NCBI GenBank assembly: GCA_963847445.1
Contig: CAWJZV010000027.1
Coordinates: 96,001-160,000, forward strand
DNA length: 64,000 bases
Reading direction: 5' to 3'
DNA from: an uncultured delta proteobacterium
GTDB taxonomy: Bacteria; Desulfobacterota; Binatia; UBA9968
The notes under the pieces were generated by a model. That model saw only the letters and a program-made list of their open reading frames with translations, ran no database searches and was not told the DNA's origin. How positions within the stretch are numbered: position 1 is the first letter of the stretch; every line of letters begins with the position of its first letter. Both the position numbers and the translations under genes were made by a program. Shown one piece after another: positions 1 to 64,000 of the stretch.

Positions 1-2
1 GC

Positions 3-398
3 GTGATCAATACCCACCTGACTTGGGACCCGCCAACGACCGCCCGCGAGGCGCAGCGTGGCTTGCGTCAATTGCAACAATGCTTGGCGGAGTATCGAAG
101 CCGCAACGCTGAAGCCCACGGGTGGATTATCAGCGGCGATTTCAATGTCACACCTGAAAGTGAGATCGTCGAGCTCGCGTTGCGCGCGGGAATGCAATAT
201 CCCCACCACAATCTGGCCGATGTTTATTCCTGCAACATTGGCGGCCGCGCGCGCCTGATCGATTATCTTTTTTATTCCGCGGGATTGAGCGCCGAGGCGT
301 CAGTGCTGAGCCGGATCGACGACCAGACGATCTTGCCGTCGGCGGAAGAACCGTCGGATCATGTGCCAGTTATGGCAAGGTTCGACTGGAACGACTGA
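3..398 (+). CDS. Endonuclease/exonuclease/phosphatase (EEP) family protein, 3' part (runs off window start)
   Basis: EEP motifs INTHL, IISGDFN, IDYLF, PSDHVPV. Confidence 0.85.
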   Translation: MINTHLTWDPPTTAREAQRGLRQLQQCLAEYRSRNAEAHGWIISGDFNVTPESEIVELALRAGMQYPHHNLADVYSCNIGGRARLIDYLFYSAGLSAEASVLSRIDDQTILPSAEEPSDHVPVMARFDWND

Positions 399-627
399 GC
401 GAGCCACGGTTGCAAGCCCTGTGTGCTGAACTCGTCGACTGAAGTTGGCTCTTCTTCCGGTCATTCCGGCGCAGAGCTTGCCCTGTACTGGATACGGGGC
501 CGGAATCCGGACCTACCATCCACCTGGATACCGTTATTCAGCGGTATGACGGAACGTAACCTCGCCGGATACGTGCCGCTAATTCCCGTCTGACGCCGCA
601 AGACTTCAGCCTGCCCAGCCAAAAACA

Positions 628-2041
628 TCAAGCGAGCTGGTCGAGCTGCCAAGTGGTCCGCAGGCCATTCTGAATTTGCTTGATGATGATGAACGCTTCT
701 TTTAGATGGCGCCGTTCCAAAACCGATAAATCTTTCAAGCGCACGCTGTGATCGACGGGCGTCTTGGCGGCCAACGCCGCGAGTTGCGCGCGCAAACGGA
801 GCTCAAACAGGGATGGAAAGATTTCCGCCAGGGCGGTGGCGTCGCCGGCGCTCAGCACAAGACCGGACTCTCTGGCGACATCGAGCCGTGCCAACGTCGA
901 GCGTTCACGCGAGCCCGCGGCCAAGGCGGCGACCCGGGCCAGTCCGACGATCGGCGCTATGGCGCTTTTTTTAAGATCGACTTTGCCGTTGTCGGTGCGC
1001 AAGCGATTGAAGAATCCCAAAGGCGGATAAAAATCCAGCGCGCCGCGCGCCAGATGGGACAGAAACCGTCGCTCGGATTTTGCAGCGCCGATGATTTCCT
1101 CCAATGTATCCAGCGCAAGCGTTCCTGCGACCGAGCGAAAATCGAAAAAGATCGCCGCGTCGAGCAGCGCTTGCGGCTTGGGCAGGCTGTATCCAGTCGG
1201 TAAACAGCTCTCGCCATGCCGCGAGCGGCTTGCACCAACGAGTTGCCATGAAGCCGCCGGCGCAAGGCGGGAACCCGGCTTCGATCAAAGCATCGACGAC
1301 TTGCTTGGCCAGAGCGGCGAAGTAAGCGCGCGCGGTGTCGGAGTCTTCCTGGTAAATTAACGCATTGTCCTGATCGGTGAGCAGCGTCTGTTCGAGCCGT
1401 CCCTCGGAGCCGAAGACGATCCAAGCAAATGGTGTTGGCGCGGTGCCGAGTTTTTCGACCGTAAGCGCGACCAAACGTTTGACCAGTGCGTCGTTGAGGC
1501 TGGAGACGATCTTGCTGATATGGATCGCCGCCAGGCCGCTGTCGAAGAGCGTATGCACCAAGGTGGCGATCTCTTCGGCGTAATTCACCGCGTGCGAGTT
1601 CTGCCAGTTTTCAATGACGCCGCGCAAATACAGTGGATTGCGGCCCTGATGGAGCAGCAGATCGGTGGCGCTGACTACGCCAATGATCTTTCCTTCTTCA
1701 ACCACCGGTAGATGATGGATATTTTCATCGAGCATGAGACGCAGCGCGGCGAATACCGGCGCGCCGCAATCGATGGTTACGAGCGGGCGTGACAGCACTT
1801 GGGTCACGGGAGTGTCCGGCCCAAGTCCCGGGGCGAGGACCCGACCGCGCAGATCGCGGTCGGTGACGATGCCCGGCGGCTCGCTGGCGATGAGCATGGA
1901 GCCGACGCGGGCGTTCTGCATGGCTTGCGCGGCTTGTTTGACGCTCACGCTGGCGTCAACGAACAGCGGCGCGCGCTTGATCAGATGCTTGACCGGCAGT
2001 GCCAGGTGGGAGTCGGTGATGGTTCTGTCAGAGGTCGCCAT
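628..2041 (-). CDS. CBS-pair plus DUF294 nucleotidyltransferase-like protein (frameshift near 1185)
   Basis: CBS repeats (GIVTDRDLR, IHHLPVVE), FGSEGRLEQTLLTDQDNAL motif, C-terminal VDLKK..IAPIV..AR domain in ORF 628-1104; usual neighbour of VC_2705-type symporters. Confidence 0.85.
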
Positions 2042-2147
2042 GGGATGCGCGGTTGCCTGATTTTACCAGCGCTGATGAGTGATGTTTTCAGTCTAGGATG
2101 AAATGGTTTCCGATAGGTAATATAGCGCAATTGCCGGTTTGGCAGAT

Positions 2148-2426
2148 TCAATTTACCCAATAGCGGCCGGCGAAAACCAGCGCTAACCAGAGTAGACCGT
2201 AGAAAATCAGCGAATAGGAGACGATTTGGTCATTGGTCGCGTCGGGGGATGAATACTTTTTCACGGGTGTTGTCAGTGGTGTGGTGAGCACCCCGAAGAA
2301 CCAGAGCAGCTTGCTTTCCGGCTTGCGGCTCAAGCGCGCGACAATCTTGTGCAAGGCAAGATAGAAAACCGCCATGAAGCAGACGAAGCGTAGTAGAAAA
2401 ACGATTTGCGCGGTTGGTTCGATCAA
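2148..2426 (-). CDS. Small membrane protein (YggT-like)
   Basis: 92 aa, hydrophobic segments, FFGVLTTPLTTPV motif; co-oriented inside the symporter cluster. Confidence 0.65.
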   Translation of the reverse strand: MIEPTAQIVFLLRFVCFMAVFYLALHKIVARLSRKPESKLLWFFGVLTTPLTTPVKKYSSPDATNDQIVSYSLIFYGLLWLALVFAGRYWVN

Positions 2427-2438
2427 GTTACTGGCCGT

Positions 2439-2476
2439 CCACGGCGGCGAGATAAGAGATGATCTCGCCGCCGTGG
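2439..2476. promoter_or_regulatory. Perfect 15-bp stem-loop between the symporter and the next gene
   Basis: CCACGGCGGCGAGAT (2439-2453) pairs with ATCTCGCCGCCGTGG (2462-2476); no clear U-tract, function unknown. Confidence 0.5.
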
Positions 2477-2488
2477 GTAAGTCTTATT

Positions 2489-4429
2489 TTAGTGGGCGCC
2501 TGCCGGCTGCTCGCGTCCCAGCGGATCGCCGGTGGTCGCTTGGCCGCTCTTCGGGTAGCGCACACTGGCGACCAGTTCTTGGACTTCTTTGGGCGGCGCT
2601 GCGGTCATGAGCGAGACGATCCAGATGACCAGGAAGCCCACCGGTAATCCGAAGACCGCCGAGGCGATGGTCTGGGTGCCGAACCAAGATACGTCCGTAG
2701 AAGCGGCTGCCGATCATGTAATAGGCGGTGACAGCCAGACCAGCGATCATGCCCCAACAGGCGCCGGCGCGTTGGCGCGCTTCCACCAGATGCCCATGAC
2801 CAGTGCCGGGAAAAACGACGCCGCCGCGAGGCTGAACGCCCAGGCGACTAATTCGACGATGATCGCAACTCGGAAGGTCGCAACCTAGGCGGCGATTAGA
2901 GCGGTAACGACCAGCAGGATCTTCGTGATCGTTAGTCGCTTGGTCAGCGAGCCTTGCGGATCGATCACGTTGTAATACAAGTCATGTGAGAAATCGCGTT
3001 GGCGATGGTCAGCAACAAACCGTCAGCGGTGGAAAGCGCTGCCGCCAGACCGCCGGCCATGACCAGACCGGTGATGACGAACGGTAGTCCGGCGACCTCA
3101 GGCATCGATAAAACGACGAAATCGGTCGACTTGACCACGAAGTCCGCCCACTGGACGATGCCGTCGCCGTTCTTGTCGACGACTTCGAAGAGCCCGGCCG
3201 GTTGCCAGAGCGTGATCCAGCGCGGCAATTCGGCGATTTTGGTGCCGACCAATTTGACGTAGATCGTGAAACGGGCGAAGGCCGCATAGGCCGGCGCGGT
3301 AAAGTAAAGCAAGAAAGATAAAAAACAGCGACCATGCCACTGAGACGCGCGCTTGGCGAACCGACGGCGTCGTGTAGTAGCGCGTCAGAATATGCGGCAA
3401 TCCCGCGGTGCCGACCATCAAGCAAAAGGTCAGCGCGAGGAAAGTTCCACATGCCGACGCCGCTTGGCACGGTCAAGTATCGGCCAATTGTCGCGTCGTC
3501 GCTCGCTGCCGGGCGCGGTGGCCTGCTGGGTGGCGGTTTTCGCCGCCGCCTTAAGTTTGTCGGTTTCCGCGTCGGTGAGATTGCCCATCTTTGATCTTTG
3601 CATTGGCCTCGTCGGCGTCCTTCTTCCAAAGAGCGCGCGCGTTTCCTTTTCCTTCGCATCACGCGTGATCTCGATCGCCTTACTATTGTTGATTTGCAGA
3701 TAGCCGTCCGTAAATCAATTCAGGAATCGGAATCGAGAAAAGCTGATACGAAAGATACACCACGGGCACCAGATACGAAACGATCAAGATGATGTACTGA
3801 GCAACCTGTGTCCAGGTGACCGACTTCATGCCGCCGAGCACGGAGCAGAACAGCACGCCAATCAGACCGACAAAGACGCCGATTGGAAAAATCCAAGCCG
3901 ATGAAGCGCGAGACGATCAAGCCGACACCGGTCACCTGGGCGATCAAGATACGTAAAAGAGCAGGCGATGGCGGCGACGACGCCGATGATGCGCGCAAGG
4001 TTGCCACCGTAGCGGGCGCCAAGGAAGTCGGGAATCGTGTAGGCGCCGAATTGACGAAGGTAGGGACCTAGGAAGACGGCGAGCAAAAGATAGCCGCCGG
4101 TCCAACCCATCACGTATGCAAGACCGGCGAATCCTTGGGCGGAAAGCGCGCCGGCCATCGATATGAAACGAAGCGGCCGACATCCAGTCCGAGCCCGTGG
4201 CCATGCCGTTATACACCGCCGGCACGCCGCGGCCGGCGACATAGTATTGATCCGGGTTCGACGTGCGCGTGATGATGCCGATGACGATGTAGATGCCCAG
4301 CGACAGGCCCATGAATATCCAGCCGATCCATTGCGGCGACAGGCCGAGAAATTGCTCTGCGAGGCCGATCAAAATCGTGACGCCGAGAAAACAGACGGTG
4401 TACAGTCCGAAGATTTTTCCTAGACTCAT
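2489..4429 (-). CDS. Sodium:solute symporter, VC_2705/ActP-like (multiple frameshifts)
   Basis: YYVAGRGVPAVYNGMATGSDWMSAASF, GWTGGY, YTIPDFLGARYGG, MVGTAGLPHILTRYYTTPSV and GGLAAALSTADGLLL spread over several frames; stop TAA at 2489. Confidence 0.9.
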
Positions 4430-4432
4430 GGC

Positions 4433-4708
4433 TCAGCCCTCCTCTCGGATGCCGTATTTGAGATCCAGCTTGTTCATCAGGTAGGCGTACACGGCGATCT
4501 CGATGACGAAGATCGCCAAAGAGCCCTGCGCGGCCATGTAGTAGCCGAGGGGAAATCCGAGAAAGGAAAATTGATTGAGGCTGGCGGCCCAAAGACCCGA
4601 GATCAGGTAAGTGACGACGAACCAAACGATCAGCAGGATGGTTGTCAGTCTTACGTTGTAACGCCAATAGGATTTCTTTTGTTCCTCCGAGAGATCAGCC
4701 ATACGCAC
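4433..4708 (-). CDS. DUF4212 small subunit of solute:sodium symporter
   Basis: YWRYNVRL...GFPLGYYMAAQGS...MNKLD pattern; immediately upstream of the symporter. Confidence 0.9.
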   Translation of the reverse strand: MRMADLSEEQKKSYWRYNVRLTTILLIVWFVVTYLISGLWAASLNQFSFLGFPLGYYMAAQGSLAIFVIEIAVYAYLMNKLDLKYGIREEG

Positions 4709-5055
4709 CTCCTCGATGCATTTTTGAATCTGTCGCTGCGAGAGAAATCGTCGATCCTCGATGTAATTCCTTCGAGTGGAGCTCAGCGTTACTCGAAACG
4801 AGCGCTACTCGGGGCGGGTTATGTTACCGCGTCTCATGGGTGGCGCTTGTGAATCGCCACCGGACACATGAGAGCAACCGGTAACGCGGGCTTGTAACAA
4901 AGGCAGAGTTCATGTGTCAAGCGGTATTTTAGGGCGGTCAAATTTTACTTGCGCATCTCAGCCGATTTGGACTATAGACCGAGCTAGCCAGCCTGGGTGC
5001 GAGTTTGTCGGGCGAACAATTACCGCATGGTTTGCTATGCGGCGGACACTAACTG

Positions 5056-7316
5056 TTGGCGGGGACGACGCACTTGTTAAGCTTGCTTAAGGTCGCCGCC
5101 TTTGGCCTATTACTAGGGCTAATGGGAAACATCGCAAGTGTTTACGATGAGGTTCGTGAGCTTGAGGAAAATGTCGGCCTGGGGTTGCTCTTTCAATTAA
5201 GAGGCGCCACAAAAGCTCCAGACGACGCGGTCGTCGTCGCTATCGACCGCGAATCTTCTGAACGCCTCAAGCTCCCGAATAATCCTGATCGCTGGCCGCG
5301 CTCCCTGCATGCGCGCTTGATCGAAGCACTCAACCGAGCCGGCGCCCGCGTGATAGTTTTCGATCTCTATTTTGCCGAGTCCAGGTCGCCAGAGGAGGAC
5401 GTGGCGCTCGCCGAACGCGATAAAGAAGGCGGGAAATGTTGTGCTCGCCGAACAACTGAGGTCGAAAGAAGTTACTTCAGCCGTCGATGCTACAGTAGAC
5501 AACGCCGGGCATAAGATTGTCGAAGCATTAAAACCGATCGAATCGTTCTCGCAATCCGCCTTCGCCACAGCGCCGTTCGTGTTGCCGCGCATGCCGGTGC
5601 GGGTGAGCCAGTATTGGACTTTTCAAACCGATGCGGGAGATACACCGACGTTCCCGGTTCTGGCGCTGCAGCTCTATACGCTCCAAGCCTATCCAGATTT
5701 CCGAGCATTGATGGAAAAGGCGAACCCGAAACACGCAGCGCTGCTGCCGCGCGACGCAAGTTCGGCGATCGAATCGACCGGAGCGTCAAAATTCACCAGG
5801 AACTTGAGACAAGTCTTTCGCAGCGATTCTGACCTCGGCGACGCGTTGGCGCATGTCGCTGTTGGCTCCGGCAGCGATCACAGACCGGTAAGTGCGATGG
5901 TCCATCTGTACACCGGTGCGAATCGCCAATACCTAAATTTCTACGGCCCGCCCCGCTCGGTGACCACCCTGCCTTATTATCAAGCCTTGCAGCTCGGCAA
6001 CGATGGCGCCAACGGCGCGCCCATGGACCTGCGCGGAAAAGCGGTTTTCGTCGGACTATCGGAAAACCTGCTCGCCGAGAGACAAGACAGCTTCCATACG
6101 GTTTTTTCCACAACCACAGGCGTTTTTATCAGTGGCGTCGAAATCGCCGCCACGGCATTTTTGAATCTATTGACGAGCACCTCGGTCAAACCGCTCCGCC
6201 CAAGTTATCAAATCGCTACGCTTCTGCTTTGGGGCATGATCGTGGGGCTTATTTGCCGCTTGGCGCCTCCTCTCTCCGCGGCTGTAGCGGTCATTTTGTG
6301 CAGTACCGCTTATGTGTTCGCTGCCAGCTACCAGTTCCGCGCCAACGCCATATGGTTTCCGATCGTTGTGCCGTTGTTTTTCCAGGCGCCTGTCGGCTAT
6401 GTCGGCGCGCTCTTGTGGAACTTTTTCGAGATCAACAGAGAACGCAAGAGAATCACACAGGGCGCTCGGCTATTATGTGCCGGAAGAAGTTGTCACCCGG
6501 GTGGCTAGAGACATGATCGACATCCGTCGATACGGCCAAACCGTTTACGGCACATGTTTATTTGCCGATGTTGCCGGCTACACGCCGGTTTCCGAATCGA
6601 TGACGCCGCGCGACTTGAGCGAGCTGATGCACAATTATCTTGAGGCGGCATTCGAACAGATTCATAAGCAAGGCGGTCTGGTTGTCGAGCTCAAAGGCGA
6701 CTCGATCCTGGCCATTTGGAAAGGGAGCTTGGGCGAGCTGGTGTTCCGGCAAAAGGCCTGCGAAGCCGCTCTCGACATGGCCGAAGCGGTACGCCGCTTC
6801 AATCAATCCACCGACGCCGCGCTCAAACTCCCTACTCGGATTAGCCTTCATGCCGGTCCGATCTTTCTCGGCAACATCGGCGCCGGAACCCACTACGAAT
6901 ATGGCGTGACCGGCGATACGGTCACCACGGCGGCGCGATTGGACGGCTTAAATAAATACCTGGGGAGCAACATTCTGGTATCCGATGAAGTGATGCGCGA
7001 CCTCGATAAATTCCTGACTCGGCCGGTCGGAGTATTTCTCTTGAAAGGCAAGTCCCAACCGATCGTGGCTCATGAATTGATCTGCCGCGCCGGCGACTGC
7101 GCCGACTGGCAAAAAAAAGCTTGCGAGATATTTGCCGAGGCGCGGCAGGCTTTCGAGCGCCGCCTCTGGGACGAGGCCGATGAGAAATTCATGCAGTCGG
7201 ACCAATTGTTTAATGGCGATGGTGTCTCGCGGTTTTATCGTCAGCTTTGTGCCCAGTATCGCTCGAGCCCGCCACCGGAAAACTGGAACGGCACGATAGC
7301 GATGGCTGAAAAATGA
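5056..7316 (+). CDS. CHASE2-domain class III adenylate/guanylate cyclase (frameshifts near 5415 and 6460)
   Basis: CHASE2 motifs VVVAIDRES, WPRSLHARLI, IVFDLYF, SGVEIAA; three TM helices; cyclase motifs LFADVAGYT, KGDSILAIW, YGVTGDTVTTAARL, LKGKS. Start codon uncertain. Confidence 0.9.
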
Positions 7317-7344
7317 TCGCCGTCGTATTGATGTAAGAAATCGC

Positions 7345-10300
7345 ATGACTGAAAGCAGGCGAATCGTGAAAACGCGCAATCAGAAGTTGGTTGTATTTAG
7401 CTTTGCCGGATTAGCGGTATCGTTGCTAGTCACTGGCGGGTTGTCGGCCTCGATCACCTGCGATCGTTGGGTCGCCAGAATGGTTTCCACCCAAGGTCAC
7501 GTCGAGGTCAGCCGCGCCGGCCAGACGCAGTGGCAGCGGGCTACGCTCAACGACACCTACTGCGCCGGCGACCGCGTCCAGGTGGGCGAAAGAAGCCGCG
7601 CCGACATTGCGCTCGTCAACCGCCCGATCATTCGCTTGGAGCAGAACACGACGATTACTTTGGCGGGGCGTCCGGGAGGAAAGACGCTCGGTCATACAAT
7701 TGCTGCGCGGCGCGCTCTATTTCTTCAGCCGTCTATCGGGCCATCTGGAAGTGTCTACGCCGTTTGTCAACGCCGGCGTCGAAGGCACCGAAGGGCTTGG
7801 TCAAAGTCGAATCCGATAGCACTTTGATAACCATCTTCGAAGGCCAGGTCATCGCTTCGAACCCCGCCGGCAGTCTCATTCTCACGAGCGGCCAATCGGC
7901 GATCGCGCGCCAAGGCAGCGCGCCGGTTCTTGACCACCATCGTGCGGCCGCGCGACGCGGTGCAATGGGCGCTCTATTATCCGCCGGTCTTCGATTTTCG
8001 TCCTGAGACTTTTCAAGACCCAACCTGGCAGGCGGTCGCGGCAAACTCGATCGCGGCCTACAAGCAGGGCGATTTTGCCGCGGCCTTCGAAAGCATTAAA
8101 GGCGTGCCGGATACCATCGCAGACCCGAGCTTCTTCAGCTATCGCGCGGCGCTGTTGTTGGCAGTGGGGCGCAGCGACGAAGCGCGCCGAGATGTCGAGC
8201 GGGCGTTGAGTTTGCGTGCCAACGACAGCGCGGCGTTGGCGCTTCAGGCGATTATCGCCGTGGCGCAAAATGACAAAGACAAAGCGCTCGAGGCCGGGCA
8301 AAAAGCGGTTACGGCAAATCCAAAGTCGAGCGCGGCGCTGATCGCGTTGTCCTACGCGCAGCAGGCCCAGTTCGATCTCACCGGCGCGCGCGCCAGTTTG
8401 CAGCAGGCCGTCGCAGTCAATCCCAACGACGCGCTTGCCTGGGCGCGGCTGGCCGAGTTGCATATGTCCTTCGCCGACCTCGACGACGCCCTCGAAGCCG
8501 CGCAAAAAGCTGCGGCCATCGACCCGAATCTGTCCAGAACCCAGACGGTTTTAGGATTCGCTTATCTGACGCAGGTCAAGACTACCGAGTCGAAGAAGGC
8601 GTTCGAACGGGCAATCGAACTCGATCAAGGTGACCCGTTGCCGCGACTGGGTCTTGGCCTCGCGCTCATCCGAGAGGGCGATCTCGACGCCGGCCGCGGC
8701 GAACTCGATATCGCCGTGAGTCTGGATCCGGATAATTCACTGCTGCGCAGCTATCTCGGCAAAGCCTACTACGAAGAAAAGTTGGACAAGCAATCGGCGG
8801 ATCAGTACGAAATGGCAAAGACCTTGGATCCCAAAGATCCGACGCCCTATTTTTACGACGCCATCCGCAAACAGACCACCAACCGGCCGGTCGAAGCGTT
8901 GCAAGACATGCAGAAAGCTATCGAGCTCAACGATAACCGCGCGGTCTACCGTTCGCGCCTGCGAACTCGATTCCGATCTTCGCCGCTCGCAGCGCCAGCC
9001 AAGCGCGAATCTACAGCGATCTCGGCTTCCAGCAATTGGCATTGGTCGAAGGCTGGAAATCGGTCAACACCGATCCGACGAATTTCTCGGCGCATCGGTT
9101 TCTTGGCCGACTCCTATTCTATCCTGCCGCGCCACGAGATCGCCAGGGTCAGCGAACTGCTGCAATCGCAATTGCTGCAGCCACTCAACATGACGCCGAT
9201 TCAGCCGCATCTGGCGGAAAGCAATCTGTTTCTGATCAGCGCTGGCGGTCCAGCGGCTCTCTCGTTCAACGAGTTCAATCCGTTGTTTAACCGCAACGGG
9301 ATTAATTTTCAGACGACGGGTCTCGCCGGCGAGAATAACACCTACGCTGGTGAAGGCGTGCTCTCGGGAATCTATCAGAAAGCGGCCTTTAGTCTCGGTG
9401 GATTTCACTTTCAGACGGACGGCTGGCGCAAGAACGCGGATCAAAAAGATACCATCGCGAATGCGTTTTTACAGTTGGAACTCTCGCCGCAGACGAGCAT
9501 TCAAGGCTGAAGTTCGACGCAGAGAAACTACACGCGGTGATCTTCAACAGAGGTTCTTTCCTGAAGACTTCTTCCCTGGCCTGACAGATAAAATCGACAG
9601 CTATTCGACTATGCGCCTTGGCGGACGTCACTCCTTTTCGCCAGATTCGATTATTCTCGGATCATTTCATGTTTCAAGATCGTCAGCAGAGGTCAAAAAA
9701 CGACTCGCCTTCGCCGCTGTTGATTCGCGGCGACTGCCTCAAAGCGCTTTGGCTTCGAGCTTCAACATCTGTTTCGCTCGCGTTATTTTAATCTCACGAG
9801 CGGAGTTGGATACTTTGATATCGATGGAGAATTACGGGCGACGGTGAAGGATCACTTCTTCCTCCGCCTTTCTTCGTGTAGCTACCACTGATCTTAGGTA
9901 TCCAGCACTTTAACGCTTATACCTATGCGAACATCAGCCTGTTGAACAATGTCACGATCACTGCGGGGGCAGTTTTGATTACTTGAATGGAGTGAACCTG
10001 CGGATTTTTCGGATGGAAGATGTGCATCAGTTCAACCCGAAATTCGGAATTACTTGGAATCCATTACCAAGCGACGACTGTTCGCGCGGCTGATTTCGGG
10101 TCGTTGAAGAGGACGCTGATCACGGACCAGACCCTCGAGCCGACCCAGGTTGCTGGCTTCAATCAGTTCTTATGATGATCTAAACGGAACAAAAGCTTGG
10201 CGCTACGGCGCGGCTATCGATCAGAAATTTACGAAAGATCTGTTTGGAGGCGTGGAATTTTCCAAGCGGGATTAAAAATTCCACTTGATAGATACTACAG

Positions 10301-10766
10301 TCCAGCCCGGAGACGATCCACGATTTCGACGGCAAAGAGTATCTTGGTCGCACCTACTTATTCTGGACACCCCATCCATGGTTGGCGCTCAGAACGGAAT
10401 ATCAGTATGAGGGATTTAGAAATGACTCAGGGCTCGGGCGAACCGACGGAAGATAAATACTCATCGTGTTCCACTGGGCCTAAATTTTTTTCACCCTTCG
10501 GGATTAAGCGCTGTCGCTGGCAGCCACTACTACAATCAAGGCGGCAGGTTTGTTGGACCTTCGGGCAACTGTTGAGTCGGGTACGACGATTTCTGGACAG
10601 TCGATGCGGCGATCAATTACCGTCTGCCGAAGCGATATGGATTCATCACGATTGGAGCGACTAATCTTTTCGACAAAAAATTCAAGTATTTTGAGGTGGA
10701 TCGTGACAACCCGCGTATTCAGCCGGACCGGATGATTTTTTTCGAATTACCCTGGCATTGCCATAA
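7345..10766 (+). CDS. FecR-domain, TPR-repeat, TonB-dependent-receptor-like beta-barrel protein (NsrA-like); many frameshifts
   Basis: Signal peptide; FecR-like GDRVQVGERSRADI and TPFVNAGVEGTE; long TPR run (7930-8950); barrel patches QFNPKFGITWNP, QTLEPTQVAGFNQ, DFWTVDAAINYRLPKRYG...NLFDKKF readable across frames. Confidence 0.85.
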
Positions 10767-10853
10767 GACAAAACTACGCCTACGGAAAGCGAATATGCCC
10801 AGCGGGAAGCGCGATCCGGTCACTTGACTACAAGCTGCGTGCCGATGGAAGAG

Positions 10854-11096
10854 CTAACTGCAGGGCACCTGTACTTTAAAATCACCTATTACCATAAAGC
10901 ACTTTTTAGGTGATTGTGTGATTTCCGTCTCAAATAAAGTATCGACCGCTTTAAGCCCATAGGGACAAGTCTCGAAGTCCTTTCGTTCCGAAGTGGTTAA
11001 AGGGGTGACTTCGACGTCCTTGCTAATTGCTTCTACGCCGACGATTTTTTTCTCACGAATCACCAGTTTGATTTCAACATCGCCTGGTAGTCCCAT
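10854..11096 (-). CDS. 80-aa protein with C-terminal Cys-pair motif (paralog A), unknown function
   Basis: Strong SD AAAGGAGG before ATG 11096; MGLPGD...SPKKCFMVIGDFKVQVPCS; homologous to the adjacent gene. Confidence 0.85.
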   Translation of the reverse strand: MGLPGDVEIKLVIREKKIVGVEAISKDVEVTPLTTSERKDFETCPYGLKAVDTLFETEITQSPKKCFMVIGDFKVQVPCS

Positions 11097-11230
11097 AAAA
11101 AATTCCTCCTTTATTATTGAGTTACGCTGACATAACCACCAGAAGCAACCGCCTGCAAAAATCAGATAGATTCGACCGACCTCGGCACCCGGTCCCAAGG
11201 CGGATCGGCGTTGAGCGACTACGGACAGCG

Positions 11231-11504
11231 CTAACCACAAGGTACCTGTACTTTAAAACCACCGATGATCATATAGCACTTCGTGGCCGTACCAAGTGTT
11301 GCGTCAGGATCTGGTGTCTCATATATCGTCTCGAGTCGGTCTGAGACCATGTAAGCTACGTCTAAATTTTTTTTTCTCGCTGGATTCCAACTCGCTGACC
11401 TGTACATCTGCAGAATTATCTTGGTGTCTCTCCACATTGGAAATATATCCGTCTTTAAATGTGACTATGAGTTTAACGACTTGCGCTACTGCTGGGTCGA
11501 CCAT
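11231..11504 (-). CDS. About 90-aa protein with C-terminal Cys-pair motif (paralog B; one extra base near 11336)
   Basis: SD AAAGGAGG before ATG 11504; removing one base after HGLRP joins the ORFs to give ...HGLRPLETIYETPDPDATLGTATKCYMIIGGFKVQVPCG, colinear with paralog A. Confidence 0.8.
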
Positions 11505-11836
11505 TGTAAATTCCTCCTTTTTGTTACATGAACGAAATTAACGACAATCGCCTAATGATTGATCAGAACCGACAACGGAAGCATAGCCAACAAAAACCTA
11601 CGAATCCTTGACATGGCCGCGACCGGGCCTGGCTTCGATAGACCGCATCGCTGTGACTTTGAAATTCACGGCCAACTCATACTTCCGCGGACTCTAGTCA
11701 CTAGCAGTCTTTTAAGTCAAGGCCAATTTTCGTGCGTATGCTTTGCGGCGGTTGACGGTCAATCCTTACCTGGCGTAGGTTAAGGCTCGGCCAGTCGCCG
11801 CAAATTTTGCAGAGCAAAAGGAGCACGAAGCCAGCC

Positions 11837-12718
11837 ATGGACAACCGCCGCTACGACTATTCGCCGATCATTCGCCGGCCCAAGATCGAATGGCCTAATC
11901 ATGGCCGTGTCGCTTTGTGGGTGGCGCCGAATATCGAATATTTTCATTACAACATGCCGATCCGCGGCACGGGCAGCAGTCATTGGCCCGACGTGCCGGG
12001 CTATAGCTTGCGCGATTACGGCGCGCGCGTCGGCGTCTATCGGATCATGGACGTGCTCGATAAGTTCAACATCCGCGCCAGCGTGCTGTTGAACGCCGAG
12101 GTCTGCGAGAAGCATCCGCCGATCATCGAAGAGGGCAATAAGCGCAACTGGGAATGGCTTGGCCACGGCCTGACCAACAGCGTCTCGATGCTCGACTATG
12201 CGCCGGAAGAGGAGCGGGCGATCATTCACAACGTCAAAGAGATGATCACCAAGGCCACCGGCAAAGCGCCAAAAGGTTGGCTTGGCCCCGGCCTGGGCGA
12301 AACTCACGACACGCCGGATCATCTGGCCGCCGAGGGGTTTGAATATGTCTGCGACTGGGGCAATGACGAACAGCCGACGGCGATGCGGGTGAAGAGCGGA
12401 CGCATGGTGGTCGTGCCCTACGAGCTGGGGGTCAACGACATCCGTGTCTTTCAGCGTGAGAATCACACGCCGGAGCAGTACTTCCGGATGGTCTGCGATC
12501 ACTTCGACACGCTCTACAAAGACAGCGTCTCGGGCGGCCGGGTGTTATGCTTGCCGCTCCACCCGTTCGTCATCGGCATGCCGTTCCGGATTAAATATTT
12601 GGAAATGGCGCTGGAGTATATGTGTTCGCACGATGGCGTGTGGCGCACGACCGGATGGGAGATCGCCGAGTGGTACTACAAGAACTACTATAAGGATCCG
12701 GGGCGGTTTGAGGGATGA
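11837..12718 (+). CDS. Polysaccharide deacetylase family protein (PuuE allantoinase-like)
   Basis: RPKIEWPN.GRVALWV, RDYGARVG, WEWLGHG, GWLGPG, LHPFVIG motifs. Confidence 0.85.
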   Translation: MDNRRYDYSPIIRRPKIEWPNHGRVALWVAPNIEYFHYNMPIRGTGSSHWPDVPGYSLRDYGARVGVYRIMDVLDKFNIRASVLLNAEVCEKHPPIIEEGNKRNWEWLGHGLTNSVSMLDYAPEEERAIIHNVKEMITKATGKAPKGWLGPGLGETHDTPDHLAAEGFEYVCDWGNDEQPTAMRVKSGRMVVVPYELGVNDIRVFQRENHTPEQYFRMVCDHFDTLYKDSVSGGRVLCLPLHPFVIGMPFRIKYLEMALEYMCSHDGVWRTTGWEIAEWYYKNYYKDPGRFEG

Positions 12719-12773
12719 GGAGAAACCGTAAGGGGTGAAGGGCAAGGGGTAAGGCGATCGGAGGAGCGAGTTC

Positions 12774-14219
12774 ATGGGCATTGGCGTAGAAAAGAAGTTT
12801 GTTTTCGATACTGTCGAGCGTAATGGCGGGGCGATCGCGCAGCTATGTGACAATATTTTTTATTTCGCTGAGCTGGGCATGCAGGAGTTCGAGACCTCCG
12901 GGTTGATGATGGAGCTGTTGGACAAGGCGGGCTTCGCCATCGAACGAAATCTTTCCGGCATGCCGACCGGTTTCGTCGCGACTTACGGTTCGGGTAAGCC
13001 GGTGATCGCTTTACATACCGAGTTCGACGCGACACCGGCCTGCTCGCAGCAGGCCGGCGTCATCGAGCCGGCGCCGATCGTCGATGGCGCGCCGGGACAC
13101 ACGGAAGGCCACAACGTCAATGGCGCGGTAATGATCGGCGCCGCGATCGCGATCAAGCAGGCGATGGATCGTTTCGGCCTCAAAGGCACGCTGAAAGTTT
13201 TCGGCGCCCCCGGCGAAGAGCAACTGGTGAGCCGGCCCTATTTCGTGCGCGATGGCTATTTCAAAGATGTCGACGTGGCATTGCACGATCATATCGGCAC
13301 CGGCTTCGGCACGGTTTACGGGCTGCGCCAGTATGCGCTTATTTCCGCCGAGTTTACTTTCAAGGGACAGTCCGCACATGCGGCGACTGCGCCGTGGAAC
13401 GCGAAAGACGCGCTCGATGCGGTGGTATTGATGGACATCGGTTGGGACAAACTGCGCGAGCACTTGGAGCCGACCCAGCGCAGCCACCGAGTGATCACCA
13501 ACGGCGGCGACCAGCCCAACGTGATTCCCAACAAGGCGGCGATCTGGTGGTTTTTCCGCGAAGCGACGGCGGAGAAAACCCGCGCGCTGTTCGAAAAGGC
13601 CAAGCGCATCGCCGAAGGCGCGGCGATCATGACCGACACGACTTATTCAGTCAACGTGCTGAGCGCCGTCTGGCCGACGCGGGCGAACCGGACTTTGGCC
13701 GAAGTTATTCAGGCCAACGTCGAGCAGATTGGCATGCCGCAATGGGCCGAAGGGGAGCAGAAGTTAGTCTGCGACTTGCAAGCCAAGATCAACAAGAAAG
13801 CCGCCGGCATGCCGACGCAAATCATGCCGCTGAAAGAATGCGTGCAGTCGGTCTCCGCCAATGACTCGGGTGAGGTATCCTGGGTCGTGCCGACTGGATT
13901 GATTACGTTTCCGTCGAACATTCCCGGCGTCTCCTATCATCACTGGTCCGCCGGCGTGTCGTTGGCGACGACCATCGCGCACAAGGGCGCGGTCGCCGGC
14001 GCCAAGGCGATGGCGGCGTCGGCGCTCGATCTGTTCATGGATACCAAACTGGTCGCTCAGGCGAAGCAGACTTTCAAAGCAGAGATCGGCGATACCGAGT
14101 ACCGTCCGCTGCTGCCGCCGGATCAAAAACCGCCGCTGGAATTGAACCGCGATTTGATGGAGCGCCATCGGCCGGCGATGCGCGCGCATTATCTCAAAGA
14201 GAAGCCGGTGTTTAGCTAA
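12774..14219 (+). CDS. M20 amidohydrolase (AbgB-like)
   Basis: ELGMQEFETS, GHTEGHN, PGEE, HAATAPW..KDALDA, GGDQPNV, HHW motifs. Confidence 0.85.
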   Translation: MGIGVEKKFVFDTVERNGGAIAQLCDNIFYFAELGMQEFETSGLMMELLDKAGFAIERNLSGMPTGFVATYGSGKPVIALHTEFDATPACSQQAGVIEPAPIVDGAPGHTEGHNVNGAVMIGAAIAIKQAMDRFGLKGTLKVFGAPGEEQLVSRPYFVRDGYFKDVDVALHDHIGTGFGTVYGLRQYALISAEFTFKGQSAHAATAPWNAKDALDAVVLMDIGWDKLREHLEPTQRSHRVITNGGDQPNVIPNKAAIWWFFREATAEKTRALFEKAKRIAEGAAIMTDTTYSVNVLSAVWPTRANRTLAEVIQANVEQIGMPQWAEGEQKLVCDLQAKINKKAAGMPTQIMPLKECVQSVSANDSGEVSWVVPTGLITFPSNIPGVSYHHWSAGVSLATTIAHKGAVAGAKAMAASALDLFMDTKLVAQAKQTFKAEIGDTEYRPLLPPDQKPPLELNRDLMERHRPAMRAHYLKEKPVFS

Positions 14220-14260
14220 CGGAATGTCTCACGCTGTTGGTAGTTTATCGGGGGAGTCAC

Positions 14261-14493
14261 TCACCACGAAGGTCACGAAGGGTTGGGATGACCAAATCTC
14301 CGAACTTCGTGCTCTTCGTGTCCTTATTCGAAAATACAGGGCATCGGTTTGTAGGATGTGGTGACCAAAGGGAACCGCATCGTTGGTAAGCCGCACTCCC
14401 TCGATGCGGTTCGCGGACTCACCACATCCTACGGCTTTCGCTATTTTGATTGTCCGTAGGTGTGCGTAAGCACATGAAACACTTCGTGGTGAA
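14261..14493. repeat. Nested palindromic repeats: a GTAG-type REP hairpin inside a CACGAAG/CTTCGTG repeat element
   Basis: Outer TCACCACGAAG (14261) and CTTCGTGGTGA (about 14482); inner GTAGGATGTGGTGA..GAACCGCATCG pairing with CGATGCGGTTC..TCACCACATCCTAC (14351-14432). Confidence 0.7.
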
Positions 14494-14687
14494 AAACTAT
14501 TTCCCATTGGGTTGTGTGGGAGCCGCGCTGGGATATCTGTGCGTTTGTGGCGAATCCTTCCGGTAGTTCGAGGCCAATGGTTAGATCGAAGAAGAAGTGC
14601 CTTCACTTAAGAGGCACTACACTGGATGTTTCTTGAATGAATAACGGATGGCCGTGCGTTCACCTTAGCCCGCGGAAATGTCATGTG

Positions 14688-14769
14688 TGTCATCCGGAGG
14701 CGATACCGAAGGATCTCGCTTTCGTAAGCGGCTGACAAGACGATATGCCTCGCTCGGCTCGGCATGACA
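14688..14769. repeat. TGTCAT...ATGACA palindromic repeat (degenerate)
   Basis: TGTCATCCGGAGG..GGATCTC...GGCATGACA; same family as 16438-16504. Confidence 0.55.
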
Positions 14770-14812
14770 ACATCTTTGCAACCGTCAATCATTGTCCCAC
14801 GCGATTGGCAGT

Positions 14813-15532
14813 CTACCGCTCACTCACTTCCGCCACCAAAGTCACCGTCGACTTGACGTCGACGGTTCCCTGCTCGATTGGTGTCGGCGCGGCGGCGGCC
14901 GCCATATCGGCTCTGGCCATGGGCGCCGCTCGGTAGACCGGTTGAAAGGAGCGTTCGCCCTCGGTCACCGAGGAGATTCTGACGATCTTTAGTCCCAGTG
15001 ACGCGGCGATGGCTTCGGCTTTGACTTTCGCTTTGGCGGCGGCTTGCTTGAGAGCGTCGAGACGGGCGCCTTCTTCGTCTTTTAACGTGAACGCCAGACG
15101 GTTGATGTTGTTGGCGCCGGCCTGCATGGCGGCGTCGATCAGCTTGCCGACTTCGTCGAGCTTGGCGGTCTTGATGCGCACGATGTTGTTCGCCGTGTAG
15201 CCGACGATTTCCGGTTTGCCGCCTTGGGGATAGCGGTATTGCGGCGTGAGCGAGTAGCCGCTGGTTTTCACTTCGTCCCCTTTGCCCAGTAGCTTTTTTA
15301 CTTCGCCGAGGACGCGGGAAATCCGCTCGGCATTTTCTCGCGACGCGTCCGGCGCGGTGCGCGCTTGGTTAGTGACGCCGATATCGATCTGCGCCTGGTC
15401 GGGTTCGGCGGCGATGGTGGCTTCGCCGTTGACCGCTATCGACGGCGGTCGGGGCCGTTCTGGGCCTTGCTGGGCCGAGGCGGCGGACGCTAAAGCTAGT
15501 AATACGATAGGGAAAATGGACAGTGGCTTCAT
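14813..15532 (-). CDS. SIMPL (DUF541) domain periplasmic protein
   Basis: Signal peptide; IAVNGEATIAAEPD, GYTANN, AGANNI, PIEQG motifs. Confidence 0.9.
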   Translation of the reverse strand: MKPLSIFPIVLLALASAASAQQGPERPRPPSIAVNGEATIAAEPDQAQIDIGVTNQARTAPDASRENAERISRVLGEVKKLLGKGDEVKTSGYSLTPQYRYPQGGKPEIVGYTANNIVRIKTAKLDEVGKLIDAAMQAGANNINRLAFTLKDEEGARLDALKQAAAKAKVKAEAIAASLGLKIVRISSVTEGERSFQPVYRAAPMARADMAAAAAPTPIEQGTVDVKSTVTLVAEVSER

Positions 15533-15641
15533 GTGCGATCCTTTCGCCGTGGGCGATGATTAGACTCCTACCGCAATAGCATCCTGGCCGCTATCTTTGA
15601 CGCGCGACTGCGATATGGTCAAAAAATTAGACGAGGCGGCG

Positions 15642-16424
15642 ATGAAATCGTTCATTGGAATTTTCTTACTTTTACTCTTTACCGGCTGCACTACCCAACG
15701 AGACGAGCTCATTTGGCGGGTAAAGGACGTCGTCCTGTCGCCCTTTTCTGAGATCATATTGGAAGGGCCGGACGGTGAGCTTGTCCTGACTGTGCCGACT
15801 CGGACGATTCAGGAAATGTTTTTAGCGCATACGCGCATCAGCCGGACGGCCAACGTGCAGAGCGAACTCTATATCGCCGCCGGCGATGAGCCGAACGCGT
15901 TCGCAGGTCCGGATGCGACCGGGCGCAACATCATCGGTATCAACGTCGGCATGATCAAGTTGGTCGGCGCCGATGCCAGCGTGTACGCGGCGTTGATCGG
16001 CCACGAAGCGGCGCATTTGGCCAAGGGTCATGGAACATCGGGACGGCAGCGTGCCAATACCCTTGACCTGCTCGGCACGGTAGTCGGCGCGGGTCTAGGC
16101 ATGGCCGGTGTGCCGGGCGGCGGCTTAGTCAGCCGACTTGCCGCCGATGTCATCGATTCGGTGTACAGCCGCGATCAGGAACGCGAGGCCGATGCTCTGG
16201 GCGTCGACTATATGCTCGCCAATCAATACGATCCCCAGGGCGCGATCCGTTTGCATGAGTTGCTGGTCAAATCCAGCAACGGCTTTCGCATACCGTTTCT
16301 TTCCAGCCATCCAAGCAGCGACGAGCGGATTGCGAATTTGCGTGGCTTAATTGCAGCGAAAAAGCCAAGAGCCGAGTCGTCACCGTCGATTCCCTCCCTC
16401 GATGGTGCCGCTGCCAAACAATAG
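15642..16424 (+). CDS. M48 family metallopeptidase lipoprotein
   Basis: Lipobox LFTGC, PNAFA, GHEAAH, YSRDQEREAD, SSHPSSDERI. Confidence 0.9.
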   Translation: MKSFIGIFLLLLFTGCTTQRDELIWRVKDVVLSPFSEIILEGPDGELVLTVPTRTIQEMFLAHTRISRTANVQSELYIAAGDEPNAFAGPDATGRNIIGINVGMIKLVGADASVYAALIGHEAAHLAKGHGTSGRQRANTLDLLGTVVGAGLGMAGVPGGGLVSRLAADVIDSVYSRDQEREADALGVDYMLANQYDPQGAIRLHELLVKSSNGFRIPFLSSHPSSDERIANLRGLIAAKKPRAESSPSIPSLDGAAAKQ

Positions 16425-16437
16425 CGCCGCAACGTTC

Positions 16438-16504
16438 TGTCATTCCGAGCGCGAGCGAGGAATCTCGTCTCAACGCGAGATCTCTCACGTCGTTCGAGAT
16501 GACA
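16438..16504. repeat. TGTCATTCCGAGC...GAGATGACA REP-like palindrome
   Basis: TGTCATTCCGAGCGCGAGCGAGGAATCTCG...CGAGATCTCTC..TCGAGATGACA imperfect hairpin. Confidence 0.65.
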
Positions 16505-16602
16505 TTCCATCGGATCTTTGATTGACCACAAAAGAATAATTGTCGCGCTTCCCGCCGCCGGCCGAATTGCTAGTGCGGCGCTTTTCCTGCTAAACCGATG
16601 CT

Positions 16603-17935
16603 GTGGAATCCACTGCTGAGTTAGCCCGCAACACCTCCAAGCCTAAAATATTCTACGGTTGGTACATCGTTACCGTCGGCTTTCTCGCCAACGTGGCATC
16701 GTCCTTCGCGCTGGCGAGCACGATGAGTATCTTCTTGAAGCCGCTTACCGCTGATTTGGGAATATCCCGTGGAGTTTTTTCATTACTGCGCTCCGGCGAA
16801 GGTATCATTGCCGCATGCATCGCGCCGCTGAGTCGGCACCTTGGTCGACCGTTACGGCGGGCGCTGGTTGATGGTGATCGGCACCGGCATCGTCGCGGTG
16901 GGTTATTTTCTCTTGAGTCATATCGATACCTTTGCTCAATTCGCGGCGATCCGCTTGACGCTGGTGACCCTGGGCGATTCGATGATGGGCTACATGGTGG
17001 TCAACGTCATCATCGCCCAGTGGTTCGTGCGCCGGCGCGGCCGGGCGCTGGCGATCTCGAGCATGGGCGTGGGTTTCGCCAAAGTCTGCATGCCGGTGGT
17101 GGCGGCTTCGCTGATTCTCTGGCTCGGCTGGCGCCAGACCTGGTTCGTTTTCGGCTTGATGACGTTGGGGCTGTTGGTGCTGCCGGCGCTGTTGATCATC
17201 CGGCGCTCGCCGGAGGCGATGGGATTGCTGCCAGACGGCGCGACGGCACCAGTGGCCGGCGCTGACGCGAGCGCGCATCAGTCCGCGGCGCGCATGGCTG
17301 AGACCGGGGCGCAGGACGCGACCTGGACGCGTGCCGAAGCGGCGCGGACGACGGCGTTCTGGCTCCTGGTGATTACCTTTGGCATATCCAGTATCGGTGT
17401 GACTGGCCTCAATCTGCATGTTTATTCCTACGTCACTGACACCGGCTACTCGGCCGTGGTCGCGGCCACGGTGATGAGCATCATCGCGTCGATGCAGCTG
17501 GCTTCACCTTTGGGCTGGGGACTTCTCGCCGAGAGAATCGGCGTGCGCTATGCCGCGACCTTGCGCTTTGTCATCCAGGGCTGCGGATTGGCGCTGGCGA
17601 TACTGACCGGTAATCTGCTCTGCCTCTATGCCGGTTTTTTACTCTACGGCATCGGTCTGGGCGGCAACATGGTGTTGCCGGACATGCTCTGGGCCGATTA
17701 TTTCGGGCGCCAGTCCCTCGGTAAGATTCGCGGTTTAGGTTTGCTGATCTCGCATTTTCTCGCCGCCATCGGCCCGCCGTTTTTCGGCTTTCTCTTCGAT
17801 ATCACCGGCGGCTACGGGCTGTCGTTTGCGATCTTTGGCGCCGTGCTGGCGACTTCGGCGCTGCTCAGTCTCATGTTGAAGCCGCCCGGCAGACTCATTG
17901 AACAATGGAGTATTGGAGTAGTGGAGTGTTGGTAG
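16603..17935 (+). CDS. MFS transporter (frameshift near 16830)
   Basis: KIFYGWYIV start, G.LVDRYGGR motif A, WFVRRRGRA, about 12 TM segments. Confidence 0.88.
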
Positions 17936-18073
17936 TCTAGGAGTTCGGAATTTGCGCAGTGGTGGAACTCGAGCGGCATCTGGACCAGTATTCGATCGTT
18001 TGATACTCCAGCCTTTGCTCCTTTGCGCGCTTCTCTGTTAGGTAGATGGACAAATCACTCAGGAGGATCCTTC

Positions 18074-19069
18074 ATGGTTATCGATATTCACAATCACATC
18101 GTCGCCGGCGAGCAGCTGCAAACCTTCCAGGCCGGCTTGATCAACAGCGCGGGGTTTCACAAGCCGCGCGGTGTGGTTGTTACCGAGAAAGATATTCAAG
18201 CAGCTAAGTGGCATGGCCACCGCCATTCCGAAGTGCTCAGCGAGGTCGGCACGGACTTCGCTTTCATCTCGCCGCGACCCTACACGATGATGCACTCGGC
18301 GAAACCGGAAAAGATCGTTCACTGGTACTGCCAGGCGGTCAACGACGCGCTGGCGCTGCAAGTGAAAATGGAGCCCGATAAGTTTCGCGCCATTGGCGGC
18401 CTGCCGCAGAACGCCGGCGTGGCGGTGACCAACAGCTTTGACGAAATCGACCGCTGCATCAACGATCTCGGCTTCGTCGGCATCATGATCAACCCCGATC
18501 CCGGCGAGGGCGACGGCATGACGCCGGCGATGGGACAGGAGTATTGGTATCCGCTTTACGAAAAGATGGTCAAGATGGATATCCCCGGACTGGTGCATGG
18601 CGCGAGCTGCAAGAACCCGCGCGAGTCGTTCCACGGCCACTTTATTACCGAGGAGAGCATCGCGATTCTTTCGTTGGTCGATTCCAATGTGTTCAAGGAT
18701 TTTCCCAAACTCAAGCTGATCATTTCCCACGGCGGCGGCTCGGTGCCCTATCAAGTCGGCCGCTGGCGTTCGCAGTTGCGCGGTCCCAATGATACCGAGA
18801 CGTTCGATCAGCGTTTGAAGCAGCTCTATTTCGACACGGCGCTGTACAACATCGAGTCACTGAAGCTCTTGTTCCGTATCTGCGGACCGGAGCGCTGTCT
18901 GTTCGGCACCGAACGCCCGGGGGCCGGCTCGAAGACCGATCCGCGCACCGGCAAATGGTATGATGATGTGAAGCCGAACATCGACAGCATTCCCTGGCTC
19001 ACGGCTGACGACAAGGCGAAGATCTTCGACCAGAACGCGCTGCAAGTGTTCAGCCGGTTCAAGAAATAA
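18074..19069 (+). CDS. Amidohydrolase_2 family protein, LigJ (4-oxalmesaconate hydratase)-like
   Basis: IDIHNH, SPRP, LPQ, NPDP, HGGGSVPY..GR, LFGTE.PG...DPRTGKWYDD; SD AGGAGG. Confidence 0.75.
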   Translation: MVIDIHNHIVAGEQLQTFQAGLINSAGFHKPRGVVVTEKDIQAAKWHGHRHSEVLSEVGTDFAFISPRPYTMMHSAKPEKIVHWYCQAVNDALALQVKMEPDKFRAIGGLPQNAGVAVTNSFDEIDRCINDLGFVGIMINPDPGEGDGMTPAMGQEYWYPLYEKMVKMDIPGLVHGASCKNPRESFHGHFITEESIAILSLVDSNVFKDFPKLKLIISHGGGSVPYQVGRWRSQLRGPNDTETFDQRLKQLYFDTALYNIESLKLLFRICGPERCLFGTERPGAGSKTDPRTGKWYDDVKPNIDSIPWLTADDKAKIFDQNALQVFSRFKK

Positions 19070-19074
19070 AACCC

Positions 19075-19149
19075 GGAGTTTTGGAGTGATGGAGTAGTGG
19101 AGTATTGACGGCCGGTCGACCCATCACTCCAGTACTCCACCACTCCAGT
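19075..19149. repeat. Inverted octamer repeat element (TGGAGTAG / TACTCCA)
   Basis: GGAGTTTTGGAGTGATGGAGTAGTGGAGTATTG followed by CATCACTCCAGTACTCCACCACTCCA; a related copy lies at 17907-18010. Confidence 0.7.
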
Positions 19150-19156
19150 CTTGCGC

Positions 19157-20416
19157 ATGTCTTCCGACACCGTCATCCTTGATCTCCACGCGCTGTCTCC
19201 CGACCGGCAGGTCGACGAACTTAAGCGCCAATACATCTCGCTGCGCGGTAAGCACTCCCTCGTTCGCGCCCGCGTCGGCGCGCTGCCGGTACGCCAGTAT
19301 GTCTCGATGCTCGAACGCGGTTACCGGGTTGCGCTTGAGCGTGACAGGGAAGGTTATTTACTAAAGCTTTGGCCGGACGGTTCGACGGCGCGCTCCGGTT
19401 TGCGCGGGGCGCATTCCATCGCTTGTCATTCCGATGGTCGTGTTTATACCAACACGACGGATAATCGCGTCGCCGTGATCGACGGCGGGACACGCACAGT
19501 CGTTAAACATATCGCCGTCGGCGACGAACCGTCGCACTTGGAGTTGGCGCACGATGGTAAGCGGCTTTATGTCGCCAACAGCGGCTCCAACGATGTGACG
19601 ATCGTCGACACCACCAACGATGGAGTGCTCATGACCGCGCCGACGGGCAAGCGACCGTTACTGCCGTGCGTCGCGGCAAATGGCGAGGCGGTTTACCTGC
19701 CGAGCGGGCCGGATCGGAACGTCACGGTGCTCGGCGGCGATGGTGAGTTTAAGAAAACCATCCCGGTCGGGTTGGCGCCGCACGATGTGGCGGTGTCGCC
19801 GGACAGCCGTTGGGCCTATCAACCCAACTCCGCTTCCCACACCGTGACCGTGATCGACGGCAAAAACTATGCAGTCGTTGGCGAAGTGAGAGTCGGCTTG
19901 GGACCTGGCCATATCGCGTTCGATCCCGAAAGCCGCTTTGCCTACGTCGCCAATACGCTTTCCGACGATGTATCAGTGGTGCGCACCGGCGATCATGAAG
20001 TTGTCGCGACGATTCCCGCCGGCGCCGGCGCGCACTTGCCGGCGCTGAGTTCGGATGGCCGATATGGTTACGTCGCGAACTTCGCCGCCGATAGTTTGAC
20101 CGTGTGGAATTGCCGGACTCATGGGGTTATCGCAACTATTCCCGTCGGCATCTATCCGCACTTCTTCGCTCTGAGCCCAGATGGCAAGTGGCTGATAGTT
20201 TCCAACACCGGCGAATCGAGCATCTGCGTGATTGACGCCCGCGACTACGAAGCACGAGTACGACTCCCGGTGGGCGGCGCGCCGGCGCATATAGCGTTCA
20301 GTCCGGACGGCGAATTGGCGTTCGTCGGCTGTGAAAGCTCGGATGAAGTGGCGGTGGTGGATCTCGGGCGAGTCAATATCCTCGATCTGGTTCGCGCTGG
20401 CGCGATCGGTGCATGA
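19157..20416 (+). CDS. YVTN/YncE-type beta-propeller with small N-terminal domain
   Basis: Eight G-x-x-P...YVAN.....VxVID type repeats; about 75-aa N-terminal domain starting ILDLHALSP; no signal peptide. Confidence 0.85.
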   Translation: MSSDTVILDLHALSPDRQVDELKRQYISLRGKHSLVRARVGALPVRQYVSMLERGYRVALERDREGYLLKLWPDGSTARSGLRGAHSIACHSDGRVYTNTTDNRVAVIDGGTRTVVKHIAVGDEPSHLELAHDGKRLYVANSGSNDVTIVDTTNDGVLMTAPTGKRPLLPCVAANGEAVYLPSGPDRNVTVLGGDGEFKKTIPVGLAPHDVAVSPDSRWAYQPNSASHTVTVIDGKNYAVVGEVRVGLGPGHIAFDPESRFAYVANTLSDDVSVVRTGDHEVVATIPAGAGAHLPALSSDGRYGYVANFAADSLTVWNCRTHGVIATIPVGIYPHFFALSPDGKWLIVSNTGESSICVIDARDYEARVRLPVGGAPAHIAFSPDGELAFVGCESSDEVAVVDLGRVNILDLVRAGAIGA

Positions 20417-20429
20417 CGCGGTGATTGCC

Positions 20430-20723
20430 AACTAAGGACTCAACTCCGGCGTGCAGGTACGGCTTGGTCATGCACGGGAGAATTTCCTATCGACCCTCAG
20501 TGCTCGCGGCAGGCAAAAAGAAGTTCCCGCGCTGATTTACGTGACGCACCACATCGAGGAAATCTTACCGATGTTTAAGCAGACACTAGTTCTGCGTCAT
20601 GGCCAAGTGCTCCATGCCGGGAAGACTCAAGATGTTCTCAAGCCACGGGTATTGCAGGAGCTCTATAGTGCGCCTCTGTCGCTACGCAAAGGCGGTGGAC
20701 GTTTCTGGCCGGTTGGGCGTTAA
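20430..20723 (+). pseudogene. 3' remnant of an ABC transporter ATPase
   Basis: ARENFL...LIYVTHHIEEI (H-loop), LVLRHGQV; no Walker A or signature motif upstream. Confidence 0.7.
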
Positions 20724-20832
20724 ATAAATTCCGTTCATGGGTTCAAGGTTCAAAAGTTCAAAGGTTTCGGATGGCGTGAGCGCTTACCGGTGTTGACGCA
20801 TTCGACCAGCCGCGCAGGTGTCTAGACTACTG

Positions 20833-22308
20833 ATGGATGCAACAACCAACAAACCGGCATCGCCGTCACGCAACCGCTGGTGGTCGTTATCCGTGGCCTC
20901 GATCGCGACGCTGATCGTCACCGCCGACACCGGGCAGTTGAGCATCGCGCTGCCGCTGATCATCACTGAGTTCGGCGCCGACCTGACATTAGCGAGCTGG
21001 ATCGCGCTCGTCTACGCATTGATCACCGCGTCGCTTTATTTGCCCTGCGGCCGCATGGCGGATCTGCTCGGCATCGGCAATCTGTTTCTCGCCGGGTTTA
21101 TTTTGTATGCCGTGAGTTCCATCGCGGCGGGCTCGTCGCAGAGCGCCGTGCAGTTGGTGATCTTTCGCGCCCTGCAGGCGGCCGGCAGCGCGCTGATCAT
21201 GGCGAACAATTTTGCCTTGGTGACGGCGTTGTTTCCGCCCGAAGAGCGCGGCCGGGCGATGGGCATCGCCGGCGGCGCGATCTCGGCGATCGGTTACACC
21301 ATGGGTCCGGTGATCGGCGGTCTGCTGACTCATGGCTTGGGCTGGCGCTCGAATTTTTTTGTTTCTTCTGTTCTCGCCGTTGGCGGTTTCGCTGCCGCGC
21401 GGGTCCTATTGCCGCCGGAAAGTTTCAAACCCTCAGTTGCCAAAGGGGCGAAAAAAGAGCCTTTCGATTTGATCGGCGCGCTGTCCTTCGCCTGCTGCAT
21501 TTCGCTGATACTATTCGGACTCGCCACGGCGCAGAAGGGCGGTTGGCAATCGCCGCTGGTGGTGGTTTCTTTGATCGCCGGCTTTGCGCTGCTGTTTTTC
21601 TTCATCCATTGGGAGCGGCGCGCGGGCGCACCCCTCCTCGATCTGGCGCTGTTTCGCATCCCCGCTTTTACCGTTGGCAACATGGCGCGCTGGATCAGTT
21701 TTATCACCATGAGCGTGAGCATCTTGCTGATGCCCTTTTACTTGCAGTTCGCGCTCGGTCTGGACCCGCTGCGCGCCGGATTCCTGGTCGCGCCGACACC
21801 CCTGGCGATGGCGCTTTTGGCGCCGCTGACCGGTTGGATGTCGGAACGGTTTGCCGCCGAACGGCTGTGCGCCGCGGGATTGGCGGTGAGCGGCTGCGCA
21901 TTTGTGCTCATGAGTCTGCTGTCGCCGATGTCCACGTCCGTGCAGATCGTTGTTTGCCTCGGACTGGTCGGCATCGGCATGGGACTTTTTCAAACGCCGA
22001 ACAACAATCTGCTGATGACCGCCGTGCCGCGCCACCGTCTCGGTGTCGGTTCGGCGTTTCTGTCGATCGTGCGCAGCTTGGGGTACTCCATCGGTACGGC
22101 GCTGGCGACGACGATTGTCGGCGCGCAATTGACGGCGACCGGGGCATCGTCGTTGCAGTCGTTTGCCAAGCAGGTGGGGACGGCCGGCAGTGGTGTCGGA
22201 TTAGCTGCTTTTATGCGCGGCTTTTATTTCGCGTGTTTGACGGCGGCCGTGCTGTGTTTTCTCGGCGCGCTAATCAGCTCGGTGCGGGTGTCGCGGGAAG
22301 CGCGCTAA
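20833..22308 (+). CDS. MFS transporter, DHA2 (14-TM) family
   Basis: GRMADLLG, FRALQAAG, FPPEERGRAMG, GPVIGG, PLLDLALF, GLFQTPNN. Confidence 0.9.
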   Translation: MDATTNKPASPSRNRWWSLSVASIATLIVTADTGQLSIALPLIITEFGADLTLASWIALVYALITASLYLPCGRMADLLGIGNLFLAGFILYAVSSIAAGSSQSAVQLVIFRALQAAGSALIMANNFALVTALFPPEERGRAMGIAGGAISAIGYTMGPVIGGLLTHGLGWRSNFFVSSVLAVGGFAAARVLLPPESFKPSVAKGAKKEPFDLIGALSFACCISLILFGLATAQKGGWQSPLVVVSLIAGFALLFFFIHWERRAGAPLLDLALFRIPAFTVGNMARWISFITMSVSILLMPFYLQFALGLDPLRAGFLVAPTPLAMALLAPLTGWMSERFAAERLCAAGLAVSGCAFVLMSLLSPMSTSVQIVVCLGLVGIGMGLFQTPNNNLLMTAVPRHRLGVGSAFLSIVRSLGYSIGTALATTIVGAQLTATGASSLQSFAKQVGTAGSGVGLAAFMRGFYFACLTAAVLCFLGALISSVRVSREAR

Positions 22309-22322
22309 AGGGTCGCCCGCGG

Positions 22323-23630
22323 TCAAAGCTTGATTCGCGCATAACTGCGCCCGGCGATTGGCCGTGAAATTTGCCCAAGCTTTCGCAGTAACAGGAAGAA
22401 CAGCCCGGTCAAAATTATTTCCAACAGCAGCGGGATCAATTTGATGTTGGCGAATGCCAACATTGGCGCGAGAAACCCGCTGACGCAAAGCCAGCCAAGC
22501 ATGGCGAGCCAGCGCAGCTCTTTGCGGCCAGCCCAGGGCCCGGACTTGGTCAGGAGCAGTGCGCCTGCGGGCAGGAGCACGCAGAGATCGTAATAGAGCA
22601 AGTGGGGCAGAGTAATCGCCGACAAGCAAATGCCGATGGTCAGGGCGATGGCCAGGCCGGGTAAACTATCCAGTTGTGCTTTGGCAAGTTTAATCGCGTG
22701 GCCAAATCCAATGACCCAGAGCATGGCGGCGCCAAAATAGAGCGGCCATTTCAACGCCGCCCGTTGCGCCACCGGGAATAAAATCATCAAGTTGGCTGGT
22801 AAGCCGGTGATGAGATGGCTCGGAATACCTTGCTGGCCGCTCGAATACATGGCGTCGCTAACCTGGTGGCTCAACAGCCATTGTTGGGTCAGGTCCGGGC
22901 CGAATGCCAACAAGGTAACGACCAAAAGCCCGATGACCCCGGAGCTCATGCCGATGAACGTCCAATAGCGCCCGCTTACTAGCAGTACCAGCGAGACGAA
23001 CGCCGCGGCGAGAAAGTATTGCGGCTTGAGCAGCAGGATCGACCAAATCACACCCGCGAGCAGCGGCCGATTTTTCACCAACAGGCTGAAACCCAGGCAC
23101 AGTGGTAGCAAGCCAAACGTCAGCCCCAATTGACCGGCCCATAGGGTGAGAAAGATCGGCAGGAATAGGAAGGCCAAAAAAAACATTTCACTGGTCTTCG
23201 CCCCTGTGAGCGCTGCGAGTTCGCGGCAGCACCAGAGCAGCGCCAGCGCTGAAATCGCTTGCCACAGCAGCAACGAAAAGTTGGGATTTAACCAGCCGAA
23301 GGGGGCGAAAAAACCGGCGACCAACGGAATGTACATGTAGGCACCGGTGGAGTCTTTGGGCAGCGTGGGCAGATACTCATGGGCGGCTTTGTCGAACCGT
23401 GAGTTGACGAAAGTCTTGGCGCTGGGATCGGGATAAAGTTCGCTCGCCCGCCCCTCGCTCACCAGACGGCCGGCAACATGAAAGGTCATGATGAAGTCCG
23501 ATTCGTGAAACTGTTCGGGCTGAGAGAATAGGTTGTTGTCGATGAGAAAGATGCAGACCGCCAGGGTGAACGCCGTCGCCAGAAAAACGACCGCGCGGTA
23601 TGGTGTCGAGGCGGTGGTCCGGTCTGGCAT
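22323..23630 (-). CDS. Glycosyltransferase family 87 (DUF2029) membrane protein
   Basis: DF near the N-terminus, YMYIP, GQ, LLKPQ, PHLLYYD; multi-TM. Confidence 0.8.
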   Translation of the reverse strand: MPDRTTASTPYRAVVFLATAFTLAVCIFLIDNNLFSQPEQFHESDFIMTFHVAGRLVSEGRASELYPDPSAKTFVNSRFDKAAHEYLPTLPKDSTGAYMYIPLVAGFFAPFGWLNPNFSLLLWQAISALALLWCCRELAALTGAKTSEMFFLAFLFLPIFLTLWAGQLGLTFGLLPLCLGFSLLVKNRPLLAGVIWSILLLKPQYFLAAAFVSLVLLVSGRYWTFIGMSSGVIGLLVVTLLAFGPDLTQQWLLSHQVSDAMYSSGQQGIPSHLITGLPANLMILFPVAQRAALKWPLYFGAAMLWVIGFGHAIKLAKAQLDSLPGLAIALTIGICLSAITLPHLLYYDLCVLLPAGALLLTKSGPWAGRKELRWLAMLGWLCVSGFLAPMLAFANIKLIPLLLEIILTGLFFLLLRKLGQISRPIAGRSYARIKL

Positions 23631-23667
23631 CCTGAGCGTTTAATGATTTCCTGCTGAAAGCTCAGGT

Positions 23668-24414
23668 TCAGTTTTCGCCCATGCCGAGGCGGCCAATGAA
23701 AGGCAGTTTGAGGGCTGGCTTATAGAAATCGATGCCGAAGGTGAATCCGAGAAGATTCAGTTCAAATCCTTCTTCGCGGGCCATGGTCACGCCGAGGACG
23801 CCGAGCATGGAAAGCTGGTAGCCTGTGCCGCTCGGGGCGCGATCGATCATCGAGCCGTTGATCGGGTAGTCTTTGCCGATGGCGGTGGCGGGCAGATCCA
23901 TGCGCAGTTCAGGCACCGCGCGGCCGATGAAAGCGACGAAGGTATTGCTATTGGGTCCGGGCCAAAGTGTGTATTCGTTGGCATAAGGATAGTTGGCGAC
24001 TGCCTCGGTGATCTTCGGTATCGCTTTGGCGGCGGCGTCGCCGCGCAGATCGGCGATCAACGTCGGAGCGTTACCGAACCAACGGGCGTCCGGGATGCCC
24101 GGCGCTGAGAACGCCGCGGGTAGATCGCGATAAATCCGCCAGCCGATGACTTGATGCACGGTATACTCTGTGGCGTTTGCCGGTTTGGTGGCGATCCAGG
24201 TGTGGACGCCGAAAATACCGCGCCAATTGAGCGCGCGGGCGAAATAGACTTGCACCACCGCTTCCGGGGTCGACTCAGCGCGCGGCGCGATGCCAGCGCT
24301 GGAGCGGTCCGCGGTGCGAAAGTCACGTCCCTGCGGCGCTTGACCGGAGAGCACGGTATATAGCGGCAGGGCGACAAAGATCAGCAAGCAGATGATCAGC
24401 ATATGCGGTCGCAT
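23668..24414 (-). CDS. DUF3750 domain protein
   Basis: WRGIFGVHTWI, VIGW, WFGNAP, YTLWPGPNSNTF, AIGKDY. Confidence 0.85.
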   Translation of the reverse strand: MRPHMLIICLLIFVALPLYTVLSGQAPQGRDFRTADRSSAGIAPRAESTPEAVVQVYFARALNWRGIFGVHTWIATKPANATEYTVHQVIGWRIYRDLPAAFSAPGIPDARWFGNAPTLIADLRGDAAAKAIPKITEAVANYPYANEYTLWPGPNSNTFVAFIGRAVPELRMDLPATAIGKDYPINGSMIDRAPSGTGYQLSMLGVLGVTMAREEGFELNLLGFTFGIDFYKPALKLPFIGRLGMGEN

Positions 24415-24615
24415 GGTTCTTGAACTTGGCGCGAAGTATAACGGATAGAAGCTGTGAACACCATAACCGTTATTTCGTCGCAGGGTGCCGGTGCGATTGA
24501 TATTTCCGTTGGCCGGAAATAACGAGATTCCGGCCGGCAATCTTCACTTCGACCAGCAATTCGGTTGAATGTCGCAGCGGTTCGGGCGATGATACCGGCA
24601 ACTGACTGAAAAGCG

Positions 24616-25098
24616 ATGGCAAAACAGTTTCGTATCGGTCATGGTTTCGACGTGCACCGCTTTCGCCATGGCCGGAAATTGATCCTTGGCGGCGTTGAGA
24701 TTCCGTCGCCGGTCGGTTTACTCGGCCATTCCGACGCCGATGTGGTTTTGCACGCGCTGATCAATGCTTTGTTGGGCGCCATGGGCGAAGGGGATATTGG
24801 CAGCCATTTCCCCGATACCGATCGCCGTTACAAGGGGATTGCCAGCGCCAAGCTACTTGCCGAGGTGCTGGCGATCATGCGGCGCAAGCGTTTTAAGATC
24901 GTCAATGTCGATGTGACTTTGGTGGCGCAGCGGCCCAAGTTGTCGCCGCACTATCCCGCCATGCGCAAGAGCGTTGCCGGCCTGCTCAAACTCGCCATAA
25001 GCGAGGTTAGCATCAAGGCCGCCACCACCGAGAAGCTCGGTTGGCTTGGCAAAGGGCAGGGAATGGCGGGTACTGCGGTGATTTTGCTCGGTCGTTAG
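24616..25098 (+). CDS. ispF: 2-C-methyl-D-erythritol 2,4-cyclodiphosphate synthase
   Basis: RIGHGFDVH, GHSDADV..HA, GDIGSHFPD, SIKAATTEKLG. Confidence 0.97.
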   Translation: MAKQFRIGHGFDVHRFRHGRKLILGGVEIPSPVGLLGHSDADVVLHALINALLGAMGEGDIGSHFPDTDRRYKGIASAKLLAEVLAIMRRKRFKIVNVDVTLVAQRPKLSPHYPAMRKSVAGLLKLAISEVSIKAATTEKLGWLGKGQGMAGTAVILLGR

Positions 25099-25165
25099 CG
25101 CTTTAAGAGGGGCCAAATTGTTGACAAAGAATATTTTCTATAATAATCAACAATCCTAATCTCAG

Positions 25166-25516
25166 GTGACATCCGATACTCCCAATCTTGCGCCGGAAGC
25201 GCGCGAACAAGAGATCGAAAGGTTGGCTCAAGAGCTTGGCCGTCTGATTCAGGGCGCCGACCCTGAGCGGCGCCATGATCTCAAGGAGTTGGCCATCGCG
25301 CTGATGCGCGAGGAGTTCATCCACAAGGTTGAACCGGCGCCGGGTGCGGGGGCGACACCGGCGCCTTTCAATCCACTGGGAACCGGAGTCCTGTTGTTCT
25401 TTTTGGGTGGCGGTTTGTCGTTCATATTCGGCCCGGTCGGCCTGCTGCTGATGCTAGGCGGCGTAATTTTTGTAGTTTGGGGAGCGTTGATCAGCTGGCT
25501 TAAGAAAGCGAAATAG
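25166..25516 (+). CDS. Hypothetical membrane protein at the head of the Rieske/cyt b operon
   Basis: 116 aa, helical N-terminus plus two C-terminal TM segments; 2 bp from the Rieske gene. Confidence 0.65.
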   Translation: MTSDTPNLAPEAREQEIERLAQELGRLIQGADPERRHDLKELAIALMREEFIHKVEPAPGAGATPAPFNPLGTGVLLFFLGGGLSFIFGPVGLLLMLGGVIFVVWGALISWLKKAK

Positions 25517-25518
25517 TT

Positions 25519-26037
25519 ATGGCAGATGCGGAAAAGAAAAAGGGCGGCATTTGGTCACGGCGGGATTTTTTCACGCGTTTGGGCTGGGGCGGATTTGGCG
25601 TATTTGGCGGGTTGAGCCTGCTCGGTTTTCTCCGCTCGGCGTTTCCCCGGGTGCTGTTTCAACCGCCGGCAACTTTTAAAGCCGGGTTTCCTTCGGACTA
25701 CGCCGTCGGCGAAGTCAGTGAGAAGTATAAGCAAGACCAGCGGGTTTGGATCGTCCGCGAAGAGACCGGCGTTTATGCGATTTTTGCCAAGTGCACGCAT
25801 CTCGGCTGCACGCCGCGCTGGCTCGCCGCGGAGAGTAAATTCAAATGTCCCTGTCATGGCAGCGGCTTTTATAAGTCCGGGTTGAATTTCGAAGGGCCGG
25901 CGCCACGGCCGCTCGACCGCTTTAAGCTTACTGTCGGCGACGATGGCCAGCTGGTAGTCGACAAGAACAAGATTTTTAGGGGTACGGCCGGGGCCGATCC
26001 AGACGAGCAGTATCCCGATAGTATTCTCAAAGCCTAG
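25519..26037 (+). CDS. qcrA: Rieske iron-sulfur subunit of a Rieske/cytochrome b complex
   Basis: Tat motif SRRDFF; CTHLGC and CPCHGS; GPAPRPL. Confidence 0.95.
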   Translation: MADAEKKKGGIWSRRDFFTRLGWGGFGVFGGLSLLGFLRSAFPRVLFQPPATFKAGFPSDYAVGEVSEKYKQDQRVWIVREETGVYAIFAKCTHLGCTPRWLAAESKFKCPCHGSGFYKSGLNFEGPAPRPLDRFKLTVGDDGQLVVDKNKIFRGTAGADPDEQYPDSILKA

Positions 26038-26048
26038 CGGAAAAAATC

Positions 26049-26819
26049 ATGAGTCCATTAGAAAAGATCAAAAACGATATCGTTGAAAGCCAAGTTTGGA
26101 AGGCGATCTTCCGTCACGGTTATGACGATACGCCGCGTAACCGGGTGATGATGGTGACCTCCAACGTGTTCCTCCATCTGCATCCCGCCAAGGTGCGGCG
26201 CCATGCCGTGCGCATGCGCTTTACCTGGTGCATGGGCGGTCTCACTTTCTTGATGTTTCTCATCACCGCCATAACCGGCATCTATCTGATGTTTTACTAC
26301 CGTCCGGTGGCGGAGTACGCCTACGCCGACATGAAGTATCTCGAGTTCGATATGCCCTTCGGCATGCTCATGCGCAACATGCACCGGTGGGCGGCCCACG
26401 CCATGATCGTATTCGTCTGGCTGCATATGTTCCGCGTTTTTCTCACCGGTTCCTACAAACCGCCGCGCGAGTTTAACTGGATCGTCGGCGTGCTGCTGCT
26501 CGTGCTGACGCTGCTGTTAAGTTTCACCGGCTACTTGCTGCCCTGGGACCAGCTGTCGATCTGGGCGGTTACCGTCGGTTCCAACATGGCCCGGGCGACG
26601 CCGCTGTTCGGCTATGAAGGTCCCTTCGCCGAGTTTGTCGGCGCCAATCCGATTTACGATGCCCGCGCCTTTCTCTTCGGCGGCGGCGAGATCGGTCCGC
26701 ATACGCTTTTACGCTTCTACATCCTTCATTGCATTTTTATCCCGCTGGTCGCCAGCATCCTGATGGCTGTGCATTTCTGGCGCATCCGCCGCGACGGTTT
26801 TTCCGGTCCATCTTTATAG
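26049..26819 (+). CDS. qcrB: Cytochrome b, N-terminal (b6-type, split) subunit
   Basis: WCMGG (heme ci-type Cys), RNMHRWAAH, WLHMFRVF, SFTGYLLPWDQ, RFYILH. Confidence 0.95.
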   Translation: MSPLEKIKNDIVESQVWKAIFRHGYDDTPRNRVMMVTSNVFLHLHPAKVRRHAVRMRFTWCMGGLTFLMFLITAITGIYLMFYYRPVAEYAYADMKYLEFDMPFGMLMRNMHRWAAHAMIVFVWLHMFRVFLTGSYKPPREFNWIVGVLLLVLTLLLSFTGYLLPWDQLSIWAVTVGSNMARATPLFGYEGPFAEFVGANPIYDARAFLFGGGEIGPHTLLRFYILHCIFIPLVASILMAVHFWRIRRDGFSGPSL

Positions 26820-26843
26820 GCAACGCGAAAACGAGGCTGATCT

Positions 26844-27611
26844 ATGGCAGAGGCCGCACAAGAGCGAAAACTTCCGGTCGACGACAAGATTCATACCTGG
26901 CCCCATCTGGTGCGGATGGAGTTTCTGGTGATGCTGTTCGTGATGATCGGTCTGACGATTTGGTCGCTGACCATCGACGCGCCGCTCGAGGAACCGGCCA
27001 ATCCGACCAAGACGCCCAACCCGTCGAAGGCGCCTTGGTACTTTTTGGGCTTGCAGGAGATGCTGGTTTACTTCGATCCCTGGCATGCCGGCGTGGTGCT
27101 GCCGACCTTGATCATTGTCGGTTTGATGGTGATCCCATTCATCGATACCAACCCGAGAGGCAACGGCTACTACTGCTTCAAAGACCGCAAGTGGGAGATC
27201 CTCACCTTCATATTCGGTTTTCACGTTCTCTGGGTCGTGACGATCATCATCGGCACCTTTTTCCGCGGTCCGGGTTGGAATCTTTTCTGGCCATGGCAGC
27301 ACTGGGATGCTCATAAAGTGGTCGCCTTGACCAATGTCGATTTGCCCTATTTGCTTGGATTTCGCGATTATTGGCTATCGGCGCTGTTTGGCTTGGTCGC
27401 GATCGGTGCCTATTTTGTCGGCGGCATGTTGCTGTTCTACCTGTTTGTGATCAAGGTCAAAGGCAAAGAGTTTCTTGAGCGCTGGGGCATGGTGCGCTTC
27501 ACCATCACCGGCGTGATTCTTGTCCTCATGATGTCGCTGCCGGCGAAAATGTTTTTGCGCCTCGCGTTTAACGTCAAATACGTCTTGGTTACGCCGTGGA
27601 TTAATATCTAG
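26844..27611 (+). CDS. Cytochrome b subunit IV-like protein with extra TM helices
   Basis: TWPHL, PANPTKTPNPSKAPWYFLGLQEML (PEWY-equivalent), GTFFRGPGWN. Confidence 0.85.
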   Translation: MAEAAQERKLPVDDKIHTWPHLVRMEFLVMLFVMIGLTIWSLTIDAPLEEPANPTKTPNPSKAPWYFLGLQEMLVYFDPWHAGVVLPTLIIVGLMVIPFIDTNPRGNGYYCFKDRKWEILTFIFGFHVLWVVTIIIGTFFRGPGWNLFWPWQHWDAHKVVALTNVDLPYLLGFRDYWLSALFGLVAIGAYFVGGMLLFYLFVIKVKGKEFLERWGMVRFTITGVILVLMMSLPAKMFLRLAFNVKYVLVTPWINI

Positions 27612-27614
27612 CGT

Positions 27615-27782
27615 ATGTTTTACGTGGCGAAAATTCTCCAGGCTTTGGGGCTTGCGGATATCGGATATGCTTTGTTCGTCGGCATCATGAGAAATTCTTC
27701 CATGGCGGAAGAAATTGTTTTGACGCTCATCGGTCTCGGAGTGTTTTCATTGGGCCGCGCGCTGGAGCGCAAGGTGGCGTAA
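27615..27782 (+). CDS. 55-aa two-TM protein (not in the ORF track)
   Basis: MFYVAKILQALGLADIGYALFVGIMRNSSMAEEIVLTLIGLGVFSLGRALERKVA; fills the gap between subunit IV and the cytochrome c. Confidence 0.75.
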   Translation: MFYVAKILQALGLADIGYALFVGIMRNSSMAEEIVLTLIGLGVFSLGRALERKVA

Positions 27783-27792
27783 GGGAGTCGGG

Positions 27793-30490
27793 ATGGCGGA
27801 ACGAGGAGTCGACCCAAAAGAAGAGAAGAAGTCTTACGGCAGCGCTTTCGTCCTCGGCGCGGGCATACTGGCGGCGTTGTCTCTCTGGGCTTACTTGGAT
27901 GACAACATCACGCGGCGCCCTTGGAAAGGCGTCCAGGCGAAATTCTACCGGCTCGATTACAACAAAGCCCAGGCCGCTTACGATGAAGAAGACAAGAAGC
28001 TTCAGGCGGACGAGAAATACAAAGAACTGACGCAAAAGCTTGCGGCGTTTCAGGCTGATTTAGCGAGCGGCGAGACCGGCAAGAAGCTCAAGGCGCTCGA
28101 ACGGGAAGAGGCCCGAGTCACGGTCAAGTTTCAGGAGACCGATCAAAAGGTTAAGGACGTCAAGAGCGAGCTCGAAGAGGCCTGGTACGAGCATGATCAC
28201 GCGGTGCAGCAAAAGCGCAACCCGCAACCTTATCTCGATGTCATTGCGGAGCTCGACAAGAAAAGGGCGGTTTTGGAGAAGGAGCTTGAGCCGGTACGCG
28301 CTAGGCGGAACCAGTTAAAGGACGAGATTAAAAAGATCCAGTCCGGCGCCAAGGAAATCGAGAATGAACTTGGCAAAATGACCGGCGAGCGGGACAAATG
28401 GATCCGGGTAAAGGAAAACGTGACCTTTAAGCTCGGTCCCATGACCTTCTTCAAAATTCCCAAGATCCAACAAGTTTCTCTCGATGAGTTCGACCGCAAC
28501 CGTTTCGACCAACCGGTAGCTCGGGTCGATCGTTGCCAGACCTGTCATCTGGCGATCAATCGAGCTGGCTTCGAGAAAGAGGCGAATCCCTTCAAGACCC
28601 ACCCGCGGCGCGAAGTGTTGCTCGCCGATAGCGCCCATTCACCGGACCGCATCGGTTGCACCGGCTGTCATGAAGGCCAGGGGATGGCCGTCAATAGTGT
28701 CAAACAGGCCCATGGTGACGTGCATCTGTGGGAGTTTCCGTTGTTGCGCGGCAGCAAGGTGCAGTCGAGCTGTACCTCTTGCCATCAAGACGTCCAAAAA
28801 TTCGCTGAGGATGCGCCGCTACTGGCCGAAGGCCAAAGGCTGTTCGAGCAGGTCGGTTGCACAGGTTGCCATTTGATCAAAGGCTACGAAAATATTCCCA
28901 AGATCGCACCAAGCTTGAAAAAGATCAGCGCCAAAGTCGATCCCGGCTGGCTGGTGCGCTGGATCGAGAACCCGCATAAGTTCCGGCCGCGCACGCGCAT
29001 GCCGAACTTCGATCTGAAACAGGAAGATGCAGTGGCGGTTGCCGCTTATCTCTGGTCGCAGTCGAAGGAAGAGGGCGACAAGTGGACCCAGGAACATCCG
29101 GCGCCGGCGGGATTCCGCGAGGGCGACCCCAACGGCATAGCCCAGGGGAAAAAACTTGTCGAAACTATTGGCTGCAAAGGTTGCCATGGGTTTGCTGATG
29201 GGGAGTTTTCCACACCGCTGGGCAAATCTAAGGATATCATTCCCAATCTCAAGGATATCGCGGCCAAGGGCGTCGGTCCGCAGTGGATCTACCATTGGAT
29301 TAAAGACCCGCGCGGCTTTTCTCCCGACACGCGCATGCCGAGTTTGCGTCTAACCGACGACGAGGCTTTGGCGATTACCAATTATTTAATGAGCTTGGGC
29401 GGCAGACCGGATCCGGTTGCCGGCATTCAGGAAAAGCTTGCCGATGCCAAGAACATCAAGCGCGGTGAAACTTTGGTCCGCAGGTGGGGCTGCTTCGGCT
29501 GCCATGACATCAAGGGGATGGAGAAGGAGTCTCGCGTCGGTGCCGAATTAACCACCTTTGGATCAAAAACGGTTGAAGAGCTGTTCTTCGGAAATCGCAC
29601 CGATGTAAAGCATACCTGGGACGACTGGACGTACTATAAGCTCAAAACCCCGCGAGGTTACGCTACCGAGCGGATTGAGCAGCTGATGCCGCAATTCAAT
29701 TTCGACGACGACGACATCAAAGCCTTACGGACCGTTGTTGGGCGGCTTCCGCGAGCGTAAAGTCGGCCATCGTTACCTGGCCGATCAAGGGTTGCGCGTC
29801 CAACAGGTGGTCGAAGGGCGGCGCTTGATGCAGCAGTATAACTGCGTCGGTTGCCACGAGATCGAAAATCGCGGCGGTTTCGTGCGCAAGTACTATCAAG
29901 AGAATGTGACGCTGGCGCCGCCGCCATTGAACGGCGAGGGTGAGAAGGTGCAATCGCCGTGGTTCTACAGCTTTTTGAAATCGCCTACTATCTTGCGGCC
30001 TTGGTTAGACATTAGAATGCCGACCTTCGGCTTCTCCGATGACCATACCACGCAACTGGTGAACTACTTCAACGGCCTGTCGAAGGTCGAGCAGCCGTTT
30101 CATTACATCGATGATCGCAACATCCCGGCAGAGCATATAGAAGCCGCGAAAACTCTGACTTCCGCCGATTATTTCAACTGCTTTAGTTGCCATGTCCAGG
30201 GCGCTAAAAATCCTGAGGGGCCGAAAGACGGTTGGGCTCCTGATTTAGCTATGGCGCGGCAGCGGTTGAATCCCAACTGGATCATCAAGTGGCTCAAAGA
30301 TCCGCAGAAAGTTCAGCCCGGGACAAAAATGCCGTCGTTCTATCCGGGCGGCCCGGATAACATCCTCGGCGGCAAAGAAGACTTGCAGATCGAGGCGTTG
30401 CGCGATTACCTGATGTCGATCGGGCGCGGCGGGGCGCCCGCGGCTGCCGCTGCGGCGCCGCAGGTGGCTAAAACAAAACCGGTAAAATAG
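27793..30490 (+). CDS. Membrane-anchored octaheme cytochrome c with a coiled-coil segment (frameshift near 29735)
   Basis: CQTCH, CTGCH, CTSCH, CTGCH, CKGCH, CFGCH, CVGCH, CFSCH; repeated W..DP....P.TRMP class I domains; N-terminal TM. Confidence 0.9.
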
Positions 30491-30560
30491 CGATTAATAG
30501 ATGAATATCGTAGTAGCCTGGTCGTCCAACCGATGACCAGTTAGGTCGAAGGAGGAAATT

Positions 30561-31275
30561 ATGAGTAAATTTGGTTTTTTAATGTTGACTACCGCTTTGG
30601 TGACGGCGCCGGTGAGCGTAATGGCGCAGTATAAAGGTGGAGACGTGAAAGACGGCGGATCAATTTCCGGCACCGTCAAATTCAAAGGTACGGCGCCAGC
30701 ACCGAAAAAGCTCGACGTCGGCAAAGATAAAGAAGTTTGCGACAAATCGCCAAAGATGGATCCAGTCTTTGATCGTGAAAGACGGCAACCTGGCCAATGC
30801 GGTGGTAACGATCACGGATATCAAGAGCGGCAAGAAGATCGATGCCAAAAAAGTGACTCTCGACCAAAACGGTTGCGAGTATAAACCGCATGTACTAGCT
30901 TTTCCGGCTGGGTCAACTGTGGAAATCCTCAATCCTGACGGTATCCTTCATAACGTTCATTCCTATAGCAAGGTTAACACCCCGTTCAATCAGGCCCAGC
31001 CCAAGTTTAAAAAGACCTTGGAAGTGAAGGTTGAGAAACCGGAAGCGGTGGAAGTGAAGTGCGATGTCCATGGCTGGATGCATGGCTGGCTCGTGGCCAC
31101 CGCCAACCCCTATTTTGCGGTTACCGACGGATCGGGCAGCTTCAAGCTGACCGATGTGCCCGCCGGTAGTTACACCGTCGAGGTGTGGCATGAAAAGCTC
31201 GGCAAGAGCACCCAGAAGGTTGCGGTCAAGGCGAAGGAAGACGCGAAGGTAAGCTTCGAAGTCGCCGGCAAGTAA
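30561..31275 (+). CDS. Exported cupredoxin-like / carboxypeptidase-regulatory-like domain protein (frameshift near 30765)
   Basis: Signal peptide, DQNGCEYKPH, ILHNVH, KCDVHGWM, NPYFAVTD..G.F; SD AAGGAGG. Confidence 0.8.
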
Positions 31276-31295
31276 ACTTTTTCGAATCAGTCGAT

Positions 31296-31331
31296 AAAAA
31301 GCGCGGCATCTTCTGGGTGCCGCGCTTTTTT
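31296..31331. terminator. Bidirectional intrinsic terminator
   Basis: AAAAAGCGCGGCATC-TTCT-GGGTGCCGCGCTTTTTT between convergent genes. Confidence 0.9.
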
Positions 31332-31345
31332 CATTTTTAAGCCGC

Positions 31346-32035
31346 CTATCTGCTCTCGCGCTCCACCTTGTTCTTAAAGAAATTCCAGGCCCGCTCCATG
31401 TCGACCGGCGGCAACGCTTCGATCTGCCGTTGTTTCGCCTCGTCGATGGTCAATGGGATAGGCGTACCGATTTGTAACGCGCCATGAAGCACCTCCGCCG
31501 TCTCTTCCAGATAGATCGCCATCATTACCGCTTCCGGAATCGTTCTGCCAACCGTCACCTGGCCGTTGCCACGTAGTAGAATAGCCGGACGATCACCCAA
31601 GGTTGCGCTGACATCGCTGCCCAGCTGCTCCGTTGAGATCAGGTCGGGGTTGGTAAACACCGGCACGCCGCCGGCGAAGAAACTGCCGTGATTGTGCACC
31701 GGCTCGAGGCGGCGCTCGGTGACTGAAAAGATATTTGCCACGCGCGCGTGGATGCGGGTGATCGCGTTAACCCGCGGCTTGGTTTTCATGATCGCCGTGT
31801 GCAGCCAAGCTTCAAAGGGCGCCGGGTGGCTTCCTTCGACGATCTCCCCGTTCAGGTTCAGGGTCAGCAATTGCTCTTCGCTGACCATAGCGAGGCTGAT
31901 CCGCGGGGTGATCAAGAAGCGGTCGCTGTCGGGGATGCGCGCGCTGACATGACCGAAGCCTTCGACGAGTTTCAGGTGCGAAAGAATCCGGCTGGCGCTG
32001 ATAATGTCTTTTCTCAGCTGATTGACGGTGGTCAT
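31346..32035 (-). CDS. Class II aldolase/adducin family protein
   Basis: EGFGHVSARI, FLITP, EAWLHTAI, ILLRGNG. Confidence 0.9.
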   Translation of the reverse strand: MTTVNQLRKDIISASRILSHLKLVEGFGHVSARIPDSDRFLITPRISLAMVSEEQLLTLNLNGEIVEGSHPAPFEAWLHTAIMKTKPRVNAITRIHARVANIFSVTERRLEPVHNHGSFFAGGVPVFTNPDLISTEQLGSDVSATLGDRPAILLRGNGQVTVGRTIPEAVMMAIYLEETAEVLHGALQIGTPIPLTIDEAKQRQIEALPPVDMERAWNFFKNKVERESR

Positions 32036-32107
32036 GGGACTCCTTTAAAGTCTGAAAATTTTGGGCTATATTACGATGTTCCGATTGCTGGGTTAAGCGA
32101 GTCCAAT

Positions 32108-32377
32108 ATGAAAGTCAAAGTCGAATCTTCTGCTGATTCCAAGGGACAGGAGAGTCCTACCCAGTTCATGCTCGGAGCGCGAACCATCAAGGTCGAAGCC
32201 TGCGTGGATCGCTGGTACGGCGAGCAAGCTTGCTACTTTCGGGTTCTCGGCAGCGACGAGAACTCCTACATTCTCAAGGGACCCCTTGAAGATGGCAGCT
32301 GGGAAATGGTTTCCTTTACCCATAAGGACTCCCGCGGTACCGAGTTGGAATACGAAGGCAAAAGGGAACTTCAGTAA
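32108..32377 (+). CDS. Small hypothetical protein
   Basis: 89 aa MKVKVES..P..F.LG....V....DRWYG....YFRV pattern. Confidence 0.65.
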   Translation: MKVKVESSADSKGQESPTQFMLGARTIKVEACVDRWYGEQACYFRVLGSDENSYILKGPLEDGSWEMVSFTHKDSRGTELEYEGKRELQ

Positions 32378-32466
32378 GTCATAGGCGCCCTTTGCCTCTC
32401 TAGTTTTTTTCTTCAAGTCATCTCTCAACGGCGAGAGAAATACAATTCTGGTTATGAGGAAAGACA

Positions 32467-33810
32467 ATGTCTAATCAACATTTGGTTGCGGTGGTCGGTG
32501 CGGGGCCCGCGGGGCTTTACGGCGCGCGCAAATTGACCGAAGCGGGCCATCGGGTGGTCTTGATCAATCGCGACATCAAGCCGGGCGGGCTGGCGGAGTA
32601 CGGCATCTTTGTCGACAAGGAAAAGATGAAGACCGGCCTGCGCAAACAGTTCAAAAGAATTCTCGCCGACCCAAAAGTATTTTATCTGGGCCATGTGATG
32701 GTGGGGCAGAATCAGCCGTTGTCGCTCACGGATCTCCAGGACATGGGCTTCGGCGCGGTGGTGGTGACCGCGGGAGCGCAGGGGACCAAGAAACTGGGCA
32801 TCGAGGGCGAAGAGGCCGTCGGCGTTTATCATGCCAAGGACGTCGTCTATCACTTCAATTCGTTGCCGCCCTTCGCCGAGCGCCAGTTCGAAATCGGCCG
32901 TCGCGTCGCGATCATCGGCATGGGCAACGTCATGGTCGATATCGCCAACTGGCTGCTCAATCTGAAAAAGATCGATCAAGTGGTCGTGGTCGCGCGCCGC
33001 GGGCCGCTGGAAAAAGCCTATGACGATAGCGAGTTCGAGTATATCGACATGTACCTCGATAACGCCGACATGAAGCAGGAGATCGAGCGCATCAGCGGGT
33101 CGTTGACCGCCGTCGGCCAAGATGTCGCTGCGATCACGCAAAAAATGGTGCGTCAGGGCGAGCCCTTGGAAGGGCGCCGGCTGACTTTCCGCTATCTCTG
33201 CTCACCGAACAAAGTAGTCGCCAACGCCCAAGGCCGGGTCGCGTTCCTCGAAGCGGAAGAAAACGAGATGGTTCTGCAGGACGGCAAAACTGTCGCCAAG
33301 GGCACCGGCAAGACCCGCCGCATCGAAGTCGATTGCGTGATATACGCCATCGGCGATCAAGTCGATGCCGCACTCGGTCTGCCGTTTTCACGCGGCGCTT
33401 TTGTGACCAATCCTGAGAAACTTCCTGGCGATCCTAATCCGGCCGCTTATCAACCCTACGATCCGGACCAGAAGAAGGCGCTCGACGGTATCTTCGTTGC
33501 CGGTTGGTCGCGTAACGCCAGCGTCGGCCTAGTCGGCGTCGCCAAACAAGACGCCGAGCGCGGCATGAAGGTGGTCAACGATTATCTCGCCGGCAAACCC
33601 GGTCTTTCAGCTGGCGACATGGAAGCAAAAATCGAGGGCTTGATCGACACCTTGAAGCAAAAGGGCGTGACGGTGGTGACCAAACCGGACGTCGAGCTGC
33701 TAGAGGGCGCCGAGCAGGAAGCCGCCAAGGCGCGCAAGACCTGGGACTTTAAATATACCAGCGATGAGAAAATGCTCGAGGTGATCGCGGCGCGACGGGC
33801 GGGAAAGTAG
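32467..33810 (+). CDS. Ferredoxin-NADP+ reductase (FprA / adrenodoxin reductase type)
   Basis: VVGAGPAG, PGGLAEYG, IIGMGNV..D, ARRGP, FVAGW. Confidence 0.85.
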   Translation: MSNQHLVAVVGAGPAGLYGARKLTEAGHRVVLINRDIKPGGLAEYGIFVDKEKMKTGLRKQFKRILADPKVFYLGHVMVGQNQPLSLTDLQDMGFGAVVVTAGAQGTKKLGIEGEEAVGVYHAKDVVYHFNSLPPFAERQFEIGRRVAIIGMGNVMVDIANWLLNLKKIDQVVVVARRGPLEKAYDDSEFEYIDMYLDNADMKQEIERISGSLTAVGQDVAAITQKMVRQGEPLEGRRLTFRYLCSPNKVVANAQGRVAFLEAEENEMVLQDGKTVAKGTGKTRRIEVDCVIYAIGDQVDAALGLPFSRGAFVTNPEKLPGDPNPAAYQPYDPDQKKALDGIFVAGWSRNASVGLVGVAKQDAERGMKVVNDYLAGKPGLSAGDMEAKIEGLIDTLKQKGVTVVTKPDVELLEGAEQEAAKARKTWDFKYTSDEKMLEVIAARRAGK

Positions 33811-33841
33811 AAACGGGATAGAAATAGAATCGGTTCAACGT

Positions 33842-33879
33842 GGCCGGCTGGGCGATTACGCTTAGCCGGCCTTTTTTTT
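33842..33879 (+). terminator. Intrinsic terminator
   Basis: GGCCGGCTGGGCG-ATTA-CGCTTAGCCGGCC followed by T8. Confidence 0.9.
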
Positions 33880-33889
33880 GGCTGCGGTA

Positions 33890-34934
33890 ATGCCATACCG
33901 GTCCTTGGTCAAACAGTATCCCGACTACGTTTGCCGGATCACGTCTGATGAGGGCAGCACGGGAAAAGGTTATCTGAGCAAGTTTCAGGAGCTCGAAACG
34001 ATCAGCCCCGTGATCGTTACGACTTCACAATTGCTCACCACCGGCGTCGATATTCCCACCTGCAAGAATATCGTCCTTGCCCGGGTGGTCGGTTCGATGG
34101 TGGAATTCAAACAGATCATTGGCCGAGGCACGCGGGTGCGCGACGATTACGACAAGTACTATTTCAACATCCTCGACTACACCGGTTCGGCGACGCGGCT
34201 GTTCGCCGACCGCGACTTTGACGGCGAGCCGGCTTTCGTGACCGAGCAAGAGATGAGCGAGACAGGCGAGACCATCCATGAAATGACAACGGAGCAACCG
34301 ACGGTTGCCGAATCCGAGGAAGCAAGCGGCCCGACGATCGCGGATGATTCGGAAGGCGTGCGGCGGAAATTTTACTTCGACGGCGGCCATGTGGAGATCG
34401 CCGCGCATTTGGTTTACGAACTCGATCCCGATGGCCGGCAACTTCGTGTGGTCCGGTTCTCCGAGTACGCGGCGGAAAAGGTCCGTACGCTTTACCCGTC
34501 AGCGGCTGATCTGCGTAGACAGTGGGCCGACCCGATGCTGCGCGCCGAGATTATTACACGATTGGAAGAGCGCGGCATCGACTTCGATCAACTGCGCTCG
34601 ACCAGCAACCAGCCGGAAGCCGATCCGTTCGACCTGCTGTGCCATCTCGCTTTCAACGGCCCGTTGCGGACGCGGCGTGAGCGCGCGGACCGGGTAAAGA
34701 AGGAAGAAAAGAGTTTCTTCGACAAATACGCCCCGGAAGCCAAAGGGATACTCAGCGATCTGCTGGAGAAGTATGCGGAGCACGGCACGGCGCAGTTCGT
34801 TATTCCCGACGTGCTCAAAGTTCCGCCGATTTCAGAGCGTGGCAACGTCATCGAGATCGCACAAGCTTTTCGGCGGGCCGGAAAAACTGAGAGATGCGGT
34901 GGCTGAGTTGCAGGCGCTATTGTATGCCGCGTAA
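33890..34934 (+). pseudogene. hsdR: 5'-truncated type I restriction subunit R (EcoEI-like C-terminal domain)
   Basis: YVCRITSDEG, TTSQLLTTGVDIPTCKNIV, FKQIIGRGTR, DPFDLL.H.AF..PLRTRRERA; nuclease and Walker A/DEAD regions absent. Confidence 0.85.
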
Positions 34935-34948
34935 AGTGATTCCTCATT

Positions 34949-35278
34949 ATGAAGATCGCAAGGAAACTAGTCGATGATTTGTTGGCCGAGTTGAAGATCG
35001 GACTTGACGGTCTATATGGCAGCCGGCTGAAAGGTCTTTATTTATACGGATCTTATGCCCGTGGCGAAGAGGACGGAGAATCCGACTTAGACGTACTTAT
35101 AATCTTGGAACACTTCGATCACTATGCGGCAGAGGTTGATCGAACCGGGGAACTTGCTTCAGATCTATCTATCAAGTACGGGATAACGGTCAGTCTAGTG
35201 TTTATTCGTCAGGCCGAATGGCTCCACGGTGATACGCCATTCCTATCCAACGTCCGTGAGGACGCTATTTCGTTGTGA
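34949..35278 (+). CDS. Minimal nucleotidyltransferase (MNT) domain protein
   Basis: LYGSYARGEEDGESDLDVLI (GS-x10-DxD). Confidence 0.9.
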   Translation: MKIARKLVDDLLAELKIGLDGLYGSRLKGLYLYGSYARGEEDGESDLDVLIILEHFDHYAAEVDRTGELASDLSIKYGITVSLVFIRQAEWLHGDTPFLSNVREDAISL

Positions 35279-35361
35279 AAGGCGGAATTGGCGCTGTGCC
35301 TCCGGACGTGATATTGCGAACTCCACCGTGGATCTGAGATCTGAGATTCTGCGTAGCAGAT

Positions 35362-35850
35362 ATGCAATACCGACGCTTTGAAGACCTGCCGGTTTGGCGC
35401 GATTCCGTCGAGCTTGCCCGCTCGATTTACGAATTCGCTGACCTCGATATCTTCCGGCGCCATCCGGGACTTCGCGACCAGTTGGAGCGCGCTGCTCTCT
35501 CAGTCTCTAACAACATCGCCGAAGGTTTTGAACGCGGATCGACTAATGAACTTCTCGCCTTTCTCTATATTGCCCGCGGCTCGGCAGGCGAAGTCCGCTC
35601 GATGATGCGGGTGTTGGAGACGTGGAATATCTTCGGCAATTACAGATCTCAGATTTCAAATTTCACAACTGAGTGTGAAAAGATATCGAGGCAGCTTTAC
35701 GGATGGATCGAAAGTCTGAAAAACTCAGACATTCCTGGGCAGCGCCGGTTGGATGAAAAAGCAAAGAACCGCTATGCGAACAAGAAAGAGCGTGAGCAGT
35801 TTCTGGAAGAGTTGCGCCACGTCAGCGCCAAGCCCGAAAAAGATTCTTGA
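35362..35850 (+). CDS. Four helix bundle protein (23S rRNA IVP-like family)
   Basis: RFEDLPVW, LRDQLERAALSVSNNIAEGFER, FLYIARGSAGEVRS. Confidence 0.92.
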   Translation: MQYRRFEDLPVWRDSVELARSIYEFADLDIFRRHPGLRDQLERAALSVSNNIAEGFERGSTNELLAFLYIARGSAGEVRSMMRVLETWNIFGNYRSQISNFTTECEKISRQLYGWIESLKNSDIPGQRRLDEKAKNRYANKKEREQFLEELRHVSAKPEKDS

Positions 35851-35948
35851 TCGCCCGATAATGTGTTCTCTCATCTGAAATTTTTTCGCATCTAATTGCC
35901 TTCATATGCAATTTGAGATTTGAAATCTGAGATTCCTCTAGGACACTC

Positions 35949-36055
35949 ATGGCACGCACACAAAAGAACGTACAAACTCTGACTACGGCGAGCGGCGTTC
36001 CTCTATCGTCAAGTCTTGCCGCGATATTATGCGCAACGGCTTGAATTGGTACTTG
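35949..36055 (+). pseudogene. hsdM: 5' remnant of a type I methyltransferase subunit
   Basis: SD AGGA then ATG; reads MARTQKNVQTLTTA / SSIVKSCRDIMR / GLN across frameshifts, resembling the TTAQ.L.S.VKS.RDIMRKDKGLNGD start of HsdM; homology then stops. Confidence 0.65.
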
Positions 36056-36198
36056 TAAAGAACCTATTGGCTTGCCTGAAAGAACTTAACGACAAAAGGG
36101 CAGAGGAGTACAGGGAGAACTATCGGCTTCACAAAGACTATCAGTGTTTTTCAGCTGCCTAGGTACCAGATCCTTAGATAGCAATTTTACCTTTGTTA

Positions 36199-36939
36199 TC
36201 ACGTCATAATCCTCCCGCCATTCACATGCATCGTCTGTCCGGTCATATGTTTTGCTGCGTCGCTCGCTAAATAGGCGACAGCTTCGGCGACATCTTCGAC
36301 GGCGCCGGGGTGGCCGAGGGGGATGCGTTCGTTCGATTTTTCCCATTCGGCGTCGGTGTAGTGGCTGCGCACTTTGGCGGTTTCGATGCGGCCGGGGGCG
36401 ACGGCGTTGACGCGGACTCCGGTGGGCGCGAGTTCTAGTGCAAGCGTGCGGGTGAGGCCGAGGATGCCGGCTTTGGCTGCCGCGTAGGCGGAGCGGTTTT
36501 CGCCGCCGCTGTAGGCGATGTCGGACGAGATGTTGACGATGGCGCCGGACTTTTGATTTTTCATCAGCACCGTGACGGCGCGGCAGCAGAGGAAGGTTGC
36601 GGTGAGATTGGCGTCGATGATGGCGCGCCAATGGTGCAGCGGGAAGTCTTCAAACTTGTGGCGGAAAAAGCTGCCGCCGGCGACGTTGACCAAGAGATCG
36701 ACGCGCCCATGCTTGGCGATGATCGCGTCGAAAATGGTTTTGACGGCGGCTTCATCGGATAGGTTGGCGCAATGGAAATCGAGCATGACATTGCGCTTGG
36801 CAAAATCGCCGACTGCCTGCTTGCCAGCTTCCTGGTTCATGTCCAGGATGACGATTTGATAATTATCTTTGGCGAGCCGCGCGACCACGGCTTGACCGAT
36901 GTTTCCCGCGCCTCCGGTGACGACGGCGATTTTGCTCAT
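36199..36939 (-). CDS. SDR family oxidoreductase
   Basis: TGGAGNIG, LVNVAG, IVNISS, YAAAK, VNAVAPG. Confidence 0.92.
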   Translation of the reverse strand: MSKIAVVTGGAGNIGQAVVARLAKDNYQIVILDMNQEAGKQAVGDFAKRNVMLDFHCANLSDEAAVKTIFDAIIAKHGRVDLLVNVAGGSFFRHKFEDFPLHHWRAIIDANLTATFLCCRAVTVLMKNQKSGAIVNISSDIAYSGGENRSAYAAAKAGILGLTRTLALELAPTGVRVNAVAPGRIETAKVRSHYTDAEWEKSNERIPLGHPGAVEDVAEAVAYLASDAAKHMTGQTMHVNGGRIMT

Positions 36940-37162
36940 GAGAACTCCTTCTCTTTGGTTCTAATTCACCTATCCCATGTGCCGCGTGAGCGTCAATCGG
37001 GGGTTGGATGGCTGGGTTACGAGTTTCGTGTTTCGAGTTGAACCGAAACCCCCAACCCGAAACTCGTAACCGCGCCAAGTCCTCTTGCCAAGCAATTGGG
37101 GCTCACATAGAATCCGGCCAATTTCTCGCCTTGCGAAAAACTTTTCCCGGAGGGAACACACC

Positions 37163-39111
37163 ATGGCAGATAGAGAGCGATCGAAGTTTTACTCGACGAG
37201 AAGAGAAATTTTCCGCCATCCAAGGAGTTCAAAAAATCCGCCAATCTGAAAAGCGCCGCGGTGTTCAACCAGGCGCGGAAAAATCCCCAGGCTTTCTGGG
37301 CAAAGGCCGCCAAAGAGCTGCACTGGTTCAAGCCTTGGAAGAAAGTTCACGAATGGAAGAGTCCCTGGGCTAAATGGTTCATCGGCGGCAAGCTCAACGC
37401 GTCCTATAATTGCCTCGACCGCCATGTGCTCTCCGGGCGCAAGAACAAAGCGGCGATTATCTGGGAAGGGGAGCCGGGCGACGAGCGGGTGCTGACCTAC
37501 CGCGACGTTTGGCGCGAGGTCAACAAGTTCGCCAACGTGCTCAAGAAACTCGGCGTCAAAAAAGGCGACCGGGTTTGTTTGTACATGGGCATGGTGCCGG
37601 AGTTGTTGATCGCCATGCACGCCTGTAACCGCATCGGCGCGCCGCATAGCGTGGTCTTCGGCGGCTTTAGCGCCGAGGCGTTGCGCGACCGGATCAACGA
37701 CGCCCAGGCGAAAATTCTCGTCACCGCCGATGGCGGCTACCGCCGCGGCACCATCGTGCAGCTAAAAAAGAACGCCGACGACGCCATGACCGATACGCCG
37801 TCGATCAGCCATTGCGTTGTCGTGCAGCGGGTCGGCACCGAATCGGGCGCGCATATGAAAGATGGCCGCGATCTTTGGTGGCATGAAGCGATGGCCGATG
37901 CGCCGCTGTGGTGCGAGCCGGAGAAGATGGACAGCGAAGACATGCTGTTCATTCTCTACACCAGCGGCACGACCGGTAAACCCAAGGGCATCGTCCACAC
38001 CACCGGCGGCTATCTCACCGGCGTGAACTTGATTAACAAATGGGTCTTCGACATGAAAGACGACGACGTCTTCTGGTGCGCCGCCGATATCGGCTGGGTC
38101 ACCGGCCATACTCATATCGTCTACGGTCCCATGGCCAACGGCGTGACCCAGGTGATGTACGAAGGCACGCCGGATTGGCCCGACAAAGACCGGCTGTGGA
38201 AGATCATTGCCAAATACGGCGTGACGATCTTTCACACGGCGCCGACGGCGATCCGCACGTTCATGCGTTGGGGCGCGGAATTCCCCGCCAAGCATAATTT
38301 GAAATCGCTGCGACTGCTCGGTTCCGTTGGCGAGCCAATCAATCCGGAAGCGTGGATGTGGTATCACAAAGTTATCGGCGGCAGCCGCTGTCCGGTGATG
38401 GATACTTGGTGGCAGACCGAGACTGGCCATCCGCTAATCTCGCCGCTGCCCGGCATTACAAAATTAAAGCCCGGTTCGGCGACCATGCCGCTGCCCGGCA
38501 TCGAAGCCGACGTCGTCGATGAGAGTGGCAAGTCGGTGCCCAAGGGCGGCGGCGGTTACTTGGTTTTAACTAAACCCTGGCCGGCGATGATGCGGACGAT
38601 CTTTGGCGATCCCGATCGCTTCGTGTCGACTTACTGGAGCCGCTTTCCGGGAAAATATTTTGCCGGGGACGGCTGTAAGCGCGACAAGGACGGTTATTTC
38701 TGGCTGCTCGGCCGGGTCGACGACGTGATGAACGTGGCGGGCCATCGCATCAGCACCATGGAAGTCGAGAGCGCGCTGGTCGATCATCAAAAGGTCGCCG
38801 AGGCCGCGGTCATCGGCAAAGCGCATGAGATCAAAGGCCAGGCGATCTGCGCCTTCGTGTCACTGAAAGCTGGTGTGGATGGGAGCAATTCATTGATCGA
38901 CGAGCTTAAAGCTCACGTGGCTAAGAAAATTGGACCGATCGCCCGGCCCGACGAAATTCTCTTCGCGGCTGAGTTGCCGAAAACCCGCAGCGGCAAGATC
39001 ATGCGCCGTTTGCTGCGCGATATCGCCGATGGACGGGCGATGGGCGACACGACGACGCTGGCCGATCCGACGGTGGTGGCTAAGTTGAAGGAGCAGTACG
39101 AAGAAGATTAG
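37163..39111 (+). CDS. acs: Acetate--CoA ligase (frameshift within the first codons)
   Basis: [54 protein letters not shown]; ATG 37163 is out of frame with IEVLLDEKR. Confidence 0.96.
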
Positions 39112-39160
39112 GCAAGAAACAACAGGCATTAGACAATCGTCAGAGATCGGAAGGATACCC

Positions 39161-40153
39161 ATGGGGCGCAATCGAATACTGCTAATTACTTTTTTATTAC
39201 TCGTGCCGCAGCTGGTTACGGCGCAGACGCGGGAGAAGGTTCGCGTGGCGCTCGGTTCGATATCGGTTAACACCAGCGTCATTCCAGTCGGTCAACAATA
39301 CGGGCTCTATGCCAAGTACGGCGTCGATCTCGAACCGATCTACATGGGCGGCGGGATGAACTCGTTGGCGGCGGTTACTTCGAATTCCGTGCAGTTTCTT
39401 TCGGCCGGCTCGACGGCCACGATCAGCGCGCGGCTGGGCGGGATGGATATCACCATGCTGACCGTGCAGTCGAGCAAGCTCGAGTACAGCATATTCGCCG
39501 CGCCGGAAATTAAAACTCCGCAAGATTTGAAGGGGAAGATCGTCACCGGTACGCGGCCGGGCGCGTCCGCCGACAGCGCCTTGCGTTTGATTTTGCGCAA
39601 GTGGGGGTTGGAGCCGGGCAAGGATGTCATCTTTATTTCCGTAGGAGAAAGCCAACAGGGGCGCATGAATGCGCTGCAGCGCGGCTCGGTTGCGGCGACC
39701 GCTCTGACGCCGCCATTTAGCGGTATGGCAAGGCAGCTCGGTTTCCGGGAACTTATCGACATGCGTAAGACCGATATCGAGTATGCCGGTTCATCCATCG
39801 CCGGGATGGTGGGATACATCAAAAGCCACCCGCAGTTGGTCGAGAATTTCCTCAAAGGCTACATCGAGTCGCTGCATTTCTTCCGCACCCAGAAAGAAAA
39901 AACCGTCGCGGGCATCATGAAGTTTATGAAAATGAACGATCGGGCGCGGGCCGAAGAGGGGTATGAGTATTATCTCGATCTCATGCCGGTGATGCCGTAT
40001 GCCAACGTCGCCGGTGTTAAGGCAGTCTTGCAGTTTTTGGTCGCCGGCCAGCCCAAAGCCGCCACGGCCAATCCGGAAGACTTTTACGATCATAGTTTTC
40101 TCAAGAAGATCGAAGACAGCGGCTTTGCCAAACCGTTCGCGATTAGACGCTGA
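39161..40153 (+). CDS. ABC transporter substrate-binding protein (NMT1/SsuA-like)
   Basis: Signal peptide, KYGVDLE, DLKGKIV, FYDHSFLKKIEDSGF. Confidence 0.85.
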   Translation: MGRNRILLITFLLLVPQLVTAQTREKVRVALGSISVNTSVIPVGQQYGLYAKYGVDLEPIYMGGGMNSLAAVTSNSVQFLSAGSTATISARLGGMDITMLTVQSSKLEYSIFAAPEIKTPQDLKGKIVTGTRPGASADSALRLILRKWGLEPGKDVIFISVGESQQGRMNALQRGSVAATALTPPFSGMARQLGFRELIDMRKTDIEYAGSSIAGMVGYIKSHPQLVENFLKGYIESLHFFRTQKEKTVAGIMKFMKMNDRARAEEGYEYYLDLMPVMPYANVAGVKAVLQFLVAGQPKAATANPEDFYDHSFLKKIEDSGFAKPFAIRR

Positions 40154-40199
40154 TGTTGGCGCGCGGTGAAAGGCAATAGTAACTAGCGAGGCAGAAATC

Positions 40200-41213
40200 A
40201 TGGACAAACCATGCTCAGGGAAAATTGTCGTGGTCGCGCTTTTAGCCATCCTGATGGGTTCGGTTCTTTCGGCGCAGGCCCAGGATAAACCCTTGAAGAA
40301 GATCGGCTGGGGCGTAACTTCGCTGTCCGCGTCCAATTGGATTCCGTGGATCGCTAAGGACGCGAAGATTTACGAGAAATACGGACTCGATGTCGAGTTG
40401 GTTCTCGTTAAAGGTTCGGGCCAAACTTCGGCGGCGATTCTCGGCGGCAGTCTGTTTGCCGCGCCGGTGGCGGTGCCGCAAGTCATGATGGCCAATCTCG
40501 GCGGCGCCGATCTGGTAAACATCGCTCACACGGTGCCCGGAGTGCAGAGCAAACTGCTGGTCAAGCAGGAAATTAGACGACCCGAGGATATCAAGGGGAA
40601 GCGGATCGCGACCTCAAGTTTAGGTTCTTTAGGCGATTTTCTTTTTAAGTACATCATTCGAAAGAACGGCATGGATCCGATTCGCGACGTTATCTGGCTT
40701 TCGATCGGCACGCCGCCGGAGAGCGGCTGCAGGCGTTGGCATCGGGGCGGGTGGATGCCGCGGATCTGTCCTATCCCACGGACGCGCAGGGCCTACGCAT
40801 GGGGTATCGGGTTCTCTGGGATGCGCGCAAAGAGGTCGTCTATCCATCCATGTCGGTGGTGACACGCCGAAAAACCGTTCAAGACGATCGCGACACTGTG
40901 ATGCGCATGCTTAAGTCCCACATCGAAGCCATCGCATATTTTAAAACGCACAAAGACTTCAGCATGAAAGTCCTGAGCAAGTATTTACGCACCAACGACC
41001 AGGAGCTGCTTGGAAGGTTCCTACGATATCTTCAGGCAGGATTTCATCTCGGTTCCCTATCCGATCATGAAGGGACTGGAGGCCACTTACGATTACGTCG
41101 CGGCGACCCGACCGGAGATCCGCGGCCGCAAACCCGAAGAGTTCATGGACCCGAGCTTGGTCGCCGAATTGGACAAGAGCGGTTTCATCAAGAAACTCTA
41201 CGAGCAGAAGTGA
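40200..41213 (+). CDS. NMT1/SsuA-like substrate-binding protein (frameshifts near 40720 and 41010)
   Basis: WIPWIAKDAKIYEKYGLDVE, DIKGKRIA..SLGS, ELDKSGFIKKLYEQK. Confidence 0.85.
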
Positions 41214-41260
41214 GACAGACCGCGAGCCTGAAGACGCTCGACGCGAGGAGAATACCGATC

Positions 41261-42269
41261 ATGAAATGGCTAGCGCAGTCGGTCTTCACGAGCTTGGTCG
41301 ATTTGTCTCGCGGCTTTCTCTTCACCCAGCTTCGGCCAGGATAAACCACTCAAAAAGATCACCTGGGGACAGACTTCGATTTCGTCATCCCAGTGGATTC
41401 CTTGGATCGCCAAGGACGCCAAGCTTTATGAAAGAAACGGCCTCGACGTCGACATCGTTTATCTGCGCGGCGGTTCGGGCGATACCTCGAAGGCGATCAT
41501 CGCCGGAAGTATCTTTGCCGCGCCGGTGACCACGGCGACTTTGATGACGGCCAATCTCGGCGGCGCGGATCTCACTACCATCGCGCATACGGTCAAGGCG
41601 GTGCAGACCAAACTGATCGCGCGGCCCGAGCTCAAGCGGCCCGAAGATATTAAAGGCAAACGGCTGGCGATGACCGGATTGGGCTCCCTCGGCGACTTTC
41701 TGCATCGCGTCGTGATGAAAAGGCATGGCATCAATCCCGAGCGCGACGTGACGTGGCTGACCATCGGCGCGCCGCCGGACCGGATTCAAGCGCTCGAAGC
41801 GAAACTGGTCGAAGCGGCGGACCTCTCCTATCCGTTCGACATGCAAGCCGAGAAAAAAGGTTATCGCGTGCTCTGGGACGCGCGCGTCGAAGTGCCGTAT
41901 CCGTCGATGTCGGTGGTGACGCGCAAGAAAACGGTTCAAGAAGACCGCGATACCGTGGCGCGGATGATGCGCGCCCATGTCGAAGGCATTCATTTTCTCA
42001 AGACCCAGAAGGAATCGAGCCTGAAGATTCTCGCCAAATATCTCCGCACCGCCGATAAGGAACTGCTCGAGGGCTCCTACGAAATCTACAAAGAAGATTT
42101 CCTGGCGACGCCCTATCCGATCACCCAGGGACTGGCGACGACTTATGAATACGTCGCGCTGCGCCGCCCGGAGATTTACAATCACAAGCCCGAAGAATTT
42201 ACCGACCCGAGTTTTATCGCCGAATTGGACAAAAGCGGTTTTATCAAGAAATTGTACGCATCGAAGTAG
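41261..42269 (+). CDS. NMT1/SsuA-like substrate-binding protein (5' frameshifts)
   Basis: Paralog of 40200; QWIPWIAKDAKLYE, DIKGKRLA, ELDKSGFIKKLY. Confidence 0.82.
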
Positions 42270-42413
42270 CAAAGGCGAAAGGCAATGGCAGGGGCGAATA
42301 GGGAGCGCAGGTTTTCCAACCCGCGAAAATCGAACGCAGGTCTCCCTACATGAGCCCGGCAACGGCCCCGCAGACGAAAATCTAGAATTAGCGAGGGGTG
42401 AGGACAACTCCAT

Positions 42414-43417
42414 ATGACAAAGTCGGTTAGGCGAATTTCGCTGGTTGGCTTGCTCCTCTATCTATGCGTTCAACGCGCAGGGCCGCGCAAGAGAAGCAAC
42501 TCAAGAAGATTAACTGGGGCGTGACCTCGCTGTCGGCGGGCAATTGGATTCCCTGGCTCGCCAAGGAGGCGAAGATTTACGAGAAGCATGGACTCGACGT
42601 CCAGCTGGTCTTGCTGCGCGGCTCGGGGCAGACCTCGGCGGCGCTCCTCGGCGGCAGCATCTTCGCCGCGCCGGTGGTGCTGCCGACGCTCATGCTCGCC
42701 GACTTGAGCGGCGCCGATCTGATCAACGTCGCCCATACGGTCTCCGCCGTGAACAGCAAGCTGGTGGTCAAGCCGGAAATCAAACGAGTCGAAGACATGC
42801 GCGGCAAGCGCATCGCCAACTCGAGCTTGGGATCGTTGGGCGATTTTCTCTTCAAACATATCCTGCGCAAATACGGCCTCGATCCAATTCGCGAAGTGAC
42901 CTGGCTTGCCATCGGCACGCCGCCGGAACGGTTGCAGGCGTTATTCTCCGGCGTGGTCGATGCCATCGAAGCTTCTTATCCCATCGACGTTCAGGCCGAA
43001 CGGAAGGGATTCCGCGTATTGTTGGACGCGCGCAAGGAGGTCGTCTATCCGTCCATGTCGATAGTGACGCGGCGCAAGAGCATTATCGAGGACCGCGACA
43101 CCGTGATGCGCATGGTCAGGGCGCACGTCGAAGGCATCGCTTACTTCAAGCAGAACAAAGAGTTCAGCTTGCGCGTCTTGAGCAAGCAGTTGAAAATCAC
43201 CGACCGCGACATGTTGGAGAGTTCGTACGACACCTACACGCAGGATTTTATCGCCGTGCCGTACCCGATTACCAAAGGCCTGGAAGCCACCTACGATTTT
43301 GTCGCCCAGTCGCGGCCCGAGATTCGCAGCCGCAAGCCGGAAGAGTTTGTCGATGCGAGCTTCATCGCCGAGCTGGAGAAGAGCGGGTTTATCAAGAAGC
43401 TGTATGAACAGAAGTAG
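42414..43417 (+). CDS. NMT1/SsuA-like substrate-binding protein (frameshift in signal peptide)
   Basis: NWIPWLAKEAKIYEKHGLDV, ELEKSGFIKKLYEQK. Confidence 0.85.
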
Positions 43418-43506
43418 GAAAATCGTAGGGGTAAGGCTAAGGGGTAAGGCAACAGAACGAATTTTGGATTTTGGATTGGGGTGACTGGGACGTGACAAAG
43501 ATATTT

Positions 43507-44562
43507 ATGACTGCAATTCGGCGGCTTCGATCCGATAATCGAAAATCGAAAATCCAAAAGCGGCCCCGCAGACTAAAATGGAGTGGGCTTGTCACTCTCA
43601 TTATCGCATTCGTGATCTGTGGGGTTGCGGTCGAGGCGCAGCAGCCGACGAAAATTCCCCGGATAGGATACCTAGCTGCTATCCTCACGTTCCGCTGTCG
43701 CGGCCCGCATCGAGGCATTCCAGCAGGGCCTGCGCGAGCTTGGGTACGTCGAGGGCAAAAACATTGTCATTGAATGGCGATCTGCGCGAGGGAAAGCTCA
43801 GATCGCCTACCCGCGCTCGCGGCCGAGCTAGTGCGTCTCAAGGTAGACGTCATCGTCACGGCTGGTTCGTCAACAACCCGCGCCGCAAGGAAGCAACCGC
43901 TACGATTCCCATTGTCATGACGCAACGATACCGATCCTGTTGGGAACGGGTTCGTCGCCAGCCTTGCGCGACCAGGCGGGAACATCACTGGATTGTCCAC
44001 CTTTGCCCCGGAGTTGAGCGGAAAACGACTGGAGCTTTTGAAGGAGATCGTTGCTAAGCTCTCCCGCGTGGCCGTCTTCGGGACTTCAACCAGTCCCGGG
44101 CCAACGCACAAATCGTTAAGAGAGGTGGAACTCGCCGCAGGGGCGTTCAAGGTGAAGCTTCAATACCTAGACGTACTAGACCCCAAGGATATTGAGACCG
44201 CATTCCGAGCCGCAAGCAAAGGACGTGCTGACGCAGTCCTCGTGCTGGCGGAGCGACCTCTTCAGCTCATCATCGAACACAGGTTGTCGAACTCGCAGTA
44301 AAGAGCCGACTCCCGGCGATATACCACAGGTCGAGAATTTGTCGAAGACGGGGGGCTTATGACCTACGGCGTGAACGACAACGACTTGGACCGGCGCGCC
44401 GCTACGTATGTCGACAAGATTCTGAAAGGCAGCAAGCCCGCAGACCTTCCCGTCGAGCAGCCGATCAAGTTCGAGTTCATCGTCAATCTGAAAGCAGCCA
44501 AGCAGATCGGCCTGACGATTCCGCCGAATGTGCTGGTGCGGGCGGATCGGGTGATTCGGTGA
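43507..44562 (+). CDS. ABC_sub_bind-type substrate-binding protein (multiple frameshifts)
   Basis: AQQPTKIPRIGYL, GLRELGYVEG, SLARPGGNITG, ELSGKRLELLKE, DLPVEQP.KFE. Confidence 0.85.
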
Positions 44563-44688
44563 ATAAAGCAATATTCAACGGTAGGTGGCCGGGCCTGCCC
44601 TGAGCGGAATCGAAGGTGTCCGCACGTCGGAGGGCCGACACGCAGGTCGGCCTCTAAAGCGTCGACAATCGAGCATCCAAAATGGGTT

Positions 44689-45661
44689 GTGGTGTTTCTG
44701 GTCATTGCTTTTGTGCTCGGGGTAGGGGGGGCTGTGCCCGAGGCGCAGCAGCCGACGAAAATTCCACGGATAGGGTTTCTAATTGCTACCGCCACTTCCG
44801 TTAACACGGCCCGCAACGAGGCGTTCCGGCAAGGTCTGCGCGAGCTTGGTTACGTAGAGGGGAAAAACATTATCATCGAGTGGCGATCTGCGGAGGGCAA
44901 AGGCGGACCGGCTACCTGGCCTTGCAGCCGAGCTGGTCGGTCTCAAGGTCGACATCATCGTCTCGGGTGGTCCTTCAACAACCCGCGCCGCAAAGCAAGC
45001 GACTTCTACGATTCCCATTGTCATGGCGCAGGATCCTGATCCTGTCGGCTCGGGGTTCATCGCCAGCCTTGCGCGACCTGGCGGCAATATCACTGGCTTG
45101 GCAACACTGACTCCGGAATTAAGCGGAAAGCGACTGGAGCTTCTGAAGGAGATTATTCCCAAGCTCTCCCGTGTGGCTATCCTCGGGACTTCGACCAGGC
45201 CGGGCAACGCACAAGAACTAAGAGAGGTGGAACTCGCCGCAGGGGCGTTCAAGGTGCAGCTTCAAAACTTAGACGTTCTCGATCCCAAGGATATTGAGAC
45301 CGCATTCCGAGCCGCGACAAAGGGTCGCGCTGATGCACTCCTCGTGCTCGGTGGCCCCGTCATCATTTCTCATCGAACACAGGTTGTCGAACTCGCAGGA
45401 AAGAGCCGGCTTCCGGCGACATACGACAGGCCAGAATTTGTCGATGACGGGGGGCTCATGACCTACAGCGTGAGCAGTACCGACTTGTTTCGCCGCGCCG
45501 CGACGTATGTGGACAAGATTTTGAAAGGCAGGACGGCCGCTGACCTTCCCGTCGAGCAGCCGATCAAGTTCGAGTTCATCGTCAATCTAAAAGCAGCCAA
45601 GCAGATCGGCCTGACGATTCCGCCGAATGTGCTGACGAGGGCGGACCGGGTGATTAGGTGA
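44689..45661 (+). CDS. ABC_sub_bind-type substrate-binding protein (frameshift near 44900)
   Basis: Same motifs as 43507; start uncertain because a REP remnant lies just upstream. Confidence 0.85.
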
Positions 45662-45710
45662 GGGAGGGCATTAGGCTACAGACGGTAGGCAATGGTGGAC
45701 GTGGACGGAA

Positions 45711-46689
45711 ATGAAGAAATTAATCTTTGCATTTACGCTCGGCGCTTTGTTATCTCGCGCTCATCAATGGCTCGGCACCAGCCGGGGCGGAGGAAAAGAT
45801 TCCCCGCGCCGGTATTCTCTTTATCGGCGGCAGAGAACAACCGCACTTGGAATCATTCAAACAAGGTCTGCGCGAGCGCGGCTACATCGAAGGTAAGAAC
45901 ATTACTCTCGTGTACCGCTACGCTGAGGGCAAAGAAGAGCGGCTCGCCGATCTCGCCGCCGAGCTCGTGCGCGAGAAAGTCGATGTCATCCTCACCACCG
46001 CTACGATCAGCGCTCTGGCGGCTCGACGGGTTACCCGAACGCTGCCGATCGTCATGACCAGCGGCAATCCACTGGCGACCGGGCTTGCTGACAGCTTGGC
46101 GAAGCCGGGCGGAAACGTCACGGGCTTGACCGTGATGCCATACGACTTGAGCGTTAAGCGGCTTGAGCTGCTTAAAGAATCCTTTCCTAAAAAGAGCCGC
46201 GTCGCGGCGCTATGGAGTCCGCGCGACCGCGAAGCGGATATCCAATTGAAAGAAACCGAAATGGCGGCCAAAGCTTTGTCCGTACATTTGCATCCGCTGG
46301 AATTAAAGTCGGCCGATGACATCGACCGCGCGTTTAAAGAGATGACCAAGGCCCGCGACCAAGCGATAGTCATAATTTTGTCGCCGCTCGTCACCCTGAA
46401 CTCGAAGCGAATTGTCGAGCTCGCAATCAAGCACCGCCTGCCGGGAATATATCCGACCGGACAATTTGTCGAGGAAGGCGGGCTGATGTCCTACGGCACG
46501 TCGATCGCGGACTTGTACCGCCGTGCCGCGACCTATGTGGATAAGATTCTCAAAGGAAGAATGCCCGCCGACCTGCCGATCGAGCAGCCGATGAAGTTCG
46601 ACTTCATCGTCAGCTTAAAAGCTGCCAAGCAGATCGGCGTGACGGTTCCGCCGAACGTGCTGGTGCGGGCGGATCGGGTAATCAGGTAA
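45711..46689 (+). CDS. ABC_sub_bind-type substrate-binding protein (frameshift in signal peptide)
   Basis: KIPRAGIL, SLAKPGGNVTG, KRLELLKE, PADLPIEQP. Confidence 0.85.
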
Positions 46690-46874
46690 GGCGTGAATAG
46701 TAAGGAGTGAGGCGACTCGGACGCGGCGCGAGTGAGAAAACTTTGGATCGATATCTGTGGGGCTGATTGGAGGCTTGTTCTGGGCTACCGGTTACTTTCG
46801 CGATGGTTGCTTTCAGTCGTCGGCGAAAGATAGAATGATGATGATCGAAGTCTTTCTAGCGTTAGGATTTCAGG

Positions 46875-47171
46875 ATGGGAAAGACACTAGTCCGGCTGGT
46901 GATGGAAGAGGTCACTGATCCCGGCGCGCTTGCCAAAGCGCGAGCGCAACGCGAGCGATTCGATGGTAACAGCGCTTGGTTGCAAGCCCATGTGACGGAA
47001 GTTTACCGGGGTCATCGTGGCAAGTGCATCTGTGTTGCCGGCGACCAACTGTTCGTCGCCGACACGCCCGAACAGGCACTAGCCCTGGCCACAGCTGCCC
47101 ATCCTGAAGATGATGGCAGTTTTCTCCGCTACATTCCCCGCGAAAAAATAGACCGCATATATGCGAATTGA
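46875..47171 (+). CDS. DUF5678-like small protein
   Basis: NSAWLQAH..E.Y..HRGK.I.VAG..LFV.DT.E.A pattern; stop overlaps the next ATG. Confidence 0.6.
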   Translation: MGKTLVRLVMEEVTDPGALAKARAQRERFDGNSAWLQAHVTEVYRGHRGKCICVAGDQLFVADTPEQALALATAAHPEDDGSFLRYIPREKIDRIYAN

Positions 47172-47259
47172 CGGCGAGTGGCTGCTGTGCGACGACGGCA
47201 CCCCGCGCCCGGTGATCCGCGGCGAGATTCTGGCGAGTGACGGTACTTTGGAGCGATAA
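47161..47259 (+). pseudogene. Truncated partner gene (possibly the N-terminus of a retropepsin-like protease)
   Basis: MRIDGEWLLCDDGTPRPVIRGEILASDG then stop; overlaps the upstream gene. Confidence 0.45.
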
Positions 47260-47304
47260 GGTGATTCGGGAAATTCATTTTGGATTACGGATTGAGGACA
47301 AAGC

Positions 47305-48322
47305 ATGATGATGAAGTCGTTCAGGCGAATTTCCCTAGTTGGGTTTTTCATCTACAATTTCGGGTTCAACGCGCAGAGCCTCGCGCAGGATCGCCCTCTG
47401 AAAAAGATCAATTGGGGAATGACTGCGTTGTCAGCTGCCATGTGGATTCCCTGGATCGCGAAGGATGCGAAAATTTATGAGAAAAACGGGCTCGACGTGG
47501 AAATCGTTCTGCTCCGCGGATCGGGCCAGAGTTCACAGGCACTGCTTGGTGGAAGCCTTTTTGCCGCACCGGTCGCGTTGCCGCAGTTGATGCTGCGCTA
47601 ACCTTAACGGCGCCGATATGGTCAATGTGGCCCACACGATCGCGTCGGCATCCAGCAAATTGCTGGTAAGACCGGAGATCAGACGACCGGAGGATTTACG
47701 CGGCAAAAAGATCGCGACTTCGAGCATTCGGCTCGCTGGGCGATTTTCTGTTTCGCTACGCGCTGCGCAAGTATGGCCTGAACCCCGACCGCGAAATCAC
47801 ATGGCTCTCGATCGGCACCAACGCCGAACGGCTGCAGGCGTTGTTCACCGGCGCCATCGACGGCGCCGACGTAGCCTATCCGGCCGACGTTCAAGCCGAG
47901 CGCAAAGGCTACCGGGTTTTGATCGACGCCCGAAAAGAAATTATCTACCCGACGACATCGATCGTGACACGGCGCAAAAACCATTCAAGACGACCGCGAC
48001 ACGGTCGATGCGCTTCGTGCGCTCCCACGTCGAGGGCATCGCATTTCACAAACAGAACAAGGAATTCAGCTCTCAAAGTGTTGACCAAATACGTCAAGAA
48101 CCACCGACCCGGAGTTTTTGGAAGGCTCCTACAATATATTCAAACAAGACTTCATCGCCGCGCCCTATCCGATTACCAAAGGCCTTGAAGCCGACCTTCG
48201 ACTACGTCGCCCAAACCCGCCCCGAGATTCGCAATCGCAAACCCGAAGAGTTTGTCGATGCGAGTTTTATCTCAGAACTCGACAAAAGCGGGTTTATAAA
48301 GAAGTTGTACGAGCAGAAGTAG
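47305..48322 (+). CDS. NMT1/SsuA-like substrate-binding protein (many frameshifts)
   Basis: MWIPWIAKDAKIYEKNGLDVE, ELDKSGFIKKLYEQK; close paralog of 42414. Confidence 0.82.
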
Positions 48323-48496
48323 GTGCGAGGCGGAAGGCGTGACGAGGGTAGACCCGGTACTCAAGGTCTAACTGGCATAAAGTTAGACCGGAGTATTTGC
48401 GATAATCTACATTGACTGTTTATGAGAAGCGTCCAGGGTCTGATCGTGATAATGTGACGCTAATGCTTGCCAAGAAAAGATACAGGGAGAGAGCCG

Positions 48497-49562
48497 ATGA
48501 AGTCGCGTTCCACGTTCGTGATCGTTGCTGCACTCGCCGCCATGATCTCCGCTAATCCCTTGCAGGCCGGAGGCTTGAAACAGGTCGGAGAAATAGCAAT
48601 TCCCGGTGATCCGATCACCGACATCGGCATTATGGCCATCGACCAAACGACGGGTCTTGGCTATCTCGCCGACAAGACCAACAAATCCGTCGTCGTCTTC
48701 GATACCAAGACCGACAAATTCGTCTCGCGAATACCGGGTTTCGTCGGACGGTTGAAGGATGGCAATGCCTCGGGACCGAATGGTGTTGTCGTCGTCGGCG
48801 CCGAAGTATGGGTGAGCGACGGCGACAGCACGATCAAGGTGATCGATACCAAGACCGGCCAGATCGCGGCGACGGTCGCCACTGGCGGAACGAAGCGCGC
48901 CAACGGGATGGCCTTGGGCGAAGACATCGGCGTCGTCATCGTGGCCAATTCGAACGACGCGCCGCCGTTCCTCAGCTTGATCTCGACTGCGCCCGATCAC
49001 AAAATCCTGGCGAAGATCCCTATTCCGGAATCCGGCGAGAACCTGGAGCGTTCCGCGTACCACGCGCCAAGCGGCATGTTCTACACGGCGATCCCGGTAT
49101 CACGCGCGGACAGCACCAAGGGATTGTTGGCGCAGACGGATGCGAAAAACGGCAAGCTCGTAAAGCTGCACGAACTGCAGGTGTCATCCGCATAGTCTCT
49201 CCATCGTCTCGGACTCGACCATTTTCCTGGGTTGCAGCAGCGCCCACGGCCCGTCTCCCAAGCCCGGCGGTGACATGGCGATTTTCGATATCGCGGCCGG
49301 CAAGGTCGAAACATATCTCACGGCATACGGCGGCAACGGCGGCTCGACGGTGAATCGCAAACTCGGCCAATACTACCATTCCGCCTCAGGTGGAACCTTG
49401 ATGGTGGTCGACACCAAGACGAAAAAGGGGCTGCAACAAATTCCGACGTCCAATGGCGCTCGCTCGCTCGGGGTAAGTCTCGCCAACAATCGCGTCTATG
49501 TGGCCACGACAGCGAAGGAGTTGGCCTGCCGTGGATGCATCGTGGTGTATGCGCCGGCGTAA
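48497..49562 (+). CDS. Exported YncE-like beta-propeller protein (frameshift near 49180)
   Basis: Signal peptide; YLADKTNKSVVVFD, GPNGV, WVSDGDSTIKVID, GARSL...NNRVYV. Confidence 0.8.
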
Positions 49563-49746
49563 GGATTTGAGGTCTGCGGCGACAGGATTCGAACTGTGAA
49601 GTATTTTTTTCGCTGTAGGATTTTTTGAATTGTTCCGTCAATGATCCGATGACTTCGCGGGGCGACTAGATGCCTTTAGTCTGTTCAAGGTTCAACGTTC
49701 TACGCGCCGGCCACGACCGGAAAAAGGCCACGCTGTGAGGGCGACA

Positions 49747-50805
49747 TTATCGCGCGGGCAGCGAGCCCTCGCCGGAAAGTTTTTTTAGCAGATCGATCAC
49801 CTCGGCGTCACGCGGCATTTCCCTGATCGCTTTCTCCATCTCTTCCGGCATGAGCGGATCGGGTTCTTCACCGGTAAGCTTTTTGTATTCGCGGTGAAAA
49901 TCGCCGTCTTTGAAAGCCTTGCGCATAGCATCCTGGAGAATCATGACCCTGTCCTTCGGCGTTCCCGGAGGCAATGCGTAAGGCACGCCGACGAGTCTCA
50001 AGGTCCGGTACATGGTGAGGAGCTTGGCCTCATTTTCAGATTTTGCAAAACTTTCGATCTCGGGGACGCGACCGAAGCGCGGATGCTTGGCTCCTTTCGG
50101 AATCTCCAAGATAGCGTGGATATCCATCACGCTTTTCTCCACCCAATCCGGGTTGCGGTGTAATAGCTGTGCGACGTTGTTCGCCCTGCCATCGAGCTCG
50201 CCGCGTAATAGAGCTACCTCGATCTCCGGAGTTGTGTAGCCGACGATAAACTTCGGTTCCTTGAAACCGAGAAAATAGGCAAAAAGCCGCCCAGCTATAT
50301 AGTTAGGGTGTCCTACCGCCTGGGCGCCGATCCTGATGCCGGAAGCCGCTCGAAGCTTCTCGGCATTGGTCAGAGCAAGCTCCTTTCTTGTGTACAGGAT
50401 CTGATGCGACGTGCTTTCCGACGCACCGAGGTAGATAAACTTGTCGATGTCGTACATGACACCGGTGGCGCCGAGGACGTTCAGCGCGACGATGCTGCCG
50501 CTCAAGGCTCCTATGGTCAGCCCGTCCGGCTTGGCGACCTGGTAGACGTGATTGGCTGCCTGTCGACCGCCGCCGCCGGCCTTGTGCTCGAGCACGATCG
50601 TCGGATTTCCGGGGATGTATTTCCGCAAAGAAGGAATCAGTGCCCTCGTGCGGTGGTCTCCCGCTCCTCCGGGGGCGGTGCCCAGGACAATCACCAAGGT
50701 CTTACCTTGATAAAAGGGAGCCTGCGCCAAAGCGCCGTCGGCAAGAGCGGCTAAAACCGCAACTACCGTGACCCAGAACCGCACGATCAAGTCTTTCGTT
50801 CCCAT
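49747..50805 (-). CDS. Tripartite tricarboxylate transporter substrate-binding protein (Bug/TctC-like)
   Basis: FYQGKTL.I..G..PGG..D, IPGNPTIV, KPDGLT, LPPGTPKDR. Confidence 0.88.
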   Translation of the reverse strand: MGTKDLIVRFWVTVVAVLAALADGALAQAPFYQGKTLVIVLGTAPGGAGDHRTRALIPSLRKYIPGNPTIVLEHKAGGGGRQAANHVYQVAKPDGLTIGALSGSIVALNVLGATGVMYDIDKFIYLGASESTSHQILYTRKELALTNAEKLRAASGIRIGAQAVGHPNYIAGRLFAYFLGFKEPKFIVGYTTPEIEVALLRGELDGRANNVAQLLHRNPDWVEKSVMDIHAILEIPKGAKHPRFGRVPEIESFAKSENEAKLLTMYRTLRLVGVPYALPPGTPKDRVMILQDAMRKAFKDGDFHREYKKLTGEEPDPLMPEEMEKAIREMPRDAEVIDLLKKLSGEGSLPAR

Positions 50806-51476
50806 AGCAGACCCTTCCCTCAGCGCGGCGGCACGACCGCCAATAGCAACCAACGGTTCATGAATTACTCTCCAGTGGTTCGCGTTGTAACGCATTGCAG
50901 GTTTCAAACACAAGCCGTCTGCGCTTGCGGTGCGTCTTGCATACTCGCTACTGAGCGGAGAAACGCGTTTTTCGCTTTATACATCGTTGTCCTCCGTCTG
51001 ATCGAACCGTTTAGGTCATGCCGCGGGTCAGGTCATGCAATGACACATTGAGGTCATTTCCGGGGTGCTATTGCGAGAAAAGCTCGGAAGTTTGGGGCCA
51101 GGCCCTTCAGTCGTCAACAATCTTCCACTTGCCATCGCGGCGTAATCCCGCAGGATACGTAACTTCGACCATGCGATCTGCGTGTACTCGCTCGCCTAGG
51201 CCGCAGTCGTCACGTTAACAAAAGCCGTTGGACAGCTGCTGCCCGTCTGTTTCCGTCACGGCGATTGGACGGCTTGAACGTAGCGCCGCGCTGGAACCAC
51301 CGGAGCGGACTGCGGTTGATAGCCGAAACCTTGGAATGGCCTCCGCCAACCTTCGTGTTTCCTATTGTCATGGCCGTTGCCTAATTATAAAAGGAGACCT
51401 GCGAAGTGAAGTAACGTAGTAGCATCCGGAGACAGTCAAAACGAAATTGCTATCCAGCAGGAAGAAGGAGATCACA

Positions 51477-52103
51477 ATGAAAAACTGGTCTGCCATTGCC
51501 ATGGGGCTGCTTGTCATCGGACTCACCGTTTTGGGCTGCTCATCACAGAAGTCCGGTCAAGGTGACGCGGGATGGATCACGCTTCTTGACGGCTCCAACC
51601 CCAAAACCCTGGACAACTGGAACCGGCTCGGCGACGCCAATTGGCGGGCCGAGGACGGCGCCATCGTGGCGGACAAAGGCAAGGGCGGCAATCTGGTCTC
51701 GAAGAACTCCTACAAGGACTTCCAAATCCGGGCCGAGTTCTGGGCCGACCACACCACCAACAGCGGCATTTTTTTTCGCATTTCCGATGTTAAAACCATT
51801 GGCTCCAAAACCGGGTACGAGGCGAATATCTACGACCAGCGCCCAGAGCCGGAGTACGGCACCGGGGCCATCGCCAATGTCGCCAAGGTATCTCCGATGC
51901 CCAAAGCGGGCGGCAAATGGAACAACTATGAGATCACAGCCAAAGGCTCGCAGCTGACGATCGTGCTCAATGGAGTCAAGACAGTCGATATCCAACACAC
52001 TCAGTTCACGGAAGGTCCGATCTCGCTGCAGTTTGGCAATCGTGAAAAAGGCACCCCCGGCGGCGCCATCAAATGGCGCAAGGTGCAGATCCGGCCTCTG
52101 TAA
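51477..52103 (+). CDS. DUF1080 (3-keto-disaccharide hydrolase family) lipoprotein
   Basis: Lipobox VLGC, WITLLDG, NSGIFFR, GYEANI, GPISLQ, IKWRKV; SD AAGGAG. Confidence 0.88.
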   Translation: MKNWSAIAMGLLVIGLTVLGCSSQKSGQGDAGWITLLDGSNPKTLDNWNRLGDANWRAEDGAIVADKGKGGNLVSKNSYKDFQIRAEFWADHTTNSGIFFRISDVKTIGSKTGYEANIYDQRPEPEYGTGAIANVAKVSPMPKAGGKWNNYEITAKGSQLTIVLNGVKTVDIQHTQFTEGPISLQFGNREKGTPGGAIKWRKVQIRPL

Positions 52104-52229
52104 CTCGCGCCATCGGCGGCGCCGTTGTAGAAGCTCATGCATCTGAAGTTATGGCACCCTCAAGGAAGGCCGATCAGAAAAAGCGCGTTGCGACTCGGGC
52201 CGACTCGGAGTAAAGCTCGTTCGTGATCT

Positions 52230-53649
52230 ATGGCCAGCACTGATTTACCAGCTACCCCAGCTACCCTAGTCCAACAAATCGCCGGCAACGTGCTCAACGT
52301 TGCTGACGCGGCAATTCCATTGGCGGTCGTCGAGCATACCAAGGCGCTGATCCTCGACTCCATCGGCTGCGCTTTGGCCGCGACGCGAGGAGCCCGCATT
52401 TGCCCGCGCGTCGCGCGTTTTTGCCCAACTCGGCGGCAACCCGGACTGCACCGTGATCGGTTCGTCGCGGCGGGTTAATCTACCGCAGGCGGTGTTGCTG
52501 AATGGCATTTTGATTCGCTCGCTGGACTTGAACGATGCCTACATCGGTCCCGGACAGATGGGACATCCGAGCGACAATATCGCGGTGGCGCTTTCCGTCG
52601 GCGAAAAGTTTCGCGCCTCCGGACTGAGCGTGATCGCCAGCGTAGCGCTCGGCTACGAGATTTACTGCCGCATGCAGGACATCATTCCAGCTCGCGGCAC
52701 CTGGGATCACACCACCGCATCGGCATTGGCGGCGCCTTTGATCGCCGGCCGGTTGATGGGATTGAATGCGGAGCAGCTTGCCCATGCGGCCGCGCTGTCG
52801 GCCACCCATGGCAACACGCTCGCCGTCGTGCGCACCGGGCAGCTGGCCAATTCCAAAGCGAACGCCAACGCCATGGTGGCATCCCAAGCGGTGCTGTGTT
52901 CGTTGTTTGCCGCCGAGGGCATGACCGGTGCGCTAGGGGTGATCGAACACCCGCGCGGGCTGAGCACCGGCATGCTCGCCGGGGCAAAATTAGATCTTCT
53001 CGCTCAACCGATCGGCGAACGCTATAGAATCATGACCTCCGCGATCAAAGCCTATCCCTGTATCGGCACGGCCCAGACCATGGTCGCCGGCCTGCTTCAA
53101 GCGCGCGCCGGCATCGCCGATCCGGCGCGAGAAGTTCAGCGCATCGAAGTGGTGATGGCCGATATCCCGATCGTCAGCACTCAAGCGGCGGACCAACAAC
53201 GGCGCTACCCGGAAAGCCGCGAAAGCGCGGATCATAGCTTCTACTATCTTGCGGCAGCGGCGCTTGCGGACGGCGAAATTTCCGAAGCGCAATTTGCCCC
53301 TGGGCGCTGGCTGCAACCGGAAATGAGAGAAGCGATGGCGCGAGTCTCGGTGCGCACCGACGCGAGTTTGAACAAGTACACGCCCGGCAGCTACCCGGCG
53401 GTGGTGAAACTGATTTTGCAAAGCGGCGAGAGCCGGGAAGTCGAGGTCATTTTTCCCAAAGGCCATCCCAACAATCCCATGTCGCCGGCCGAAGTCGAGG
53501 CCAAATTCCGCGCCTGCGCGCGTGGGAGAGTGCCGTCGGCACGCCAGGAGAAAGTCATCGGGAAAGCGCGCGAGTTGGAAAAACTCGCGTCGGTGGCCGA
53601 GCTGATGAACGATTTGGCAGAAGGCGAGCCGACTGCGACAGGCCGTTGA
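52230..53649 (+). CDS. MmgE/PrpD family protein (frameshift near 52388)
   Basis: ILDSIGCA, LDLND, GHPSDN, WDHT, IKAYPC, SADHS, PKGHPNNPM. Confidence 0.9.
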
Positions 53650-53764
53650 AAAAGGCCCACCTGCTTCGTTGCGCTTCGATCGCCTCGCTCCAACGTATCA
53701 GTAAATACGCCTTCGCTCGTCGATTTCTCGCGCGCCTCGCATCTGGACCTTTTTGAACAGCCTG
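53639..53764. mobile_element. 126-bp MITE-like element with terminal inverted repeats
   Basis: Left end CAGGCCGTTGAAAAAGGCCCA versus reverse complement of right end CAGGCTGTTCAAAAAGGTCCA (18 of 21 match); no transposase. Confidence 0.65.
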
Positions 53765-53836
53765 GGGTCAGGGCTCTTCACAGCCGATTGAAGTCGACAG
53801 CGGAAGCGGCAACATGATTTGGCGATGAGTTTCGTT

Positions 53837-54764
53837 TTAAACCGCTGACATATTTCTGATTAGCGCGTCGATGAAGCCTTCGTCGTCAAGCTCCTTGACC
53901 CAATGCAGATCCCAGAGAGCCAGTGGATTTAGGCCCTGGGCGCCATATTCCTCGCAAGCGATCTCGTAGGTGGCGGCCAGGGCCTGCGGCGTCGGATACG
54001 GTTTGATCTGCAGCTTGCCGACAATGGCGTCAAAATGTTTCTCCATCTCTTGCGTATCGCTGATTTTCATCCGTCGCATCGGCTCTGCCGTGACAACTTT
54101 CATCGCTTCCTGCTTGCGATGCTTCATCCAGCAAATCCCATGAATGACCGCCTTCACATAATTTTTTAATACGGCGGATTTCTTGCGCGCGAACTCGGCG
54201 GTGCACGCCTGGGCGTAATGGCTGACCACGGCGAGATCGGGAACCGGGAGAAATTTTAAACCGGCTTTCAAGGGCTCTGCCTGGTACAGCGGATCGATAA
54301 AGCAAGCGATGCATTCTCCGCTGACGACTTTCTTCCACTGCCCCCACCTGCCCACGTCCGCATCCTTGAAGATGGGCACCCCCACTTTGCCCTCCAATCC
54401 CATCATCCTCAGCCAGAGCGTAACCGTATAAGGCCGGCCCGAATCCCTGCACCGCCATACTCTTGCCGGTGAATTCGCTGACGTTTTCGACGTGCTGGGG
54501 CACCATCAAATCCAAACCGCGGACGATTCGGGGGGCGCAAAAGAAAGTGATTTTCTTCCCTTTTGTTGCTTCGGCGTAAAGAAATTCCACGTGGTCGATC
54601 AACACATCGGCTGCATCGTTGAACAGCGAAGCTTCGAACGCGCCATAGTCTTTGATCTGCAAAACCTCGACGTTGATGCCATAATGTTTCGCGCCCATTT
54701 CTTTGATGCAGTAGATGACCGGAGTTCGATCATCGTCGCGATAGGCGACTCTCACAGTGTCCAT
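53837..54764 (-). CDS. Substrate-binding-protein-fold protein, NMT1/SsuA-like, no signal peptide (frameshift near 54450)
   Basis: KHYGINVEV, EFTGKSMAV, KPYPT, WDLHWVKELDDEGFID. Confidence 0.7.
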
Positions 54765-54935
54765 AGAAATCAAACCTTCCTGCCGACCTGCTCGATCGAA
54801 ATGCTCACAGCGACCAGATAACTTGCCTCGATCGGCTGCGGCTCGACAAAATTGTTTTCGCGCGTTCGAGACGGGATCGGCTGCCTTTCGATTTCTATTC
54901 GGTCGACGTGAGAGATCACAGGGTTCACTTTGGTA

Positions 54936-55496
54936 CTAACCCGAAACCGTGTCGGGGGAAACCAATCGCCTGTTCGCTTCGGCAAATACTTCTCTAGCGT
55001 GCTCGATGTCGAAGGGCCGCTCCTGAAGCGTTTGCGGATCCCATTCGCTGCGCGGCACGGTGAAGAAGTCGCCGCCGTAGACGTGGATCGCCGCTGTGAT
55101 CCGGTCGAGTGGATTGGTGACTGCGTGGATGACTGCTTCGCCAAGCGGAAGAGTGTCTTTGAGTGTGAGCGTCTTTGCGCCGTGCGCCTGGAGACCGCTT
55201 TCGCTCCTGTGATAGAACGAGTTGTCCTCCCGCCCGCTGTAGATTCCGATCACCGCCCACATTCGATGGTCATGCGGGTATAGAGTCATCCCGGGTCCCC
55301 ACAGGACGTTTAAAATCGTCAATGTGTCAGAGCGGTAGAGCGTCTGGATGCCTGAGAGTCTCGGCTCTCCCAGCGTCTTGAGAATCGGGCCCGGTTCACT
55401 CACCGCTCTGCCGACGACTTCACGCACCGCAGCGTGGGAATTTTGCTCTCCAAGGCACCGGCGACAATCCTCAATAAACCCATCCGATTCAAACAT
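54936..55496 (-). CDS. Cysteine dioxygenase-like cupin metalloprotein
   Basis: PHDHRMWAVIG, IHAVTNP, AIHVYGGD. Confidence 0.85.
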   Translation of the reverse strand: MFESDGFIEDCRRCLGEQNSHAAVREVVGRAVSEPGPILKTLGEPRLSGIQTLYRSDTLTILNVLWGPGMTLYPHDHRMWAVIGIYSGREDNSFYHRSESGLQAHGAKTLTLKDTLPLGEAVIHAVTNPLDRITAAIHVYGGDFFTVPRSEWDPQTLQERPFDIEHAREVFAEANRRLVSPDTVSG

Positions 55497-55724
55497 AATC
55501 CGACTCCTTTCGGCTGGCGATAAGAAGCAGGCGGGCGGTGAGTGACTAGATCTCTTCTAGTCGCGGAGTTCATGGTTAGTCAAGTCGTTAGGGGCGACAT
55601 CCAATGATGAGGAAAGCTGATGGGCACGTCTTGCAATGATACATCCCGGGCTCCGTGTCGGGATTGACAGTCGTGACGCCGGAACAAAAGCGCGATCGTG
55701 ACCGCACCTCTGCGCGATGGTGCC

Positions 55725-55995
55725 CTAGTGACGATTCGTCTTGGATGCGTAGTGGTCCCAGGACGATTCAAATAAATGAGTCGGCATGCTGCCGAATTTT
55801 CCCGGCATATCAGCATCGACAATCGCCTTCGCGTCGCCTATCGCCGATGCCATGTACTGCACCTTGGCCGACCGTTCGATCAAGATCGTGAGTAGCGTTG
55901 CTTCCTGAATATTTGCGGCCACGGTGACAGCTCACTGCCGCGCAGCAATAGCGCCACACTGGAACCCAACGCGTTGATCATAAGTTCTGCTGTTG
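55725..55995 (-). pseudogene. 3' remnant of a class II aldolase/adducin gene
   Basis: ALGSSVALLLRG / AVTVAANIQEA...ERSAKVQ; 5' half missing. Confidence 0.6.
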
Positions 55996-56061
55996 CGGAT
56001 TTGCTCGATGAACCCTTCGTGCGTGTTGACCCGTGGCTGGGATTAAGTTTCAATTTCAGCC

Positions 56062-57084
56062 ATGAACAAAAAGATTGCGCTGGTTTTGATTCTGTTATTT
56101 GGCGCTGGCTTCGCGCTCAACAGCTTTGCCCAGACGAACTCGACAGCCGGCGCGCCGACCGCGGGTACCGTCGCCGCCACGAAAAAATTCCTCGCCACGC
56201 TTGATGATGCCCAGCGTGGCAAGGTCGTCTTTGATTTCAAAGACGAGGCGCAGCGCAAGCGCTGGTCGAACCTTCCGACAGCAATCTTCAAACGCCAGGG
56301 CTTGCGCATGGGCGACCTGACAAAACCCCAGCGCGACGCCATGCTGGCGGTGCTGGCAGCGGCGTTGAGTCCGCAGGGGTATGAGAAGATTCTGCAGATC
56401 GTCGAGGCCGACGAGTCGTTGAGAAAATCGAGCGGCCAGGCGATGTTTGGGCGCGATGAATATTATGTCTCGTTGCTCGGCCAGCCTTCCAGCACCGAAC
56501 CGTGGATGATTCAGTTCGGCGGGCACCATCTCGGCCTCAACATTACGCTTGCCGGCGAGCAACGCACGCTCGCCCCCAGCCACACCGGCGCGCAGCCGGC
56601 GATTTACGAACTCGAAGGCAAGACGGTGCGCCCCCTCGGTCGCGAGACCGACAAGGCGTTTGCCCTGCTTAGTTCGCTCAACGACGCGCAGCGCAAGCAG
56701 GCCATCCTTGACTTCCAGATGCGCGACCTGGTGCTCGGGCCCGGCCGCGACGGGCAGACGATTCAGCCGGAAGGAATCAAAGGCTCGGCCCTGACCGACA
56801 AGCAGCGCCAGATGCTGCTGGATCTCGCCAGCGAATGGACCGGCATCATGCACGAAGCTGTCGCGCAAGCGAAAATGGACGAGATGAAAAAGAATATCGC
56901 CGAAACCTGGTTTGCTTGGAGCGGCCCAACTGAAAAAGGCAGCGCCGCTTACTTCCGCATCCAAGGCCCTACGGTAATCATCGAATACGCCCCGCAGCGC
57001 TTGGGCGGCGACGCGACCAAGCACATCCACACGATTTACCGCGATCCAACCAACGATTACGGAATTAAATGGCGGAAACCGTGA
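56062..57084 (+). CDS. DUF3500 domain exported protein
   Basis: Signal peptide, RWSNLP, QFGGHHLGLN, FAWSG, YFRIQGP..IEY, HIHTIYRDPTNDYG. Confidence 0.9.
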   Translation: MNKKIALVLILLFGAGFALNSFAQTNSTAGAPTAGTVAATKKFLATLDDAQRGKVVFDFKDEAQRKRWSNLPTAIFKRQGLRMGDLTKPQRDAMLAVLAAALSPQGYEKILQIVEADESLRKSSGQAMFGRDEYYVSLLGQPSSTEPWMIQFGGHHLGLNITLAGEQRTLAPSHTGAQPAIYELEGKTVRPLGRETDKAFALLSSLNDAQRKQAILDFQMRDLVLGPGRDGQTIQPEGIKGSALTDKQRQMLLDLASEWTGIMHEAVAQAKMDEMKKNIAETWFAWSGPTEKGSAAYFRIQGPTVIIEYAPQRLGGDATKHIHTIYRDPTNDYGIKWRKP

Positions 57085-57664
57085 CCAGGACACTCTGCCA
57101 CCTGCCGCTGCTGCTCGCGTTGCTTGCGGTTCCGTCCGTCGTTTTCGCCCATCGGGACGACCAGTATCTGCAAGCGACGCTCGTGGCCATCGAACCGAGC
57201 GGCGTCCGGCTGCAAATCAACCTTACGCCGGGCGTGGCTGTCGCCGAACGGGTGATCGCGCAGATCGACCGCGACCGCGACGGCGCGATTTCCAGGAACG
57301 AAGCGGCAGTCTATGCCGAGTTGCTGAAGCGCGATCTCACGCTCCGCATAGACGGGCGAAAGTTAGAATTGAAGCTGACCGCGTCTGAATTCGTCCCGCC
57401 GGCAGAACTGCGCACGGTTCGGGAACAATTCAGATGGAATTCTCGGCAATCTCCGGCCCGCTCGCGGCCGGTCCCCACAGGCTCACGCTCGAAAACCGGC
57501 ATTTAACCCCGATGAGTGTGTATCTCATCAACGCTGTTCAGCCCAGGTTTGCCACGGTCCAGATCACCAGGCAGAAACGCAACGACAACCAGAGCGCGGG
57601 GGAAATCGAATTCAGCTTTCATCCGTTGCGTCCAAAGATTGCTGTATCCGGTGCGCGGTCTTGA
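57081..57664 (+). CDS. Exported protein resembling the domain found N-terminal to HupE/UreJ (frameshift near 57420)
   Basis: Signal peptide ending FAH, DQYLQAT, LTPGVAVA, EF-hand-like IDRDRDGAIS..E, SVYLINA; coupled to the DUF3500 gene. Confidence 0.6.
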
Positions 57665-58015
57665 GTGGAAGCGGGATAAGGGATGCAGGGCAACTGAAAT
57701 TGGTATGCCGAATATATGTAACGCTTGGGTGCAGGGTTGGACCAAAGTGAGCGACTCGCCGGTTCAACAACAACGATTTTTCCCAAATGGCAATCAGGTT
57801 CGATGAATGGGTGTCTGGAAATTATTTCTTGACCGGAAAATTATCGGATGTCCCGTTTCACGCTTGTTGCACTTGGAACTCGAGGGGTATCTACAGACTC
57901 AAAAAAAGCAAGCGACGTTCGCGTTAGTCTTGGGGATCGAATCTTGCCCTGTGATTTTCGCCGACCAAGGAATTACCGCTTGCCATCCAACATTCCGCCA
58001 TGGTAGAGCGCAGCC

Positions 58016-58867
58016 ATGGTGACGAACCCGCGGAAGCTAATAGTTTTCACGATTTTGCTTATGTTCCTTGCCATGATCGCTGCGCGGGAAATCCGCGCCG
58101 CTGCGGCAGTGGAGACTCAAGGGGGAAAGTTTGCTGGAATGGTCATCATCCCAGCCGGGGAATTTATTATGGGGCGAGACAGCGGCCCAAAAAACGAAAC
58201 GCCAGCGCACAAATTGTTTCTCCCAGCCTTCCATATCGATAGAAATCTCGTTACCGCCAGAGAGTTCGCGAAGTTTATCCAGGAAAAAGGTCCCACCGGG
58301 CCCAACGGTGAAATGCATTTGGATGTCGCGGATCCCGACGCTCTCGTCCACAATCGAGGCGGTAAGTGGCTGCCTAAGGAAGGTTTTGAGAATCACCCTG
58401 TCGGTGAGGTGAGCCGGTACGGTGCTGCCGCCTATTGCACGTGGGCCGGTAAGCGGCTCCCCAGCGAAGCGGAATGGGAAAAGTCCGCTCGTGGAACCGA
58501 CGGCCGGCTCTACCCCTGGGGTAATGACATGCCCCGCCCTGATCTGGCGTTTATCGGCGGATTTCGCGGTCAAACGGTTCCCGTCGGGCAGTTTCCCAAA
58601 GGGGCAAGCCCCTACGGGGTTCTCGATATGGCAGGACAGGTTTGGGAATGGACTCGTTCGATTTATAAACCCTATCCCTATAATCCAAAGGACGGACGCG
58701 AGGAGCCGGCGTCCACCGACACGGTGGTCGCCCGCGGCGGTCATTCATCCAGCAGTCCCGAAGGGCTTACGTCCACATCCCGTGAGGTCGTTGACGCCGG
58801 TCGCGCCGCCACGGGCCACGCCTACATAGGATTCCGTTGTGTATCCGACACGCTGATGGTTTTGTAA
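58016..58867 (+). CDS. Formylglycine-generating enzyme (SUMF1) domain protein
   Basis: IPAGEFIMG, HPV..VS, RLPSEAEWEKSARG, YPWGN, DMAGQVWEW, IGFRC. Confidence 0.9.
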   Translation: MVTNPRKLIVFTILLMFLAMIAAREIRAAAAVETQGGKFAGMVIIPAGEFIMGRDSGPKNETPAHKLFLPAFHIDRNLVTAREFAKFIQEKGPTGPNGEMHLDVADPDALVHNRGGKWLPKEGFENHPVGEVSRYGAAAYCTWAGKRLPSEAEWEKSARGTDGRLYPWGNDMPRPDLAFIGGFRGQTVPVGQFPKGASPYGVLDMAGQVWEWTRSIYKPYPYNPKDGREEPASTDTVVARGGHSSSSPEGLTSTSREVVDAGRAATGHAYIGFRCVSDTLMVL

Positions 58868-58889
58868 AAATCTCCCAGCGCGACCGCTC

Positions 58890-59246
58890 CAAAGCTTCAC
58901 TGCGGCCTCGCTTTCCTCTGCGAGCGGCGTGTCCGTCGAAGCCAGGCGATCGATCAAGCAAATCGATTCAGCGGACGTGATCATTATTCCGTCGATCATG
59001 GTCCAACGGGGAGCATGGCAACAGGGCAGATATCCGGCACTCGTCAAATGGCTCGCAGAGATGCATGCCGCGGGAGCGCTATTGTGTTCCACCTGCTCGG
59101 GCGTACTGCTACTCGCGGAAACCGGCCTGCTTGACGGCAAGGATGCGACGGTGCACTGGATTTACGCGCCGACGTTTCGCCGCAATTTCCCCAACGTGCG
59201 GCTGCGACTTGACAGGGCGCTGGTCGCCGAGGTTGAAGTCCTTTGA
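58890..59246 (+). pseudogene. Internal fragment of a GlxA-type (DJ-1/PfpI plus AraC) regulator
   Basis: STCSGVLLLAETGLLDGKDATVHW; no proper N-terminus and no HTH. Confidence 0.75.
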
Positions 59247-59390
59247 GCAACGGCGCGGCTTTTGGCGACGACCGAGAAAATCATTGAATCTGGGAGCCCG
59301 CCTGGGATCGTCTGACTTTGCAGTCTAGACTATTCGCACTATATTCCGGCCGTGTCACAACCAACCGTAGCTAGACTCGTTAAGATCCGA

Positions 59391-59515
59391 AGGCGTGTGG
59401 CAAACCCGTCATTCACTTCTTTCTCTCTTACTCTCTTAGGCGAGCAGCTTCTTGATGCTCGCGCGCTCCTGCATGCGCTTGAAATGCGCCATGACGTTGG
59501 GGTAGCCGGAGAGCT
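59391..59515 (-). pseudogene. GST 3'-end remnant, copy 3
   Basis: SGYPNVMAHFKRMQERASIKKLLA..EKEVNDGFAT; matches 63775-63886; contains a CTCTCTTA duplication. Confidence 0.8.
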
Positions 59516-59607
59516 GGGGAAATCAAGGGTGTGACTTTTACTTCCAGACGTTGCAGCTCGTGTTTTGTTCATTGCCCACTGGCGCGGTGAATTCAACTCC
59601 ATCACCC

Positions 59608-60511
59608 CTAGGGCTCAAGTTGGAAACGCCTGTTGGGAGGATTTCCCGCCTCGAACTTCACTAGCTTCATGCGCGGGACAGAGACGTCGCTGCAAACCTT
59701 CCGGATATTTATCTGCTCGGTGGGCGGTTCCCAGGCGCTCTTCGACTCGCAGCCGACTTTCACACACGCGATTTTCTTCAGCCAGGAGCACACTTTCTCG
59801 TCGCCGCCGGCTGCATCCAACAACTCGGTCTGATACCAACTGGCGGGGCTGTCCTGGGAAGCGTCTAAATGCACGTGCTGCACGTTCGTGTAAAAGCCGC
59901 CACCGACCTCCAGCAAGCTCAGTACCTTTTCCATGAACCGGGCCAAGTCTTCGGTATAGGAGAAGCCGCCGTAGACATCGGTAATCATCTGGAATTTTCC
60001 GAGCTCTTCGAGCGAATAATGCCGCAGGGACTTGCCGGTGAGATAACGTATACGCTCGCCGAGGCTCGCGGCCAGCTGGTGCCACGCGGCGGTCCGGCGG
60101 TCCTCTATGGACATCGCGACCGCGCTCGCTAAACCGCCGGGCAGGGCGCACTTTTCCGCCGGCGCTGCGGGGTCTGGGGGCGCGTAGTAGTCGAGGATTG
60201 CTTGCCCAGCACCCGCGCCGATATCCAGCCATCGGTCCGAGGTGCCCAGCGCTGCCGAGCGCGTCGCAGAAGCCGGAGGGAAGAAGTCCAGCGTAGTCCG
60301 AGAGCCCTCGATTGGTGACGTAGCCGTCGGGAACTTCGGCGCCCCGGCTTTGATAGATTTTTTTCTGCTTCGAGGTCTCCTCCTCAATCCGCGATTGAGC
60401 GGGTTCCTGTGCCCAGCCAGCTGCCGGACCAAGCGCTCGCAGGATCATCAAAACGGCTACGACTGTTCCCCCGGTCTTCCACCCTTGCACTGACGATTTG
60501 ACTGAACGCAT
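59608..60511 (-). CDS. SAM-methyltransferase-fold protein with predicted signal peptide, copy B (frameshift near 60250)
   Basis: WLDIGAGAGQAILDY, FQMITDVYGGFSY, LEVGGGF; N-terminal hydrophobic stretch ending GWAQE. Confidence 0.75.
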
Positions 60512-60514
60512 GAC

Positions 60515-60592
60515 GATGACTTCCTCCTCGCGTTGAAAAAAGTGCCGTTCTTGAAAGCGTTTTCGAAGCTGTTCCAGCCATAGTCTATGGCG
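60515..60592 (-). pseudogene. 3' remnant of the alpha/beta hydrolase gene
   Basis: IDYGWNSFENAFKNGTFFNAR matches IDYGWDSFEQAIKNGTFFNARRK at 62723-62795. Confidence 0.8.
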
Positions 60593-60637
60593 CAAGGGGG
60601 CTGTCAATAAGTTGCTAGTCTCTGGAGTGCTGATGCT

Positions 60638-61462
60638 TCAGTCGCAGTTCTTAAGCTTGGACTCCTGACAGCGCCGTGCCATCTCCTGCGCGGTTGCAAT
60701 CTGCTCGGCGGTCATTTTTGCGGCAATTCCATCTCGATTCTTGGTCGCCGTATCTCCAGAATCGCCGCTCGATGCTGCGGCAGCGAGGGTAAACCACGCA
60801 TGCGCGCGGACAAAGTCCTGCCGCACGCCTGTGCCATGGGTATACATCACAGCCAGATTAATTTGCGCAAATTGGTTTCCCTGCGCCGCCGCGAGGCGAT
60901 ACCACTTTACGGCTTCCTGAGAATTCTGCGGCACGCCTTGCCCTTTCTCATACGCCAGACCCAGACTGTACTGCGCCGGTGCGTATCCCTGCGCCGCCGC
61001 GAGGCGATACCACTTTACAGCCTCCCGATCATCCTGCGGCACGCCTTTGCCGTCTGCGTATATCGAACCCAGCCTCGTCTGCGCCCATTCGTCTTCCCGC
61101 GCCGCCGCGATGCGATACCACTTCACGGCTTCCTGATAATCCTGCGGCACGCCTTGCCCTTTCTCATACGCCAGACCCAGACTATACTGCGCCGGGACAT
61201 TTCCCTGCGCTGCCGCGAGGCGATACCACTTTACCGCCTCCTGATAATCCTGCGGCACGCCTTTCCCCTCTGCATATATCAAACCCAGCCTCCGCTGCGC
61301 CCATTGGTGTCCCTGCGCGGCAAGCTGGCGAAAGAGTTTGATCCCCTGAGCATAGTCGCCGCGCTCGTAGGCAGCGCTTGCGTCATCAAAAGGGTTTGAT
61401 GCGGCAAAACCAGTGGTACCGAGTAAACAAAGAATGGCGAGCAAAAGCAGGTTAGTTTTCAT
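60638..61462 (-). CDS. Sel1-repeat (SLR) exported protein
   Basis: Signal peptide; about five AQYSLG..YE.G.GVPQD..EAVKWYR.AA.QG repeats. Confidence 0.93.
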   Translation of the reverse strand: MKTNLLLLAILCLLGTTGFAASNPFDDASAAYERGDYAQGIKLFRQLAAQGHQWAQRRLGLIYAEGKGVPQDYQEAVKWYRLAAAQGNVPAQYSLGLAYEKGQGVPQDYQEAVKWYRIAAAREDEWAQTRLGSIYADGKGVPQDDREAVKWYRLAAAQGYAPAQYSLGLAYEKGQGVPQNSQEAVKWYRLAAAQGNQFAQINLAVMYTHGTGVRQDFVRAHAWFTLAAAASSGDSGDTATKNRDGIAAKMTAEQIATAQEMARRCQESKLKNCD

Positions 61463-61631
61463 GGCGATCGCCATGCGGTTACCGACTGTGGGTTGCTTGA
61501 GCATGACTGTTGCAGGAGTCCGCTCTTGACTGTCGAATTGAGAGGTCGTGAATCGTAAATTTTTAATTTTCGAGCTTGCTCTTTATGCGTCCCGGCAACA
61601 GCGCGAGTCGGCAAGGGTCTATAATTGCTTT

Positions 61632-61745
61632 GGCCGCCTTGGCAAACCCGTCATTTACACCTTTCCCATAGGAAAGCAGCTTCCTAAAACTCGGACGCTT
61701 CTGCACGGGCTTGAAATGCGCCGCGACGTTGGGGAAGCCTGAAAA
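61632..61745 (-). pseudogene. GST 3'-end remnant, copy 2
   Basis: SGFPNVAAHFKPVQKRPSFRKLLSYGKGVNDGFAKAA; matches the intact GST C-terminus. Confidence 0.8.
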
Positions 61746-61809
61746 CCATCCAACTGGACGCGTCATTGATCTTTGCCGGTTCGCCAACTGTAAGCCAAGA
61801 TTTATCAGC

Positions 61810-62723
61810 CTACGGGTCCAATTGGAATCGCCTGTCGGGAGGATATCCCGCCACGAACTCCAATAATTTCATGCGCGGGACAGAGACATCGCTGCAGACC
61901 TTCTCGACTTTTATCAGCTCGGTGGGCCTTTTCCAGTCGCTCTTTGACTCGCAGGTGACTTTCGCGCAGGTGCACTTTTTCAGCCAGGAGCACACTTTCT
62001 CGGGCCGGCCGGCGGCATCCTCCAGCTCGGTCAGATACCAGGTGCCGAGTTTATCTCGCCACCCTCTAAGTGCACGCCTGGCATCAGCGTGTAGAAGACG
62101 CCGCCGACCTCCAGCAAGCGCAGCACCTTGTCAACGAACCGGGACAAGTCCGCGGTATAGGTGAAGCCGCCGAACACGTCGGTAATGATCTGGAATTTTC
62201 CCAGCTCCTCGACTGAATAATGGCGCAGGCGACTTGCCGGAGAGATACCGTATACGGTCATCACCGAGACTCGCGGTCTGCTGTCGCCACTTGTCCGTGC
62301 GGCGATCCTCGATGGATATCGCGACCGCGCGCGCCTTGGCGCCGGGCCGCGCGCACTTTTCAGCCGACGGCGCGTCGCCTGCGGGTGCGTAGTAGTCCAG
62401 TATCGCCTGCGCCGGCGCCCGCGCCGATATCCAGCCATCGGTCCGAGCTGCCCAGCCTGCCGAGTGCGTCGCAGAACCCGGTGGGAAGAAGCTCCGCGTA
62501 GTCCGAGAGCCCTCGATTGGTGATGTAGCCGCTGGGAACATCGGCGCCGCGCTTCTGGTAGATTTTTTCCTGCTTGGCGATTTCCTCGTCGAGCCGCGGT
62601 TCAGCGGGTTCCTGTGCCCAGCCAGCTGCTAGACCAAGCGCTCGCAGGATCGATCAAAACGGCTACGACCGCTGCCGCGGTCTTCCATCTTTTCACCAAC
62701 GATTTGTCTGAACGCATGACCAT
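61810..62723 (-). CDS. SAM-methyltransferase-fold protein with predicted signal peptide, copy A (several frameshifts)
   Basis: Paralog of 59608-60511 (QAILDYYAP, SIEDRRT, CSWLKK, KVCSDVSVPRMKL); ATG overlaps the hydrolase stop (TAATG). Confidence 0.75.
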
Positions 62724-63677
62724 TACTTTCTCCGCGCGTTGAAAAACGTGCCGTTCTTAATGGCTTGTTCAAAGCTGTCCCAGCCATAGTCTATGCTGCC
62801 GGTGGCCGCAAGACCGAAGGCGGAGGCGGTCAGTGCGCTGACGAAAGCGATCTGTGCTTCCTCCGTGTCATCGGGCTGGTCCTCGAATGCGCGCAGCGTG
62901 TGCTCGTTCGGATACTGTGCATCTTGGTGGACCGTGTCCCGTATCGAGATCTCGCCGACCGCGCGCGGAATGAAGCGGTAAAATTGCCCGCGGTTGCGGG
63001 TCGGCCAGATGTCCTCGTCCGCACCGATCACCATCACCGGAACGGTGATCCGCCTCAGCAACTGCGGCAATTCCCGGCCGATCCCGGCGGGATCGAGAAG
63101 CACGCCCCCGAGCGCGCGGGCGCCTGCCCCCAACGCGGTGGCGACGGCGGTTGCGCCGAAAGAGTGGCCCACGAGAATGACCTTGTCCGGGTCGATGCGG
63201 TCGTCGACGAGCTGCGGCGTCCGACGAATCGCGTCGACCAGCCTGGCAAGGGTTCTGCCGTTGGCGATCCATGGGCCCTGTTTGGGCAAGTCGAGAGCCA
63301 GGCTATGCATGCCCCAGGAGGCCAAGTGCATCGCTTGGAAGGCATGGTCCTCCTTGGAATTGTCGAGACCGTGCAACACGATGACCAAGGGGAGCCTTGC
63401 GGGCCGCCGCGCATAAGTATAAGTCCGCTTCCACCGTGAGACCGGAAGCCAGGCGGATTTCCAGGTCTCTGCGCTCGGTGACGGCAAAGGGCCCGCGCAA
63501 CTTGAACTGCGCTACGTCGGGCTTGCGGGACAGTAGATATCGCTGGAGCTCGGCGGGGTTTGCGGCCTTTATCGTCGTGACTTCAGTCGCCGGAAACCGG
63601 CGCGCACAGCCGACCGAATGCGCCATGAGGGCGATCAGCAGAAGGGCGGCAATACGAAAACCTGATTGGCCGATCAC
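62723..63677 (-). CDS. Alpha/beta hydrolase, putative lipoprotein (frameshift near 63420)
   Basis: LVIVLHG, GHSFG nucleophile elbow, LLDP, HQDAQYP; N-terminal SVGC; start uncertain. Confidence 0.8.
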
Positions 63678-63771
63678 GGATGCGGTTCCTGGCACTTTAG
63701 TCCCGAGAACACTGTAAGGCACAGCGAGATATTTTTGCTTCTCAGCAACTGCGTGTATCTGCCCAACTCGC

Positions 63772-64000
63772 CTAGGCCGTCTTGGCAAACCCTTCATTCA
63801 CTTCTTTCTCGTAGGCGAACAGCTTCTTGACGCTCGGGCGCTCCTGCATGCGCTTGAAATGCGCCACGACGTTGGCGAAGCCGGAGATGTCCACCTCCAA
63901 TTGGGTAGCGCGGCGGCAGCACCAAAAGAAATGCGCGTCCGGGGCGGTGAAGTGGTCAAAGAAGTACTCGCGCCCGGCGAGCAAATCGTCGGCGATCTGG
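63772..64000 (-). CDS. Glutathione S-transferase, C-terminal part (runs off window end)
   Basis: LLAGREYFFDHFTAPDAHFFW, FANVVAHFKRMQERPSV. Confidence 0.88.
   Translation of the reverse strand, partial: QIADDLLAGREYFFDHFTAPDAHFFWCCRRATQLEVDISGFANVVAHFKRMQERPSVKKLFAYEKEVNEGFAKTA

Follow-up and report, generated by a model that had tools for sequence, protein, structure and literature searches.

In Sinorhizobium meliloti, NsrA and CyaK, together with CyaD1/D2, are described as perceiving a signal of protein nature and raising cAMP (PMC7529298, PMC13001267). As described there, the pair responds to cytosolic uL2, a constituent of cell extracts from both bacteria and yeast; this basic protein is thought to meet acidic barrel loops, and the physiological meaning of the signal is debated (PMC7529298). 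[quoted passage not shown] The FecR domain, which also takes part in FecA-FecR-FecI trans-envelope signaling, has been described (PMC5498481). CHASE2 is a widespread sensor domain, and the factors that it recognizes were not known as of 2016 (PMC5192318).

The window, a stretch of 64,000 nucleotides from an uncultured delta proteobacterium, had been reported in a preliminary description to carry (i) a CHASE2 class III cyclase gene followed after 28 nt by a gene for a FecR-TPR-barrel protein; and (ii) two paralogous small genes with strong Shine-Dalgarno (SD) sites, convergent on this pair and ending 87 nt from the barrel stop. The order of the parts, the gap and the layout of the small genes were found as claimed, but neither of the two larger genes is one open frame. 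The features are as follows:

5056..7316, plus strand: gene of about 750 codons for a CHASE2 class III nucleotide cyclase (Pfam; alignment to the L004 orthologue)
7345..10766, plus strand: gene for a FecR-TPR-beta-barrel outer-membrane protein, about 1130 codons (TPR families; domains of the orthologue; alignment)
10767..10853: spacer of 87 nt, with convergent stops on either side
10854..11096, minus strand: small gene B, 80 aa, an unbroken ORF with AGGAGG at 11105-11110
11231..11504, minus strand: small gene A, paralogue of gene B, 90 codons with an extra base at about 11336 left out

Pieces of the window within 5056-7316 matched the Pfam families CHASE2 (E-values of 3.8e-15 and 6.4e-10) and Guanylate_cyc (9.5e-16), and the cyclase gene aligned to its intact 755-aa L004 orthologue with 431 of 744 aligned codons identical, two frame events and no in-frame stop. 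Hydrophobic stretches in the orthologue (residues 7-32 and 384-459) correspond to one before CHASE2 and about three after it; Pfam and these stretches together describe an inner-membrane protein that has a class III cyclase domain and a periplasmic CHASE2 preceded by one membrane helix and followed by three. Its PDB matches were CyaB and Rv1625c-type cyclases (9e-17 and 1.6e-15). The cyclase stop is separated from the barrel start by 28 nt (7317-7344), and in 14 of 14 longer loci the cyclase gene lies immediately upstream of the barrel gene.

Within the barrel gene, positions 7930-9510 matched many TPR families, and the piece 7351-7668 aligned to residues 8-109 of an intact 1134-aa orthologue with 57.5% identity. 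This orthologue contains FecR (PF04773, 4.6e-12) in addition to TPRs; the window's own pieces gave no Pfam match to FecR. After frame correction, 827 of 1128 aligned codons were identical to the L004 barrel gene, and frameshift-aware alignment placed the end of the coding region at 10763 and the stop at 10764-10766, 87 nt from the gene B stop at 10854. The N-terminus is signal-peptide-like, and the C-terminal barrel is predicted from weak precomputed PF00593 matches in relatives rather than from a structure; the barrel protein has no sequence match in PDB. The large protein beside the cyclase combines a putative signal peptide, FecR, a TPR array and a putative C-terminal barrel. A TonB-dependent receptor with an N-terminal plug inside a 22-strand barrel was rejected as an assignment, as neither Pfam on the orthologue nor the precomputed families of 120 relatives included a plug family.

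Reading the cyclase, the barrel gene and gene A requires correction of 20 frame events, of which 18 are insertions. The cyclase needs two one-base corrections (insertions at about 5411-5416 and 6455-6458) and gene A one, while the barrel gene has 17 events (14 one-base insertions, one two-base insertion and two one-base deletions) and two in-frame stops, at 10273 and 10573. Were these breaks and stops real, the cassette would be dead in this organism and the locus a decaying pseudogene array, which we regard as highly improbable. Such decay would fit a break density that climbs to about one per 115 nt toward the barrel end (9500-10766), in a region covered by no other run, and the barrel domain occurs once more, in an open frame, on contig C41. 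It fits poorly with the predominance of insertions and with the unbroken state of gene B. Moreover, contigs from three other studies (runs X1, X6 and X8) have exactly one base fewer at 5411/5413, 6457/6458, 7670, 7793 and 7930/7933, and those of X2 and X8 have one base fewer at 8961, 8978/8979 and 9097; the extra base is absent at all eight break sites covered by near-identical contigs from other studies, none of which spans 9420-11600, so that the barrel-domain and gene A breaks fall outside this comparison. The share of sampled words found in any one run did not exceed 27%. Class I aminoacyl-tRNA synthetase genes in the same genome are likewise interrupted, and barrels are also split in other few-contig genomes of the bacterial family. 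Because the extra base is missing from those contigs and breaks also occur in the tRNA-synthetase genes, we read the breaks as probably being assembly errors rather than gene decay.

The small genes are real coding genes, with a dN/dS of 0.23 among nine orthologues of gene B, indicating purifying selection. Gene A is preceded by AAAGGAGGAA at 11511-11520, and in alignment its two pieces together span the 90-aa protein P0027 from one end to the other. Both products carry C-x4-G-x7-C at the C-terminus (KCFMVIGDFKVQVPCS in gene B, KCYMIIGGFKVQVPCG in gene A). A search with gene B returned 20 proteins at E <= 0.01, its own included, and clustering at 50% identity gave 11 clusters; no match was found in Pfam, NCBIfam, PDB or Atlas. 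The small proteins have 73-100 residues, an N-terminal strand-turn-strand and a C-terminal C-x(4-6)-G/N-x(5-8)-C-x(0-3); in length, in their ends and in their position at the barrel 3' end, genes A and B both conform to this family. Gene B encodes an acidic protein (pI 5.1), as do 44 of the 48 members. The profile of group A3, in which both cysteines are invariant (37 of 37 rows), scored gene B at 1.7e-36 and the gene A pieces at 1.2e-11 and 2.3e-09. In the sister group A7, which comprises 11 proteins whose genes have strong SD sites and the same place and strand beside the barrel gene, C63 is invariant and C75 nearly so. Statistical support for joining A3 with A7 is weak (hhalign E 0.0016, probability 16%), and the final A7-based profile did not match genes A and B of the window; profile searches thus divide the family into groups joined mainly by genomic position. 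We infer a C-terminal disulfide hairpin from the pattern of the sequences.

Inspection and a crude hydropathy window revealed no signal peptide in any of the 48 small proteins (the largest 12-residue window within the first 40 residues has a median of 1.03). Sec/Tat or lipoprotein precursors were rejected as candidates in view of the polar N-termini and of starts fixed by SD sites. A double-glycine-leader or RiPP precursor was also rejected, since the C-terminal hairpin is conserved and the variable part precedes it; GG is not invariant, being GD in gene B and GK, GR, AG or NG in others. Nor does the cassette include a modifying enzyme, a protease or an exporter such as the C39-peptidase ABC type expected beside such precursors; its flanking genes are unrelated and differ by locus. 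The spacer at 10767-10853 contains a single weak terminator-like hairpin (10777-10791, minus strand), which is no evidence by itself, as 1.7 such sites are expected in shuffled sequences.

Across genomes, the genetic link between the small genes and the barrel gene is well supported. The last small gene lies about 90-100 nt from the barrel 3' end in nine of 10 related loci, the tenth leaving 104 nt of room, and the intact G1025 locus has a cyclase, a barrel and two convergent small genes that are only 44% identical to the L004 type B gene. In a Binatia MAG, the accessions of the small gene and the barrel gene are consecutive on the same contig, and every small-gene homologue with enough context adjoins the 3' end of a barrel gene. 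In searches of all 90 genomes of the bacterial family, 10 genomes yielded 12 matches to the A7 profile, whose 11 training sequences match by construction, and three genomes yielded seven to the A3 profile; all lay at barrel loci, and no family member was found away from one. The six-frame ORFs of the whole source genome (G000) likewise matched solely at the window locus. The prospect raised in the preliminary description, that homologues might occur mostly elsewhere, is not borne out in the genomes searched. Its proposed enrichment of the C-terminal cysteine motif was also observed: convergent ORFs after the barrel carry the Cys-Gly-Cys motif at 10 of 25 informative family loci, compared with 275 of 27,292 genome ORFs of that size (1.0%), using a counting motif that was widened only after the sequences had been seen. 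Adding L054, detected by profile at 9.3e-10, brings the loci with small genes to 11 of 25. Conversely, the expectation that receptor loci might lack such ORFs holds for the remaining 14, for the second cyclase-barrel pair of G000 and for S. meliloti, and we therefore consider the small proteins a frequent accessory and not an obligatory part. Where present, they keep their position and orientation across 10 genera, while the flanks beyond them represent three unrelated contexts; the three parts are co-inherited in at least 12 genomes.

The small genes diverge much faster than both of their neighbors: among seven intact loci (21 pairs), median pairwise identity falls from 67% in the barrel and 57% in the cyclase to 25% in the small protein. 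In the barrel tree, one clade (support 98/96) has small genes in seven of its eight rows, A3-bearing loci are nested among A7-bearing ones, and the overall distribution of small genes is patchy (12 label changes). Barrel loci without them often have a same-strand gene for a 236-278-aa protein; those inspected start with a signal-peptide-like segment and most are cysteine-rich, so that the usual neighbor at this position appears to be an extracytoplasmic cysteine-rich protein. At the out-of-family locus L020, a class II cAMP phosphodiesterase-like gene (PF02112, 1.1e-12) follows the barrel, and at L063 an integrase does. Other families of the phylum have similar small ORFs downstream of the barrel and on its strand, in an operon-like arrangement (-4 to +129 nt), the resemblance being recognized at E 5.9e-4 for L026 and by eye only for L021, L022, L025, L033 and L035.

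A reading that we think possible, at somewhat less than an even chance, is that this is a three-part cassette in which the small proteins are the cognate, self-made signal of the barrel receptor and switch the cyclase; that they are the ligand of the system is plausible. The putative receptor is an outer-membrane protein whose FecR domain and TPR array are periplasmic and whose barrel is TonB-receptor-like; its partner is an inner-membrane CHASE2 class III cyclase producing cAMP or cGMP, and between one and three genes that converge on the barrel gene encode acidic proteins of 73-100 residues with a hairpin bracketed by two invariant cysteines. Such a protein might reach the surface or periplasm without a Sec signal, through lysis of kin cells or by another route, oxidize there, so that a disulfide closes the hairpin, and become bound to the barrel protein, whose FecR/TPR part would relay binding to CHASE2 and so switch the cyclase. 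Colicins, which act on TonB-dependent receptors, and AcrA, the 'necrosignal' acting on TolC, are proteins without signal peptides that act on barrels after release. Arrays of paralogues and fast divergence could then yield lineage-specific signal-receptor pairs. It is more doubtful that the bacteria use these fast-evolving hairpin proteins as signals of their own that neighbors read through the barrel-FecR/TPR-CHASE2-cyclase path, be it for kin recognition, quorum sensing or a kin-lysis alarm. In favor of the small proteins as ligand we count their linkage to the barrel gene, their fast divergence, the extracytoplasmic cysteine-rich neighbor at other barrel loci and the response of the S. meliloti pair to a cytosolic protein. 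Against it we count the absence of signal peptides, of any exporter, protease or modifying enzyme in the cassette, and of small genes at 14 informative loci, at the second G000 pair and at the S. meliloti locus, together with the weak A3-A7 link and the late widening of the counting motif. The convergent genes are not co-transcribed, which also counts against it.

Alternatively, the small proteins may stay in the cytoplasm and either regulate the catalytic domain of the cyclase or serve as small cyclic-nucleotide receptors or effectors, in a role like that of cytoplasmic FecI behind FecA and FecR, with the cysteines forming a redox switch or a two-chain metal site. The lack of signal peptides and of an exporter favors this explanation, as does the fact that the cyclase domain is the only cytoplasmic part of the cassette, and the operon-like small ORFs in other families of the phylum agree with it. 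We nevertheless consider it unlikely: an identity of 25% between loci, as against 57% for the cyclase, would be unusual in a protein that partners a conserved catalytic domain, divergent paralogues in tandem arrays are not readily explained by it, a usual zinc site needs more than two cysteines, the alternative neighbor at the same position is apparently secreted, and known cNMP-binding domains are larger than 73-100 residues.

Two further explanations give the barrel gene's 3' end a different meaning. The barrel might export or hold the small proteins as cargo or as subunits, such as a plug, and the cyclase report loading or export. The small genes do lie tight against the end of a gene whose barrel is TonB-receptor-like (weak PF00593 in relatives) with no plug family listed, and the arrangement would resemble the TonB-dependent transporter Oar and the secretion of PopC, which lacks a signal peptide, in Myxococcus. 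Secretion of the protease PopC requires a TonB-dependent transporter (PMC6434023). Since this scheme offers no inner-membrane route, the corresponding S. meliloti pair is described as a sensor and many barrel loci have no small gene, it seems quite unlikely. It is very unlikely that there is no functional link and that the barrel 3' end is merely a tolerated landing site for fast-evolving, perhaps bacteriocin-like or selfish, small genes. The variable content of the position (small genes, the secreted cysteine-rich gene, the L063 integrase or nothing) and the patchy distribution on the barrel tree would suit this, but the purifying selection, the lack of members elsewhere in 90 genomes, the constancy of position and orientation and the persistence of the three genes together while flanks vary argue against it.

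With a fast-changing candidate partner gene beside the receptor in many genomes, the question of the signal would become testable with defined proteins, and matched and mismatched signal-receptor pairs could be swapped between loci. If the small proteins are indeed the system's own signal, CHASE2 would gain its first genetically encoded ligand family, and a protein-based cell-to-cell signal with a cAMP or cGMP output would be added. Should they instead act inside the cell, they would form a class of their own among cyclase partners or cyclic-nucleotide effectors, and a new one. In both cases, a known signaling module gains an unnamed protein family whose genomic signature is clear.

As to the described systems, the colicins and the necrosignal protein illustrate by analogy how barrels on neighboring cells could be reached without a signal peptide; they are much larger and have no sequence relation to the small proteins, and the present locus has no lysis gene. 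FecA-FecR-FecI shares an outer-membrane barrel, contact through a periplasmic FecR domain and an inner-membrane transducer, but here FecR and the barrel belong to one fused protein, a cyclase takes the place of the anti-sigma factor as transducer, and there is no plug domain or sigma factor. The BiofilmReg operon, as described, differs in its kinase output and includes no barrel or small cysteine protein (PMC5192318). The Campylobacterota cluster has the same sensory domain on its cyclase and the same association with FecR-domain and TPR proteins, whereas in the published description FecR and TPR are separate proteins, a phosphodiesterase is present and a small protein goes unmentioned (PMC9239204). 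The phosphodiesterase-like gene at L020 is a further resemblance to that cluster. The S. meliloti pair, which the preliminary description had correctly given as adjacent and signal-perceiving, likewise joins a CHASE2 class III cyclase to an outer-membrane protein of about 1200 aa with a FecR domain and a C-terminal barrel; NsrA is annotated as FecR domain-containing. The window cyclase matched cyaK at E 6e-20, with 27% identity across 53% of the query; searched by itself with tblastn, the barrel domain matched nothing at 1e-10 in a plasmid collection that includes pSymB. In S. meliloti nsrA precedes cyaK, the reverse of the order seen here, there is no gene for a small cysteine-hairpin protein within 7 kb, and the signal is a foreign or general basic protein, uL2, and not a product of its own locus; that nearly all of the small proteins are acidic, unlike this basic signal, we count against their being ligands. 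By this comparison, the receptor pair is of a known kind, the NsrA/CyaK type, and the small genes, encoding an unnamed protein family, are the new part of the locus.

The layout proposed in the preliminary description, in which two paralogous small genes with strong Shine-Dalgarno (SD) sequences converge on a CHASE2 cyclase gene and, 28 nt behind it, a FecR-TPR-beta-barrel gene, was borne out by the open reading frames (ORFs) and Pfam matches:

5056-7316, forward strand: gene pieces with CHASE2 and Guanylate_cyc domains
7345-10766, forward strand: pieces of a TPR-rich protein, starting 28 nt past the cyclase gene
10854-11096, reverse strand, opposite to the receptor pair: small gene B, an 80-aa ORF
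11231-11504, reverse strand, opposite to the receptor pair: small gene A, two halves of a gene B paralogue

The SD sequence also fixes the true start of the small genes, as longer ORF calls only translate it. Although this layout was right, the genes are not intact as then given, each large gene occupying more than one open frame. The frame breaks were located by frameshift-aware dynamic programming with the 755-aa cyclase and 1134-aa barrel protein of an intact orthologous locus, L004, as queries. The cyclase gene took two one-base corrections, has no in-frame stops and is identical to L004 at 431 of 744 codons; the barrel gene took 17 corrections (14 one-base and one two-base insertions, two one-base deletions), has two in-frame stops and is identical at 827 of 1128 codons. 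The barrel alignment stops at 10763 and the stop codon lies at 10764-10766, which agrees with the 87 nt earlier measured to the gene B stop. In gene A, a single base is in excess near 11336; compared with a 90-aa relative, P0027, the two pieces abut with no residue lost. Insertions make up 18 of the 20 frame events over the cyclase, barrel and gene A.

Contigs from four public sequencing runs were aligned to 5000-11600, and no run contained more than 27% of the sampled words. Exactly one base fewer was found in contigs of three different studies at 5411/5413, 6457/6458, 7670, 7793 and 7930/7933, the sites of the first five frame events, and in contigs of two runs at the next three (8961, 8978/8979, 9097); the stretch 9420-11600, with eleven barrel-domain events, both stops and the gene A event, received next to no coverage from these runs. 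Furthermore, interruptions also affect the genome's class I aminoacyl-tRNA synthetase genes, with 5 internal stops in one match and three separate open frames (740, 243 and 402 aa) in another, and similarly split barrel genes recur in other few-contig genomes of the family. Because contigs of other studies lack the extra bases, insertions are in excess, and synthetase genes and barrels elsewhere are similarly broken, the frame breaks are probably not real. A locus dead in this organism, which would take the frame breaks and stops at face value, is highly improbable, and we predict with good confidence that the locus is functional there.

Single-base insertions are plentiful throughout this assembly, window included, and gene calls on it will come out fragmented. 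A sodium:solute symporter gene downstream of a DUF4212 gene (4433-4708) is split over frames (example stretch 2965-4429), as is a CBS-DUF294 gene (628-2041). Five loci (window 9081-11504, L004, L052, L094, L099) have a lowered G+C content in the barrel domain and in the small genes, at 0.45-0.53 compared with 0.52-0.57 overall and 4-12 points below the FecR-TPR half of the same gene. The low G+C therefore belongs to the genes themselves, not to this particular assembly.

To place the small genes, we collected 10 loci by type-B-specific pattern scans of one genome and one metagenome collection. In nine of them the barrel 3' end converges with the last small gene at a distance of about 90-100 nt; at the tenth, L009, only 104 nt of sequence are left beyond the last small gene. 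Small genes come as one to three tandem, divergent paralogues per locus, and the flanks beyond them fall into three unrelated contexts (the window with L007, L004 with L006, L008 with L011). A Binatia metagenome-assembled genome has consecutive accession numbers for a small gene and a barrel gene on one 4931-bp contig, and matching longest-contig figures suggest that several other small proteins share a contig with a barrel or cyclase relative. In a 7-contig genome, G1025, the locus is intact, with the cyclase at 3788-6037, the barrel at 6067-9468 and then two convergent small genes, one of which is only 44% identical to the type B gene of L004. We judge the genetic link between small genes and barrel locus strong, and in this respect the earlier interpretation is supported in part.

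Spacers of two loci contain a remnant of a further small-gene copy, lying ahead of the last small gene (L009:1056-1140, L010:163-247): a small-gene 3' end that would read ...VIIGGYKVQVPC and then stop. This remnant suggests duplication and decay within the arrays. The spacer between the paralogues (window 11094-11236 and related loci) is non-coding and conserved, and includes GTGTGAC about 15 nt ahead of the SD; its part ahead of gene B gave no consensus RNA structure and no Rfam family, and an Rfam search of window 4700-12000 gave no matches. This conserved spacer may contain a promoter or operator.

Gene B has 19 metagenomic relatives at 50-90% identity (20 proteins counting its own), and searching 1.84 billion representatives exhaustively with HMMER gave 11 clusters at E <= 0.001. 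The small proteins matched nothing in Pfam, NCBIfam or PDB sequences, and gene B had no usable match in the ESM Atlas. The Atlas model of one relative, P0275, weakly resembles RNase J C-terminal domains at a low-confidence pLDDT of 0.55, which we treat as no finding; a double-glycine leader or RiPP reading was rejected, since it is the C-terminal hairpin that is conserved and the GG varies (GD in gene B). None of 26 pattern matches in viral contigs was a relative. Nine gene B orthologues (32 of 36 pairs usable) have a median dN/dS of 0.23 at dS 0.58, and all 37 rows of A3, the alignment of window-type proteins, have G47, C66, V77, P78 and C79. Of the small proteins, 44 of 48 are acidic (pI < 7). 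No paper in our literature search, which covered main texts, connects CHASE2 or FecR-barrel loci with a small cysteine protein; within that literature, the barrel-linked family appears undescribed.

With the A3 profile, members turned up in no more than 3 of 351 class genomes and 3 of 90 family genomes, and in none of 400 other genomes of the phylum sample; a phylum search centred on another genome, G401, apparently drew the same sample, to judge from identical genome sizes, and added nothing. We then inspected the sequence beyond the barrel gene in 30 loci from the 27 of 90 family genomes with barrel matches, 25 of the loci being informative (the 27 include the unpublished genome G1172, whose uninformative locus L066 serves as one tree row only). 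Many have small ORFs of like build at the same place and on the same strand, forming a diverged group, A7, of 73-99 aa with a strong SD, an N-terminus of the KILISVDTG..V or LLVITVEIDTGKVVSV kind and a C-terminus of the GCVYWIGGRPVKVC kind. An enrichment of a C-terminal cysteine motif, for which the preliminary description had proposed a test, was seen: convergent ORFs of 60-140 aa within 1 kb of the barrel and ending in C-x(3-8)-[GN]-x(3-9)-C-x(0-3) occur at 10 of the 25 informative loci, against 275 of 27,292 (1.0%) such ORFs in the window's genome and 11 of the 410 remaining ORFs at these loci, a contrast overstated to an unknown extent because the motif was widened once the sequences had been seen. 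L054 matches the A7 profile at 9.3e-10 and is absent from the motif count owing to an overlong ORF call; L070 has a member without the last cysteine.

Altogether, small genes are present at 11 of the 25 informative loci (12 of 26 counting the window), so that the possibility that receptor loci lack them, named in advance as evidence against the proposal, applies to the other 14. Another such possibility, homologues mostly away from barrel loci, was not what we saw: of the 12 places that the A7 profile matched in the 90 family genomes, spread over 10 of them, every one was at a barrel locus, 11 of the 12 being its own training sequences. The match between the A3 and A7 profiles is weak (E 0.0016, probability 16%), although its 65 columns run collinearly from first strand to cysteine hairpin. 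The A3 profile reaches one A7 member (E 0.003), the final A7-based profile did not find the window's genes, and a joint profile reached no further than the two separately. In a tree of the 30 barrel domains, a clade with support 98/96 has small genes in seven of eight rows, and both loci with A3 genes branch from within those with A7 genes; descent at one position is a better argument for a single family than the profile match. Loci of other families, deeper in the tree, have similar small ORFs past the barrel and on its strand: that of L026 scores E 5.9e-4 against 144,046 ORFs and 2e-17 following one iteration, that of L021 scores 0.11, and those of L022, L025, L033 and L035 were judged by eye only.

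At nine informative loci without small genes, a gene of 236-307 aa lies instead on the barrel's strand, no more than 300 nt past it. At one (L063:3396-4319) it encodes a tyrosine recombinase of the phage integrase family; genes of 236-278 aa are found at L062, L064, L067, L075, L079, L080 and L081. Of the other eight, the six inspected (L018, L064, L067, L075, L079, L080) all have a signal-peptide-like start and most are cysteine-rich; two are 29% identical over 117 residues, and none of those scanned has a Pfam match. L069 and L058 have shorter cysteine-rich ORFs with hydrophobic N-termini, which lie outside both small-protein groups (L069:3249-3635, 128 aa with a lipoprotein-like start; L058:1243-1476, 77 aa). 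Four genomes (G000, that of the window, and G1101, G1169 and G1149) have one locus of each type. In G000, the second pair of CHASE2 cyclase and FecR-TPR-barrel genes (C41:16500-27500, loci L105 and L018) has behind it, in the same orientation, a gene for a cysteine-rich protein of 244 aa that starts like a signal peptide and matches nothing in Pfam. As small genes or signal-peptide-like cysteine-rich genes follow the barrels, the position past the barrel is usually held, to judge from these sequences, by a fast-evolving cysteine-bearing protein, one form of it visibly exported. Pairwise comparison of seven intact loci (21 pairs) gave median identities of 67% between barrel proteins and 57% between cyclases, but 25% between the small proteins nearest the barrel.

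On the sequence evidence, the three-gene cassette is co-inherited, and its small genes are real, selected and, in the genomes searched, found only there; they diverge fast and form paralogue arrays, and in their products two invariant cysteines flank a turn that contains Gly. We infer that the small proteins are the receptor's cognate partner. That small genes and barrel have no link at all is improbable. Invariant cysteines in an otherwise free-running sequence are the signature of a disulfide scaffold, which, together with the secreted cysteine-rich alternative neighbour, points to a predicted location in the periplasm or outside. Tentatively, and at somewhat less than even chance, we favor a self-made protein signal: it would leave the cell without a Sec signal, be oxidised outside, and be sensed in that form by the barrel protein, which would relay it through FecR/TPR and CHASE2 to the cyclase.

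The main rival, that the small proteins stay cytoplasmic as regulators or effectors of the cyclase, is unlikely, if to be taken seriously; no signal peptide was seen in the small proteins, while the predicted scaffold and the exported neighbours speak for the outside. Rather improbable, too, is a barrel acting as exporter, or small proteins acting as its plug. The barrel protein has more than 4000 relatives, many with weak TonB_dep_Rec barrel matches, and no plug family is listed among them; in Sinorhizobium meliloti, the counterpart pair is treated as a sensor. A co-fold of the 80-aa small protein with the barrel protein (residues 216-1134), each supplied as an alignment, scored 0.00, which is evidence in neither direction.

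The receptor pair itself is already known as a kind. The intact barrel orthologue has FecR (PF04773, 4.6e-12) and many TPR families; the cyclase domain resembles solved class III cyclases in a structure-database sequence match, with one hydrophobic stretch ahead of CHASE2 and about three behind in the orthologue. All 14 longer loci examined have the cyclase gene immediately upstream of the barrel gene, and G000 has four CHASE2 loci. The window has no cNMP-binding domain, against 13 matches in the rest of the genome. At one locus from a different family of the phylum, the gene past the barrel (L020:3432-4223) resembles class II cAMP phosphodiesterases of metallo-beta-lactamase fold (PF02112, 1.1e-12), which fits cAMP as the putative product of such systems.

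In Burkholderia, CHASE2 kinases adjoin FecR/LysM proteins, according to PMC5192318. The parallel drawn earlier with NsrA and CyaK of Sinorhizobium meliloti also stands: on pSymB, a gene for a 'FecR domain-containing protein' is directly followed by cyaK, and PMC7529298 and PMC13001267 describe the two as a signalling pair, NsrA being the outer-membrane and CyaK the inner-membrane part of one pathway. According to the same papers, this pathway answers to a protein signal, ribosomal protein uL2, which also acts when it comes from bacterial and yeast extracts. The signal in that precedent is itself a cytosolic protein released from cells.

Follow-up and report, generated by a model that had tools for sequence, protein, structure and literature searches.

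A family of small paired-cysteine proteins encoded beside an NsrA-like receptor and a CHASE2 cyclase

Two short reading frames lie in tandem on the minus strand of the 64,000-nucleotide stretch of DNA that was analysed (the window), next to broken genes for an NsrA-like receptor and a cyclase. The locus raises the question of whether these frames, A and B, are genes at all, and what their products might have to do with the receptor and the cyclase. A and B were found to be real genes. Their products belong to a small unannotated family, in which the proteins are leaderless and ~70–100 residues long. The positions of the features in the window are:

5056..7316, plus strand: CHASE2 adenylate/guanylate cyclase gene, assigned by Pfam, in three frame pieces
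7345..10766, plus strand: NsrA-like gene (signal peptide, FecR, TPR, C-terminal outer-membrane barrel), in at least seven frame pieces
10777..10791, minus strand: terminator-like hairpin and T-run, 3' of A and before the converging receptor gene; a weak call from a consensus scan
10854..11096, minus strand: gene A, translated as an intact frame of 80 aa (ATG 11096-11094, TAG 10856-10854)
10860..10901, minus strand: codons of the C-terminal hairpin of A, C66 to C79 (CFMVIGDFKVQVPC), with C66, P78 and C79 invariant
11105..11110, minus strand: Shine-Dalgarno sequence AGGAGG of A, 8 nt upstream of the ATG; the motif is also present in orthologous loci
11231..11504, minus strand: gene B, distal in the pair (ATG 11504-11502), with one surplus base; 90 aa on read-through
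11237..11278, minus strand: codons of the C-terminal hairpin of B (CYMIIGGFKVQVPC)
11336..11337, minus strand: the single surplus base in B, at the Pro56/Leu57 codons, located by DNA alignment with 3/3 intact orthologues that lack it
11513..11518, minus strand: Shine-Dalgarno sequence AGGAGG of B, read from the sequence
11691..11720, minus strand: sigma-70-like promoter TTGACT-18-TAGAGT, from a consensus scan, with an implied leader of ~180 nt before B

Two tandem genes, one with a surplus base

The ORF track begins A with a TTG at 11240 and gives it 128 aa; the initial annotation had called this frame over-extended, and translation from the ATG indeed gave 80 aa ending in SPKKCFMVIGDFKVQVPCS. 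The frame of B closes after ...HGLRPTRDDI, and the C-terminal portion (...LETIYETPDPDATLGTATKCYMIIGGFKVQVPCG) lies one frame over; a 90-aa product was obtained when CCGA was taken as a single step. The split had been put down to one extra base, and the DNA alignment agreed, with B reading AGACCGACTCGAG where the three intact orthologues, none of which carries the base, read AGACC-YCTCGAG. The orthologue of B at locus L017 is intact and was 89% identical over 88 columns. A programmed frameshift was ruled out because the orthologues are in a single frame in 3/3 cases. Since the surplus base lies inside ~9 kb rich in single-base insertions, it is probably an assembly (consensus) error, and we infer that B is functional in the organism.

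A and B are tandem paralogues, as had been proposed, with 44% identity over 59 residues (E 1e-16). A is the receptor-proximal member, and the A-type genes from nine loci formed one clade. All 20 of 20 candidates were homologues of A, at 50–100% identity. The distal (B-position) partner differs in subtype among loci, with at least four subtypes found.

AAAGGAGGAATTT precedes both ATGs, and the common ribosome-binding site noted in the initial annotation corresponds to AGGAGG ahead of each; this motif stands 7–9 nt ahead of every start in the family, distant members included. Upstream of the pair, CTTGAC and GACTA.AGTC were invariant in 6/6 aligned loci, which are partly close kin. One terminator-like site was found, versus 1.5 expected in shuffles. 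The idea of a riboswitch was dropped because the 192-nt leader folded no better than shuffles (z -0.24), and an Rfam search of 10700-11900 returned only a chance lncRNA match (E 7.1). Neither a -24/-12 (sigma-54) promoter nor a CRP-type site was seen by eye in the upstream sequences of the loci. In the sequencing runs listed, the largest share of words was 0.26; no RNA run was among the listed holders, and one possible RNA run (X20) had a share of 0.05.

Family conservation and predicted fold

When the wider family was sought in a large sequence set, 20 representative clusters among 1.84 billion matched at E <= 1e-3; two long matches, P0032 (3712 aa) and P0039 (852 aa), were excluded from every alignment. 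The family is rare and unnamed. It was present in 3/90 genomes of the taxonomic family and in 0/30 other genomes of the genus. Gene callers err on the members of this unannotated microprotein family, either by over-extension or by splitting. Pfam and NCBIfam searches with A and both halves of B returned nothing but a chance match to Tantalus (E 0.16), and with the 35 family members Pfam at E <= 10 returned eight families, each matching one member only. PADLOC matched a single member (E 0.05), and the best E-value in a PDB sequence-profile search was 0.2. The initial annotation had named a match to a known cytoplasmic family without conserved cysteines as evidence that would count against it; zero known families were matched.

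The only invariant columns across the 35 family members are C66, P78 and C79 (A numbering), and across the 43-member superfamily alignment only the two cysteines. The conserved cysteine pair around a Gly-rich turn, described from A and B alone, was thus found at the level of the family, and in these alignments the pair is conserved beyond chance. Its spacing is C-x12-C in A and B and 11 to 13 residues in distant members, and one branch carries four cysteines (CC-x11-C-x2-C). The hairpin-turn residues vary among the 35 members (GG, GD, GK, AG, GR, DG or GA), and the C-terminus is PC plus 0–3 residues. Conservation is highest over the last 14 residues; the N-terminal 55 residues are conserved as well, and the linker in between varies. 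Of 36 A-type pairs, 30 had a defined dS; their dN/dS ranged from 0.08 to 0.48, with a median of 0.25, by which measure the family is under purifying selection. Most members are acidic, with a median pI of 5.2, and the small genes are AT-rich (GC 0.44 versus 0.57 in the neighbours).

No signal-like hydrophobic segment was present in 54 members, among which the 15-residue Kyte-Doolittle mean peaked at 1.6, so A and B were correctly described as being without a Sec signal. The highest 12-residue hydrophobic mean in the first 30 residues of the same 54 members was 1.95, and neither a twin-arginine (RR) motif nor a lipobox was seen in the family alignments.

The structure prediction proposed for A was carried out with AlphaFold2, which gave a model with pLDDT 77 and pTM 0.51. 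Its N-terminal part is predicted to be a hairpin, helix and strand (strands 9-14, 17-23 and 54-59, helix 35-43), followed by C-terminal strands 65-70 and 73-77, which the invariant C-x12-C (11–13 residues in distant members) flanks. The predicted build of the family is therefore an N-terminal beta-hairpin, a helix, a strand with a YGLRP-like motif, a variable linker and a terminal C-x11-13-C hairpin. The model of the distant (type II) branch was of low confidence (pLDDT 61) and was used solely for the order of secondary-structure elements, which is as in A. Foldseek against the PDB gave 0 matches at E <= 1e-3, VIA-align wide gave 0 of 48,161 chains at Z >= 2, and the ESM Atlas gave no usable match for A, while P0043 scored at most 0.84 with TM below 0.5. 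A beta-grasp sulfur carrier (ThiS/MoaD), similar in element order to the model of A (two strands, a helix, three strands), was rejected: the C-terminus is PC plus 0–3 residues rather than Gly-Gly, and the fold searches were empty.

Pairing of A with B was predicted with an ipSAE of 0.47 (median of three runs) versus 0.00 for the best control; partner pLDDT was at least 72, and the runs agreed in at least 90% of contacts. In the calibration of the tool, 58 of 80 solved complexes and 2 of 110 mismatched pairs passed, and scores <= 0.60 were given by only seven of the 80 solved complexes and by both mismatches that passed. The models thus lend weak support to A–B pairing. The four or more distal subtypes argue against one obligate A–B heterodimer.

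The receptor and cyclase neighbourhood

Intact orthologues of 1124 and 1134 aa, used as tblastn queries, delimited the NsrA-like gene. In the receptor orthologue at locus L007, Pfam placed FecR at residues 77-169, together with TPR repeats and a weak OMP_b-brl_3 match. In the window cyclase, CHASE2 was found in the ORFs at 5056-5514 and 5372-6508 and Guanylate_cyc in the ORF at 6312-7316; intact cyclase orthologues are 755 and 828 aa long, and both domains were also found in the orthologues at L006 and L007. BLASTP against the annotated NsrA of S. meliloti pSymB gave E 3e-18 for FecR+TPR and E 3e-8 for the barrel, at 24% identity. By the domains of the receptor and the adjacent CHASE2 and class III cyclase, the neighbouring genes match an NsrA/CHASE2-cyclase module in build.

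The small-gene array converges on the 3' end of the NsrA-like gene, which itself follows the CHASE2 cyclase gene. This linkage is present in the window, in L006 (genome G237) and in L007. In nine of ten metagenome loci an NsrA-like gene converges directly downstream, and the tenth contig stops 98 nt past the small gene. The cyclase is upstream of the receptor in the window, L006, L007 and L008. The small genes occur as one to three tandem copies per locus, two or three where the DNA suffices, and at least two were found in 10/10 loci with at least 400 nt of upstream DNA. Pfam analysis of the flanks of the window, L006 and L007 returned GST, a solute-binding protein, a deacetylase, an M20 peptidase, a sigma-54 activator, the cyclase and the receptor. 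The neighbours common to the loci are the cyclase and the receptor only, and no cyclic-nucleotide-binding regulator is conserved in these flanks. The sigma-54 activator gene lies upstream in genome G237.

Of 23 further NsrA-like loci, eight have small ORFs, placed convergently in the same way, that are distant homologues of the family. Their link to it came from hhalign (probability 93.8%, E 1.8e-7, 67 columns), and the original family profile alone recovered two of them (E 4e-6 and 4.6e-4). A detectable homologue was absent from the other 15 of the 23; therefore, the receptor does not need the small protein. Because convergent genes are not co-transcribed, the linkage between small gene and receptor is positional only. 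The conserved receptor-cyclase context of the small proteins, which the initial annotation had overlooked, is the new element of the locus, and a literature search returned no description of a small protein with a CHASE2 adenylate cyclase and an outer-membrane component.

The nearest known system is NsrA-CyaK of S. meliloti (and CyaD1/D2). The two have in common a receptor of about 1130–1200 aa with FecR, TPR and a C-terminal barrel, and an adjacent, co-directional gene for a CHASE2 class III cyclase, CyaK having both domains. They differ in sequence (24% identity), in gene order (nsrA then cyaK there, cyclase then receptor here) and in the small Cys-hairpin gene, which is absent beside nsrA. 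In the available text of PMC7529298 and PMC13001267, NsrA/CyaK responds to a protein signal in cell extracts and raises cAMP, and its known input is a free extracellular protein from another organism, the ribosomal protein uL2. That ligand is basic and foreign, whereas the proteins here are acidic and self-encoded.

Two further gene sets resemble the module in part. A Campylobacterota cluster has a CHASE2 adenylate cyclase alongside TPR repeats and an outer-membrane protein with a FecR domain; it differs in having the TPR on a separate protein and in including a phosphodiesterase, and the sections of PMC9239204 available to us mention no small protein (PMC9239204). According to the same sections, the cluster spread by horizontal transfer. 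The Burkholderia BiofilmReg operon joins a FecR-domain envelope protein (LysM-FecR, periplasmic) to a CHASE2 sensor, but as excerpted in PMC5192318 it acts through a histidine kinase and response regulator, and barrel, TPR and small Cys proteins are lacking.

Partner of the sensor and competing accounts

Its constant position beside the receptor-cyclase pair suggests that the small protein may be the missing partner of the sensor, a weaker inference drawn by analogy. The joint explanation, in which A and B are real genes, the frameshift in B is an artefact and the products are partners or ligands of the receptor-cyclase module, is given a probability of about one half. By analogy with Sinorhizobium NsrA/CyaK, the small proteins would act as cognate ligands or modulators: the C-terminal hairpin would become disulfide-stapled once outside the reducing cytoplasm, the NsrA-like protein would recognise the stapled hairpin, and this recognition would set the output of the cyclase. 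The envelope could possibly be reached without a signal peptide by lysis, in vesicles or by another route. Several observations weigh against such a role. The small proteins have no signal peptide, lipobox or nearby transporter gene that would place them outside the cytoplasm, nsrA-cyaK of S. meliloti has no comparable small gene alongside, and the 15 of 23 NsrA-like loci without a detectable homologue count in the same direction. Cysteine spacing of 11–13 suits a loose clamp or a metal site better than the fixed register of a cross-strand disulfide. The members are also mostly acidic (pI 5.2) compared with the known ligand of NsrA, which the accessible part of PMC7529298 describes as basic and as recognised, by proposal, electrostatically.

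CHASE2 is a widespread sensor domain with mostly unknown inputs; the Pfam text quoted in PMC5192318, as far as that quotation goes, states that the factors it recognises are not known. The sole studied NsrA/CHASE2-cyclase system answers the protein of another organism, on the portions of PMC7529298 and PMC13001267 available. The present locus supplies a candidate partner that is genetically linked and self-encoded. As the protein is short enough to be synthesised or expressed, and the Cys pair and hairpin offer mutational handles, binding to the receptor is a directly testable question.

A rather unlikely, though serious, alternative is that A and B are cytoplasmic, as single chains or as dimers. 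In a dimer, the two cysteines of each chain would together hold a metal or form a redox switch; the genes would then provide an output of the cyclic-nucleotide pathway, or modulate it from within the cell, and not encode a receptor ligand. The lack of an export signal in 54 members, the presence of at least two copies wherever upstream DNA suffices, the weakly predicted A–B pairing (ipSAE 0.47 versus 0.00), the flexible cysteine spacing and the four-cysteine branch are all consistent with this account, and the monomer model was too loose for a match at Z >= 2 among 48,161 chains, as might be expected of an obligate oligomer. In S. meliloti, moreover, cAMP target genes adjoin a CHASE2 cyclase gene, on the part of PMC5498481 that was accessible. 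However, the small genes are linked to the 3' end of an outer-membrane receptor gene and not to a cyclase or regulator, and the loci have neither a conserved cyclic-nucleotide-binding regulator nor a CRP-type site visible by eye. To our knowledge, two cysteines per chain form no known metal-binding motif. If the small proteins are cytoplasmic, the finding reduces to a new small family without an assigned role.

It is also unlikely that B and the receptor and cyclase genes are true pseudogenes of a module decaying in this strain, with A intact by chance. A stretch of ~9 kb (2.7–11.4 kb) is full of single-base insertions, which break the symporter, cyclase and receptor genes and B, and genes from 11.8 kb on are mostly intact. 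The insertions are far denser there than elsewhere in the window, with at least 11 frame changes in 5.0–11.4 kb versus two candidates in the other 52 kb, which fits decay of an accessory island. Patchy occurrence of the locus (3/90 and 0/30 genomes, as above) and fragmented NsrA-like genes in several other genomes point the same way. However, every change that was checked is a one-base insertion relative to closely alike contigs. Contigs from three other runs, 96.8–98.6% alike, lack the single bases at 5411/5413, 6457/6458, 7670, 7793 and 7930/7933, and the missing bases are exactly the frame changes of the window, although none of these contigs reaches 11336. The adjoining SSF symporter gene (~2.7–4.4 kb), which is unrelated, is broken to an equal degree. 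All the other genomes in which NsrA-like genes are fragmented were assembled into few contigs (10–60), suggesting a common sequencing or assembly type. Nucleotide identity to intact relatives is high, and large deletions were not seen.

Within the partner reading, a more speculative and improbable version takes the small proteins as self-made 'kin-damage' signals, freed by lysis of sister cells and sensed by survivors. The proteins would be abundant and reduced in the cytoplasm, would have no export system and would come outside only when a sister cell bursts. There, oxidation of the two cysteines would staple the C-terminal hairpin in its active conformation; survivors would detect it with their NsrA-like outer-membrane receptor, which would turn on the CHASE2 cyclase. 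Strain-specific signal sets would come from the mix-and-match of tandem paralogues. If true, this would provide a dedicated, genetically encoded ligand for NsrA/CHASE2 systems and a redox-gated protein alarm signal.

The initial annotation had likened A and B to a leader-plus-core precursor, and a RiPP of this kind would pair an N-terminal leader with a C-terminal Cys-hairpin core that is cleaved, perhaps modified, and exported as a signal or bacteriocin. RiPP and double-glycine bacteriocin precursors are, like A and B, small, arranged in tandem paralogue arrays and conserved in a C-terminal Cys segment. The conserved N-terminal part, variable linker and sharply conserved terminal 14-mer, the arrays mixing paralogue subtypes as in pheromone and bacteriocin loci, the strong translation signals and the AT-richness of the small genes (GC 0.44 versus 0.57) agree with such a precursor, which is nevertheless very improbable here. 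The C-terminal 14 residues, the putative core and not the leader, show the highest conservation, the reverse of the known precursors, and the putative leader of 55 residues is predicted to be folded and is under purifying selection, so the leader-plus-core description was not supported. The absence of a nearby maturase or exporter, remarked on from the outset, extended to the other loci: radical-SAM, cyclodehydratase, lanthionine synthetase and ABC exporter genes were not found by Pfam in the window or the L006 and L007 flanks, nor was a peptidase for maturation (apart from the non-shared M20 peptidase), and the conserved neighbours are the receptor and cyclase only. A double-glycine bacteriocin or pheromone precursor was rejected, as the GG is not invariant and sits in the hairpin turn rather than ahead of a core, and Pfam located no ABC exporter in these loci.

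Thanatin and tachyplesin are disulfide-stapled beta-hairpin peptides that are secreted, cationic and stand-alone. The hairpin here differs in being the tail of an acidic 80-residue protein that has no signal peptide, and its disulfide is putative; the likeness lies in a short hairpin, turning at Gly/Asn-Gly, that is framed by two cysteines, and in the one branch of the family that carries four cysteines.

Genes A and B and the quality of the surrounding sequence

The small genes A and B lie in tandem, next to genes for a receptor and a cyclase.

Features of the window
10854-11096, minus strand: gene A, ATG at 11096 to TAG at 10854, 80 residues, C-terminal end SPKKCFMVIGDFKVQVPCS
11231-11504, minus strand: gene B, start ATG at 11504, a 90-residue protein when CCGA is read as one step
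11720-11691, minus strand: sigma-70-like promoter TTGACT-18-TAGAGT, from a consensus scan
7345-10766, plus strand: NsrA-like receptor gene
5056-7316, plus strand: CHASE2 adenylate/guanylate cyclase gene

The mechanical ORF list over-extended gene A to 128 aa (start TTG 11240); MGLPG behind AGGAGG is the start in all orthologues of A. The frame of gene B stops after ...HGLRPTRDDI, and the remainder, ...LETIYETPDPDATLGTATKCYMIIGGFKVQVPCG, lies one frame over. Identity between B and A was 44% across a 59-residue stretch (E 1e-16), and AAAGGAGGAATTT stands ahead of both start codons. The initial annotation had described an over-extended A, a split B, their paralogy and the common sequence before the ATG accurately. 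The pair (10854-11504) is AT-rich, with a GC content of 0.44 versus 0.57 for the window and a GC3 of 0.44 versus 0.69-0.79 for the neighbours; the small genes of two other genomes, G237 (locus L006) and G353 (locus L007), showed a smaller difference of the same sign from their surroundings.

The hexamers of the predicted promoter were invariant in 6/6 aligned loci, several of them close kin. Transcription from it would give a leader of ~180 nt, which was conserved among B-type loci and not unusually structured, and a terminator-like hairpin was found 3' of A. An inverted repeat, GTGA-N9/10-TCAC (e.g. GTGAATTTCAAAGTCACA; 11640-11660, minus strand), lies ~25-45 nt into the predicted leader and is conserved with loci L011, L014 and L017. 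Its spacing is unlike that of a canonical CRP site; an operator and a small RNA hairpin are both conceivable.

DNA alignment with the intact orthologues of loci L017, L011 and L014 placed one inserted base in B at 11336 or 11337 (AGACCGACTCGAG versus AGACC-YCTCGAG in 3/3). The L017 product was 89% identical to read-through B over 88 columns, with HGLRPLETIYET in one frame. A programmed frameshift was rejected because no frameshift was conserved in the orthologues.

Single-base insertions are dense from ~2700 to 11400, where the symporter, cyclase, NsrA-like and B genes are all in frame pieces. The receptor gene changes frame at ~7668, 7793 and 7930 and several more times beyond 9500, the cyclase gene is split into three pieces, and an unrelated SSF symporter gene (~2.7-4.4 kb), preceded by an intact DUF4212 gene (4433-4708), is likewise fragmented. 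Contigs of four public sequencing runs were aligned to positions 5000-11800, none extending to 11336; those from X1, X6 and X8 (96.8-98.6% alike) lacked single bases at 5411/5413, 6457/6458, 7670, 7793 and 7930/7933, which coincide with frame-change points of the window. We consider it probable that the ~2.7-11.4 kb stretch is a low-quality or low-coverage consensus, the base of B at 11336/11337 lying outside contig cover. Decay of the broken genes is an unlikely explanation, though one that keeps some weight. Seven other few-contig genomes (G311, G334-G337, G341 and G363) likewise had the NsrA-like gene broken into two to six pieces.

Genes beyond 11.8 kb are mostly whole, with two candidate frameshifts near 16.8 and 40.8 kb. 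At 16603-17935 an MFS transporter ORF begins at profile position 55 and an upstream ORF overlaps; at 40200-41344 an NMT1-like ORF corresponds to profile positions 10-119 of 216 and a downstream ORF overlaps. The C-terminal part of a CBS + DUF294 nucleotidyltransferase gene (971-2041, minus strand), 3 kb from the cyclase, also looks frameshifted. Proteins of this type often have a cyclic-nucleotide-binding domain; none was seen in this one.

A family of small two-cysteine proteins

A and B are members of a real, rare and unannotated family. In a 5.8-billion-protein set, 20/20 candidates were homologues of A, all unnamed or 'hypothetical' and none with a Pfam domain. A profile search of 1.84 billion representatives gave 20 matches at E <= 1e-3; two long matches from this search were excluded from the family set. 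Pfam, NCBIfam, PADLOC, PDB sequences, Foldseek, VIA-align and the ESM Atlas yielded no match to a known family or fold. Among 35 aligned members only C66, P78 and C79 were invariant, and the proteins end 0-3 residues past the second Cys. Most members have exactly two Cys, the median pI is 5.2, and no signal-peptide-grade hydrophobic segment occurred in any member checked. For orthologues of the receptor-proximal (A-type) member at nine loci, dN/dS was 0.08-0.48 with a median of 0.25 (30/36 pairs; the six pairs involving L016, with saturated dS, lie outside these figures).

The AlphaFold2 model from the 35-row alignment (pLDDT 77, pTM 0.51) consists of a hairpin (9-14/17-23), a helix (35-43), a strand (54-59) and a second hairpin (65-70/73-77). 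VIA-align found no solved chain matching this monomer; the protein may be oligomeric, or the model may just be weak.

Linkage to a receptor-cyclase module

In the window, G237 and G353 (a MAG labelled Syntrophobacteraceae), the small genes are oriented towards the 3' end of the receptor gene, and in all three a CHASE2 + Guanylate_cyc gene precedes the receptor gene. The latter has 1124-1134 codons, and its product is built of a signal peptide, FecR, TPR repeats and a barrel at the C-terminus. A convergent receptor gene was present in 9/10 metagenome loci, the tenth contig stopping 98 nt past the small gene. Two or three small-gene copies were present wherever the upstream sequence extended for 400 nt or more (10/10 loci). 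No other common neighbour was found in the flanks of the window, L006 and L007. In G237 only, the region upstream of the pair contains a gene for a GAF-sigma54-activator-HTH_8 regulator (L006 11105-12664, minus strand). The small proteins are positionally coupled to the outer-membrane receptor/cyclase module, and the coupling is kept across very divergent sequence.

A tblastn search of the receptor against plasmids gave 88 records, 81 of them from Sinorhizobium, Ensifer or Rhizobium; one match carried the annotation 'nsrA: signal perception protein' and had cyaK beside it. Pairwise comparison with S. meliloti NsrA (FecR-TPR half E 3e-18, barrel E 3e-8, 24% identity) shows distant homology, and NsrA and CyaK have the same Pfam domains as the receptor and cyclase here.

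NsrA-like genes (E <= 1e-30) were detected in 31/90 genomes of the taxonomic family (29/88 without the unpublished G347 and G330), and the small family in only 3/90 (A2 profile). The window's genome alone matched in a 401-genome phylum sample, and 2 genomes matched in a 301-genome class sample. Downstream of 23 further NsrA-like genes (L025, L026, L029, L030-L049), 8 loci had convergent ORFs, 73-95 codons long and preceded by GGAGG, a descriptive count since the profile was built from those same ORFs. They start K-[MIL]-[VL]-I-T-V-D-x-x-T-G and have terminal hairpins such as CVYWIGGRPVKVC, CITLNLPGGGSYTIC and CCSWQRKNGQLVYTCVPC. The original family profile alone finds two of them. Judged by hhalign (probability 93.8%, E 1.8e-7, 67 columns), this distant branch is homologous to the A/B family; its model, a poor one (pLDDT 61), has the same order of elements, and 18 further relatives, all unnamed, were found in a large protein set.

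No family member was detectable in the remaining 15/23 loci. At least 7 of these have co-directional ORFs of 250-316 codons instead, whose products combine a signal-like N-terminus with 10-20 Cys. The second NsrA-like gene of the window's genome (L042; contig C41 19445-22757, minus strand, in two pieces) has no small hairpin genes after it; a 251-codon ORF on the same strand stands there, encoding 19 Cys and a signal-like N-terminus. Similar Cys-rich ORFs lie behind NsrA-like genes in L031-L034, L036 and L038. Near those of L032, L033 and L046 are CPFC-motif ORFs, presumably thioredoxin/DsbA-like. In L045 (G337), a convergent ORF of ~100 codons behind GGAGG (110-505 in oriented coordinates, minus strand) has a family-like N-terminus, FRVDLETGKMRITD, and the end ...CNIKHGGCTIRIINNREVLVW, with C-x6-C and a terminal residue other than Cys; no profile detects it.

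Possible roles of the small proteins

NsrA-CyaK is the one relative of the module that has been studied; according to PMC7529298 and PMC13001267, NsrA and CyaK raise cAMP in response to a free protein (uL2), which plant, yeast and bacterial extracts contain. We infer a role for the small proteins as partners of the receptor/cyclase module, most likely as its ligands or modulators; the C-terminal hairpin would be the part recognised. Against this stand their acidic charge, the lack of any export route found, and their absence from most NsrA-like loci and from S. meliloti; the tie to the module is one of position only. No description of such small proteins with NsrA/CHASE2 systems was found in the literature searched, which included PMC5192318, PMC5498481, PMC7529298, PMC9239204 and PMC13001267. 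We rate this kind of signalling module as known and the protein family, as an extra part of it, as new.

The main rival to a partner of the module is a dimer that stays in the cytoplasm and whose chains share a Cys site. Co-folding of A-type with B-type gave an ipSAE of 0.47 (median of three runs) versus 0.00 for the best control, in a range (up to 0.60) where, by the tool's own warning, most passes are false unless the pairing was already likely a priori, and which held 7/80 solved complexes and both passing mismatches (2/110) in calibration. The partner reached a pLDDT of 72 or more, and the runs had 90% or more of their contacts in common. The models lend weak support to A-B pairing. The leader-plus-core (RiPP-like) precursor proposed initially is a weak reading, because maturase and exporter genes are missing from every locus and the pattern of conservation is the reverse of leader and core.

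In the paralogue tree, a single A-type clade (9 loci, support 93/95) was paired with at least four distal subtypes, an arrangement more in keeping with a signal repertoire than with a single fixed heterodimer. In the three-gene array of L010, a remnant of the last ~50 codons of an NsrA-like gene (1130-1282) separates the first small gene from the second, which suggests that a small gene and the receptor 3' end were duplicated together. In L014, the leader of the distal gene (at 744) contains the 3'-end remnant of another family gene (~620-660; ...GTGCCTTGCGGTTAG, VPCG-stop) fused to the conserved leader start, and this is the trace of a deleted copy.
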